A stretch of DNA of 64,000 bases from Flectonema sp. DT1601 (taxonomy: Eukaryota), in NCBI GenBank assembly GCA_964019425.1, contig OZ025793.1, positions 620,001-684,000 on the forward strand. Direction: 5' to 3'. How positions within the stretch are numbered: the stretch's first letter is position 1; each line of letters begins with the position of its first letter. Shown here piece after piece: positions 1 through 64,000 of the stretch. The translations under genes were made by a program, and so were the position numbers. The notes beneath the pieces were generated by a model. The model did not search any database. It was given only the letters and a program-made list of their open reading frames with translations, and was not told the origin of the DNA.

Positions 1-12063: not shown

Positions 12064-13294
12064 GAACAACGTATAATGTTCAATGATACACTGAGCCATG
12101 AAAAGTGGCTTTGGAACAAAAAAAAAAAAAAAAACGTTGGCCCTCTCAGACCATAAAACTTGTGTCAGGCACGTAGGGGATGCTGACCTGCCGCATTTTA
12201 TATTATTCGGTTCTAACAACTACAACGACTGTAGCTACTCCTTGTGAACGCTGATGCTGATCGGAACCTCGATAGTCTTGCGATGAATGAATTGACATTT
12301 GGTCATCTTTAGTTGATTTCTAGCACATATTGTGATATGCTTGCTTCAGCTTTGAATCTCCCTTTGTCTGCTACCCTCCTTTCTATGGCTGCATCGAAGT
12401 CGTCAAAAATATTCAGCTTAGTTACCTTAAAGTTGTTTTTTTTTTTCTTTTTTTTTTCAGATCGCTGTTTAGGTACTAAGAAAAAGATATTCTCTTTATG
12501 TTTTTTTTTGTGATTTATCTTTTTTTTCTTTCTTAGTGCCTTGAAGTTATAAAAATACTTACCAGCGAACATAAATAAAAACTGAACGTCGCCTGAAGAC
12601 GGGTCAAATGATCAACTCTTCAGTTTTGACATTTTTTTTTTGAATTGCGTTTTCATAAGGATAAAGTTACCGTTCCGAGTTCGGTAGACAACAAGGTGAG
12701 GTAACTTATTCGATTCTCTGTAGTAAACCAAAGACTGTCAGATTAGTGGAAACGTTTTTATTCATTTCCCCCGCCGACTAACAAGGCGTTGGCGATAGCT
12801 TAATCAAATTCTTTCTTGATGCATACCCCCTTTTTAATATTATTTTTGACACATGTCATCACTTTTGTGAGAATCTTCTACAGCAAGCTTTGGAAGAGCA
12901 GCTGGCTATGCTTGGTCTCGGTGCGGAGCCGCTGAAGAACCTCAGGGATCATTTTGGCTATGCTGAGGACAGTCACGGTAGTGGTCTGAAGACTACTCAT
13001 CGTGCATGGTTTCATTACACCCGGCCTTGTGCTAGTGCATTAGAACCATCGAGGACAAATCTCTTTACGGATTCGTTCCAGGCAGTAGTTATCAGACTTG
13101 TCTGAGCCTCACACGCAAAGCAAAATACGTGAACGTTGGTACCGATATAAATTTGATACTTTAGTTCGGTATGATACATGTCTGTGCTACATTCGCTGTG
13201 TTGTTCACGTTTAGTGTTGTCTTTGATGAAGGCTGGCTCGAAACGTTATTTCCCCCAGGCATGTATTCATCGCACCCTCTATTATTTACATAAC

Positions 13295-13325
<31 letters not shown>

Positions 13326-14124
13326 CCCCGTTCTTGTTACTGAAACCCGTTTTTCCCTTTCCTCCTTTGCCACGGGTAGACCGCAACGTTTGATTAACTT
13401 CCACAACTACTTGCAGGAAATTGTTACTATATTGTAATATTTAACTGCTGTATATGAAACACAAAAATCACTGATGCGCGGTGTCGGCATCAGCGAGGTT
13501 TAGAATAAAGAACTAGTCTTTTTGAAAAGACAATTTGGTGTTTATTTTTTTGTTTTATTAGTCATTTCCTCTATTTGTTTGTCACAGGTAGACGTTCTGA
13601 ATAGCTTTGTAGCAATTAAACAAGGATGAAACCTTTGTGAAAGCAGCTCTTGAGATAGGGCATGGTACTGGAAAAAAAAAAAAAAAAAAAAAAACCTAAC
13701 GAACGCAAGGCAAGCAGAAATCAAAAAAAAATAAATAAATAAATAAATAAGAAAAACAGGTGCTTTCAGAAAATATTTTTGTTTTTTCCTTCGTTCCCAA
13801 CACTCCCATCTAAATTCTCTTGCATACGTTTTTCTTTTATTTTGTTTTCTCTTTTATTTCTCCTAATTTTCTTTCGCTCTTTCGCTTCATATTCTTCTTC
13901 TTCTTCTTCTTATTCTTCTTCTTCTTTTTTTTTTTTTTTTTGCGCAATATAAAAAAAAAGGGATTATGCGTGTATAATAATTCCTGTCAAATGATCATTA
14001 AACTACCAGAAACAAAACTAAATATTATGGATGAATGGAGTGAAGGTGGCTAAAAGTTCAATAAAACTGTGTCATTGATTCTAAAAAAGCAGTAATTTCT
14101 TTACCTTCCTTTCTCTGTCACCTA

Positions 14125-15633
14125 ATGGATAAACGCAAACTTCTCACATTGCTGTTGTGTTGGACTGCTTTGGGTGTTCTTTGGATGGTCCAGAAAGGTT
14201 TTGAGGTTGACTCCAACAACAACAAGTCTACTCCTCTTTATAAGTACAAACGTGATTTGAATGGACAGCTGACAAGGCAAAACATAAGTCCTAGAACATT
14301 GCGAAATGGACAGTCAGCTGTTACGTGTGTAAACACGACCGTACCTGAATTCGACGACCTCTTAAAACATAAAAACACATCACTACCGGAAGTATTACGA
14401 AGAGTAACAAAACGACACCCTAAGGCGATCCACCGTTGGGGACCATCAACAACAGGACCTGTAATAGTTATGACATATAGTGCTTGTCATGGATCTCTAA
14501 GTCAACACTTTGGTCATTTATCAGCACTCACTATTGCTAAAGGTTTACAGCCGGATGTGGTTGTGTTACCGCATGCTAGAACTCGTAAGACATTCGAATC
14601 TCGTAACTTACTAGGTGATCGAGATGTTAATAAAACCAATACCTGGACTGAAGTCCCTCTCACAGCTGTTTACGAAATAGAGTCTTTTAAAAATTATTTA
14701 TCAACCCTAAGCATTGAATCTATGACGTTTCCGTCTTCTCCTGGACCAGTTGTGTTACCCGAAAGCTACAAGGCTTTTGAAACCCATTGGCACACGCAAG
14801 TTGCAAAGAAGTTTGGTCTTCCAAGTGACACACCAGTTGTTGGACTCCGTTACAAGCGTCGACGACCTCTGTTTATGTGGTTGCAAATACTTAATAGGCA
14901 AATTGCGAAATATCACAGAGAGAAGTTAATTATCGTAGACTTGGGTTGTACTGATATATTAATCGGTGCAAATCCTAATTATACTGCAATTGATACTGAT
15001 ATAAATACACTAAGAGAGGTTCATCAGTCACTACACATTGCAAATTATCTACAAGAAACTGCACACCGTGTGATTGATCAATTACCCACTAACTACACCA
15101 GCATACATCTAAGAATTGAGAGAGATATGATTGCCGACAGTGCTGTTGGTCGTTGGTGGAAGGCTCATTTGAGGGCAAAGGCTGCTTTCTTAGATCCCAT
15201 TAGGGAAGTTCCTGCCTTTGTTGCATCTGGCATATTTGAATACATGTCAGAAAAAGAACAAAGATCACTTCTAGCACCTTACATTGCAACACATAAACTT
15301 TATCGTGCATGTGGAGTGTCTCACATTCCCAATGATATTAGACCGTGGGTTGATTTCTTTATACTTGCTGGTGGTCGTCATTTCCAAGGGCATGAATTTT
15401 CTGTTTTAACATGGATTGTCATCCAGCAGAGGCTATTATATGGTCGCGGTCTTGATCAGCATTCTTTGGTCAAGAAAAAAGGACCTCCACGAAATCCACG
15501 ATGCTGCGAAAATGATCGATGCCTAACATACCAATGCGCTCTAACTGATGATGGTAACTTAATTGACTTTCGGGTTGGGAATGCAACGGTTGAAGACATT
15601 CTGGCCCCGATAACTTTTGACGGTGCTTACTAA
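14125..15633 (+). CDS. Type II membrane O-fucosyltransferase-like glycosyltransferase (O-FucT family), 502 aa
   Basis: N-terminal signal anchor; YTSIHLRIERDM matches the O-FucT HLRxExD motif; also FVASG and VDFFILAGGRHFQGHEFS (D..I...A..F.G...S motif). Confidence 0.75.
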   Translation: MDKRKLLTLLLCWTALGVLWMVQKGFEVDSNNNKSTPLYKYKRDLNGQLTRQNISPRTLRNGQSAVTCVNTTVPEFDDLLKHKNTSLPEVLRRVTKRHPKAIHRWGPSTTGPVIVMTYSACHGSLSQHFGHLSALTIAKGLQPDVVVLPHARTRKTFESRNLLGDRDVNKTNTWTEVPLTAVYEIESFKNYLSTLSIESMTFPSSPGPVVLPESYKAFETHWHTQVAKKFGLPSDTPVVGLRYKRRRPLFMWLQILNRQIAKYHREKLIIVDLGCTDILIGANPNYTAIDTDINTLREVHQSLHIANYLQETAHRVIDQLPTNYTSIHLRIERDMIADSAVGRWWKAHLRAKAAFLDPIREVPAFVASGIFEYMSEKEQRSLLAPYIATHKLYRACGVSHIPNDIRPWVDFFILAGGRHFQGHEFSVLTWIVIQQRLLYGRGLDQHSLVKKKGPPRNPRCCENDRCLTYQCALTDDGNLIDFRVGNATVEDILAPITFDGAY

Positions 15634-16129
15634 TAACATTAGCTAACACTCTGTCTTCTTATTCTTATTCTAATTCTTAGATGGCTAATCATTAGCTGCT
15701 ACGTTGCAACTTATTTTTATATCTTTATCAGGGTATCGTTAAAAGTATGCGAGAAAGGAGGAGAAATGATTTTAACTTTTTTCAAAACTAGTTTTTCGAT
15801 TGGGGAAGAAAAAAAAAAAAAAAAACGGAACTCTAAATGGAGACTCTGGAAGCGAAACATACATATCAGAGATAACCTAAGCCGGAGTTGAGAAGGTCGT
15901 CAACGGAAGGAATGAAAGTAATGGAAAGTTTGTACCAGTACGGCAGCAGATCTGGTTTCTGGAGACTACGTTCATTTATTTAAAACTACTAAAACACTTT
16001 TGACAGTATTTGCTGTCACTGTATTCGATACTTACATTACGATATGTTGATTGGAATATTATTGGTGAATTCCCTTGTTGCTTTCCCTTATTATTTTCAC
16101 TAAACAGTTTGCTTCTTAAAACACGAAAC

Positions 16130-19100
16130 ATGATTAAGGAAGGAATTCCACTGTTGCTGCTGTCACTCGCTCGTGGAGCTGATTGTTTTCAGAATCCCAC
16201 CAGTGCTGCGTATGTCGAGAACTGGAAAACCTGCCCGACTGCTGATCAGACCGACGGGTTCAAGACGCTGTTGATCTCCTCTGCGGTAACTTATGACGGA
16301 TCACCGGGTATGAACAGCTGTAACACTCAATGTGAGATCGGGAGTCCGGTTCCGGTTTGCGACAACCAAGCAAACGCAATGCTGGTATCGCAGTGGCAGT
16401 CAGATGGAAAGAAAGTCATCTTGGAGTTCGGTGATGGCGGAATGGACGGTTCCGGTTCGCAACGGAACGGTGGCGGCAGCAGCACCACTGGCAACGACTG
16501 CTGGGAATATTGTTTTGGAAAGGAAGGGTTTGTAGCCAAGCAACTTATTGATATCGTACTCAATCAGGGATTTGATGGAATTGACGTCGACTTCAATTAC
16601 CAGTCGTCGGATCCCCGAAAAAATGCGAAGGGACAGTTTTTCCTGCACGGCCTGACGCAGAAGCTTCTGCAACAGCTTCCTGCGGACAAGGAGCTCTCAC
16701 ACGGCATGTTGGCGAAGCCGTTCCCTGCACCGACCAATCCGACGACACCGTCTGGGCCTTCGATTAATCGTTGGAGAAGACCTCCTTCACGGAGAACCCC
16801 TCCTTCACGGAGAACCCGACCTGGTAAGCCCGGCTGCGTGCCGACTCCGCCGCCACCATGCACACCTCGCCCGCCATACACACCTCGCCCGCCATACACA
16901 CCACCACCTCAGCCTCCAAAGCCAACAGCTGTGCCGACATCCGTACCAACAGCTGTGCCGACATCTGTGCCAATTGTACCGACATCCGTGCCAACAGCTG
17001 TACCAACTTCTGTGCCAATTGTACCGACATCCGTACCGACAGCTGTGCCAACATCTGTGCCAATTGTACCGACATCCGTACCGACAGCTGTGCCAACATC
17101 TGTGCCAATTGTACCGACATCCGTACCGACAGCTGTGCCAACATCTGTGCCAATTGTACCGACATCCGTACCGACAGCTGTGCCAACATCCGTACCAATT
17201 GTACCGACATCCGTGCCAACAGCTGTGCCAACATCTGTGCCAATTGTACCAACAGCTGTGCCAACTGTACCAACACCGCAGCCGGAAGGAGAAACGCCAA
17301 CTCCACAACCCAGCCAGCCAACGCCAACTCCACCCGGCCAGCCAACGCCAACTCCACCCGGCCAGTCAACGCCAACTCCACCCGGCCAGTCAACACCAAC
17401 TCCACCCGGCCAGCCAACTCCAACTCCACCCGGCCAGCCAACGCCAACTCCACCCGGCCAGTCAACACCAACTCCACCCGGCCAGCCAACACCAACTCCA
17501 CCCGGCCAGCCAACGCCAACTCCACCCGGCCAGTCAACACCAACTCCACCCGGCCAGCCAACTCCAACTCCACCCGGCCAGCCAACGCCAACTCCACAAC
17601 CTGAAGATGGCAGTCAGCCAACGCCAACACCGCAGCCAGAAGGAGAAACGCCAACTCCACCCGGCCAGCCAACACCACAACCTGAAGAAGGCAGCCAGCC
17701 AACGCCAACACCGCAGCCAGAAGGAGAAACGCCAACTCCACCCGGCCAGCCAACACCACAACCTGAAGATGGCAGCCAGCCAACGCCAACACCGCAGCCG
17801 GAAGGAGAATCACCAACACCGCAGCCTGAAGAAGGAGGTGGACCAACTCCCCAGCCAGAAGGCGAATCACCAACACCGCAGCCTGAAGAAGGAGGTGGAC
17901 CAACTCCCCAGCCAGAAGGCGAATCACCAACACCGCAACCTGAAGAAGGAGGTGGGCCAACTCCCCAGCCAGAAGGTGAATCACCAACACCGCAGCCTGA
18001 AGAAGGAGGTGGGCCAACTCCCCAGCCAGAAGGCGAATCACCAACTCCGCAACCCGAAGAAGGAGGTGGGCCAACTCCGCAGCCTGAAGGAGAAGAAGGT
18101 GGCGAACCTACTCCACAACCTGAAGGAGAAGAAGGTGGCGGACCAACTCCACAACCTGAAGGAGAAGAAGGTGGCGGACCAACTCCACAACCTGAAGGAG
18201 AAGAAGGTGGCGGACCAACTCCACAACCTGAAGGAGAAGAAGGTGGCGGACCAACTCCACAACCTGAAGGAGAAGAAGGTGGCGGACCAACTCCACAACC
18301 TGAAGGAGAAGAAGGTGGCGGACCAACTCCACAACCTGAAGGAGAAGAAGGTGGCGGACCAACTCCACAACCTGAAGGAGAAGAGGGTGGTGAATCACCA
18401 ACACCGCAGCCTGAAGGAGAAGAAGGTGGCGGCGAACCTACCCCCCAACCTGATGAAGAAGGCGAAGAAGGTGGACCGACTCCGCAACCAGAAGAGGGAG
18501 GGGAAGGACCAGGAGAAGGGGGGGAAGGACCATTTCCGGGAGAAGGGGGCGAAGGAGAACAAATCAACGCCTGCGGTGAGACTATCTCGGAGTGGGGAAG
18601 TTGCATTGCCGCACCGCACTGCTGTTCTGACGGTCTGAAGTGTTTTCAGAGAAGCGCGGGATCGGCTAGATGTGCAAAAGCTTGTGAAGGCGAGGCTTGC
18701 AGGGAATTCGGAAGTAGCGAGCCTCCAGTGTCGGGGGGAGAGCTGGGGGAGAAGGCACCTGTTTGCGGAAATTGCGAAAGCGGGAAGAAGGGAGGTGTGT
18801 ACTGTACGAGTAGGGGAAAGGGTGCAAAGAACACGTGCAGTGCGATCCCGAAGTCGGGTACCTGTCCTGCTGGGAAGACGAAATGCTTTGGTAGTGCGAG
18901 CGAGGCGTCTAGAGCGAGAAAGTTGGTGCGGTTGGTGTTGAGAAGGGGAATTGATTCCTTTGCGAAGACGCAATTCGGAAACATGCTGCAGGGGTTATTT
19001 AATCCTGAGGTTCAGATATCGTTCAAATTCATCTGCCCGAGCAGCGCCTGTCCACAAGGGAGCTGTGGTGGTGCTTCGGTTGGAGATTCTTCGACGTGCT

Positions 19101-19558
19101 TGAAGCTTGACGGCACGGATTCGAGGAGGGCTGCTGCTCTGGAAAACGATGGGAAGGAGGAAGGAAGTGTTGTGGCTTTTGAAATCGAAGGGGGAAGCGC
19201 TGTGGGACTGGTGCGCGCTTTCAACAAGAAGCAACTTCCCGGAGTTGTAGCCATGCACGAAGAGTGGGAGATGCAGAGAGGAGCTGCAGATGATGATGAA
19301 ACTGCGGTAGAAGAAGAGAAGAGCAAGAAGGAAGATGAGAGCAGCAAGGGTTTTCTTCCTATCTTGATAACAGCTGTGTCGGTGGTTGCCGGATGTGTGT
19401 TGGTGGCTGTTGCTACCGTGTTCTACAGACGGTCGAAGGCGGCTGACGATTTCGCTGCTAGTCACCAAGGTATCGACATGACCTCTCTGACAACGATGAG
19501 CCATCCTGCGGTCAACAACGAGGAGAAGAAAGACTTCGTTTCTGAGTTGCGCATTTGA
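16130..19558 (+). CDS. Surface protein copy 1 (1142 aa): signal peptide, truncated inactive GH18 chitinase-like domain, Pro/Thr/Glu mucin-like stalk, Cys-rich modules, TM, cytosolic tail
   Basis: First ATG is at 16130 (MIKEGIPLLLLSLARG); the track's TTG start is unlikely. KKVILEFGDGG and GFDGIDVDFN are degenerate GH18 SxGG and DxxDxDxE motifs. TM helix FLPILITAVSVVAGCVLVAVATVFY is followed by RR. Confidence 0.85.
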   Translation: MIKEGIPLLLLSLARGADCFQNPTSAAYVENWKTCPTADQTDGFKTLLISSAVTYDGSPGMNSCNTQCEIGSPVPVCDNQANAMLVSQWQSDGKKVILEFGDGGMDGSGSQRNGGGSSTTGNDCWEYCFGKEGFVAKQLIDIVLNQGFDGIDVDFNYQSSDPRKNAKGQFFLHGLTQKLLQQLPADKELSHGMLAKPFPAPTNPTTPSGPSINRWRRPPSRRTPPSRRTRPGKPGCVPTPPPPCTPRPPYTPRPPYTPPPQPPKPTAVPTSVPTAVPTSVPIVPTSVPTAVPTSVPIVPTSVPTAVPTSVPIVPTSVPTAVPTSVPIVPTSVPTAVPTSVPIVPTSVPTAVPTSVPIVPTSVPTAVPTSVPIVPTAVPTVPTPQPEGETPTPQPSQPTPTPPGQPTPTPPGQSTPTPPGQSTPTPPGQPTPTPPGQPTPTPPGQSTPTPPGQPTPTPPGQPTPTPPGQSTPTPPGQPTPTPPGQPTPTPQPEDGSQPTPTPQPEGETPTPPGQPTPQPEEGSQPTPTPQPEGETPTPPGQPTPQPEDGSQPTPTPQPEGESPTPQPEEGGGPTPQPEGESPTPQPEEGGGPTPQPEGESPTPQPEEGGGPTPQPEGESPTPQPEEGGGPTPQPEGESPTPQPEEGGGPTPQPEGEEGGEPTPQPEGEEGGGPTPQPEGEEGGGPTPQPEGEEGGGPTPQPEGEEGGGPTPQPEGEEGGGPTPQPEGEEGGGPTPQPEGEEGGGPTPQPEGEEGGESPTPQPEGEEGGGEPTPQPDEEGEEGGPTPQPEEGGEGPGEGGEGPFPGEGGEGEQINACGETISEWGSCIAAPHCCSDGLKCFQRSAGSARCAKACEGEACREFGSSEPPVSGGELGEKAPVCGNCESGKKGGVYCTSRGKGAKNTCSAIPKSGTCPAGKTKCFGSASEASRARKLVRLVLRRGIDSFAKTQFGNMLQGLFNPEVQISFKFICPSSACPQGSCGGASVGDSSTCLKLDGTDSRRAAALENDGKEEGSVVAFEIEGGSAVGLVRAFNKKQLPGVVAMHEEWEMQRGAADDDETAVEEEKSKKEDESSKGFLPILITAVSVVAGCVLVAVATVFYRRSKAADDFAASHQGIDMTSLTTMSHPAVNNEEKKDFVSELRI
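16922..18560 (+). repeat. Nested coding minisatellites in copy 1: 45-bp PTSVPTAVPTSVPIV, 24-bp PTPTPPGQ, 81-bp, 57-bp and 36-bp PTPQPEGEEGGG units (present in all five copies)
   Basis: Directly visible tandem units whose counts differ between copies, always in frame. Confidence 0.95.
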
Positions 19559-20213
19559 GCAAAGCGGGACTCTAATAAAATAACTAGCAGTTTTTGAAGA
19601 TGATGCGACTTTCAGGTTAGAATTCGCTAGAAAATAGAGTTCCCTTTGTTGGACAATTCCTTTTTCAACGAGTATCTTCATGCAATCAAATCAAGAAAAA
19701 AAAGAAGAAAAAAAAAGAATGTTTTATATAAAATGATGTGTTTTAATTATGATTTCCTCTCCAGTATTATATTACTAGCGGATTGCAGAAGGCCCGCTTG
19801 GCTCATTTTGCTTCCTCTTTCGTTAATCCCTTTATAAAATTATATACCCTGAAAAGAACAGGGGAGGAATATTAGCCTGCAAGGTTTTATTTCTCAAACT
19901 CACTTCCTCACTTCCTCACCCCCTCTTACTGATGTATTGCTCTGTTAGGGTGACCGACGATCACCATGCAACCCTTTTAGTTAAATGGAAAAAGGGGAGG
20001 CCTGTCAAGCTTAATTTGTTCCCTTGCAAGGCCACTCACTCACTCGATCTTACTGACTGTTGGGGTGATCGACGATCACCTGTTTGCCTGTCCCACTATT
20101 GTGTTGGTGACGTAGTGCTTCAAAGTGACGCACCTTTTTAATTTTCTTTTCAATCACCGTGCACCCAACTGCACGATGGTGCCTCACTCTACACCACTTT
20201 ACCCAATATATCG

Positions 20214-20350
20214 ATGATCGATGCCTAACATACCAATGCGCTCTAACTGATGATGGTAACTTAATTGACTTTCGGGTTGGGAATGCAACGGTTGAAGACA
20301 TTCTGGCTCCGATATCCTTTTTGACGGTGCCTGCTAATAACATTAGCTAA
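20214..20350 (+). pseudogene. Duplicated, frameshifted 3' fragment of the O-FucT gene (also at 24909, 29367, 33936)
   Basis: DRCLTYQCALTDDGNLIDFRVGNATVEDILAPI is identical to the O-FucT C-terminus. It is followed by a +2 nt shift (atatcctttttgac vs ataacttttgac) and has no upstream coding part. Confidence 0.9.
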
Positions 20351-20833
20351 CACTCTGTCTTCTTATTCTTATTCTTATTCTTAGATGGCTAATCATTAGC
20401 TGCTACGTTGCAACTTATTTTTATATCTTTATCAGGGTATCGTTAAAAGTATGCGAGAAAGGAGGAGAAATGATTTTAACTTTTTTCAAAACTAGTTTTT
20501 CGATTGGGGAAGAAAAAAAAAAAAAAAAACGGAACTCTAAATGGAGACTCTGGAAGCGAAACATACATATCAGAGATAACCTAAGCCGGAGTTGAGAAGG
20601 TCGTCAACGGAAGGAATGAAAGTAATGGAAAGTTTGTACCAGTACGGCAGCAGATCTGGTTTCTGGAGACTACGTTCATTTATTTAAAACTACTAAAACA
20701 CTTTTGACAGTATTTGCTGTCACTGTATTCGATACTTACATTACGATATGTTGATTGGAATATTATTGGTGAATTCCCTTGTTGCTTTCCCTTATTATTT
20801 TCACTAAACAGTTTGCTTCTTAAAACACGAAAC

Positions 20834-23800
20834 ATGATTAAGGAAGGAATTCCACTGTTGCTGCTGTCACTCGCTCGTGGAGCTGATTGTTTTCAGAATC
20901 CCACCAGTGCTGCGTATGTCGAGAACTGGAAAACCTGCCCGACTGCTGATCAGACCGACGGGTTCAAGACGCTGTTGATCTCCTCTGCGGTAACTTATGA
21001 CGGATCACCGGGTATGAACAGCTGTAACACTCAATGTGAGATCGGGAGTCCGGTTCCGGTTTGCGACAACCAAGCAAACGCAATGCTGGTATCGCAGTGG
21101 CAGTCAGATGGAAAGAAAGTCATCTTGGAGTTCGGTGATGGCGGAATGGACGGTTCCGGTTCGCAACGGAACGGTGGCGGCAGCAGCACCACTGGCAACG
21201 ACTGCTGGGAATATTGTTTTGGAAAGGAAGGGTTTGTAGCCAAGCAACTTATTGATATCGTACTCAATCAGGGATTTGATGGAATTGACGTCGACTTCAA
21301 TTACCAGTCGTCGGATCCCCGAAAAAATGCGAAGGGACAGTTTTTCCTGCACGGCCTGACGCAGAAGCTTCTGCAACAGCTTCCTGCGGACAAGGAGCTC
21401 TCACACGGCATGTTGGCGAAGCCGTTCCCTGCACCGACCAATCCGACGACACCGTCTGGGCCTTCGATTAATCGTTGGAGAAGACCTCCTTCACGGAGAA
21501 CCCCTCCTTCACGGAGAACCCGACCTGGTAAGCCCGGCTGCGTGCCGACTCCGCCGCCACCATGCACACCTCGCCCGCCATACACACCTCGCCCGCCATA
21601 CACACCACCACCTCAGCCTCCAAAGCCAACAGCTGTGCCGACATCCGTACCAACAGCTGTGCCGACATCTGTGCCAATTGTACCGACATCCGTGCCAACA
21701 GCTGTACCAACTTCTGTGCCAATTGTACCGACATCCGTACCGACAGCTGTGCCAACATCTGTGCCAATTGTACCGACATCCGTACCGACAGCTGTGCCAA
21801 CATCTGTGCCAATTGTACCGACATCCGTACCGACAGCTGTGCCAACATCCGTACCAATTGTACCGACATCCGTGCCAACAGCTGTGCCAACATCTGTGCC
21901 AATTGTACCAACAGCTGTGCCAACTGTACCAACACCGCAGCCGGAAGGAGAAACGCCAACTCCACAACCCAGCCAGCCAACGCCAACTCCACCCGGCCAG
22001 CCAACGCCAACTCCACCCGGCCAGTCAACGCCAACTCCACCCGGCCAGTCAACACCAACTCCACCCGGCCAGCCAACTCCAACTCCACCCGGCCAGCCAA
22101 CGCCAACTCCACCCGGCCAGTCAACACCAACTCCACCCGGCCAGCCAACACCAACTCCACCCGGCCAGCCAACGCCAACTCCACCCGGCCAGTCAACACC
22201 AACTCCACCCGGCCAGCCAACTCCAACTCCACCCGGCCAGCCAACGCCAACTCCACAACCTGAAGATGGCAGTCAGCCAACGCCAACACCGCAGCCAGAA
22301 GGAGAAACGCCAACTCCACCCGGCCAGCCAACACCACAACCTGAAGAAGGCAGCCAGCCAACGCCAACACCGCAGCCAGAAGGAGAAACGCCAACTCCAC
22401 CCGGCCAGCCAACACCACAACCTGAAGATGGCAGCCAGCCAACGCCAACACCGCAGCCGGAAGGAGAATCACCAACACCGCAGCCTGAAGAAGGAGGTGG
22501 ACCAACTCCCCAGCCAGAAGGCGAATCACCAACACCGCAGCCTGAAGAAGGAGGTGGACCAACTCCCCAGCCAGAAGGCGAATCACCAACACCGCAACCT
22601 GAAGAAGGAGGTGGGCCAACTCCCCAGCCAGAAGGTGAATCACCAACACCGCAGCCTGAAGAAGGAGGTGGGCCAACTCCCCAGCCAGAAGGCGAATCAC
22701 CAACTCCGCAACCCGAAGAAGGAGGTGGGCCAACTCCGCAGCCTGAAGGAGAAGAAGGTGGCGAACCTACTCCACAACCTGAAGGAGAAGAAGGTGGCGG
22801 ACCAACTCCACAACCTGAAGGAGAAGAAGGTGGCGGACCAACTCCACAACCTGAAGGAGAAGAAGGTGGCGGACCAACTCCACAACCTGAAGGAGAAGAA
22901 GGTGGCGGACCAACTCCACAACCTGAAGGAGAAGAAGGTGGCGGACCAACTCCACAACCTGAAGGAGAAGAAGGTGGCGGACCAACTCCACAACCTGAAG
23001 GAGAAGAAGGTGGCGGACCAACTCCACAACCTGAAGGAGAAGAAGGTGGCGGACCAACTCCACAACCTGAAGGAGAAGAGGGTGGTGAATCACCAACACC
23101 GCAGCCTGAAGGAGAAGAAGGTGGCGGCGAACCTACCCCCCAACCTGATGAAGAAGGCGAAGAAGGTGGACCGACTCCGCAACCAGAAGAGGGAGGGGAA
23201 GGACCAGGAGAAGGGGGGGAAGGACCATTTCCGGGAGAAGGGGGCGAAGGAGAACAAATCAACGCCTGCGGTGAGACTATCTCGGAGTGGGGAAGTTGCA
23301 TTGCCGCACCGCACTGCTGTTCTGACGGTCTGAAGTGTTTTCAGAGAAGCGCGGGATCGGCTAGATGTGCAAAAGCTTGTGAAGGCGAGGCTTGCAGGGA
23401 ATTCGGAAGTAGCGAGCCTCCAGTGTCGGGGGGAGAGCTGGGGGAGAAGGCACCTGTTTGCGGAAATTGCGAAAGCGGGAAGAAGGGAGGTGTGTACTGT
23501 ACGAGTAGGGGAAAGGGTGCAAAGAACACGTGCAGTGCGATCCCGAAGTCGGGTACCTGTCCTGCTGGGAAGACGAAATGCTTTGGTAGTGCGAGCGAGG
23601 CGTCTAGAGCGAGAAAGTTGGTGCGGTTGGTGTTGAGAAGGGGAATTGATTCCTTTGCGAAGACGCAATTCGGAAACATGCTGCAGGGGTTATTTAATCC
23701 TGAGGTTCAGATATCGTTCAAATTCATCTGCCCGAGCAGCGCCTGTCCACAAGGGAGCTGTGGTGGTGCTTCGGTTGGAGATTCTTCGACGTGCTTGAAG

Positions 23801-24253
23801 CTTGACGGCACGGATTCGAGGAGGGCTGCTGCTCTGGAAAACGATGGGAAGGAGGAAGGAAGTGTTGTGGCTTTTGAAATCGAAGGGGGAAGCGCTGTGG
23901 GACTGGTGCGCGCTTTCAACAAGAAGCAACTTCCCGGAGTTGTAGCCATGCACGAAGAGTGGGAGATGCAGAGAGGAGCTGCAGATGATGATGAAACTGC
24001 GGTAGAAGAAGAGAAGAGCAAGAAGGAAGATGAGAGCAGCAAGGGTTTTCTTCCTATCTTGATAACAGCTGTGTCGGTGGTTGCCGGATGTGTGTTGGTG
24101 GCTGTTGCTACCGTGTTCTACAGACGGTCGAAGGCGGCTGACGATTTCGCTGCTAGTCACCAAGGTATCGACATGACCTCTCTGACAACGATGAGCCATC
24201 CTGCGGTCAACAACGAGGAGAAGAAAGACTTCGTTTCTGAGTTGCGCATTTGA
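20834..24253 (+). CDS. Surface protein copy 2 (1139 aa)
   Basis: Intact ORF, same as copy 1 apart from repeat counts. Confidence 0.85.
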   Translation: MIKEGIPLLLLSLARGADCFQNPTSAAYVENWKTCPTADQTDGFKTLLISSAVTYDGSPGMNSCNTQCEIGSPVPVCDNQANAMLVSQWQSDGKKVILEFGDGGMDGSGSQRNGGGSSTTGNDCWEYCFGKEGFVAKQLIDIVLNQGFDGIDVDFNYQSSDPRKNAKGQFFLHGLTQKLLQQLPADKELSHGMLAKPFPAPTNPTTPSGPSINRWRRPPSRRTPPSRRTRPGKPGCVPTPPPPCTPRPPYTPRPPYTPPPQPPKPTAVPTSVPTAVPTSVPIVPTSVPTAVPTSVPIVPTSVPTAVPTSVPIVPTSVPTAVPTSVPIVPTSVPTAVPTSVPIVPTSVPTAVPTSVPIVPTAVPTVPTPQPEGETPTPQPSQPTPTPPGQPTPTPPGQSTPTPPGQSTPTPPGQPTPTPPGQPTPTPPGQSTPTPPGQPTPTPPGQPTPTPPGQSTPTPPGQPTPTPPGQPTPTPQPEDGSQPTPTPQPEGETPTPPGQPTPQPEEGSQPTPTPQPEGETPTPPGQPTPQPEDGSQPTPTPQPEGESPTPQPEEGGGPTPQPEGESPTPQPEEGGGPTPQPEGESPTPQPEEGGGPTPQPEGESPTPQPEEGGGPTPQPEGESPTPQPEEGGGPTPQPEGEEGGEPTPQPEGEEGGGPTPQPEGEEGGGPTPQPEGEEGGGPTPQPEGEEGGGPTPQPEGEEGGGPTPQPEGEEGGGPTPQPEGEEGGGPTPQPEGEEGGGPTPQPEGEEGGESPTPQPEGEEGGGEPTPQPDEEGEEGGPTPQPEEGGEGPGEGGEGPFPGEGGEGEQINACGETISEWGSCIAAPHCCSDGLKCFQRSAGSARCAKACEGEACREFGSSEPPVSGGELGEKAPVCGNCESGKKGGVYCTSRGKGAKNTCSAIPKSGTCPAGKTKCFGSASEASRARKLVRLVLRRGIDSFAKTQFGNMLQGLFNPEVQISFKFICPSSACPQGSCGGASVGDSSTCLKLDGTDSRRAAALENDGKEEGSVVAFEIEGGSAVGLVRAFNKKQLPGVVAMHEEWEMQRGAADDDETAVEEEKSKKEDESSKGFLPILITAVSVVAGCVLVAVATVFYRRSKAADDFAASHQGIDMTSLTTMSHPAVNNEEKKDFVSELRI

Positions 24254-25528
24254 GCAAAGCGGGACTCTAATAAAATAACTAGCAGTTTTTGAAGATGATG
24301 CGACTTTCAGGTTAGAATTCGCTAGAAAATAGAGTTCCCTTTGTTGGACAATTCCTTTTTCAACGAGTATCTTCATGCAATCAAATCAAGAAAAAAAAGA
24401 AGAAAAAAAAAGAATGTTTTATATAAAATGATGTGTTTTAATTATGATTTCCTCTCCAGTATTATATTACTAGCGGATTGCAGAAGGCCCGCTTGGCTCA
24501 TTTTGCTTCCTCTTTCGTTAATCCCTTTATAAAATTATATACCCTGAAAAGAACAGGGGAGGAATATTAGCCTGCAAGGTTTTATTTCTCAAACTCACTT
24601 CCTCACTTCCTCACCCCCTCTTACTGATGTATTGCTCTGTTAGGGTGACCGACGATCACCATGCAACCCTTTTAGTTAAATGGAAAAAGGGGAGGCCTGT
24701 CAAGCTTAATTTGTTCCCTTGCAAGGCCACTCACTCACTCGATCTTACTGACTGTTGGGGTGATCGACGATCACCTGTTTGCCTGTCCCACTATTGTGTT
24801 GGTGACGTAGTGCTTCAAAGTGACGCACCTTTTTAATTTTCTTTTCAATCACCGTGCACCCAACTGCACGATGGTGCCTCACTCTACACCACTTTACCCA
24901 ATATATCGATGATCGATGCCTAACATACCAATGCGCTCTAACTGATGATGGTAACTTAATTGACTTTCGGGTTGGGAATGCAACGGTTGAAGACATTCTG
25001 GCTCCGATATCCTTTTTGACGGTGCCTGCTAATAACATTAGCTAACACTCTGTCTTCTTATTCTTATTCTTATTCTTAGATGGCTAATCATTAGCTGCTA
25101 CGTTGCAACTTATTTTTATATCTTTATCAGGGTATCGTTAAAAGTATGCGAGAAAGGAGGAGAAATGATTTTAACTTTTTTCAAAACTAGTTTTTCGATT
25201 GGGGAAGAAAAAAAAAAAAAAAAACGGAACTCTAAATGGAGACTCTGGAAGCGAAACATACATATCAGAGATAACCTAAGCCGAAGTTGAGAAGGTCGTC
25301 AACGGAAGGAATGAAAGTAATGGAAAGTTTGTACCAGTACGGCAGCAGATCTGGTTTCTGGAGACTACGTTCATTTATTTAAAACTACTAAAACACTTTT
25401 GACAGTATTTGCTGTCACTGTATTCGATACTTACATTACGATATGTTGATTGGAATATTATTGGTGAATTCCCTTGTTGCTTTCCCTTATTATTTTCACT
25501 AAACAGTTTGCTTCTTAAAACACGAAAC

Positions 25529-28500
25529 ATGATTAAGGAAGGAATTCCACTGTTGCTGCTGTCACTCGCTCGTGGAGCTGATTGTTTTCAGAATCCCACC
25601 AGTGCTGCGTATGTCGAGAACTGGAAAACCTGCCCGACTGCTGATCAGACCGACGGGTTCAAGACGCTGTTGATCTCCTCTGCGGTAACTTATGACGGAT
25701 CACCGGGTATGAACAGCTGTAACACTCAATGTGAGATCGGGAGTCCGGTTCCGGTTTGCGACAACCAAGCAAACGCAATGCTGGTATCGCAGTGGCAGTC
25801 AGATGGAAAGAAAGTCATCTTGGAGTTCGGTGATGGCGGAATGGACGGTTCCGGTTCGCAACGGAACGGTGGCGGCAGCAGCACCACTGGCAACGACTGC
25901 TGGGAATATTGTTTTGGAAAGGAAGGGTTTGTAGCCAAGCAACTTATTGATATCGTACTCAATCAGGGATTTGATGGAATTGACGTCGACTTCAATTACC
26001 AGTCGTCGGATCCCCGAAAAAATGCGAAGGGACAGTTTTTCCTGCACGGCCTGACGCAGAAGCTTCTGCAACAGCTTCCTGCGGACAAGGAGCTCTCACA
26101 CGGCATGTTGGCGAAGCCGTTCCCTGCACCGACCAATCCGACGACACCGTCTGGGCCTTCGATTAATCGTTGGAGAAGACCTCCTTCACGGAGAACCCCT
26201 CCTTCACGGAGAACCCGACCTGGTAAGCCCGGCTGCGTGCCGACTCCGCCGCCACCATGCACACCTCGCCCGCCATACACACCTCGCCCGCCATACACAC
26301 CACCACCTCAGCCTCCAAAGCCAACAGCTGTGCCGACATCTGTGCCAATTGTACCGACATCCGTGCCAACAGCTGTACCAACTTCTGTGCCAATTGTACC
26401 GACATCCGTACCGACAGCTGTGCCAACATCTGTGCCAATTGTACCGACATCCGTACCGACAGCTGTGCCAACATCTGTGCCAATTGTACCGACATCCGTA
26501 CCGACAGCTGTGCCAACATCCGTACCAATTGTACCGACATCCGTGCCAACAGCTGTGCCAACATCTGTGCCAATTGTACCAACAGCTGTGCCAACTGTAC
26601 CAACACCGCAGCCGGAAGGAGAAACGCCAACTCCACAACCCAGCCAGCCAACGCCAACTCCACCCGGCCAGCCAACGCCAACTCCACCCGGCCAGTCAAC
26701 GCCAACTCCACCCGGCCAGTCAACACCAACTCCACCCGGCCAGCCAACTCCAACTCCACCCGGCCAGCCAACGCCAACTCCACCCGGCCAGTCAACACCA
26801 ACTCCACCCGGCCAGCCAACACCAACTCCACCCGGCCAGCCAACGCCAACTCCACCCGGCCAGTCAACACCAACTCCACCCGGCCAGCCAACGCCAACTC
26901 CACAACCTGAAGATGGCAGTCAGCCAACGCCAACACCGCAGCCAGAAGGAGAAACGCCAACTCCACCCGGCCAGCCAACACCACAACCTGAAGATGGCAG
27001 CCAGCCAACGCCAACACCGCAGCCGGAAGGAGAATCACCAACACCGCAGCCTGAAGAAGGAGGTGGACCAACTCCCCAGCCAGAAGGCGAATCACCAACA
27101 CCGCAGCCTGAAGAAGGAGGTGGACCAACTCCCCAGCCAGAAGGCGAATCACCAACACCGCAACCTGAAGAAGGAGGTGGGCCAACTCCCCAGCCAGAAG
27201 GTGAATCACCAACACCGCAGCCTGAAGAAGGAGGTGGGCCAACTCCCCAGCCAGAAGGCGAATCACCAACTCCGCAACCCGAAGAAGGAGGTAGGCCAAC
27301 TCCGCAGCCTGAAGGAGAAGAAGGTGGCGAACCTACTCCACAACCTGAAGGAGAAGAAGGTGGCGGACCAACTCCACAACCTGAAGGAGAAGAAGGTGGC
27401 GGACCAACTCCACAACCTGAAGGAGAAGAAGGTGGCGGACCAACTCCACAACCTGAAGGAGAAGAAGGTGGCGGACCAACTCCACAACCTGAAGGAGAAG
27501 AAGGTGGCGGACCAACTCCACAACCTGAAGGAGAAGAGGGTGGTGAATCACCAACACCGCAGCCTGAAGGAGAAGAAGGTGGCGGCGAACCTACCCCCCA
27601 ACCTGATGAAGAAGGCGAAGAAGGTGGACCGACTCCGCAACCAGAAGAGGGAGGGGAAGGACCAGGAGAAGGGGGGGAAGGACCATTTCCGGGAGAAGGG
27701 GGCGAAGGAGAACAAATCAACGCCTGCGGTGAGACTATCTCGGAGTGGGGAAGTTGCATTGCCGCACCGCACTGCTGTTCTGACGGTCTGAAGTGTTTTC
27801 AGAGAAGCGCGGGATCGGCTAGATGTGCAAAAGCTTGTGAAGGCGAGGCTTGCAGGGAATTCGGAAGTAGCGAGCCTCCAGTGTCGGGGGGAGAGCTGGG
27901 GGAGAAGGCACCTGTTTGCGGAAATTGCGAAAGCGGGAAGAAGGGAGGTGTGTACTGTACGAGTAGGGGAAAGGGTGCAAAGAACACGTGCAGTGCGATC
28001 CCGAAGTCGGGTACCTGTCCTGCTGGGAAGACGAAATGCTTTGGTAGTGCGAGCGAGGCGTCTAGAGCGAGAAAGTTGGTGCGGTTGGTGTTGAGAAGGG
28101 GAATTGATTCCTTTGCGAAGACGCAATTCGGAAACATGCTGCAGGGGTTATTTAATCCTGAGGTTCAGATATCGTTCAAATTCATCTGCCCGAGCAGCGC
28201 CTGTCCACAAGGGAGCTGTGGTGGTGCTTCGGTTGGAGATTCTTCGACGTGCTTGAAGCTTGACGGCACGGATTCGAGGAGGGCTGCTGCTCTGGAAAAC
28301 GATGGGAAGGAGGAAGGAAGTGTTGTGGCTTTTGAAATCGAAGGGGGAAGCGCTGTGGGACTGGTGCGCGCTTTCAACAAGAAGCAACTTCCCGGAGTTG
28401 TAGCCATGCACGAAGAGTGGGAGATGCAGAGAGGAGCTGCAGATGATGATGAAACTGCGGTAGAAGAAGAGAAGAGCAAGAAGGAAGATGAGAGCAGCAA

Positions 28501-28711
28501 GGGTTTTCTTCCTATCTTGATAACAGCTGTGTCGGTGGTTGCCGGATGTGTGTTGGTGGCTGTTGCTACCGTGTTCTACAGACGGTCGAAGGCGGCTGAC
28601 GATTTCGCTGCTAGTCACCAAGGTATCGACATGACCTCTCTGACAACGATGAGCCATCCTGCGGTCAACAACGAGGAGAAGAAAGACTTCGTTTCTGAGT
28701 TGCGCATTTGA
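25529..28711 (+). CDS. Surface protein copy 3 (1060 aa)
   Basis: Intact ORF with the shortest stalk; private G>R change (EEGGRPTP). Confidence 0.85.
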   Translation: MIKEGIPLLLLSLARGADCFQNPTSAAYVENWKTCPTADQTDGFKTLLISSAVTYDGSPGMNSCNTQCEIGSPVPVCDNQANAMLVSQWQSDGKKVILEFGDGGMDGSGSQRNGGGSSTTGNDCWEYCFGKEGFVAKQLIDIVLNQGFDGIDVDFNYQSSDPRKNAKGQFFLHGLTQKLLQQLPADKELSHGMLAKPFPAPTNPTTPSGPSINRWRRPPSRRTPPSRRTRPGKPGCVPTPPPPCTPRPPYTPRPPYTPPPQPPKPTAVPTSVPIVPTSVPTAVPTSVPIVPTSVPTAVPTSVPIVPTSVPTAVPTSVPIVPTSVPTAVPTSVPIVPTSVPTAVPTSVPIVPTAVPTVPTPQPEGETPTPQPSQPTPTPPGQPTPTPPGQSTPTPPGQSTPTPPGQPTPTPPGQPTPTPPGQSTPTPPGQPTPTPPGQPTPTPPGQSTPTPPGQPTPTPQPEDGSQPTPTPQPEGETPTPPGQPTPQPEDGSQPTPTPQPEGESPTPQPEEGGGPTPQPEGESPTPQPEEGGGPTPQPEGESPTPQPEEGGGPTPQPEGESPTPQPEEGGGPTPQPEGESPTPQPEEGGRPTPQPEGEEGGEPTPQPEGEEGGGPTPQPEGEEGGGPTPQPEGEEGGGPTPQPEGEEGGGPTPQPEGEEGGGPTPQPEGEEGGESPTPQPEGEEGGGEPTPQPDEEGEEGGPTPQPEEGGEGPGEGGEGPFPGEGGEGEQINACGETISEWGSCIAAPHCCSDGLKCFQRSAGSARCAKACEGEACREFGSSEPPVSGGELGEKAPVCGNCESGKKGGVYCTSRGKGAKNTCSAIPKSGTCPAGKTKCFGSASEASRARKLVRLVLRRGIDSFAKTQFGNMLQGLFNPEVQISFKFICPSSACPQGSCGGASVGDSSTCLKLDGTDSRRAAALENDGKEEGSVVAFEIEGGSAVGLVRAFNKKQLPGVVAMHEEWEMQRGAADDDETAVEEEKSKKEDESSKGFLPILITAVSVVAGCVLVAVATVFYRRSKAADDFAASHQGIDMTSLTTMSHPAVNNEEKKDFVSELRI

Positions 28712-29992
28712 GCAAAGCGGGACTCTAATAAAATAACTAGCAGTTTTTGAAGATGATGCGACTTTCAGGTTAGAATTCGCTAGAAAATAGAGTTCCCTTT
28801 GTTGGACAATTCCTTTTTCAACGAGTATCTTCATGCAATCAAATCAAGAAAAAAAAGAAGAAAAAAAAAGAATGTTTTATATAAAATGATGTGTTTTAAT
28901 TATGATTTCCTCTCCAGTATTATATTACTAGCGGATTGCAGAAGGCCCGCTTGGCTCATTTTGCTTCCTCTTTCGTTAATCCCTTTATAAAATTATATAC
29001 CCTGAAAAGAACAGGGGAGGAATATTAGCCTGCAAGGTTTTATTTCTCAAACTCACTTCCTCACTTCCTCACCCCCTCTTACTGATGTATTGCTCTGTTA
29101 GGGTGACCGACGATCACCATGCAACCCTTTTAGTTAAATGGAAAAAGGGGAGGCCTGTCAAGCTTAATTTGTTCCCTTGCAAGGCCACTCACTCACTCGA
29201 TCTTACTGACTGTTGGGGTGATCGACGATCACCTGTTTGCCTGTCCCACTATTGTGTTGGTGACGTAGTGCTTCAAAGTGACGCACCTTTTTAATTTTCT
29301 TTTCAATCACCGTGCACCCAACTGCACGATGGTGCCTCACTCTACACCACTTTACCCAATATATCGATGATCGATGCCTAACATACCAATGCGCTCTAAC
29401 TGATGATGGTAACTTAATTGACTTTCGGGTTGGGAATGCAACGGTTGAAGACATTCTGGCTCCGATATCCTTTTTGACGGTGCCTGCTAATAACATTAGC
29501 TAACACTCTGTCTTCTTATTCTTATTCTTATTCTTATTCTTAGATGGCTAATCATTAGCTGCTACGTTGCAACTTATTTTTATATCTTTATCAGGGTATC
29601 GTTAAAAGTATGCGAGAAAGGAGGAGAAATGATTTTAACTTTTTTCAAAACTAGTTTTTCGATTGGGGAAGAAAAAAAAAAAAAAAAACGGAACTCTAAA
29701 TGGAGACTCTGGAAGCGAAACATACATATCAGAGATAACCTAAGCCGGAGTTGAGAAGGTCGTCAACGGAAGGAATGAAAGTAATGGAAAGTTTGTACCA
29801 GTACGGCAGCAGATCTGGTTTCTGGAGACTACGTTCATTTATTTAAAACTACTAAAACACTTTTGACAGTATTTGCTGTCACTGTATTCGATACTTACAT
29901 TACGATATGTTGATTGGAATATTATTGGTGAATTCCCTTGTTGCTTTCCCTTATTATTTTCACTAAACAGTTTGCTTCTTAAAACACGAAAC

Positions 29993-32900
29993 ATGATTAA
30001 GGAAGGAATTCCACTGTTGCTGCTGTCACTCGCTCGTGGAGCTGATTGTTTTCAGAACCCCACCAGTGCTGCGTATGTCGAGAACTGGAAAACCTGCCCG
30101 ACTGCTGATCAGACCGACGGGTTCAAGACGCTGTTGATCTCCTCTGCGGTAACTTATGACGGATCACCCGGTATGAACAGCTGTAACACTCAATGTGAGA
30201 TCGGGAGTCCGGTTCCGGTTTGCGACAACCAAGCAAACGCAATGCTGGTATCGCAGTGGCAGTCAGATGGAAAGAAAGTCATCTTGGAGTTCGGTGATGG
30301 CGGAATGGACGGTTCCGGTTCGCAACGGAACGGTGGCGGCAGCAGCACCACTGGCAACGACTGCTGGGAATATTGTTTTGGAAAGGAAGGGTTTGTAGCC
30401 AAGCAACTTATTGATATCGTACTCAATCAGGGATTTGATGGAATTGACGTCGACTTCAATTACCAGTCGTCGGATCCCCGAAAAAATGCGAAGGGACAGT
30501 TTTTCCTGCACGGCCTGACGCAGAAGCTTCTGCAACAGCTTCCTGCGGACAAGGAGCTCTCACACGGCATGTTGGCGAAGCCGTTCCCTGCACCGACCAA
30601 TCCGACGACACCGTCTGGGCCTTCGATTAATCGTTGGAGAAGACCTCCTTCACGGAGAACCCCTCCTTCACGGAGAACCCGACCTGGTAAGCCCGGCTGC
30701 AAGCCGACTCCGCCGCCATGCACACCTCGCCCGCCATACACACCTCGCCCGCCATACACACCACCACCTCAGCCTCCAAAGCCAACAGCTGTGCCGACAT
30801 CCGTACCAACAGCTGTGCCGACATCTGTGCCAATTGTACCGACATCCGTGCCAACAGCTGTACCAACTTCTGTGCCAATTGTACCGACATCCGTACCGAC
30901 AGCTGTTCCAACTTCTGTGCCAATTGTACCGACATCCGTACCGACAGCTGTGCCAACATCCGTGCCAATTGTACCGACATCCGTGCCAACAGCTGTACCA
31001 ACATCTGTGCCAATTGTACCGACATCCGTGCCAACAGCTGTGCCGACATCTGTGCCAATTGTACCAACAGCTGTGCCAACTGTACCAACACCGCAGCCGG
31101 AAGGAGAAACGCCAACTCCACAACCCAGCCAGCCAACGCCAACTCCACCCGGCCAGCCAACGCCAACTCCACCAGGCCAATCAACGCCAACTCCACCCGG
31201 CCAGTCAACACCAACTCCACCCGGCCAGCCAACACCAACTCCACCCGGCCAGCCAACGCCAACTCCACCCGGCCAGTCAACACCAACTCCACCCGGCCAG
31301 CCAACTCCAACTCCACCCGGCCAGCCAACGCCAACTCCACAACCTGAAGATGGCAGTCAGCCAACGCCAACACCGCAGCCAGAAGGAGAAACGCCAACTC
31401 CACCCGGCCAGCCAACACCACAACCTGAAGAAGGCAGCCAGCCAACGCCAACACCGCAGCCAGAAGGAGAAACGCCAACTCCACCCGGCCAGCCAACACC
31501 ACAACCTGAAGATGGCAGCCAGCCAACGCCAACACCGCAGCCGGAAGGAGAATCACCAACACCGCAGCCTGAAGAAGGAGGTGGACCAACTCCCCAGCCA
31601 GAAGGCGAATCACCAACACCGCAACCTGAAGAAGGAGGTGGGCCAACTCCCCAGCCAGAAGGTGAATCACCAACACCGCAGCCTGAAGAAGGAGGTGGGC
31701 CAACTCCCCAGCCAGAAGGCGAATCACCAACTCCGCAACCCGAAGAAGGAGGTGGGCCAACTCCGCAGCCTGAAGGAGAAGAAGGTGGCGAACCTACTCC
31801 ACAACCTGAAGGAGAAGAAGGTGGCGGACCAACTCCACAACCTGAAGGAGAAGAAGGTGGCGGACCAACTCCACAACCTGAAGGAGAAGAAGGTGGCGGA
31901 CCAACTCCACAACCTGAAGGAGAAGAAGGTGGCGGACCAACTCCACAACCTGAAGGAGAAGAAGGTGGCGGACCAACTCCACAACCTGAAGGAGAAGAAG
32001 GTGGCGGACCAACTCCACAACCTGAAGGAGAAGAAGGTGGCGGACCAACTCCACAACCTGAAGGAGAAGAAGGTGGCGGACCAACTCCACAACCTGAAGG
32101 AGAAGAGGGTGGTGAATCACCAACACCGCAGCCTGAAGGAGAAGAAGGTGGCGGCGAACCTACCCCCCAACCTGATGAAGAAGGCGAAGAAGGTGGACCG
32201 ACTCCGCAACCAGAAGAGGGAGGGGAAGGACCAGGAAAAGGGGGGGAAGGACCATTTCCGGGAGAAGGGGGCGAAGGAGAACAAATCAACGCCTGCGGTG
32301 AGACTATCTCGGAGTGGGGAAGTTGCATTGCCGCACCGCACTGCTGCTCTGACGGTCTGAAGTGTTTTCAGAGAAGCGCGGGATCGGCTAGATGTGCAAA
32401 AGCTTGTGAAGGCGAGGCTTGCAGGGAATTCGGAAGTAGCGAGCCTCCAGTGTCGGGGGGAGAGCTGGGGGAGAAGGCACCTGTTTGCGGAAATTGCGAA
32501 AGCGGGAAGAAGGGAGGTGTGTACTGTACGAGTAGGGGAAAGGGTGCAAAGAACACGTGCAGTGCGATCCCGAAGTCGGGTACCTGTCCTGCTGGGAAGA
32601 CGAAATGCTTTGGTAGTGCGAGCGAGGCGTCTAGAGCGAGAAAGTTGGTGCGGTTGGTGTTGAGAAGGGGAATTGATTCCTTTGCGAAGACGCAATTCGG
32701 AAACATGCTGCAGGGGTTATTTAATCCTGAGGTTCAGATATCGTTCAAATTCATCTGCCCGAGCAGCGCCTGTCCACAAGGGAGCTGTGGTGGTGCTTCG
32801 GTTGGAGATTCTTCGACGTGCTTGAAGCTTGACGGCACGGATTCGAGGAGGGCTGCTGCTCTGGAAAACGATGGGAAGGAGGAAGGAAGTGTTGTGGCTT

Positions 32901-33280
32901 TTGAAATCGAAGGGGGAAGCGCTGTGGGACTGGTGCGCGCTTTCAACAAGAAGCAACTTCCCGGAGTTGTAGCCATGCACGAAGAGTGGGAGATGCAGAG
33001 AGGAGCTGCAGATGATGATGAAACTGCGGTAGAAGAAGAGAAGAGCAAGAAGGAAGATGAGAGCAGCAAGGGTTTTCTTCCTATCTTGATAGCAGCTGTG
33101 TCGGTGGTTGCCGGATGTGTGTTGGTGGCTGTTGCTACCGTGTTCTACAGACGGTCGAAGGCGGCTGACGATTTCGCTGCTAGTCACCAAGGTATCGACA
33201 TGACCTCTCTGACAACGATGAGCCATCCTGCGGTCAACAACGAGGAGAAGAAAGACTTCGTTTCTGAGTTGCGCATTTGA
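29993..33280 (+). CDS. Surface protein copy 4 (1095 aa)
   Basis: Intact ORF; GCKPTPPPC and ILIAAV variants. Confidence 0.85.
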   Translation: MIKEGIPLLLLSLARGADCFQNPTSAAYVENWKTCPTADQTDGFKTLLISSAVTYDGSPGMNSCNTQCEIGSPVPVCDNQANAMLVSQWQSDGKKVILEFGDGGMDGSGSQRNGGGSSTTGNDCWEYCFGKEGFVAKQLIDIVLNQGFDGIDVDFNYQSSDPRKNAKGQFFLHGLTQKLLQQLPADKELSHGMLAKPFPAPTNPTTPSGPSINRWRRPPSRRTPPSRRTRPGKPGCKPTPPPCTPRPPYTPRPPYTPPPQPPKPTAVPTSVPTAVPTSVPIVPTSVPTAVPTSVPIVPTSVPTAVPTSVPIVPTSVPTAVPTSVPIVPTSVPTAVPTSVPIVPTSVPTAVPTSVPIVPTAVPTVPTPQPEGETPTPQPSQPTPTPPGQPTPTPPGQSTPTPPGQSTPTPPGQPTPTPPGQPTPTPPGQSTPTPPGQPTPTPPGQPTPTPQPEDGSQPTPTPQPEGETPTPPGQPTPQPEEGSQPTPTPQPEGETPTPPGQPTPQPEDGSQPTPTPQPEGESPTPQPEEGGGPTPQPEGESPTPQPEEGGGPTPQPEGESPTPQPEEGGGPTPQPEGESPTPQPEEGGGPTPQPEGEEGGEPTPQPEGEEGGGPTPQPEGEEGGGPTPQPEGEEGGGPTPQPEGEEGGGPTPQPEGEEGGGPTPQPEGEEGGGPTPQPEGEEGGGPTPQPEGEEGGGPTPQPEGEEGGESPTPQPEGEEGGGEPTPQPDEEGEEGGPTPQPEEGGEGPGKGGEGPFPGEGGEGEQINACGETISEWGSCIAAPHCCSDGLKCFQRSAGSARCAKACEGEACREFGSSEPPVSGGELGEKAPVCGNCESGKKGGVYCTSRGKGAKNTCSAIPKSGTCPAGKTKCFGSASEASRARKLVRLVLRRGIDSFAKTQFGNMLQGLFNPEVQISFKFICPSSACPQGSCGGASVGDSSTCLKLDGTDSRRAAALENDGKEEGSVVAFEIEGGSAVGLVRAFNKKQLPGVVAMHEEWEMQRGAADDDETAVEEEKSKKEDESSKGFLPILIAAVSVVAGCVLVAVATVFYRRSKAADDFAASHQGIDMTSLTTMSHPAVNNEEKKDFVSELRI

Positions 33281-34561
33281 GCAAAGCGGGACTCTAATAA
33301 AATAACTAGCAGTTTTTGAAGATGATGCGACTTTCAGGTGAGAATTCGCTAGAAAATAGAGTTCCCTTTGTTGGACAATTCCTTTTTCAACGAGTATCTT
33401 CATGCAATCAAATCAAGAAAAAAAAGAAGAAAAAAAAAGAATGTTTTATATAAAATGATGTGTTTTAATTATGATTTCCTCTCCAGTATTATATTACTAG
33501 CGGATTGCAGAAGGCCCGCTTGGCTCATTTTGCTTCCTCTTTCGTTAATCCCTTTATAAAATTATATACCCTGAAAAGAACAGGGGAGGAATATTAGCCT
33601 GCAAGGTTTTATTTCTCAAACTCACTTCCTCACTTCCTCACCCCCTCTTACTGATGTATTGCTCTGTTAGGGTGACCGACGATCACCATGCAACCCTTTT
33701 AGTTAAATGGAAAAAGGGGAGGCCTGTCAAGCTTAATTTGTTCCCTTGCAAGGCCACTCACTCACTCGATCTTACTGACTGTTGGGGTGATCGACGATCA
33801 CCTGTTTGCCTGTCCCACTATTGTGTTGGTGACGTAGTGCTTCAAAGTGACGCACCTTTTTAATTTTCTTTTCAATCACCGTGCACCCAACTGCACGATG
33901 GTGCCTCACTCTACACCACTTTACCCAATATATCGATGATCGATGCCTAACATACCAATGCGCTCTAACTGATGATGGTAACTTAATTGACTTTCGGGTT
34001 GGGAATGCAACGGTTGAAGACATTCTGGCTCCGATATCCTTTTTGACGGTGCCTGCTAATAACATTAGCTAACACTCTGTCTTCTTATTCTTATTCTTAT
34101 TCTTATTCTTAGATGGCTAATCATTAGCTGCTACGTTGCAACTTATTTTTATTTCTTTATCAGGGTATCGTTAAAAGTATGCGAGAAAGGAGGAGAAATG
34201 ATTTTAACTTTTTTCAAAACTAGTTTTTCGATTGGGGAAGAAAAAAAAAAAAAAAAACGGAACTCTAAATGGAGACTCTGGAAGCGAAACATACATATCA
34301 GAGATAACCTAAGCCGAAGTTGAGAAGGTCGTCAACGGAAGGAATGAAAGTAATGGAAAGTTTGTACCAGTACGGCAGCAGATCTGGTTTCTGGAGACTA
34401 CGTTCATTTATTTAAAACTACTAAAACACTTTTGACAGTATTTGCTGTCACTGTATTCGATACTTACATTACGATATGTTGATTGGAATATTATTGGTGA
34501 ATTCCCTTGTTGCTTTCCCTTATTATTTTCACTAAACAGTTTGCTTCTTAAAACACGAAAC

Positions 34562-37500
34562 ATGATTAAGGAAGGAATTCCACTGTTGCTGCTGTCACTC
34601 GCTCGTGGAGCTGATTGTTTTCAGAACCCCACCAGTGCTGCGTATGTCGAGAACTGGAAAACCTGCCCGACTGCTGATCAGACCGACGGGTTCAAGACGC
34701 TGTTGATCTCCTCTGCGGTAACTTATGACGGATCACCGGGTATGAACAGCTGTAACACTCAATGTGAGATCGGGAGTCCGGTTCCGGTTTGCGACAACCA
34801 AGCAAACGCAATGCTGGTATCGCAGTGGCAGTCAGATGGAAAGAAAGTCATCTTGGAGTTCGGTGATGGCGGAATGGACGGTTCCGGTTCGCAACGGAAC
34901 GGTGGCGGCAGCAGCACCACTGGCAACGACTGCTGGGAATATTGTTTTGGAAAGGAAGGGTTTGTAGCCAAGCAACTTATTGATATCGTACTCAATCAGG
35001 GATTTGATGGAATTGACGTCGACTTCAATTACCAGTCGTCGGATCCCCGAAAAAATGCGAAGGGACAGTTTTTCCTGCACGGCCTGACGCAGAAGCTTCT
35101 GCAACAGCTTCCTGCGGACAAGGAGCTCTCACACGGCATGTTGGCGAAGCCGTTCCCTGCACCGACCAATCCGACGACACCGTCTGGGCCTTCGATTAAT
35201 CGTTGGAGAAGACCTCCTTCACGGAGAACCCCTCCTTCACGGAGAACCCGACCTGGTAAGCCCGGCTGCAAGCCGACTCCGCCGCCATGCACACCTCGCC
35301 CGCCATACACACCTCGCCCGCCATACACACCACCACCTCAGCCTCCAAAGCCAACAGCTGTGCCGACATCCGTACCAACAGCTGTGCCGACATCCGTACC
35401 AACAGCTGTGCCGACATCTGTGCCAATTGTACCGACATCCGTGCCAACAGCTGTACCAACTTCTGTGCCAATTGTACCGACATCCGTACCGACAGCTGTT
35501 CCAACTTCTGTGCCAATTGTACCGACATCCGTACCGACAGCTGTGCCAACATCCGTGCCAATTGTACCGACATCCGTGCCAACAGCTGTACCAACATCTG
35601 TGCCAATTGTACCGACATCCGTGCCAACAGCTGTGCCAACATCTGTGCCAATTGTACCGACATCCGTGCCAACAGCTGTGCCGACATCTGTGCCAATTGT
35701 ACCAACAGCTGTGCCAACTGTACCAACACCGCAGCCGGAAGGAGAAACGCCAACTCCACAACCCAGCCAGCCAACGCCAACTCCACCCGGCCAGCCAACG
35801 CCAACTCCACCAGGCCAATCAACGCCAACTCCACCCGGCCAGCCGACGCCAACTCCACCTGGCCAGTCAACGCCAACTCCACCCGGCCAGCCAACTCCAA
35901 CTCCACCCGGCCAGCCAACGCCAACTCCACCAGGCCAATCAACGCCAACTCCACCCGGCCAGCCGACGCCAACTCCACCTGGCCAGTCAACGCCAACTCC
36001 ACCCGGCCAGCCAACTCCAACTCCACCCGGCCAGCCAACGCCAACTCCACAACCTGAAGATGGCAGTCAGCCAACGCCAACACCGCAGCCAGAAGGAGAA
36101 ACGCCAACTCCACCCGGCCAGCCAACACCACAACCTGAAGAAGGCAGCCAGCCAACGCCAACACCGCAGCCAGAAGGAGAAACGCCAACTCCACCCGGCC
36201 AGCCAACACCACAACCTGAAGAAGGCAGCCAGCCAACGCCAACACCGCAGCCAGAAGGAGAAACGCCAACTCCACCCGGCCAGCCAACACCACAACCTGA
36301 AGATGGCAGCCAGCCAACGCCAACACCGCAGCCGGAAGGAGAATCACCAACACCGCAGCCTGAAGAAGGAGGTGGACCAACTCCCCAGCCAGAAGGCGAA
36401 TCACCAACACCGCAACCTGAAGAAGGAGGTGGGCCAACTCCCCAGCCAGAAGGTGAATCACCAACACCGCAGCCTGAAGAAGGAGGTGGGCCAACTCCCC
36501 AGCCAGAAGGCGAATCACCAACTCCGCAACCCGAAGAAGGAGGTGGGCCAACTCCGCAGCCTGAAGGAGAAGAAGGTGGCGAACCTACTCCACAACCTGA
36601 AGGAGAAGAAGGTGGCGGACCAACTCCACAACCTGAAGGAGAAGAAGGTGGCGGACCAACTCCACAACCTGAAGGAGAAGAAGGTGGCGGACCAACTCCA
36701 CAACCTGAAGGAGAAGAAGGTGGCGGACCAACTCCACAACCTGAAGGAGAAGAAGGTGGCGGACCAACTCCACAACCTGAAGGAGAAGAAGGTGGCGGAC
36801 CAACTCCACAACCTGAAGGAGAAGAAGGTGGCGGACCAACTCCACAACCTGAAGGAGAAGAGGGTGGTGAATCACCAACACCGCAGCCTGAAGGAGAAGA
36901 AGGTGGCGGCGAACCTACCCCCCAACCTGATGAAGAAGGCGAAGAAGGTGGACCGACTCCGCAACCAGAAGAGGGAGGGGAAGGACCAGGAGAAGGGGGG
37001 GAAGGACCATTTCCGGGAGAAGGGGGCGAAGGAGAACAAATCAACGCCTGCGGTGAGACTATCTCGGAGTGGGGAAGTTGCATTGCCGCACCGCACTGCT
37101 GCTCTGACGGTCTGAAGTGTTTTCAGAGAAGCGCGGGATCGGCTAGATGTGCAAAAGCTTGTGAAGGCGAGGCTTGCAGGGAATTCGGAAGTAGCGAGCC
37201 TCCAGTGTCGGGGGGAGAGCTGGGGGAGAAGGCACCTGTTTGCGGAAATTGCGAAAGCGGGAAGAAGGGAGGTGTGTACTGTACGAGTAGGGGAAAGGGT
37301 GCAAAGAACACGTGCAGTGCGATCCCGAAGTCGGGTACCTGTCCTGCTGGGAAGACGAAATGCTTTGGTAGTGCGAGCGAGGCGTCTAGAGCGAGAAAGT
37401 TGGTGCGGTTGGTGTTGAGAAGGGGAATTGATTCCTTTGCGAAGACGCAATTCGGAAACATGCTGCAGGGGTTATTTAATCCTGAGGTTCAGATATCGTT

Positions 37501-38035
37501 CAAATTCATCTGCCCGAGCAGCGCCTGTCCACAAGGGAGCTGTGGTGGTGCTTCGGTTGGAGATTCTTCGACGTGCTTGAAGCTTGACGGCACGGATTCG
37601 AGGAGGGCTGCTGCTCTGGAAAACGATGGGAAGGAGGAAGGAAGTGTTGTGGCTTTTGAAATCGAAGGGGGAAGCGCTGTGGGACTGGTGCGCGCTTTCA
37701 ACAAGAAGCAACTTCCCGGAGTTGTAGCCATGCACGAAGAGTGGGAGATGCAGAGAGGAGCTGCAGATGATGATGAAACTGCGGTAGAAGAAGAGAAGAG
37801 CAAGAAGGAAGATGAGAGCGGCAAGGGTTTTCTTCCTATCTTGATAGCAGCTGTGTCGGTGGTTGCCGGATGTGTGTTGGTGGCTGTTGCTACCGTGTTC
37901 TACAGACGGTCGAAGGCGGCTGACGATTTCGCTGCTAGTCACCAAGGTATCGACATGACCTCTCTGACAACGATGAGCCATCCTGCGGTCAACAACGAGG
38001 AGAAGAAAGACTTCGTTTCTGAGTTGCGCATTTGA
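34562..38035 (+). CDS. Surface protein copy 5 (1157 aa)
   Basis: Intact ORF with the longest stalk; shares the copy-4 variants. Confidence 0.85.
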   Translation: MIKEGIPLLLLSLARGADCFQNPTSAAYVENWKTCPTADQTDGFKTLLISSAVTYDGSPGMNSCNTQCEIGSPVPVCDNQANAMLVSQWQSDGKKVILEFGDGGMDGSGSQRNGGGSSTTGNDCWEYCFGKEGFVAKQLIDIVLNQGFDGIDVDFNYQSSDPRKNAKGQFFLHGLTQKLLQQLPADKELSHGMLAKPFPAPTNPTTPSGPSINRWRRPPSRRTPPSRRTRPGKPGCKPTPPPCTPRPPYTPRPPYTPPPQPPKPTAVPTSVPTAVPTSVPTAVPTSVPIVPTSVPTAVPTSVPIVPTSVPTAVPTSVPIVPTSVPTAVPTSVPIVPTSVPTAVPTSVPIVPTSVPTAVPTSVPIVPTSVPTAVPTSVPIVPTAVPTVPTPQPEGETPTPQPSQPTPTPPGQPTPTPPGQSTPTPPGQPTPTPPGQSTPTPPGQPTPTPPGQPTPTPPGQSTPTPPGQPTPTPPGQSTPTPPGQPTPTPPGQPTPTPQPEDGSQPTPTPQPEGETPTPPGQPTPQPEEGSQPTPTPQPEGETPTPPGQPTPQPEEGSQPTPTPQPEGETPTPPGQPTPQPEDGSQPTPTPQPEGESPTPQPEEGGGPTPQPEGESPTPQPEEGGGPTPQPEGESPTPQPEEGGGPTPQPEGESPTPQPEEGGGPTPQPEGEEGGEPTPQPEGEEGGGPTPQPEGEEGGGPTPQPEGEEGGGPTPQPEGEEGGGPTPQPEGEEGGGPTPQPEGEEGGGPTPQPEGEEGGGPTPQPEGEEGGESPTPQPEGEEGGGEPTPQPDEEGEEGGPTPQPEEGGEGPGEGGEGPFPGEGGEGEQINACGETISEWGSCIAAPHCCSDGLKCFQRSAGSARCAKACEGEACREFGSSEPPVSGGELGEKAPVCGNCESGKKGGVYCTSRGKGAKNTCSAIPKSGTCPAGKTKCFGSASEASRARKLVRLVLRRGIDSFAKTQFGNMLQGLFNPEVQISFKFICPSSACPQGSCGGASVGDSSTCLKLDGTDSRRAAALENDGKEEGSVVAFEIEGGSAVGLVRAFNKKQLPGVVAMHEEWEMQRGAADDDETAVEEEKSKKEDESGKGFLPILIAAVSVVAGCVLVAVATVFYRRSKAADDFAASHQGIDMTSLTTMSHPAVNNEEKKDFVSELRI

Positions 38036-38982
38036 GCAAAGCGGGACTCTAATAAAATAACTAGCAGTTTTTGAAGATGATGCGACTTTCAGGTGAGAAT
38101 TCGCTAGAAAATAGAGTTCCCTTTGTTGGACAATTCCTTTTTCAACGAGTATCTTCATGCAATCAAATCAAGAAAAAAAAGAAGAAAAAAAAAGAATGTT
38201 TTATATAAAATGATGTGTTTTAATTATGATTTCCTCTCCAGTATTATATTACTAGCGGATTGCAGAAGGCCCGCTTGGCTCATTTTGCTTCCTCTTTCGT
38301 TAATCCCTTTATAAAATTATATACCCTGAAAAGAACAGGGGAGGAATATTATCCTGCAAGGTTTTATTTCTCAAACTCACTTCCTCACTTCCTCACCCCC
38401 TCTTACTGATGTATTGCTCTGTTAGGGTGACCGACGATCACCATGCAACCCTTTTAGTTAAATGGAAAAAGGGGAGGCCTGTCAAGCTTAATTTGTTCCC
38501 TTGCAAGGCCACTCACTCACTCGATCTTACTGACTGTTGGGGTGATCGACGATCACTTGTTTGCCTGTCCCACTATTGTGTTGGTGACGTAGTGCTTCAA
38601 AGTGACGCACCTTTTTAATTTTCTTTTCAATCACCGTGCACCCAACTGCACGATGGTCCTCACTCTACACCACTTTACCCATTACCAACACTCAGAGGAC
38701 GGACAGTATTTACTGAAAGAACAGATCCCCTCTTATTCCTCTCCCTTTCAATATTATGGCAATTTTTTGTCAACGTCTTCTTCTGTGATGCTAAAGTAGC
38801 TTTATATGGTTTGTAATTTTATGTTTTTTCAACTCTAATTTTTCTGGACAGAATTACACAATTTGTAGGTTTGAAAGTCGTTTCTCTCCACTAAGAAGCC
38901 TAGAGTTGTGCTTAGCTAAAAACTGGCTGCATTGTTTTTTAATGTGAGATTTTATATCTTATATTGTTATTGTTTTATTCAG

Positions 38983-41900
38983 ATGGGACATCACAAGATG
39001 GATCCCAAACTAGCCGCGCTGTTTGCGATGGTTGTGTCGATGTCGAGCAGTGGAGCTGTTTGGGGAATGACTCAGATTGTTGACGGCGCTGTTGTTGCCG
39101 CAGTACTAGCTGGAGTAGGTTTTCTTTGGGGAGGCATAACAATTCTATTTTCATATTGGATGGATAAGTCAGCAGTAGAGACAAGAGTAACAACTATCGA
39201 TATTGAACAAGGCCCAACTGTAGCTAGGGCAGACTACAAAGAAGGTTTCCTCAAGCAAGGACTCATTGACATGAATGAAGAACTAGCAGCCAGTACCAGT
39301 GATATAATTAAGGGTCAAAGAAGTACTACCGTATCAACAGAAGAGACATCAAGCTTGCTGCAACAGGTAAGTAAACAAAATTCAATCATTCCTCCAGATG
39401 GTGTTGTTACTGTTGTCTTTACCGACATAGAAGAATCTTCAACAATCTGGAGAAGAAGACCAGAGGCAATGAAAATTGCAATGCGCATCCACAATAAAAT
39501 AATGCGAGACTCCTACGCAGCATTTGATGGATATGAAGTGAAAACTATCGGAGATGCCTTTATGATTGCATTCACATCAGCTAGTTCTGCAGTGAATTGT
39601 TGTCTAAAAGCTCAATTAGACTTACTAAAGGCTGATTGGCCTGAAGGTATTCTCACGGACACTCTCTGCTCACCTGAAAACAACGAAAACGGGGTATTAA
39701 TTCATAGAGGGCTGAATATCAGAATGGGAATCCACACTGGACCAGCTACGAGAGAAATCGATCCAATAACAGAGAGATCTGACTACTTTGGACACACAGT
39801 TAACATGGCTGCTAGAATTGAAGCAGCATCTGCAGGAGGTGCTATTGCCTGCAGTAACGAAGTTCTTCGTGCCCTTGATGCATCGCATGTTGATTGCGAT
39901 ATCACTCCAGCTGGTAAGAAGAAACTCAAAGGAGTTGGTATGATAGAGCTTTCGATATTAAAGCCAAAGTCTCTGCCTAGAAAATGTGGACTTGGCGTAT
40001 CCACGAAAAAGTTAAATGCCACCCCCTCCCCCACACCAATGACACTTCAGGCCCTGTCCCCTGGGGAAGGTGGAAGTGCTAACGAAGCTGATAGAAGAAG
40101 AACTAAAAGATTTCTTCATAAGTTGTATGGAGAGAATCTGATGAGCGACAACAAGATACGTTCTATTGCTACCAGACTTCTCGACTCAGGGGAATTACAA
40201 ATGGTGACAGCGACTGTTGTTCATGTTCGTATTATAAACACGGAATCTGAACCCCTTCGACAGCAAATATCCTTCATGGAAATGTTAGCAGAGCGTACCT
40301 TTGGAATTGTAATGACCTCAGCATGTCCTAATGTCGTAATTGTATGGATGTGTGAACAACATGCTATGCAAGCAGCGTCATTTGCAGGTCTAATGGCAGG
40401 TGAACACGAATTATCTGAAAAGCGATGCACTCTAGGTATGGCTTCCGGAGGTGTTGCTTTTGGAGTTTCGACCACATCGACAGAGCAATACGTTACCTGT
40501 TTGGGAACACCTGTTGATTTTGCCTCTTCATTAGCTGAGGCAGCAGAAATATTTGAGGTGCAGTGTTTAACATTAGCTTCTATTGCTGTTGCTGCCCCAG
40601 CACTTCACAAGCTGATCAGACCTGTTGACTTTTGGCCTATTTATGGTGAATCTGAAACTCACTTAGAAATCTGTGAAATAAATGTTGCGGGACTTATGAA
40701 CGCAAGTAAATGGGAAGTATTCTATGGGGGAGGTGAAGAAACACGTTGGTTTGACATTGATTATATCCCAGCATTTCAAGCAGCTAAGGAAGGAGATATC
40801 ACTCTTATGCGAGAGATCTTAGCAAAGAATCCTGACGATCACATTGCAAAGCTCATCGTCGATGCTGAAGGCAAACAGATGTCTCGCAAAATGGTAAAGA
40901 TAGGAAAAGTTATGTCAGTAAAGGCAGTCGGACAAGAAGCTCTTGAAGAAGCCTGGGTAGCCGCATCCAAAGCTGCAGTACAAAAAGCCAGAAGCCACAA
41001 GGCGGAATTCATTTATATTAATGACCAGGCATATGAAGTTCACGCATTCATGAAGACTCATCCTGGAGGAAAGTCTGTTATTCAAAAGATGATTGGAAAG
41101 GATGCAACGGCAGAGTTCAACCTACACCACGACCACAACAGCAAGGCTCGCATTATAATGAAATCTTTACGAGTAAAGACTGAAGACAAAATGCACAGAG
41201 AACTAACCGTTGTCATGAACACAACAAGTATGTATTTGTTATTAAATTTTAAAAGACGTTGATGGAGAAATGCAAATAAAAAAATAAAACAAAAAAACAG
41301 AAGCACCAGACGTCGTCCTCGAAAGTTGGGAGAACTGCAAGGCCTTGGGTCTCGAAAGTTTTGGTATATTGCTGTACAGAAATTTATTTGAGACAAATCC
41401 TTCTCTTCTCGATCTCTTTCCATTTTCTGGAGTAAAATATTTATATGAAAGTAAACAACTCAAAGCTCACGCAATACAAGTAATGGCTGCGATTGATAAA
41501 AGCTTGAAAGGAATGGAAGAGGCTGCTGAAGTCGTACAAGTATTACACTCTTTAGGAGCATCTCATGCGAGGTGGGGAGTAAAAGAGAATATGTTTGACA
41601 CGTTTCACTTCGCGTTTGATAAAACTCTCAGAATGGCACTCCAAGAAAAATATACTGCTTCTGTAAGGGCAGCTTGGCTTGAAACAGCGCAACTTATAAC
41701 AGATGCGGCAAAGGTTGGTATTAGCCATCATGACATATCTAGTAATCTTCCTGTTGAGTTTAAATTTATTCGTCGTGAAACTCGTAATCACAATGTTTCT
41801 CTGATTGTAATTAGAAGTAATGAAGACTTGAGTACTATATTCGTTCCACCCGGATCTCACATCAGTCTGAAGGTTGGAAATGAACTCGCTAAACAATACA

Positions 41901-42448
41901 GCATTTCAAGAATTATTGGAAACGAATTACATCTCCTAGTAAAGCTATACCCAGAGAAGAAGAGTAGTATTGCATTGAAGAGTCTTGAGCACGGAGATTG
42001 TGTTGTTGTTAGAGGACCGTTTTTATCAGAATATCAAAACCACCATGATAATAAATCATTAGGATTTATTGGTGGTGGTACTGGTGTAGTTCCATTGATA
42101 TCGTTAGCAGCTGATGCGTTGATTGACCCAACAGTTCATGTGACGATTATGTCAGCAAACAGTACTCCTGCTGAGATATTCTTTAATGAGGAGATTGAAC
42201 ATTTAAAATCATTACCTGGAACTTGTACAATCATTCACTTCTTCACAAGGTCAGAAGTTATTGAAGAAACTCCGAAATTTGCTGATGAATGCATCGTCGG
42301 AAGTGATCGCCTCAGACCTGATATTATTGATAAGCATTTCCCTGAGTCACTAACACATTTCGTAGTTTGTGGTCCGGCTACTTTCAACAAATCTGTTTCT
42401 GAAACACTTCGATGTGCTCTTAAACAGTTCACTGTTCTTGGAGACTAA
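38983..42448 (+). CDS. Membrane adenylate cyclase fused to pseudo-cyclase, cytochrome b5, globin and FAD/NAD(P)H oxidoreductase; exons 38983-41227 and 41301-42448 (1130 aa)
   Basis: Two N-terminal hydrophobic helices. Cyclase: VFTDIEES, EVKTIGDAFM, RMGIHTG, DYFGHTVNMAARIE. Cytochrome b5: HPGG..GKDATAEF..H. A 73-nt intron (41228-41300, gtatgt..cag) fuses in frame to the globin (VLESW..LYRNLF..LFPF..KAH..LGASHARWGV) and the reductase (KQYS, VRGP, GGGTGVVP, VCGP). Confidence 0.85.
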
Positions 42449-45400
42449 TCCGCTACTCTAAAACGGATCGATTCTCTGATAAACAACTAATGCGACAGAT
42501 TTACTGAGTAGTCTGACTGCAGCAGTGGCAACAGCCTAACTGCTTTCATTTTTTTTTTTTTTTTTTGACAACAGCTTTTTTCACGATTCGGTTCTTAAAA
42601 ATATCTGGAACTTGCTTTCTTTGTTTTCAGACATTAGATATGGCTGTTGTAAATATTCTACCTTTATGTAGACAACAATCTGGATAGAATCGCAGCTTTA
42701 AAGGCTGTGTCCTAATATAATTTTTTTTTAGACCACAAGCCTGCGCGTTATCGCTTGGAGAGTTTTGTTTTGTGAAAAGAAAAAAAAAAAAGAATACAAC
42801 AGGAAATAAAAGAATGAAACAGAATTTAGCCGCAGACGCTTTTTTTTTTATACGCTGCGGTGAAGTAGCTTCAGGTTAAAAGATAAGTGTTCCGACAACA
42901 GGGGAACAGAGCAAGTATGTCACCCACGCAATCAGACTCTAAGCATAAATATCTCTTTTCTTTGCACACAACTATCAGTGAGGAAAAATTGCTTTTTCAA
43001 TTTATGTTCACCTTGATGAATGTTTCTAAATAAAATTGAGTTGTGGATGCACGAGAAACAACGAGAAATATTTATGCAAAAACTAAAAAAATATTTCAAT
43101 CCTGTTTCACGTATATTGAATTATTGTTTTACCAAGTTCGATTCCGGGTGCGTGATTGTTTTTCGTCCAGTTGCGTGGCTAACTGTGTCGTCTTTGTTCT
43201 TTTTGTTGAAAGTAAGTTCCTCCCTCCACCCGCTTTGCTTTGCTTTGTATTGTTGAATGATAATAATTACTGTACTTTCGCAGTAAAAAAAAAAAGGAAC
43301 CCAATGCCTCTCCCCAAGTCATTTTCCTCTCCTTTTCTGTTTTTTTTAAAAATGTGTACTTCTCACTGTGTAAGCCGTCGCACACCTCAATAATGCAGTT
43401 GTACTAGTGCGCTTCCTTAAGAAATTTTCCTTGTAAAAGTAAATAAGAAATATTTTAAAAAAAGACAAGGGAATAAACGGAGACTGAGATACTGGAATAG
43501 CAATTAAGTTATTTCGGTGGTTGTTTTCTTACCCAATGCAGAATGCCACGTTGTTAAAACTGATAGGTGGTATGTCTTTTTTGTTTTCCTCACTCTTTCT
43601 ACTGAACAATTGAAATTGTGAGTAAAAATGAGATTAGAATCGCAAAGTAGAATATTGATTGGAAAACATTCATTTTTTATGTCGTTTATAATTTTATTCC
43701 GCGTGCGGACAGATGCACCAAAAAAAAAGAAAACTGAAAACTTGGGTCATCTCTTCTCTCTCTTTACAAATGATATCGGAAATTTTACATTCTTGAAGAA
43801 GGGTATTGCAACGCACACTTTACACTTTTGGTGTCAGGTTTTAAAGTTGTGTTGTTGCTTTTGTTTTGCCTTTTCATTATTCACAGTTGTTCCCACAACA
43901 CACTTCTTTAAACTAATAAGAACTACTACTTAGTAGTAGTAGTTCTAATTTTATCCCTTTTTAAAAGTATCAAATTACGCCTTTGTAACCAACGGCGAGG
44001 AGAAGGAATTTGTTTACTTTTTGTTTATCGGAATCGTATCGGAGAATATCATTTAGGATGTATTTCTTCACGCCTGTCTCCTTTGTGTTGGTGAAGCAAA
44101 CTGAAGAGACTTTATAACGTCTCGCGGCGGAATTTTCCCTCAGTTTCTTAAACTACTAATATAAAATGAATTTTTTTTTTTTAAAAAAAACGATGTACTG
44201 TGTTTAGCTTGTTTTTGGATTTCAAAATGTCTCCCAGTGGGAGACACTGCTTATTTTGCGAAATTTGTCATTAGCTGTTAGTTCGCAACAGCAAATCACT
44301 TTCCCTTTTTTTTTTTTTTCTTCTCGAAAAAGCAACGCTCGCTCTCCTACAGCGGCTGAATTTGCTTTTCGTAATTATTAGTTTTGTATTCTGAGCAAGG
44401 TTTTGTTAACTGATAAGCATTGCTCGCTCACTTGATAGGCAGCAGGGCTTGGATTACTTCAATTGTTTTCGACGTTTCGTTTTTTTTCTTTTTTCGATGT
44501 TCGTTTGGTTCACCTCTAAGCCTGCTTTTTGTTTTTGTTTTTTGTTGCAATTTCCGAGGTTTTTGTTTTGTTTTAGAAAAAAAAGAAAAAATAATAAATT
44601 CTCTCAAAGACAGAAGACAGAACTTTTGTTATTCAGAAGAAAGGGAAAAAAAAAAAAAGGGGAGGAAAGCTGTTTTTACTGCTCTGCATTATTTTCTGCT
44701 TTTTTCTTTGAAATTTAAAACAAGAAACTAAGCATGTGTATTTATGAACGAAAACCCTTTTTCCCATCGACAATTATTCCATTGTTCGTGGAACGGGTCA
44801 AACACCATAGTTGTTTTACAACTATTGTTTTCTTTTTTTATTATATTATTTATTATGAGATTCATTCAGGTCTCTTTTTTGCAGACTTTGAGTTGATTAA
44901 GGAAATCAGCAAAAAAAAAAAATGGAAAAGAAAAAAAGTGAATTGCGAGATCGTAAGAGTTATGCATACGGAGCGCAATATGTTTCTCATTGATCTAACT
45001 AGTAATGTTGATTTGAATGAGCAGCGAGTTCTCTTACCCAAATACTTTAATAAAGTTATGACTGCAACAGTACTGAGATTGCTGTAATTGCAGATTGCAA
45101 ATTTGAAAAAAAAAAAAAAAAAAAAAACTTGTTATTGTCAAAACGATTTTATTTTGTTTACTACATAGTTTGGCAAGTAAGGTAATCTAAAAATTATTTT
45201 TTTTATTTTTTAAGATTTCGTATCAAAGGCTTCAACAGGCTTTATTTTAAGAGTCCGTTGTTGATTTCTTTTTAAACCCTAGTTTGGTGTGTGGATTGTT
45301 TTTTTTTCTTTTTCGTTTTATTTAATGAAATTCCCTTAAGGGAATTTCTCACCAAGCAAAAAAGTGTGATTTCTTTATTCGCACACATCTACCATACCTC

Positions 45401-46824
45401 TGATGACATGGGACTGGTATTTAGCACCATTTCTATTATTTTTAGCCATCAATTCGTACAACACTTTTGTTGCTGTCGTTGCCAATTTTGGGGATCGACT
45501 ATTCATCAGTTTGTTAGCTGTTTTTTTTCTTTTTCTTTTTTTTTTTTTAATTCTTAGCTTTGAAACGATTTGTGTGGTTAGAATTCAGTGGTAGTGGTGA
45601 ACCTGTTTCAGCAAAGGAGAAAAGCAAAAAAAAAAAAAAAAAAAACCTACCTTGTGTTATTGTTAGGGTTGTGTGTGCGCCCTCATTAATGGAATTGAAA
45701 TATTCTGGTGGCAACCGACTAGAAGAAATTCAGATTATGGCAACTAAAACATTCAACCTCTGAAAGGACTTACCACTGTGTGAAAGTGTAATCAGGTACA
45801 ATGTTCAGAGTATACTACAAGATGTGCAGTAGAACTGCTCATCAAGGTGTACTTGCACCATAATAGCATTCTGTTCCTTTGTACCGAAATTCACTAAATC
45901 AAAATTAAGCATCACAATCCTTAGTTACGATCGCTGTGTGGTAGGTATGTTCATCTTCCTTTCTTGTTTTTTTTTTTTTTTTTTTTTTTACATTGTCAAA
46001 GCATCGCTCCCCTCCTCTTTGTTGTTTTTTTCTTTCTTTCTTTCTTTCTTTCTTTCCTCTCTGCAAAAAGTTTTTTTTTTTTTGCATTTAACAAGTATTG
46101 TAAGAACGAAAAAGAATGTTGTTGGCAGCACACGTAAACCTCCTTTAGCTTTATCAGTTTAAGTCGGTTCACGGTTTCGTGCACGAACAAAAAATCACAT
46201 TGTTATATCATTATTTTCTGTATAGTTGAAGATAAAGCCAATTCTTTTTTAAATATTTTTTTATCTAAACTCTGAATTGACTTGTAGCGGCGTGCTGTGA
46301 AATCGTCCCGTTTTTTCCCTATCTTGATTGTCAATATTTTATACTATACTTTTTACTTCTGTTCCCACTCCTTATCAGATATGTAAATTTTTAATTAGTG
46401 AAATTATTTTAAAACACCCTAAAATATAATTTCTTATGAACAAACACTTCTTTCTTATGTATTTCTTTTTATGATTTGTCGTCGTGTAATTTCAATTGTA
46501 TGCATTTAATTATTGGAGAGTAGAGGCATCTGATATTGCTGTGGCATTCAGGTGTCATGATGCACCCAAAGTAAGTGTGTACCCAACTAGTTCCGTACAG
46601 ATGTTTATTATTATATCGTGGAGTTTTATAATTACTTTATTAATGGTGTCCCAATTCTCAGAGAGTTGATGAATTACCTTTAACGATCTCGGGACTTTTT
46701 TGTTACCTTTTTTTTTTTCCATTTTTCTTTTTTTTTTTTTTTACCAACGTAGTCGGAGAATAAACTAAAGCAGTTATTTCTCTTATAGTTATGATTTGTT
46801 TTCCCTCATGCGACGGGATTCTGC

Positions 46825-46952
46825 CTGCGTTCAACGAAAAACTGTGCCAGGAGTCGACCCGAACACCGTGCTGCGCTTTGTGCGGTTGGAGCCGTAAGCG
46901 GACAACCAGCACCCCAGCAGGCAGTGGACAGCACGGGCTGCGTTCAACGAAA
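46825..46952. other. GC-rich structured island flanked by 15-bp direct repeats (possible short retroposed element or ncRNA)
   Basis: ctgcgttcaacgaaa at 46825-46839 and 46938-46952; nested internal hairpin ccgtgctg/cagcacgg, gtgc/gcac, ggttg/caacc, ccg-taag-cgg. Confidence 0.5.
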
Positions 46953-49187
46953 TATAAGGATAATCTGAATAGTTTTTTTAAATTTTATTGACTAACGCTA
47001 AGCCAGGTGACATACTCTTCTTTTCATTTTCTGAGTTGCAGCCCTTGTCTCGAAAAGCCAAGAAGGAAAAAAAAACTCTTTCTCAAATTACTTATTTTCT
47101 TGGGGGGGAAAACCCGCCTAAAAGCTTGTGCGACGCGAAGGCTGTTCGTATTCTGGTAATAAAGAAGGCAGTTTTGCGAAAGTCTGAAATGTGTTTTTTT
47201 TTTCATTGCCCCTCATCTAATCCTAAAGGAAGAACTAACTAACAAACCGACAAAGCTGTGTTGCATCTCTCAACTTTTTTAGGTAAATGACATAAGCTCT
47301 CACCAGAAGCGATTGTGCAATGCACGGAGAATTTTTCTTCCAGCTTTTGTCACTTGCGACACACTTCAGGATTGCGTTAGTGGTGGTGGTTAAAAACAGT
47401 AAACTGAATGAATGGGAAGAAATATAAAAAAAAAAATAAAAAAAAAGAATCGGCACCTCACTAAATAATTCTCACACTTTGTTTTTGTTTGTGCGCAACC
47501 GGATGAATAAGGGGGAAAAAAAGACACTAATAAGCTGTGCGACTCTTTTTTTGAGTGTTGATTTTTCAGTAAAAATACTTTTTAAAAATAACATCCCTTT
47601 TGAATAGTCGGTGAGAAGCACGTGAATTAATTGTATTTGGGATTTCGTTCAATTCAGTCGCTGCGTGATGGAAATATCCTCAGTGACTCATATGCACCAC
47701 TTTATGAGTGATGTCATCCCCTAGACCTTGTGTTTGCCTGCTTCTTAGAGTGATTTCTCAGGAGGTTTCTTGCGCTATTGTTTTTCCTAAAGACAAAAAA
47801 AAAAAAAAAAAAAAAAATTTATCAATGGCTTTTTGGTTTTATTAGCCTGAAAGAATAAATTATGTTTCCTGAATCTTTTTATTTATCTAATTGTTCTTGT
47901 TGTTCTTGTCCTCGTATCGATATATCCTCTCTTTTCATGCACATTGTTGGATGTTTAGTGCGAATTTTACTTTCCAGTCCTCTCTGTAGAGATCCCTTTA
48001 GGTTCAAACATGTTCGCATCGATAAATTTTGTTTTATCATTTTTTTTTTTTTTTTTTTTTTTTGATAGTATTCAATGCAATGCTAACAGGAAACTTTCGT
48101 AACGCGGAGCCCCGTTTGTTGAACAGAGCACTTATAGGGTGAGGAAGGTTAAAAGAATGTTGCAGGCTAGAGCTAGCAGGCTAGTTTGAGCGACGGTTTA
48201 AACTTTTTTTTTTTCTTTGCAAAGCAGACAATATATTTCTCGCTGTTTGACCTCCTGTTGCCACGACAGTTCTAGTTCGCTCAGTAGAGGTCTTCAGCTG
48301 CTGATGTTTCAACACTTCGATTATTCTCATTTATTGTGTACGAGACATAGTGATGCTTTATATCAACAAGTGATAGAGACGGAGCGCCTTACCCAGCATG
48401 TGAACATACATGGTGTTTACATTTAGAGGGGACCCAACTCTTCTGTTTTTTCTATTAAAATTGTTTTCGTCTTGCCAAGGGTTGTGACTGCCAACCGTTC
48501 CTCGTTTCTATAATCCGAAAGTATTTTTTTTTTTGCTTACCATTTCCTGTTGTCTTATCCCAGGGGTGTTTGCAATCACAATCTGTAATTAGTGTTGGTG
48601 CTCTCAAGGTTCGATTCTTTGGTGAAACACTGCATCAACAAAGTGTATGTCAGACTAGTTAATTGGTAGAGTCTACTGTAGCTGCCTGACTATACCTCCC
48701 GATGATATTATCGCCCGAGTAATTCTATTGTGAGGGTGAAATGAACCTGACCTATTTATTTATTGAAGAACCAAGGACCCGGAAGGGAACAAAAAAAAAA
48801 AAAAAAAAAAAAAGTTAAAATTTATGCTCTCAATTAACAAATGAAAAACAAAAGACGAAGTTCCTGTTTCTTTTTATGTTTTTCTTTTTTTTTTTTTTTA
48901 AAAAAAAAAAAACCCTCTCTCACCACCTTTACCGTTCTTTTGTTCGTCTTCTTTATACCAACATAGTTGAAGAGATGTCTTCCGATGTCAGCATTCTTTA
49001 GCTTTTCTTGGTTGGTTGTATCTGCTGACTACTATGAATGTTATTATATATATGTATGAACCCACACATTCTTACCACAGGAATATAAGCAATTCATCGT
49101 GCCTGCTGATTTTCAATAAATACAAGTATTGTCACTGAGTTTTTTATCTTTTTTTTCACAGGTGACCGCAGGGGGTCGTCAGTTAAA

Positions 49188-52145
49188 ATGACTGACTCGG
49201 GACTCGGGTCAGAAACACCTTCCGGAACAGATAAGAGGACAAGAAGTACTCCTCGTAAGAGTGGGGATGAGGCATATTCTCAAGCTAGAAAGTTGGAAGA
49301 AAAAGTAGCCAGGAGGGATAGCAGGATATCACTACTTCGAAACCAACTGGACCAAGTAAAAAAGAGAGAGATAATGCTCGTAAAGGAAGTCCAGCGGACC
49401 AGAGAACTCGCAGCTGACAGTGCGAGTGCAACGAGTAATCAGTTTGAGAAAATGAAGGCCTCATTATCAGCGACTCACGACCGTGAAAGAGTCTTACGAG
49501 ATCAGTTAGAAGTCGCAAGGAGTATGGCTTCTTTATCTTGTGCTTCATCCATCGCACCATCACCTGATCCTCACAAGCAAAGTCCGATGGTCTCTTTCAG
49601 AGACAGAGAGATTGATCATGATAAAATAAGAAATTTGGAATCACAACTGGCCAATCAAAAACAAAAGACCAAAGAAGTTGAGGTCAAGCTGCAACAACGA
49701 ACCGCTCCTATTACACCACCAGTTACGGCTGCTAACCCTCCGATTGCAGGAGTCGTTTCAAAAAGTGAGTTTTTCAATAACCTTAACAAACACTCTTGTC
49801 CATCTCAAAATGGTGTCGACTATCTGAAAAGTGTTACGGAAGGGGATTCGGATGAAGCTCCTCTTGAGTATGAAACGATCTTAACAGATGTCGCAAATAA
49901 TTGGGACTTATTACACCCTAAAACAACAGAAAGTGATAGTAAGAATGTCATACTCGAATCCCTTGCAGAACAAGGTGTTTCTCAAGAACTTATTAACTCG
50001 GCTGCTAACTGTGGAACGGTTTCAGAAGTTCTACAACTGTTAATGAACAACTCTCGTCAATCCCAACAGCAACTTGACACTTCTTCGATAATAAGAAATT
50101 TTACGTCTAATGGTGTTCCACAAGAGCATATTAATTCGTTGTCAAACCTTTCTGGAAATGAATTTCTCGCTACTTTAGCAGGTTTGCTATCAAGTACGAC
50201 TGTAAGCAATTCACAAGCAACTCCCCAAAGCAAGGCAGCTATTATAGAAACAGCACGTTGCAGTGGTGTATCAGAAAGTCTACTCAGAGCAATAGAACAA
50301 GGTAGTCAGAATGATGAATTCGATGTAAATCAAGTCTTGTTAAATCTCTCAACTGATCATCCACCAGCAGTGGATGCTTGCATTGCTTCTCTAACTGAAA
50401 GTAAAGTATCAGAGTTGGTTATTAATGCTGTTCAAAGTAAGGATACGAATGTTATTGACATTCATCAGACTTTAATAAAGATTTCAACAGTTACTAATGA
50501 ATTACAATCAGGAACAACTGAATACGTAAACAAAGATATTCTCATTCAGAAAGCCAGAGAACAGGGACTCAGCGATGACTGCATCGCTGGAATGGAAGAA
50601 GCAACAGGCGATGTAATTAGTGCTGTTGACTTAGTTGCGAAGATGTCAAAGAGGTGTAGCAAGAGTGAACTGCAAAACAACCTTCAAGGAAAGGTTAGTG
50701 ACGGAGTACTTGCAGAGATCGATCAACTACAAGACACTTTATCATACGAAGACGTTATTATTAAATTAGGTACTCTTGTTGATACATCCTGGCCTGTACC
50801 AGAGCATAACAACGTTCAGGACAACCCTCCAGAAGCTTCTAAAACATCTCTTGAACACGACACCCGTAACCTCGTTGACGGAAATTGGGTCCGCGCCTAC
50901 GATCCTTCTTCATCTATGTTTTACTTCATGTGTGCTGATGGCAGCCAAGAGAATACTTGGTACTGCCCACCGGAATTTGACATCACACGTGCCATTCCTC
51001 AAGAAGAACTCACCGGACAAGATGGTGATGTTGAGTTCGTAGGAATTAGTGACGGTAATGACCAGGTTGATAATGGTAATCAACTTGAACATCGTACTGA
51101 CGAGGACGACCCAGAGATTCAACAAGAACCTCACCAGACAGAGTACGAGCAAGGTCACCAGGAACCTCTGCCAGCTGACGACGCTACATTTGAATCGACT
51201 GCTCCACAACAGACGATGGAAAATGACGTGTCAGATGACAAAACGATTGAATCAACTGCTCCAGAACAGACGATGGAAAATGACGTGTCAGATGACAAAA
51301 CGATTGAATCGACTGCTCCACAACAGACGATGGAAAATGACGTGTCAGATGACAAAACGATTGAATCAACTGCTCCACAACAGACAACAGAAGATGAGGG
51401 AAATAATTATGACGCAGTAACAAATTCTATTATCCCTGATGAGAATACTCAACCACCTCCAGTCTTTGATACTCCTGGAGATTCTGCTGTTGACAACTCT
51501 GTTTGTAGTGGAAGTCAGGATGAAGTTACCTGGCCGGTTGGAACTAAAGCCCGTCTTGAGGCCGTACAGGTATGTTTAATCATTCATTAATAAAATGGTT
51601 ATCGGACAAAACAACAAACATTCCAAACAGGAAACAGTGAGAAAGCTCCTCCCACCTGGTGTAACTGAATTAGAGTTTTTTGGAAAACCTCCTGAGACCA
51701 TCGAATCAATCGAGGCTAGACTGATGGGTATGCTTTATATTTATTCTTTAAAATATGCTTACAGTCCTGTAAGACATTCACCAACTAGTCGAGACTCAGC
51801 ATGGGTGCCACGGAAGGCCTCTTCTTTAGCGAGAGTGATAATCTTCCTCCAGTCCTACTGCGAGATTCCTTTTCTGTTCCTTTTTTTTGTACACACCAGC
51901 CGTGGTCTAGTCTTAAATTTAGTGACACGAAAATAAATAAATAAAACAAAACAATAACAGCCTCCAGCCCTGAGGCACGGAAATCAGCACCGACGATCTC
52001 ACAAGATGCGCTTGTAAGTGGCGAGGTATGTCATTTAGCTAAAGTTTTATTGAGATGACGTCTTTGTTACATAATGTAAGTTAACAATGAATAACAATCA
52101 CAGGCGGCACTCAGCATCCCTGCGGGTGTCTTCTCTTTTGATTAA
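49188..52145 (+). CDS. Hypothetical protein with N-terminal coiled coil, helical repeats, WW-like domain and acidic repeats; exons 49188-51569, 51631-51727, 51961-52025, 52104-52145
   Basis: Long first exon (800-aa track ORF); WW-like GNWVRAYDPSSSMFYF..TWYCPP. Three gtatg..cag introns keep the frame to TAA at 52143-52145. The last two exons are less certain. Confidence 0.75.
51192..51386 (+). repeat. 57-bp coding tandem repeat (ESTAPQQTMENDVSDDKTI), about 3.4 copies
   Basis: Units start at 51192, 51249, 51306 and 51363. Confidence 0.95.
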
Positions 52146-52839
52146 ATCGACTGAAGCATTGCTTTGAGTAGTCTCCGATTGCGGTTCGTAATTTGTGGTG
52201 CTTAAGCTGCATCACCAATGAATGAACGGATTCACCCTTAGACTTTATGACTGAGAATTGTCACGCATTTTGTTAAGTTGGAGTTTTAAGAAGACGACCA
52301 CAAACGATGGTTTCCTACCTTCCTGCTGAGTCTGTTTTTAAACTGATATTTAGACTCGTGTAAGTCAGGTGCATGCTATGGTAGAAATTAGTAAAAAAAA
52401 AAAAAAAAAAAAACTGATGGAAAAAGATTATAGAAAAAGCCTTTTAACAAGAAGCACGGTGAAACAATAAAAAAAAAAAATAAAAAAAACGAAAAGAGAG
52501 AGAAAAAGTAAGAAAAGGAAAAAGAATAGAAGGAGAGAAAAAAAAAAAGAAGAAGTAAAACAAAAAAGCCGAAACAGTCTTTCTTCACTCACCACAATCC
52601 GCAAGTGTATCAAAGGCCTAGTGTGACAGCAGGCAACAGAGCAGTTCCTGCGCCATGAAAAATCTGTTTTGTCTTGATTGTTATATTATTGTGTGTAGGA
52701 AGATAAGTAAAAAATTCTACGCACAGAAGAATCAAAAAAACATGTGATATCGCTTGTTAATATAACAATAGTTTTTCTTCAACAAATAGTGTAACGAAGA
52801 ACCAAATCCATTATAATTAACTCTCTTCCATCAGGTCTC

Positions 52840-54408
52840 ATGACGGATAACCCAATAGCATCGCAATATGCCCCCCCACTAACACAAAAGTATGCAGTCC
52901 AGAGTATTTTTGATGAAATCGATGGTCTGGTACAAGAAGTAGAAAATCGTGAGGCACTATGTGATGGAAAATTGTCGAGAAAAGCATCTATAGTTTCGAA
53001 AACAAGGAGCAGAGGTGGAAGTAGCAAAGCAGGCAGCAGAGCACCTTCATTTGTGGATGATGCGCTTACTCAAAACAACAACAGCAAACGAAGAAATCGA
53101 CTGACTTCCCGACCTGACATTGATAAGAGACACCGCTTATCATTATCAGATAGACGAGTATTATCAAAAGTCGAAGGAATGACCGAAGAAGATAAAGATG
53201 AACTAGAACAACGATACCAAGAATACAAAAGACAAGATCGAGAGAAACAACAAGCACTAAAAGTACTTAACGATGAAGATATTAAAAAACCTGAAAAGCG
53301 AATATCAGACTTAAAAAGACGCTTCGAAGACGAAGCCTCACATGGAGACAACGTACAGCAGCAACGTCGCGAGCGGCAAGAAGCATCTGAAAAAACAATG
53401 CAACTAGAAATAGCCCTCCGACAAGAAGACCGAGACCTTACTACTCGCCGCAATAAAAGGCTTTTGGTAATAATAACTCAGACGATATTCGCTAAAAAAC
53501 TACTAACAGCACTCTCAGACCGCGATGAACGACAACGGAAAATCCATTATTTTCGAACTGTGTGGCAACCCAGAGTTTGGGCTGCCCTCGCCATGATTAA
53601 ACTCCGCGCTGCCCTTCGAAGAAACATGTTCATGCGTTACTTTGTGAAGAAAATGAGATATAGACGTAAAACAACCAGCGTTAAACTCATCGTTTTAGCA
53701 TTAAGAGACAGAAAGAAAAGACTCTCCGTAAGAGTTCTATACAGGGCAGCTATTAAAGTCCAGAGATGGTGGAGATGGGCGAATAGTGAGAGGAAATCAA
53801 GAGCACTGTTACTGAGCTTGCAATGGGATCTAATGTGGGATTCATTTTATGAAAAGAAACTAGCAGAAGGAAATGATGTAATAAGCATCCCTGGTGAAAT
53901 AAAATATCGAGTCCTACGTAACGTAATTAGACGAAAGGCTATCAACCACGCTGATACTTTAGTAGAATTGGAGGTACTTCGAACAGAAACAAAGAAGGCT
54001 GTTGAGAGTGGAAAAACTCGCATAGAAGACTTGGATCCGACTACACGAATGCTACTTCACTCGGACCATGTTCCTCGATTAAAATATTTAATGAGAGCTG
54101 ATGAAGTACAAATGGCTATAGAAGCAGCATACGCACACACTAAAAAGGCAATGAAAGAAAATAAATGGCATTCAAAACGTGAAGACGGCTCTCGCAGTGA
54201 AATTGAACAACAAGAAGAATCTGCCTGGGAATGGATCATTGGATATTATGACAAGACTCGGAAATCTATTGTTCAAGTGGCAGAAGACCGAAAGGTTGCT
54301 GAAGAAGAAGAACAAATGAAAGTTGAGAAGACAGTTGGCTACGATGTGAAGACGGGAAGAAAGATAATTAAATTGTCTCGTAAATCTGACGCTTCTTCAA
54401 CAAGTTGA
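52840..54408 (+). CDS. Hypothetical coiled-coil protein with IQ-like calmodulin-binding motif(s), 522 aa
   Basis: Long ORF; charged heptad region; RAAIKVQRWWR is IQ-like. Confidence 0.8.
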   Translation: MTDNPIASQYAPPLTQKYAVQSIFDEIDGLVQEVENREALCDGKLSRKASIVSKTRSRGGSSKAGSRAPSFVDDALTQNNNSKRRNRLTSRPDIDKRHRLSLSDRRVLSKVEGMTEEDKDELEQRYQEYKRQDREKQQALKVLNDEDIKKPEKRISDLKRRFEDEASHGDNVQQQRRERQEASEKTMQLEIALRQEDRDLTTRRNKRLLVIITQTIFAKKLLTALSDRDERQRKIHYFRTVWQPRVWAALAMIKLRAALRRNMFMRYFVKKMRYRRKTTSVKLIVLALRDRKKRLSVRVLYRAAIKVQRWWRWANSERKSRALLLSLQWDLMWDSFYEKKLAEGNDVISIPGEIKYRVLRNVIRRKAINHADTLVELEVLRTETKKAVESGKTRIEDLDPTTRMLLHSDHVPRLKYLMRADEVQMAIEAAYAHTKKAMKENKWHSKREDGSRSEIEQQEESAWEWIIGYYDKTRKSIVQVAEDRKVAEEEEQMKVEKTVGYDVKTGRKIIKLSRKSDASSTS

Positions 54409-54777
54409 AGCTTTGAATTCCTTCTCTGGATGCGAACATTCCGCAACCTGAAAGCAGAGAACCGAAGTGACGACATTTTTCTTTTTTTTTTTTTTTATTA
54501 GTTGTGAGTTATATTGCTTTTTCCCACACTGCTTCCCAGCAGTGTTTTCACTTTTCCACTTACACCTTCTGTTCTTGTTATTGTTTTCAAAAAAAAAAAA
54601 AAAAAAAGAAGAAAACCTGAAATCTACGCAACCCTATATTTGTTTTCCTTTCTCGTTTTTGAACTCAACTCAAGAGGATCACCAATCGAGGAAGACTTTG
54701 CTTATTTATTAGATTTTTATAATAATAATAAAAAAACACAATTTGAGAATATTATTTTTTTCAGCTCTGTAAATAAA

Positions 54778-55194
54778 ATGGACGACCGAGGAGGGTGGGG
54801 AAAGCAAAATGATCGCCCGAGCACGACTTCAAGTTGCGACTCTCTGGCTGCATGTGAAATGAATGAATTTGTGTCTGATATTAAAGTAGAGTTGGTTGAG
54901 AAGTTCGGGGCAGCAGGGAGGATAACTACAACAGAATTGAGTTGTGCCTTAACAATTATGGGACTGGAATCCAATGAAAATCTAGTCAACAGTATTTGGA
55001 AGGAAACAAGTCAACCAGACACAGCAAGACTTCCCATACAGGATATATTACTTCATATTGATAAGTGTTTGAGAGCGGCAACTCCATCTGACTGCTCGAC
55101 CCCTTCCACTTCTCAGTCTCGGCGATCTAAGAAATCAGAAGCCCCGTCAATCCTGTGGTGGGGAATTCAACAACCAATAGCGGATTCTGTTTGA
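54778..55194 (+). CDS. Small hypothetical protein with degenerate EF-hand-like pair (138 aa); possibly truncated
   Basis: ATG at 54778 follows the poly-T acceptor ttttttttcag; GRITTTELSCALTIMG resembles an EF-hand exit helix; composition looks coding. Confidence 0.45.
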   Translation: MDDRGGWGKQNDRPSTTSSCDSLAACEMNEFVSDIKVELVEKFGAAGRITTTELSCALTIMGLESNENLVNSIWKETSQPDTARLPIQDILLHIDKCLRAATPSDCSTPSTSQSRRSKKSEAPSILWWGIQQPIADSV

Positions 55195-56251
55195 TATCAT
55201 CCTCTCTTTTCTATTCTGATGAGGTTGTTGAGCCAGTGACTGATTCACTTCTTCCCATCTCTTATCACTAATCCCCCTTAGCATTAGTTACTGAAAGAAG
55301 GTACGTCTTGACGGTTCCTTTCTGGGTTTCCGTCTTTTGTTTTCTAATCATTCATGTAATACGTACACGAGAGTTGTCTTTCATTTATTCTTTCTTTCCT
55401 TTTCTTAATCTGATCCTGCTGAGGTTGAGATTAGTGGTTGGCTGACTTTATTAGTGTTTCGAAAGGAAGATAACTATCAACTCTGAAAATTCAATTATTG
55501 TTGTTACCTTTTGAAAGGTTTTTACATAAATTGAAAAAAAAAAAAAAAGTGACCTGTCCTTGCCACGCGAATCGCTAAAAGAACGATTTTATTAAAGCAG
55601 TGTGGACCTCGTGTGTTTTCATTTCCAAAAAGTGTAGTCGCAAACTCGTTTTGGTAGCTACACTTAACTAGCTTCTGGTCTGCACTTTTCTTTTAGCCTG
55701 ACTGAATGAACCAGATGATTATTGTGAACCCAGTTAGTTGATTTTGTTATCTTTTTGATATTGAAGGGGAGGAACCTGTTCTTGCGGCTTTCCTTTTCAG
55801 GTTGTCGTAATATCAACAAGTTTATTGTTAGAGAGAAATGAATATTAAAATACTCGAAACTGATTACTCAATACGTTCTTAATTAAAGGTGAAGTACTTT
55901 AGTGATTGTTAACTGTTTAGTAATAATTACTTAGAGATCCCTTTCAACTATTTCTTCCTCTCTCTTAGTCAAGCGCGAAGACAGGCATCCCGTTTGTTTA
56001 GTAGCTTGCGCACTTTTTTTCTTCTTCTTTTTTTTTCCTTTTTCACATTTACAAAGTACCATTCCTGTCCCTTTATTTTAATTGCCATCATCCTTGCTGG
56101 TTTATCCCAATAGTACAGTTGTGGTTGTTTTGGGAGAGTTGGAAATGTTATTTATTTTACAGTCTCGGTGATGACACAGATCCTTTACCTCTCGTTGTGT
56201 ATTGTGTTTTAAATTTAGTTTTATTGCACCCAAACAGCCCCAACAGAAAGT

Positions 56252-59200
56252 ATGGGGTGCGCAGATTCGAAACCGGCACGTCCTCCTCGTCAGCCAGTGA
56301 CAAAGAGGAAACCGCCGCCAACTGTGAAGCCTCCAACAAAGGCAGCACCTCCAAAAGCAGCACCGGTAAAGAGTGAGACTCCAAGAAAACAAATTGAAGT
56401 GTCGGATGAGAACAGCCCGCCACCGCAACCGGCAAAGGTAGTTCCTGAACCGTACAGAGAGACTCCAATAAAAGAAGTAGAAGTTGAACCTTTCGTAGAA
56501 GAAGAGGAAGAAGAAGAACACGATGATATGACAGGAAGCACATCTTCTGAAGACAGTGAAGGTATTCGTACGATGGGTACCGCTGATGATGACGAAGACT
56601 CATTCTCTGAAGAACTTGCCCCTCCTGCTAATGAAGATTTGATCCACGCAGTCGAACATGGAAAGGCTGACGCAGTTGAAGAACTTCTCTTAAAGGGTAT
56701 TTCCCCAAATGGTATGAATCACGGAATGACTCCTCTTCATAGAGCAGCATTTAGAGTTGAGAAAGCAACTTATCCAATTATACGACTCTTAGTTAAATAT
56801 GATGCTAACGTTAATGGAAAAGATTCATCAGGAGGAAGACCACTACACTCAGCTGCAAGACAAAAGAATCCAGACGCTGTGAAAGCATTGTTAACAGGTC
56901 CTACTATTGCTGATCCATTAGCAAAGAATCGAAATGGTGAAACACCAATTCACACTGCTGCTTCTACTGATAATATAGATACTTTAAGTCGTCTAATTGA
57001 TGCTTGTCATAATACAAAGGATGCAGTCACTTCAACAACATCTTCTGGAAATACTCCTCTACATCTCGCAGCACACCGCGGACGACTCAACTCCGTGTCT
57101 GTGTTAATTGAGCTTCATCGTCAACATCAAGTGACACTCGATCCATTAAATAACGGAGGCTATACTCCAATTCAGGAAGCAGCTCTCGAGGGTCACACGG
57201 CTATCGTTAAGACTTTGAAAGAAGCTGGGGCAACATACGACGTTGTAACCCGTGAAGCTTGCGCCAGAAACAATAGTTCATCGTACCAAATTATTCCAAA
57301 AACATCAAATAATATAAAGAATGGTAAGAAAAAGGCAAGTAAAGCCAACAGTGGTAGTGGCAAGCGATTCAGTGCCGCTGCCAAGAAAAACAGTGAAGTC
57401 GGAATAAAGAAGAAGACTTCTGGAATTACTAAAGCGAACAGCGGAAGTGGAAAACAAAGTGGAACTGGTTTGAAAAAGAAAGCGAAAAAGACAACGAGTG
57501 GCAGGACACCACCACCTCCCAAACTCCAGGAAGTTAGACAGCAATCGAACCAGAATAGTGTTCGGGCTGTTGCTGCATCTCCTGTTATTCCGACTACTCC
57601 TCAACTTTCTAAAACAAACTACAGCAGCCACTCACTAAAGCAGTGGCAGAAGGGACGTACCCTTGGAAAAGGAGCTTTTGGATCAGTCTGCGAGGCTCTT
57701 CTTCGGTATGAAATACATCACAACATTTGTAATAATATTTAATAAGTAAGTTCTAAGGACTAAAATAATAATAAAACAGAGATGGATCCCTTCTGGCTGT
57801 AAAACTCATTCAATTCGATGTCGAAGATAAAAAGGAAACCGAACTCGTAACTCAAGAGTTTGAATTAATTAAAAACTTAAATCATATAAACATCCTTCAG
57901 GTATGTATTTCCCTTATCCAATATCTATAAAGCCTTGCTTTCCTTCCTCCCAAATATGATGATCTACATAAGCAGTCTCCCTCTTCCGAATGGTTTTGAC
58001 GAATACCTGCTTTATCGAACCTAATTACTAAGCCCTGATTGTGTCTTTTATTCTCGTTTTCTCTCTGATTCTATCCGATGAAGATAAAAAAGCACCCTCT
58101 CCGGTCTCAAGGAAACCATGCGAGACACTTGTACAGCTTTTAAAACCCCGTTACCCGTCTGAGGATTTGTTTTGAATTCCCGTCTGTTGTTATCGTTCTC
58201 AACGACAACCTGTATTACGATATGATGATCTACATAAGCAGTCTCCCTCTTCCGAATGGTTTTGACGAATACCTGCTTTATCGAACCTAATTACTAAGCC
58301 CTGATTGTGTCTTTTATTCTCGTTTTCTCTCTGATTCTATCCGATGAAGATAAAAAAGCACCCTCTCCGGTCTCAAGGAAACCATGCGAGACACTTGTAC
58401 AGCTTTTAAAACCCCGTTACCCGTCTGAGGATTTGTTTTGAATTCCCGTCTGTTGTTATCGTTCTCAACGACAACCTGTATTACGATATGATGATCTACA
58501 TAAGCAGTCTCCCTCTTCCGAATGGTTTTGACGAATACCTGCTTTATCGAACCTAATAACTAAGCCCTGATTGACCTTTGAAATCTTTTGTTTTGCCCTT
58601 TTTCATTCACTCCTTTTAACCACTTCCTAGTGTCCTTGTTATCCGATGAAGATAAAAAAGCACCCTCTCCGGTCTCAAGGAAATCATGCGAGACACTTGT
58701 ACAGCTTTTAAAACCCCGTTACCCGTCTGAGGATGAGTTGCTTTCCTGCCTGGTGTTTTTTTCATTTAGTGAATTTAAACTAACTAAACAACAACACCAA
58801 CAGTATTATGGAATTAATATTGATCACAAAAATAGTCAGCTTCAGATATTCATGGAAATGGCTCCAAAGGGTTCTGTTGCATCTCTCGTGAAAAGTATCG
58901 GAGATGCGCTCTCGGTATGTTAGCTTGCTTATTAAACATTCACTCTTAATATTAAAGAAAAAATAAATATGAATTCACAACGCAGGTAAATGTAATTCGA
59001 AACTTCACAATTCAAATTCTTCAAGGCTGCCATTACCTCCACGAGAGAGGTATTATTCACAGAGATATTAAGGGTGATAATTTACTCATAGGTGAGGGTA
59101 ACGTAATAAAGCTCGCCGACTTCGGAAGTAGCAGACAGTTCGACAACTTAGTCACTGCAGGTAAATGCAATACTCTAATCGGGACACCACTGTGGATGGC

Positions 59201-59519
59201 ACCAGAAGTCATAAATCTGGATGGCTCTCAGGGATACAACACGAAAGCTGATATTTGGTCTGTCGGTATCACTCAAATAGAAATGTTAAATTGTGTTCCT
59301 TGGAAGAACGCTGATAAAGAAACCCCTTGGGGGATGTTATTTCAAATTGGTTCTTCAAACAGCGCTCCGAATGGAATTCCTTCTGACTGTCATCCAAAGC
59401 TTCACGCATTCATGATGAGGTGTTTTATTAGAAAACCAGATCTTCGACCTGATGCTGGTGAGCTTCTTTCTGATCCGTTTCTAACATGCCCTGAGAAAGA
59501 CTTAGAATGGTGTTGTTAG
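56252..59519 (+). CDS. Ankyrin-repeat STE/MAP3K-type kinase with MGC acylation signal; exons 56252-57705, 57780-57900, 58804-58914, 58986-59519
   Basis: Ankyrin repeats (GMTPLHRAA, GGRPLHSAA, GETPIHTAA, GNTPLHLAA, GYTPIQEAA). Splicing rebuilds LGKGAFGSV - LAVK - HINILQ|YYG - HRDIKGDN - DFG - GTPLWMAPE in frame. Confidence 0.9.
57956..58038 (+). ncRNA. Candidate C/D-box snoRNA A (copies 57956-58038, 58222-58304, 58488-58570)
   Basis: Box C ATGATGA, D'-like CCGA, C'-like TTGACGA, box D CTGA; 83 nt; terminal stem acga/ttgt in copy 2. Target not identified. Confidence 0.7.
58073..58166 (+). ncRNA. Candidate C/D-box snoRNA B guiding SSU rRNA methylation (copies 58073-58166, 58339-58432, 58641-58734)
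   Basis: Terminal stem atcc/ggat; box C variant ATGAAGA; box D CTGA preceded by ccccgttacccgt, the antisense of conserved 18S ACGGGTAACGGGG. ccctctccgg is antisense to nearby 18S CCGGAGAGGG. Confidence 0.8.
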
Positions 59520-62359
59520 GTGTTAATCTTATTGGGATTCGAAACGTTTTTCGGTACCCTGACCGACAATACAGGACGAATAGCTGTGTCCTTTCTTTCT
59601 ATTTGTTATGTTGATTGACACAGTCGGCTACTATCTTTGCGATTCTTTTTAAGTGCTTAGAAAAACAAGATGCGGACCGGTCGGTACAAAAATTTAAAAA
59701 AAAAAAAAAGATACATTTTTGTTGTAATTTAAATTTAATTCAATTTGATTTCCCTTTTTTTTTTTTTTTTTCAATTCCGTTATTTTTGTTCTTGTCTTAT
59801 GATCTTCTCAGACTCCCTACTAAACAGAAAGGTAACACAATAGTAGCAACCGCACCTACCAACAATATATAAATGACCTTTCTCGCTTATTATTTTGTGT
59901 TTTTCATTTTTAGTTGGCATAGAATCTATCTTTTTTTTTTTTTTTTTTTTTTTGTTAGTTTAGTTTTAGTGGAAAGATTTGTGACATTTTAAAATACCGT
60001 TGAGATTGGTAATTCTTAGATGAACGTATGCATGCCTTCCTCTTATGGTTATTTGAGATGTCAAAGTCTTTGCCTTCCGAGTGTTGCCGTTCTGCAACGT
60101 ATGTTTTCCCCTTTTTTTTTTGCTAGACGAACATGAAACAAAGATCTATATGCCAGTTTTTTACTTTCTTAAAAAAGAAAATTTAAAGTTCATTGTAGAC
60201 AGTCAAGAATATCATTCTTGTTTAAGCGGATTTCATTAACCCTGTAAGGCAATTACAACCTGAGAAGAAGTTAATTTGTCTTTACACTTTTATGTTTTTA
60301 ACCTAACCTAAATGGTCGGATTCATCAGTTAAGAAAGAGTGAATACCTAATATTTTTGTGTGCTATATTTGCAAGATATTACGAACTAACAAAGGATGCT
60401 GTTTTGTCATTCAGTACCCTGGTGATAGTTTCAAACGTCATGTCTTTACTGAGTGCCACGCAAGGTTCAGAAAGTTACTTATCTATGAGCATGTTGTGTG
60501 AGCCCAGAAAGTTTGACAATAGTTTAGTTTTTTTTTTCTCTTTTTTTTTCTGCGAATATAGCATGTTCAGAGAAGAGGAATTTTGCGTTTTTTTTTTTTT
60601 TTTTTTTTTTTTTTTATTGCTGCATTGTCGAAACAGTACTCTTGATAAGATAAAAACGGAAGATACAAAAACATTCTCGAACCGAGAGAAAATGGGTTTT
60701 ACCTTATTGATAAATTGCTTTTTTCGACACAAAAGAAAAAAAAAAAAAAAAAAAGAAAAGAAAATTGTTTTTTTCTCTTTGTTTCTGTTTCTATTAGGAT
60801 GTGAGGAAATAAATACGATCAAGTAAGGATTAGAAATTCCGAGGTAGTATGTTCTCGCTTTTCATTTCAAAAATAAATTTTAAAAAAAATTAAAAAAAGG
60901 GGCTAATCGATTTCGATTATTTTTACCGATTCACTTTAACATATCAGCTACTGAGATGAGAAGGCCAATGTCGGGGTTGGTTGAAATTGGTAGCACCTGC
61001 GTTTTAAAAAAAAAAAATAAAAAAAATGAACTGAACTGAAAAATAAAATAAAATAAAAATAACAAAGAAAATCGCGCTGCTGGGAAGAAGAAAAAAAAAA
61101 AAAAAAAAAAAAAAAAGAGACGTCTCTTTTACCGTGAATAATCTTGGCAGGTCGCCGACCCCATCATTTTAGTAGTACGTTATGTATCTAAATTGCTCTC
61201 GCATCTGCGTGCGTTTTTTTTTCTTTCTTTCTTTTATTCGTCTAACTGCTTTTTTTTTTACATGGTTTGGAGCTCCAGCCAAATCTTATCTTTGTAATAC
61301 GTTTGTTTAAAAAAACTAATTCTACTTTTTTGCAGAAGAGAGAGAAACGCGTCTACTTTAAAAAGAGAGACTGTTCCTGTAAGCGTCTTCGTTGATACGG
61401 AAACTTGATGAGTATCTACATACTTATCTGCTGCGAAAGTTTCCACTATCGAAAAAGATAATTCCACGGGTTGCCTTTCACCATAGACTCTCTGGTGTTG
61501 GTAATCGTTTTTTTTTTTCTTCTGAATTTTTCTTAACTTCTCTTTTTTTTTTCCCCCGCTCAAAAGACTATCACTACCTTTGTTTATGAGCTTGTTACAA
61601 GAAATCAGAGTACGATAAACAAAGATGTACTCTTTTTTTTTTTTTTTTTTTTTTCATTCCCTTTCATTTTCTTTTTTCCCCCCTTTCAACTCTTGCTTTG
61701 GTATTTTTTTTAATTATTTGCATGTAAAAATTTTCCGTTACGTAGTCGACGAGTAGTAACAAGGTTTAAAATAGCAAACTAGTCAATAGTGCTTAATAAT
61801 AGTGTGAAGGCACCCTCTGTTGGTTAGGAAACCCTTTGACGTGGCTTAACGTAACACTTAATAAAAAAACAATCAATCAATTTAGAAAAAAACTCAGCAA
61901 GTAGTAGATAGCAGCGGGAAACACAGATTCTGAAATCTGGGAAGGTAGTTTAGGTTTTAGTTGTAAGTAAATTGCCCGTATGAAAAAAAAGAGAAGTCTT
62001 CAAAAAAAAAAAGAAAACAAAAGAGACGAAATAGAACCCTGCTGGAAATGTTTCCTTTTCCTCCCCTACCCCTCCCCCTTACCCCCTCCCACATCGGTTT
62101 GTGTAATTAATTTGATATTTTGCGTCGATTTGGAAAATACAAGCGAAGCAGTGAAGGAATAAAAGGTTAAGTTTGGGCATCACGAATGCCTGTCAGTGAT
62201 ACCCGTAGATATCATAGTTAAACGTTCTTCTAAGTTACGAATTACTCACAACAGACATATAAAATGGTTTTGGATAAGTGGCCACTCTCTTACAGGCAGT
62301 AGATAGTAGTAGCTGTAAACCTATATCGTCTAACAGGTTATCAAAAAATATTTAAAAAT

Positions 62360-64000
62360 ATGAAAGGAACAACAGCAATCCTATTCTTCACAACAATATT
62401 AACACCAGTCATTGGAGGATGGAACACAGACTACACAGGAGTAGAAGTTAATCATCCAAATGGAGGTGATGCTAATGGACAGTATAGTTTCGCTGGTGGA
62501 ATTCCGCCTTACAAGCAGGTAGGAAATAGTAACTACGCGATGGACTTTACTTCAGGTGGAGTAAGGACCTACTGGGGCATTTATTTCAAAGACGGTAACC
62601 GACCTGTATTGCGACAGAGTTGTAATGATGCAGCGAGTGCAGGTCCATTTAGTTATGCTCTCGGTGATCTCTGTCAGTGTTCTTGGGATTCCTCGGGGAG
62701 TACTGCAGTTGTTTATGGTATTAAAGGAACTGTTGTTGAAAGAGTTGATAAGTGTGGGACTCCTACAACTTTAGCACCAACAGAAATACCAACGGTGGCT
62801 CCAACAGAAACCCCAACAGTGGCACCAACAGAGGTGCCGACAGTGGCACCAACAAAAATACCAACAGTGGCACCAACAGAAATACCAACAGTGGCACCAA
62901 CAGAGGTGCCGACAGTGGGTCCAACAGAGGTGCCAACAATTGCTCCAACAGAAATGCCAACAGTAGTCCCAACGATGGCTCCAACAGAGATACCGACTGG
63001 AACTCCAACGAACACTCCGACAGGAAACTCTTCTATTTCACCTTCTGATGTACCGACATCCGTTCCTACATTCGTTCCAACATCTGTTCCAACGACTCAA
63101 CCACCAAGTTCTGAGTGCTCTTTAATATTTCTCTCTGACACTATCTCCTGCCCTGTGAATTCATCCCTCGTAGGCGGAGGTATTATTAGAAATTGTAAGA
63201 CTGACGTCTGCAAGTTGCTGTCGGAGATCGACTTTTCAAAGAAACCTGCCGGAATAACAGGAATCAATGGAAAAGACGTTGTCGTACAATATAACGAAAA
63301 CAAGACTTGTGTTGTGAAAGACTACGACGGTGACTGGTCCAGTGAGAATGCAATTTGTAGGAAAATGAGTGACCCGATATGTGGATCCATAACATTAGAG
63401 AATATACAAACCTCAACAGATTCAGAGTGTGTATCAAGGAAGGGAAGTGTTAGTAAGAATCAATTAGATACTTGTGGTGTTGATATTTGTTGGGCTCTTG
63501 ATACTCAGGCAATTCGATCACCAATTGATAAAAAGACTATTTACGAGTGTGCTGGTCTTGATCTCAACTATCACACAGAAACCACAACCGAAGTAGGAAA
63601 GCTATTCCCAATGCTATGTGATCCCTGTTCCGCCATTGCGATTCATGTTAAAGGATGCCCTGATGGTTTTATCCAGGCAGACATTTCTCTTCTTAGAAAA
63701 TGCACTTCCTTAATGTGTTCAACTATCGGAAGCGCTGGTTTTTTGATCGGAAATTCCGCAACTGTAGAAAAAGATTCCCTCAGCTGTCAAGTTTTAAATT
63801 ATCAAAAAACTCCTCTCTCAGACACAACCTATGCCTGTGTGAAGGGAGCTGCAGAAGGTAATTCAAGTTCGGACTCAGTCCTCATCATTGTTATAATTAT
63901 CGCAGGAGTGTGTTGTCTTATTGTTATTGTTGCTGCATTAGTCTATCGTAGAAGGACAAAAGTAGCGTTTTCAGAAAAGCAGAGACATGAGATACTGATT
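62360..64000 (+). CDS. Type I membrane/surface protein (3' partial): signal peptide, N-domain, PT-rich stalk, three Cys-rich modules, TM
   Basis: ATG at 62360 (MKGTTAILFFTTILTPVIG); the frame reads open to the window end, which explains its absence from the ORF track; TM VLIIVIIIAGVCCLIVIVAALVY followed by RRR. Confidence 0.85.
   Translation, partial: MKGTTAILFFTTILTPVIGGWNTDYTGVEVNHPNGGDANGQYSFAGGIPPYKQVGNSNYAMDFTSGGVRTYWGIYFKDGNRPVLRQSCNDAASAGPFSYALGDLCQCSWDSSGSTAVVYGIKGTVVERVDKCGTPTTLAPTEIPTVAPTETPTVAPTEVPTVAPTKIPTVAPTEIPTVAPTEVPTVGPTEVPTIAPTEMPTVVPTMAPTEIPTGTPTNTPTGNSSISPSDVPTSVPTFVPTSVPTTQPPSSECSLIFLSDTISCPVNSSLVGGGIIRNCKTDVCKLLSEIDFSKKPAGITGINGKDVVVQYNENKTCVVKDYDGDWSSENAICRKMSDPICGSITLENIQTSTDSECVSRKGSVSKNQLDTCGVDICWALDTQAIRSPIDKKTIYECAGLDLNYHTETTTEVGKLFPMLCDPCSAIAIHVKGCPDGFIQADISLLRKCTSLMCSTIGSAGFLIGNSATVEKDSLSCQVLNYQKTPLSDTTYACVKGAAEGNSSSDSVLIIVIIIAGVCCLIVIVAALVYRRRTKVAFSEKQRHEILI
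62770..63000 (+). repeat. 24-bp coding tandem repeat (APTE[IV]PTV)
   Basis: Degenerate gcaccaacagaRRtRccRacagtg units. Confidence 0.85.

Follow-up and report, generated by a model that had tools for sequence, protein, structure and literature searches.

The window, by which we mean the whole 64,000-nucleotide stretch of Flectonema sp. DT1601 DNA that was analysed (contig OZ025793.1, positions 620,001 to 684,000), carries on its forward strand a gene predicted to specify an adenylate cyclase that is followed, in the same chain, by a pseudo-cyclase, a cytochrome b5, a globin and a reductase. Its features, numbered from the first nucleotide of the window, are as follows:

38955..38982, + strand: T-rich tract with AG immediately 5′ of the ATG, likely a spliced-leader (trans-splice) acceptor, a role we infer
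38983..41227, + strand: coding part of exon 1 (aa 1-748 plus one base)
39010..39147, + strand: two hydrophobic helices (aa 10-28, weak; aa 37-55, strong; Kyte-Doolittle peaks 1.53 and 2.22)
39394..39972, + strand: class III adenylate cyclase, trypanosome type (Pfam E 6e-31)
39982..40074, + strand: flexible linker (aa 334-364; pLDDT <50)
40078..40863, + strand: pseudo-cyclase with flanking helices and none of the six catalytic residues (assigned from model, Foldseek and residues)
40972..41175, + strand: cytochrome b5, with ligands H693 and H718 and the invariant H716 (Pfam, alignment to b5 structures)
41228..41300, + strand: cis intron of 73 nt, GT-AG, with an A-rich 3′ end (alternative in-frame acceptors 41303 and 41309)
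41301..42448, + strand: coding part of exon 2, up to the stop
41303..41725, + strand: 3/3 globin, neuroglobin/plant class 1-like (Y774 at B10, F788 at CD1, H805 at E7, Val at E11, H837 at F8)
41762..42022, + strand: FAD-binding barrel of the b5-reductase type, in which KQYS replaces RxY(S/T)
42065..42445, + strand: NAD(P)H-binding domain with GGGTG and CGP motifs

Removal of 41228-41300, proposed by the first-pass annotation as a canonical 73-nt intron joining two ORFs, yields a single 1130-aa frame with one terminal stop. The predicted intron (GTATGT...A-rich...ACAG) has a GC content of 0.21 as compared to 0.40 and 0.39 for its 150-nt exon flanks, and a neighbouring kinase gene is restored by three introns of the same style. 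Thirty-nine in-frame GT/GC-AG joins are possible in this region; when these were scored against a profile built from seven relatives only, the top three all employed donor 41228 and lay within 2 bits of one another, their acceptors being 41309, 41303 and 41300, so that the predicted donor is firm while the position of the acceptor could shift by 3 or 9 nt, giving a predicted protein of 1127-1130 aa. All seven relatives span the b5-globin junction in one chain, six of them being derived from transcriptome assemblies, and intron removal together with these relatives confirms, at the level of sequence, the prediction that the gene encodes one polypeptide. It is extremely improbable that the join is a reading artefact and that the locus instead comprises two separate genes, one for a cyclase-b5 protein of 759 aa and one for a globin-reductase protein trans-spliced at 41300. 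Diplonemids do trans-splice, and the two ORFs are separate entries (P0002 and P0067) in the protein collection, which stems from plain ORF calling; this reading was nevertheless rejected owing to the single-chain relatives, to an acceptor that is A-rich like the cis acceptors of the window (52-84% A) as opposed to the T-rich acceptors before start codons (68% T ahead of this gene's ATG, in the 25 nt preceding the last three bases), and to a second ORF whose translation, if begun at the first ATG, would be missing helices A-E of the globin.

Domain composition of the predicted protein

The domain order claimed at first pass, being cyclase, pseudo-cyclase, b5, globin and FNR-family reductase, was borne out, and all five Pfam matches of the 1130-aa protein lie at the stated coordinates and exceed their curated cut-offs (Guanylate_cyc 6e-31, Cyt-b5 1e-12, Globin 8e-17, FAD_binding_6 7e-8 and NAD_binding_1 2e-8). 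The key residues it had listed were also all found, namely the metal Asp, Lys/Asp and Asn/Arg residues of the cyclase, the His pair of b5, and B10, CD1, E7 and F8 of the globin. As regards the claimed pair of transmembrane segments, two helices are predicted here and two hydropathy peaks occur in all five complete relatives, although the first helix is weak in this copy; the pair, which hydropathy prediction places without an ectodomain, likely acts as an N-terminal membrane anchor. A HAMP-like stretch seen by eye behind the membrane helices of the relatives returned no Pfam match at E values up to 10 in six proteins, and none is visible in this copy. Two part models were predicted, one for aa 130-660 and one for the redox module, the latter on the D. 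japonicum protein instead of this copy, and both were confidently folded (pLDDT 83.7 and 89.7). A full-length alignment of 75 sequences was set aside as reductase and tail sequences landed on globin columns.

Domain 1 is, as judged by its modelled fold, its profile and the presence of all six catalytic residues, a class III adenylate cyclase: the Guanylate_cyc profile scores 108 bits against a cut-off of 21.9, the model matches T. brucei GRESAG (1fx4; Z 27.0, rmsd 2.2, 209 residues), and D148, K187, D191, D267, N274 and R278 were located by alignment to GRESAG. The second domain has strands and helices in cyclase order in its model, and Foldseek aligns approximately 475 columns with human sAC, itself a two-domain protein (E 1e-14); the fold is assigned from the model because profile-profile comparison of cyclase and pseudo-cyclase gave a weak match (probability 0.9%, E 0.065). 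None of the six catalytic residues occurs in domain 2 in any of the 7-8 sequences that cover each position, and the catalytic residues are accordingly not split between the domains as they are in pseudo-heterodimeric cyclases such as sAC or mammalian C1/C2. In the aa 130-660 model (pTM 0.57, 26 sequences) the two cyclase folds do not adopt the usual paired arrangement, with an rmsd of about 20 Å to sAC. Since 19 other proteins outside the cyclase-b5-globin-reductase family also carry cyclase plus pseudo-cyclase, the latter domain does not appear to have been made for heme coupling and is, by this sequence comparison, an ordinary tail of many diplonemid cyclases, which the first-pass annotation had overlooked.

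The b5 domain harbours the HPGG motif and the second His ligand, H693 and H718 being aligned to b5 structures, and all three histidines, including the extra one of the HxH motif (H716), are present in 8/8 family sequences. For the globin, whose residue register was checked against neuroglobin, His F8 is present in all eight sequences and His E7 in seven, this copy included, while the Tyr B10 noted earlier is indeed found here (Y774) but is no family feature, as the seven relatives all have Phe. The globin is to be read not as flavohemoglobin-like but as one of the neuroglobin/plant class 1 type: these are the nearest solved relatives (best match E 1e-11), full-length flavohemoglobins are absent among the best 60 of 108 globin matches, and the globin model superimposes on neuroglobin 2vry (Z 21.0, rmsd 1.6, 142 aligned). 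His E7, His F8 and the nearest relatives suggest that the globin belongs with the hexacoordinate (neuroglobin-like) type; His E7 is found in pentacoordinate globins too. The reductase, by fold and by its GGxG and CGP motifs, is predicted to be an NAD(P)H-cytochrome b5 reductase of the FNR superfamily, the D. japonicum model matching yeast Cbr1 (Z 24.7, rmsd 2.5, 229 aligned), and it has Thr-Arg at the position where NADH-specific b5 reductases carry Asp. In this copy Lys replaces the FAD-binding Arg and the Gly of GxxS is absent, the RxY arginine being retained in six of the eight family sequences, all of them among the seven relatives, and the FAD motif of this copy thus seems slightly worn. 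Because the globin adjoins the FAD domain, as in flavohemoglobins, direct electron transfer from FAD to the globin would be as possible as a route from FAD through b5.

A diplonemid family and its origin

The same fusion is present in eight sequences, the seven relatives coming from at least four named diplonemid species at 26-77% identity, and the first-pass annotation's statement that it knew of no such description agrees with the literature searched, in which no published account of an architecture combining cyclase, pseudo-cyclase, b5, globin and reductase was found. In the database the D. papillatum member is called no more than 'Adenylate cyclase'. In the cyclase tree the seven members having a cyclase domain form a single group (SH-aLRT 88) within cyclases bearing the pseudo-cyclase tail, suggesting that the redox tail was joined once, in one old fusion, to a common diplonemid cyclase plus pseudo-cyclase scaffold; this suggestion is confined to the cyclase tree, since the reductase and globin trees each leave S. 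specki, a long branch, outside the other seven. Among the five D. ambulator and D. japonicum copies, conservation amounts to 77% for the globin, 74% for b5, 71% for the cyclase, 52% for the pseudo-cyclase, and 62% and 55% for the reductase. The D. papillatum copy has the catalytic Asn/Arg replaced by Asp/Thr with its redox tail kept, and the S. specki copy retains cyclase and b5 and has lost the distal His and the RxY motif. As each has lost a different half, the redox and cyclase halves can, on this evidence, decay separately, a point missed at first pass.

Proposed heme control of the cyclase and competing readings

We favour, at a probability of about one half, a heme-regulated cyclase in which the ligand or oxidation state of the globin heme would set cAMP production and the protein's own reductase would keep this heme ferrous with NADPH. 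The active site of class III cyclases forms only between two cyclase domains and domain 2 is without the six residues, so that domain 1 would have to be present twice for activity; the pseudo-cyclase, lying between cyclase and hemes, may be the relay that either holds domain 1 apart or permits its pairing. The motifs of the reductase suggest a preference for NADPH and one-electron transfer from FAD to the globin, with or without b5 as an intermediate. By analogy with neuroglobin and the class 1 globins of plants, which it resembles, the globin is expected to have a bis-His heme, with O2 or NO displacing His E7 and with O2 and NO together oxidising the iron, which the reductase chain would then reset. 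This reading is favoured by the retention of the fusion in eight sequences and its apparent single origin, by a globin and b5 as conserved as the cyclase in the five close copies, by heme ligands and an RxY arginine that are largely kept, by the confident folding of both part models, and by precedents, namely HemAC-Lm, the reduction of cytoglobin by b5/b5-reductase (reported in PMC7475203) and the tolerance of hypoxia by D. papillatum, the shape of which is altered under hypoxia (PMC8611851). Against it stand the aa 130-660 model without the usual cyclase pairing, the 19 non-family proteins that carry a pseudo-cyclase, the separate decay of the halves in D. papillatum and S. specki, and the worn FAD motif of this copy. 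A possible but doubtful proposal is that of a self-powered enzyme-receptor, in which NADPH-driven turnover of O2 or NO would proceed at the globin, heme state would free the cyclase from its dead decoy, and cAMP would report the reaction rate instead of ligand binding; if true, Euglenozoa would have invented heme-controlled cAMP signalling a second time, independently, and the b5/b5-reductase/hexacoordinate-globin trio would occur naturally fused to a signalling output.

The signal might instead lie in whether the b5 heme is oxidised or reduced, a state that would depend on the balance of NADPH supply through FAD and electron drain through the globin (O2/NO turnover) and be passed on where b5 touches the pseudo-cyclase. 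This appears unlikely, although b5 adjoins the pseudo-cyclase, its ligands and extra His are invariant even in S. specki without distal His and RxY, and flavohemoglobins reduce their globin without b5, which may therefore serve another job; the best conserved domain of the five close copies is the globin, and the worn reductase of S. specki would deprive b5 of its inner electron source. We think it similarly unlikely that the two activities are uncoupled, with a self-sufficient NO dioxygenase (or nitrite- or O2-handling enzyme) that would owe nothing but its location to the membrane cyclase carrying it. Flavohemoglobins are likewise built as a globin followed by an FNR-family reductase, the folded D. 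japonicum redox module matches flavohemoglobins first (Foldseek E 2e-20), and the D. papillatum copy retains its tail though its cyclase is likely dead; yet the distal pocket is Phe/His as opposed to the Tyr/Gln of flavohemoglobins, the score with the flavohemoprotein model is 53 bits where the cut-off is 432, the best 150 of 6239 matches include no member of the family that is a free b5-globin-reductase, and the several paralogs per species suit a signalling family. The b5-globin-FAD nitrate reductase of raphidophytes, which PMC3820574 reports as NO-metabolising, is a further point in favour of uncoupled activities. Decidedly improbable is a tail that is partly a relic, the reductase of this copy being without FAD binding or electron transfer and the hemes being reduced by outside partners or retained as scaffold: its RxY(S/T) Arg has become Lys, its GxxS Gly is lost, and reductase branches are long for this copy, D. 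papillatum and S. specki, but both Pfam reductase models exceed their cut-offs, this copy still has GGGTG, CGP, Tyr/Ser and Lys-x-Tyr, and the Arg is present in 6/7 relatives.

On the favoured reading, this diplonemid protein would likely allow the cell to answer oxygen, nitric oxide or its redox state with cAMP, the sensor heme being kept reduced by the protein itself. A heme that senses gases has to remain ferrous, and for most such sensors the reductant is, to our knowledge, not identified; with a candidate for it built into the same polypeptide, sensing, resetting and output could be measured in one preparation. Diplonemids abound in the sea and withstand low oxygen, and the protein is a concrete candidate for how these protists sense O2 or NO. 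The fusion would also be evidence of a partnership of neuroglobin-like globins with b5 and b5 reductase, and of their ability to act on an enzyme that makes a second messenger. It also brings out a likely regulatory role for the pseudo-cyclase in which many diplonemid cyclases end.

Comparison with known systems

In the flavohemoglobins (Hmp, YHB1), too, FAD and NAD(P)H domains come after a 3/3 globin, and these proteins are the top fold matches; however, identity is 13-18%, the diplonemid globin is nearer neuroglobin and its reductase nearer b5 reductase, and the protein has His E7 together with an extra b5 and cyclase. Membership was rejected, as the prokaryote model NF009805 scores 53.3 bits against its cut-off of 432 and the distal pocket has His E7 in 7/8 and Phe B10 in 7/8 sequences, while that of flavohemoglobins is Tyr B10/Gln E7. 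Like the diplonemid receptor-like cyclases KAJ9472403.1 and KAJ9450490.1 and human sAC, the protein combines a cyclase, a second cyclase fold and membrane helices, but those of the KAJ9472403.1/KAJ9450490.1 type and two-domain cyclases stop after the second fold without a redox tail, and in sAC and mammalian ACs catalytic residues are shared across two domains whereas here all six lie in domain 1 and domain 2 is devoid of them. The b5-b5-reductase fusions of Euglenozoa (Namystynia P0097 and Porcisia P0182) share the reductase motifs FTR and CGPxxFN and the C-terminal end, and the reductase tree places them beside the family (84/86, not starred), but they have neither globin nor cyclase; such fusions would be the likely source of the b5-reductase frame.

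The trypanosomatid OACs (HemAC-Lm, LmjF.28.0090) likewise join a euglenozoan class III cyclase to a globin, and their cAMP is O2-responsive according to PMC4534343 and PMC7719234, the former reporting cAMP production by Leishmania HemAC-Lm upon oxygen binding. As far as these sources describe them, OACs are soluble, with globin N-terminal and cyclase C-terminal, and a trypanosomatid innovation; the diplonemid globin is C-terminal, after pseudo-cyclase and b5 and ahead of the reductase, and a membrane anchor is predicted. OAC/HemAC membership was therefore rejected on reversed domain order and predicted membrane helices, OACs being compared by description only. The likeness to raphidophyte nitrate reductase drawn at first pass holds for the b5 - globin - FAD - NAD(P)H order of NR2-2/2HbN and fails for the globin, since in that enzyme (PMC6128913) the globin is truncated, of the 2/2 type, and a molybdenum domain precedes these parts, as against a 3/3 globin and cyclase domains here; the diplonemid protein gives no Pfam molybdopterin match, and its globin matches 3/3 globins. 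The closest parallel for the globin itself is with neuroglobin, cytoglobin and plant class 1 hemoglobins, with which the family shares Phe B10, His E7, Val E11 and His F8, and for which b5/b5R serves as reductant much as b5 and b5-reductase-type parts lie in the diplonemid chain; those globins, b5 and b5R are separate soluble proteins without a cyclase, whereas the diplonemid protein is predicted to unite them in one chain with an output domain.

Gene model and splice signals

Two ORFs (38983-41262 and 41483-42448) lie at the cyclase locus, and the first-pass annotation had proposed that a 73-nt intron joins them into one gene. This is borne out at the sequence level by a candidate intron (GTATGT...ACAG, 41228-41300) with a GC content of 0.21, as against 0.40 and 0.39 in its flanks, excision of which would yield a 1130-aa protein with its sole stop at the end. 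When the 39 in-frame joins possible at the cytochrome b5 (b5)-globin junction were scored against a profile of the seven relatives alone, the top three shared donor 41228 (acceptors 41309, 41303 and 41300; 966.6, 965.5 and 964.6 bits), albeit by a small margin since the fourth-ranked join (41232-41325) reaches 964.1 bits. In a control, the ankyrin-kinase gene became a single open frame of 739 aa with a whole kinase domain once three similar introns, each with a GTATG donor and an A-rich end, were removed. GT-AG introns are described for the D. papillatum genome in PMC10161547.

Features of the window
1611-2285, +, GrpE
3100-4446, +, alpha-kinase
6293-9661, +, receptor-like kinase; weak dCache_1 match, C-terminal kinase domain
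14065-15630, +, O-fucosyltransferase-like ORF
16004-38035, +, five near-identical tandem genes, ~1100-1160 aa, spacing ~4.6 kb
38983-42448, +, candidate cyclase with heme/redox tail
56252-59520, +, ankyrin-repeat protein kinase gene; three introns of 74, ~900 and 71 nt, the ~900-nt one containing tandem repeats of ~250 nt

The tandem genes encode an N-terminal domain with a chitinase-like DxDxN motif whose catalytic Glu is replaced, and long Pro/Thr/Glu repeats varying in number by copy. They also encode Cys-rich domains and, at the C-terminus, a membrane helix; the last copy had no Pfam match at E 0.01.

Cis introns (e.g. 41228-41300, 57706-57779 and 58915-58985) have A-rich ends without a polypyrimidine tract. 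The sequence upstream of the acceptors is 52-84% A in the six examined, versus 64-68% T at two acceptors preceding start codons, a possible means by which this genome tells cis-splicing and trans-splicing apart.

Domains and the diplonemid family

Exon 1 carries Pfam matches to Guanylate_cyc and Cyt-b5, and exon 2 to Globin, FAD_binding_6 and NAD_binding_1; all five exceed the cut-off. The cyclase domain is nearest to the T. brucei cyclase GRESAG in sequence (E 8e-29) and structure (Z 27.0), and the residues ascribed to it earlier are present, namely the metal Asp (D148, D191), the ATP-specifying Lys/Asp (K187, D267) and N274/R278. The second cyclase domain (residues 366-627) retains none of these six and is modelled in cyclase strand-helix order (pLDDT mostly 85-95). 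Globin best matches were neuroglobin and plant class 1 hemoglobins (E 1e-11 to 1e-10), and those of the reductase were yeast and Physarum b5 reductases, whose Asp is replaced by Thr, followed by Arg or Lys in seven of eight family members; after b5 reductase and FNR work, we take this to indicate NADPH preference.

Searches (1/4230 candidates, 61/7998, the best 150 of 6239, and 5/6405) recovered seven relatives, six of them from transcriptome assemblies, with family identities of 26-77%.

Relatives by species (protein handles)
D. ambulator: P0001, P0213, P0214
D. japonicum: P0003, P0063
D. papillatum: P0071 (KAJ9472313.1, database name 'Adenylate cyclase')
Sulcionema specki: P0102

The cyclase is also present in six of them, P0063 beginning within the pseudo-cyclase and P0213 within the cyclase. 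Of the best 150 of 6239 matches, the set used for the cyclase tree took in only P0001, P0071 and P0102, and the Pfam scan covered 26 of the 150. No member beyond diplonemids occurred among the matches listed, in searches bounded by word seeds and length bands. The source of the window is accordingly probably a diplonemid as well. The b5 His ligands claimed earlier are present, and with a third His are kept in 8/8 sequences. The proposed globin pocket stood for its two His (F8 8/8, E7 7/8); Tyr B10 is confined to the window copy, the other seven having Phe. Among the five D. ambulator and D. japonicum copies, mean identity is 0.77 for globin, 0.74 for b5, 0.71 for cyclase, 0.62 for FAD, 0.55 for NAD and 0.52 for pseudo-cyclase.

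These proteins constitute a conserved, apparently undescribed diplonemid family. In keeping with the novelty claimed for it, the architecture was not found in the literature searched; an earlier mention in subscription work, such as surveys of microbial eukaryote globins or the paper on HemAC-Lm, a trypanosomatid globin-coupled cyclase, may exist. 'Cyclase' and 'globin' occur 0 times in the available text of PMC8611851 (hypoxia), PMC7052976 and the main text of PMC10161547; five supplementary files of PMC8611851 gave no match for globin or adenylate cyclase, and seven of PMC10161547 none for 'globin'. The latter's supplement lists adenylate cyclase families among diplonemid gains. Nor was the architecture found in the accessible parts of PMC7475203, PMC6128913, PMC12699882 and PMC3820574.

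Origin of the redox tail

A tree was built on 62 cyclase domains, excluding P0002 (the window's own first ORF). Its seven family domains formed one group (SH-aLRT 88) nested inside 26 pseudo-cyclase-bearing proteins (87), and both the bacterial cyclases and a receptor cyclase of Strigomonas branched elsewhere. Seven members grouped at 99/96 among 36 reductase domains, beside b5-b5-reductase proteins of Namystynia and Porcisia (84/86), S. specki forming a long branch, and at 92 amid mostly unnamed neuroglobin-like proteins in a tree of 72 of the 121 globin matches. It is likely that a 3/3 globin joined a euglenozoan b5-reductase fusion, the whole unit then being appended to a diplonemid cyclase.

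Nineteen cyclases (P0004, P0005, P0007-P0013, P0015-P0021, P0023, P0024 and P0062) have a dead second cyclase domain and lack the redox tail; the named ones are diplonemid. Separately, P0155 (Logan contig, 312 aa) is a fragment that contains the end of a b5, a 3/3 globin of neuroglobin-like type and a FAD domain, and looks like a nitrate reductase hinge carrying a 3/3 rather than 2/2 globin. Among P0064-P0069 and P0113 are proteins in which a neuroglobin-like globin is repeated up to 14 times, one of which (Prorocentrum) also has ankyrins, along with a SAM-globin-kinase fusion.

Proposed coupling of cyclase and heme module

Class III cyclases require two domains for one active site. With domain 2 dead, two copies of domain 1 would be needed for activity; trypanosomatid cyclases are active as dimers, according to PMC4534343. 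Domain 2, which connects to the hemes, would be a natural relay. At about even odds (0.5), we favour gas or heme-state control of the cyclase with built-in reduction. The earlier interpretation is upheld in part, for the single chain and the intact cyclase and heme ligands. Counting against coupling, the two halves decay separately in D. papillatum, where the catalytic Asn/Arg kept in 6/7 is Asp/Thr, and in S. specki, which has lost the RxY flavin-motif Arg (6/8; Lys in the window copy). Canonical pairing is also absent from the predicted model: Foldseek aligned ~475 columns with two-domain human sAC at an rmsd of ~20 Å, so that the model does not bring the two folds into an sAC-like pair.

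An NO dioxygenase uncoupled from the cyclase we consider unlikely; a readout of redox flux through b5, with which the invariant b5 ligands would agree, seems similarly doubtful. That the tail is worn is quite improbable. Two genes instead of one, as the separate ORFs might suggest, is very improbable, a single chain spanning the b5-globin junction in 7/7 relatives.

OACs, the trypanosomatid globin-coupled cyclases, carry the globin at the N-terminus and are described as a trypanosomatid innovation in the available text of PMC7719234, where 'diplonem' occurs 0 times. Fold matches of the redox module (D. japonicum copy; pLDDT 89.7, pTM 0.59) included cyanobacterial syNOS (PDB 9q05; Z 18.8, rmsd 13.7), likewise a sizeable single-chain enzyme that combines heme and reductase portions. 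The b5-globin-reductase module resembles flavohemoglobins in overall plan, and its parts resemble b5 reductase and neuroglobin.

What the first reader, a model, noticed from the sequence alone, without database searches (positions are those of the whole stretch)
57901..58803. Tandem cluster of C/D-box snoRNA candidates hidden in a kinase intron
Seen: the 266-bp intronic repeat resolves into two alternating blocks (A-B x3), each bounded by box C and box D. In unit 3 the A-B spacer is replaced while both blocks stay almost identical right up to their box/terminal-stem edges, as expected for selection on RNAs. Block B has 13 nt complementary to conserved 18S ACGGGTAACGGGG directly before CTGA; the D+5 rule predicts 2'-O-methylation of the third G of ACGGG. 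It has a second 10-nt match to neighbouring CCGGAGAGGG. Established: trypanosomatid and Euglena snoRNAs form tandem polycistronic clusters. Inference: here such a cluster is intron-hosted, which would need endonucleolytic processing of the intron.
Basis: partly seen in the sequence, partly recalled or inferred. Interest (0 to 1): 0.72.

Follow-up and report, generated by a model that had tools for sequence, protein, structure and literature searches.

The report
Six snoRNA genes in kinase intron
One intron of a kinase gene from a diplonemid-like marine protist holds three tandem pairs of box C/D-type sequences that match one short stretch of 18S ribosomal RNA; they likely encode small guide RNAs predicted to methylate it, a layout known from plants and green algae that I did not find described for this protist group.

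Summary
Observation confirmed and extended. 57901-58803 is a true GT-AG intron: its flanking exons match consecutive residues (562-601, 602-636) of a Diplonema papillatum ankyrin-MAP3K. It holds (A-B)x3, each block 83-85 nt from box C to box D.

Block B has a 13-nt antisense element abutting box D; 0 of 578 other CTGA sites in the window exceed 10 nt. It keeps the D' guide for the G436 (human)/G392 (Arabidopsis) site and an extra pairing element. B has no Rfam family and predicts sites 31 and perhaps 4 nt further 5'.

A public run holds a head-to-tail A-B cassette with near-identical blocks (at most 4 of 182 letters differ) but changed spacers.

Not shown: expression, methylation, the organism's own 18S, and release from the intron. 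No conserved spacer hairpin was found. Intronic snoRNA clusters are known in plants and Chlamydomonas, so this is a known layout in a new lineage.

The parts
56252..57705 (+). Host gene, first coding exon as predicted (ankyrin repeats, start of kinase domain) of an ankyrin-MAP3K
   Evidence: Pfam Ank; aligns from residue 1 to 560 of D. papillatum P0127, 29% identity, E 5e-49
57706..57779 (+). 74-nt GTATG..CAG intron
   Evidence: reading frame
57780..57900 (+). Exon upstream of the cluster intron
   Evidence: matches P0127 residues 562-601, 68%
57901..58803 (+). 903-nt spliceosomal intron hosting the cluster; candidate branch point CTAAC at 58780-58784
57952..58041 (+). snoRNA A copy 1 (snoR30/SNORD100-like): box C 57956-57962, D' guide 57973-57985, D' CCGA 57986-57989, C' TTGACGA 57996-58002, extra-pairing element 58014-58026, box D 58035-58038
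   Evidence: Rfam RF00046 alignment, 22.3 bits, E 0.043; boxes; targets
58073..58166 (+). snoRNA B copy 1: 4-bp terminal stem, box C ATGAAGA 58078-58084, 10(+2)-nt antisense element 58092-58104, candidate D' CTCA 58106-58109, candidate C' 58118-58124, 13-nt D guide 58146-58158, box D 58159-58162
58216..58309 (+). snoRNA A copy 2 (5-bp terminal stem in k-turn register)
   Evidence: Rfam RF00046 24.6 bits, E 0.0095
58339..58432 (+). snoRNA B copy 2, identical to copy 1
58482..58573 (+). snoRNA A copy 3 (one change, 58558)
58574..58638 (+). Replaced A-B spacer of unit 3 (76% pyrimidine, no significant fold)
58639..58736 (+). snoRNA B copy 3 (6-bp terminal stem; box D ends 73 nt before the 3' splice site)
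58804..58914 (+). Exon downstream of the cluster intron
   Evidence: matches P0127 residues 602-636, 70%
58986..59519 (+). Last coding exon (kinase HRD to C-terminus), after the 71-nt intron 58915-58985
   Evidence: 75% identity to P0127, best hit

Best explanation
The 903-nt kinase intron carries three tandem copies of a two-gene cassette whose blocks have box C, box D and antisense elements to one 44-nt stretch of 18S rRNA; they likely encode box C/D snoRNAs predicted to guide 2'-O-methylation there, and they would be cut out of the host intron. Shown: intron, boxes, stems, complementarity to eukaryotic SSU including a probable diplonemid one, conservation of blocks against spacers. Inferred: A uses its D' guide on the G equivalent to human Gm436/Arabidopsis Gm392 (the snoR30/SNORD100 site), helped by an extra element pairing just 5' of that site. 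B uses its 13-nt D guide on the G 31 nt further 5' (human G405 equivalent by counting). B's 10-nt element either guides the G 4 nt 5' of the A site through a divergent CUCA D' box or is an accessory pairing. Biogenesis (inferred, about 60%): co-transcription with the kinase pre-mRNA, snoRNP assembly, cuts in the unstructured pyrimidine-rich spacers and exonucleolytic trimming to the protein-protected ends. Copies are kept alike by tandem duplication or gene conversion.
For: Exon colinearity with P0127. Boxes and 2-6 bp stems in k-turn register in all six copies. 13-nt D guide, null 0 of 578 sites above 10 nt. A pattern made of B's two elements retrieved 40 loci; 16 of 16 tested are eukaryotic-type SSU rRNA (15 SSU_rRNA_eukarya, 1 microsporidian model); the gap between the elements is the same in all 40. 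27 of those 40 also carry the perfect 8-nt complement of A's extra element, which was not in the pattern (counted by eye). A aligns to snoR30 in register over D' guide, D', C' and the extra element. snoR30 Gm390 = HBII-429/SNORD100 Gm436 (PMC3511168 table; PMC8583080 table). HBII-429 is listed among snoRNAs with conserved extra base-pairing, and divergent D' boxes can be active (PMC3116282 passages). Run X2: A 0 and B 3 listed differences (1 more unlisted) in 182 nt, against 19 substitutions, 9 deleted letters and 1 inserted in the 66-nt spacer, and a different B-A spacer (Fisher p 8e-15). Diplonemids encode fibrillarin (PMC10161547 supplement row).
Against: No RNA evidence of any kind. Rfam score 24.6 bits is far below the 60-bit cut-off. 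A's D' duplex with the probable diplonemid SSU is only 8 Watson-Crick pairs, then a mismatch, then 3 more. A's D guide has no convincing SSU target (6 nt; LSU and snRNAs not tested). B's D'/C' are divergent. The organism's own 18S was not obtained. No B homologue was found in viral or metagenome scans (all 6 hits lack the other snoRNA elements). X2 was found because it shares words with the blocks, its organism and molecule type are coded or unknown, and it does not cover the kinase exons. No spacer fold is significant (z from -1.39 to 0.33), so no cleavage signal is identified.
Confidence: 0.8

Rival explanations
1. The snoRNA genes are real but are not processed from the kinase intron: they form their own transcript (internal start site, or the run-through polycistronic transcription of euglenozoans followed by separate processing), and the intron is only the place where a mobile cassette landed.
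For: X1 and X2 hold the cassette as closed head-to-tail units without kinase exons, so larger arrays elsewhere or a longer array are possible. A TATAAA lies at 57926, 30 nt before box C of A1. A signalling kinase is an unusual host. D. papillatum genes are described as co-transcribed in groups (PMC10161547 abstract).
Against: TATAAA occurs 68 times in the window, so it is no evidence. The cluster is on the sense strand, fills the intron between intact splice sites, and the last box D lies 73 nt from the 3' splice site and about 50 nt from the candidate branch point, close to the spacing I recall for vertebrate intronic C/D snoRNAs. Missing exons in X1/X2 can reflect low coverage.
Confidence: 0.2
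2. The excised intron is only trimmed at its two ends and persists as long multi-snoRNA RNAs (or only the outer copies mature), so no endonuclease is needed.
For: No conserved hairpin or motif in the spacers. Long stable multi-snoRNA products of clusters are reported in Ostreococcus (PMC7671301 passage).
Against: Every copy keeps its own terminal stem, also in X2 (from the listed differences and loose ends), which fits selection on single mature RNAs. Euglenozoan clusters are processed to single snoRNAs (recalled).
Confidence: 0.08
3. The blocks are not guides but decayed inverted rDNA fragments or a satellite that resembles boxes by chance.
For: The antisense pieces in A and B lie in the same order as in antisense 18S. 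The D. papillatum genome holds about 3600 scattered 28S fragments (PMC10161547 passage). Units 1 and 2 are identical including spacers, so they carry no information on selection.
Against: The matches are short, interrupted by boxes and placed at D+5 registers. The plant snoR30 consensus has the same elements in the same order. Blocks stay 98% identical while both spacers change in X2. No Rfam rRNA match in the intron.
Confidence: 0.04
4. The genes are snoRNAs, but B (and A's extra element) act mainly as folding chaperones that hold this 18S stretch open during small-subunit assembly, with methylation secondary or absent at B's sites.
For: Four elements, five pairing segments, cover most of one 44-nt stretch. 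B's sites are not among the Arabidopsis 18S sites in the table passage seen (consecutive rows Gm246, Gm392, Cm418). Several trypanosome C/D snoRNAs both methylate and affect processing (PMC6411936 passages).
Against: B's 13-nt element abuts a perfect box D, the standard guide geometry. Lineage-specific methylation sites are common in Euglenozoa (Euglena has 349 modifications; PMC7672448 passage).
Confidence: 0.1

Closest known systems
Plant snoR30/Z108 (Rfam RF00046) and vertebrate SNORD100/HBII-429 (RF00609), clan CL00073, guiding 18S Gm390-392 / Gm436 (PMC3511168 table passage; PMC8583080 table passage)
   Same: Block A has the same D' guide register, a C' box at the same place and the ATCGAACC element of the snoR30 consensus; it predicts the same G.
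   Different: 24.6 bits against a cut-off of 60; D' is CCGA; one guide position differs and would mismatch the common SSU letter; the 3' part is 4 nt shorter; three tandem copies inside a kinase intron.
Intronic snoRNA gene clusters of Arabidopsis (PMC2875012, table passages) and Chlamydomonas (Chen et al. 2008, title seen in reference lists only); rice and Drosophila clusters recalled
   Same: Several snoRNA genes or variants head to tail in one intron of a protein-coding gene, including non-ribosomal hosts.
   Different: Here a repeated heterodimer of two C/D genes, in a euglenozoan; the Arabidopsis intronic clusters in the passages seen are H/ACA variants of one gene each.
Tandem, polycistronic snoRNA clusters of Euglena gracilis and trypanosomatids (Moore and Russell 2012, paper not held; described second-hand in PMC7671301 and PMC2784804 passages)
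   Same: Repeated multi-gene cassette, near-identical isoforms, short spacers, same phylum.
   Different: Here the cassette lies in a cis-spliced intron. Trypanosomatids have cis-introns in only 2-3 genes (PMC11613528 abstract and passages). I could not check whether the Euglena paper reports intronic clusters.
Extra base-pairing C/D snoRNAs (van Nues et al. 2011, PMC3116282, passages)
   Same: A second conserved element complementary to rRNA next to the methylation site; HBII-429 is on their list.
   Different: Their alignment for HBII-429 is in a supplement I did not see, so I cannot say that the human element pairs to the same bases.

Membership tests
Box C/D methylation-guide snoRNA | Box C (RUGAUGA) near the 5' end | tested here: met
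   A: ATGATGA; B: one-letter variant ATGAAGA, kept in X2
Box C/D methylation-guide snoRNA | Box D (CUGA) near the 3' end, 60-110 nt from box C | tested here: met
   C to D span 83 nt (A) and 85 nt (B) in all six copies
Box C/D methylation-guide snoRNA | Terminal stem closing a kink-turn | tested here: met
   2, 5, 3 bp (A1-A3) and 4, 4, 6 bp (B1-B3) in the stem/NRU/GA register; A1 is weak
Box C/D methylation-guide snoRNA | Antisense element of about 10-21 nt directly before D or D' | tested here: met
   B D guide 13 nt in 7 of 7 SSU references, which were selected for it; null 0 of 578 above 10 nt. A D' guide 8+3 pairs is at the short end
Box C/D methylation-guide snoRNA | Internal C'/D' motif | tested here: inconclusive
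   A: CCGA/TTGACGA align with snoR30 D'/C'. B: CTCA and ATGCGAG are only candidates
Box C/D methylation-guide snoRNA | Complementarity in the organism's own rRNA | tested here: inconclusive
   Met for a probable diplonemid SSU (L037; assignment rests on two recalled diplonemid primer sites); the organism's own SSU was not obtained
Box C/D methylation-guide snoRNA | Stable small RNA bound by fibrillarin/Nop56/Nop58/Snu13; methylation at D+5 | not testable with these tools
   needs RNA data or experiments
snoR30 / SNORD100 clan CL00073 (block A) | Rfam gathering score | tested here: not met
   24.6 bits vs 60, E 0.0095; so 'snoR30-like functional counterpart', not a filed member
snoR30 / SNORD100 clan CL00073 (block A) | D' guide for the Gm390/Gm436 site | tested here: met
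   in-register alignment with the snoR30 guide and D'; D+5 on the same G in 7 of 7 references
Intronic polycistronic snoRNA cluster | Two or more snoRNA genes within one spliceosomal intron, sense strand | tested here: met
Intronic polycistronic snoRNA cluster | RNAs processed from the host pre-mRNA by endonucleolytic cuts and trimming | not testable with these tools
   no raw RNA reads available; no conserved spacer structure
Any Rfam family (block B) | Covariance-model match | tested here: not met
   no snoRNA family matches B at E up to 10; the only row over B3 is an unrelated lncRNA model at E 0.92

The most novel reading that the evidence does not exclude
Euglenozoans with introns release methylation guides from tandem cassettes hosted in cis-spliced introns of ordinary genes, using a structure-independent cut in the spacers. 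This A-B cassette is a mobile, concertedly evolving module that joins a eukaryote-wide snoR30/SNORD100-type guide (with its extra-pairing element kept from plants to Discoba) to an undescribed double guide, and the two together remodel and methylate one 44-nt stretch of 18S rRNA.
Probability: 0.3. Interest if true: 0.6.

Novelty: new member of a known kind. Interest (0 to 1): 0.42.

Why it matters
It gives concrete, testable methylation-guide snoRNAs and three predicted 18S methylation sites for diplonemids, an abundant marine lineage for which my searches found no snoRNA description (0 'snoRNA' in the main texts of PMC10161547 and PMC12621601; the D. papillatum supplement on structural RNAs could not be read). 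It suggests that the snoR30/SNORD100 site and its extra-pairing element reach into Discoba. It also offers a compact 903-nt substrate for asking how a euglenozoan frees several snoRNAs from one cis-intron without a conserved RNase III-type hairpin. The gene layout itself is known from plants and green algae.

Tried and rejected
Rfam at gathering score over the whole window: 0 hits. Weak snoR126, snR61 and NPPA-AS1 rows rejected: shifted or partial, E 0.095-3.8.

No whole genome is held, so other copies and the organism's rRNA could not be searched. No 14-mer of A or B occurs elsewhere in the window.

Run search: no RNA holder listed; 2 runs with small shares, both laid. Neither covers the kinase exons, which proves nothing about absence. 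The organism's own 18S letters at the target remain open.

B homologue scans: viral contigs 4 hits, none with the upstream elements; metagenome contigs 2 hits, both inside long reading frames, without the other elements and without a Rfam match; all taken as chance. Target pattern in viral contigs 0. Kinase exon in viral contigs 0.

A-B paralogy (B as a shifted duplicate of A): global alignment score reached by 451 of 2000 shuffles, and 702 of 2000 with the shared guide masked; not supported. RNase III-type hairpins in spacers: none significant. TATAAA at 57926: chance level. A's D guide: only a 6-nt SSU match at an unrelated place; LSU and snRNA targets not tested. RNase III, debranching enzyme and exoribonuclease terms in the diplonemid gain/loss tables: 0 rows, uninformative.

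Literature: Moore and Russell 2012, Chen et al. 2008, Liang et al. 2005 and a trypanosome methylation-mapping paper are not held. The Euglena ribosome supplement and Additional file 1 of PMC10161547 were too large. So I could not check whether B's sites are methylated in Euglena or trypanosomes, or whether diplonemid snoRNAs are listed there. A search for the diplonemid primer name found 0 papers, and the primer letters were not in two papers searched, so L037's assignment stays recalled.

Full report
Host gene and lineage. The interval 57901-58803 starts GTATGT and ends CAG. Removing it together with the 74-nt and 71-nt GTATG introns on either side gives a kinase domain whose only stop is the last codon. 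The exon before it matches residues 562-601 and the exon after it residues 602-636 of a Diplonema papillatum ankyrin-MAP3K, so the intron limits are fixed independently of the snoRNA reading. That protein is the best hit for the last exon (75%) and also aligns with the first exon from residue 1. The best named non-self hit for the window's GrpE is from Namystynia karyoxenos. GTATG is the 5' splice consensus of three diplonemid species (PMC12621601 passage). I therefore treat the window as diplonemid (Euglenozoa).

Repeat anatomy. The intron is 53 nt of leader, then A-30 nt-B, a spacer of about 50 nt, the same unit again, then A-66 nt-B and 69 nt of trailer. Units 1 and 2 are identical over 266 nt and so say nothing about selection. 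The informative comparison is unit 3 and the array ends: A1/A3 and B1/B3 differ by one letter each, while similarity ends 2-6 nt outside the boxes. All six copies have box C (ATGATGA in A, ATGAAGA in B), box D 83 or 85 nt downstream, and a 2-6 bp terminal stem in kink-turn register. The last box D ends 73 nt before the 3' splice site; the only YTRAY motif in the last 50 nt is at 58780.

Targets. A pattern made of the reverse complements of B's two elements, separated by a free gap, found 40 loci among prokaryotic assemblies. The 16 tested are all eukaryotic-type SSU rRNA, that is contaminating 18S. Because the references were selected with B, the test is the null: 0 of 578 other CTGA sites in the window have more than 10 nt of upstream complementarity to three of these SSUs. 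A run of 13 or more anywhere in a shuffled B arose in 10 and 6 of 3000 shuffles, and three runs of 8 or more within 45 nt of target in 62 and 73 of 3000. One locus, L037, is probably a diplonemid 18S: it contains the sites of two diplonemid-specific primers that I recall from Lara et al. 2009 but could not verify. It carries all target elements.

Block A has a target. At E-value threshold Rfam aligns all three A copies to plant snoR30 (best 24.6 bits, E 0.0095; cut-off 60). The alignment puts A's CTCCCTCTT-CCGA on snoR30's D' guide and D' box, TTGACGA on its C' box, and ATCGAACC on the same element in the plant consensus. snoR30 guides Arabidopsis 18S Gm390/392, equal to human Gm436 guided by HBII-429/SNORD100, both in clan CL00073 (PMC3511168 table passage; PMC8583080 table passage). 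A's D' duplex is 8 Watson-Crick pairs, one mismatch and 3 more pairs. The ATCGAACC(TAATT) element is complementary to the bases just 5' of that site; 27 of the 40 SSU loci have its perfect 8-nt complement (counted). This fits the extra base-pairing of van Nues et al., who list HBII-429 and report that short guides tend to have such elements and that divergent D' boxes work (PMC3116282 passages). A's D guide has no convincing SSU target.

Block B has no Rfam family. Its D target lies 31 nt 5' of the A site (human G405 by counting). If CTCA is a D' box, its second target lies 4 nt 5' of the A site (G432). Neither equivalent is among the Arabidopsis sites in the table rows seen; I could not see Euglena or trypanosome maps. 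B is not demonstrably a paralogue of A. No homologue came from the viral or metagenome scans.

Independent conservation. Two public runs share words with the region. Laid on 58438-59600, X1 gives a 296-nt contig that is the 266-nt unit closed on itself, with the spacers of units 1-2. X2 gives a 301-nt contig, also closed on itself as read from its loose ends (unit 271 nt). In X2 block A has no listed difference and block B three, none in a box or guide; one further difference is not listed. The A-B spacer has 19 substitutions, 9 deleted letters and 1 inserted in 66 nt, and the B-A spacer is an unrelated 31-nt pyrimidine-rich stretch. Fisher p is 8e-15 with the unlisted letter counted against the blocks. 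This is the strongest sign of selection on the two blocks as RNAs, and it shows the A-B order kept as a tandem cassette in a second source. Limits: the run was found through those blocks, its organism is coded, and neither run covers the exons, so an intronic place is shown only in the window. A closed unit without flanks hints at more than three copies in those samples; that is inference.

How it likely works. The cassette is transcribed with the kinase pre-mRNA; Snu13, Nop56/58 and fibrillarin (fibrillarin is present in diplonemid gene tables) assemble on each C/D motif; the spacers are cut and trimmed back; the snoRNPs methylate the A site, B's D site and perhaps B's D' site in the 5' domain of 18S (helices 11-13; numbering recalled). 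If all six copies mature, internal cuts are needed, because exonucleases acting on a debranched intron reach only the two outer ends. No spacer folds better than its shuffles and X2's spacers share no hairpin, so a conserved Rnt1-type signal is unlikely and the nuclease is unidentified. My odds: real snoRNA genes about 0.93; the B-D and A-D' sites right about 0.85; release from the intron as single RNAs about 0.6-0.7.

What is known. Intronic clusters of snoRNA variants are tabulated for Arabidopsis (PMC2875012 passages) and named in the title of the Chlamydomonas survey (reference lists). Euglena and trypanosomatid snoRNA genes are clustered and polycistronic (PMC7671301 and PMC2784804 passages). 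Searches for diplonemid or Diplonema with snoRNA gave 7 and 12 papers, none on diplonemid snoRNAs by title or abstract start, and 'snoRNA' does not occur in the main texts of the D. papillatum genome paper or the diplonemid intron paper. The supplement section on structural RNAs was unreadable and may bear on this. Two unchecked notes from this scan describe tandem snoRNA cassettes in introns of a Euglena-like genome; if right, the layout is wider in Euglenozoa and less special here.

What I saw of each paper. Keyword passages: PMC11613528, PMC3511168, PMC8583080, PMC2784804, PMC3116282, PMC2875012, PMC6411936, PMC7672448, PMC8209450, PMC10910464. Abstract, outline and passages: PMC12621601. 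Passages and section 24: PMC7671301. Passages and searches of 7 supplementary files: PMC10161547. Nothing (recalled or title only): Moore and Russell 2012, Chen et al. 2008, Liang et al. 2005, Lara et al. 2009, rice and Drosophila clusters, vertebrate spacing rule.

Verdict. A real and well-supported pair of box C/D snoRNA genes, tripled inside a kinase intron of a diplonemid. A works like snoR30/SNORD100 but fails the Rfam cut-off; B is an unassigned guide. Known kind of RNA and known kind of layout, new for the lineage as far as I could search. Interest 0.42.

Noticed in passing
window 16004-38035: Five tandem copies (4.5-4.7 kb apart) of an intronless gene of 1100-1200 codons: signal-peptide-like start, weak GH18 (chitinase-like) match (E 0.0024, below cut-off), long Pro/Thr/Glu repeats that vary in number between copies, Cys-rich part and a hydrophobic stretch near the C-terminus. 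Looks like a surface protein family.
   Followed up: partly
window 41288-42448: Flavohaemoglobin (globin + FAD + NAD domains), next to an adenylate/guanylate cyclase with a cytochrome b5-like domain (38920-41262). Origin not checked.
   Followed up: no
window 6293-9664: Protein kinase with a weak Cache-domain match, receptor-like.
   Followed up: no
L016: A euglenozoan-looking 18S with a one-letter variant that makes block B's upstream element a perfect 13-nt match but shortens A's D' duplex to 6 nt. Shows that this site varies and that the organism's own 18S matters.
   Followed up: partly
L001-L040: Prokaryotic genome records in the genome collection carry eukaryotic 18S contigs (16 of 16 tested): contamination.
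   Followed up: partly
runs X1, X2 on window 58438-58734: Both hold the A-B cassette as a closed head-to-tail unit (266 and 271 nt) without flanks, hinting at higher copy number or a collapsed array.
   Followed up: partly
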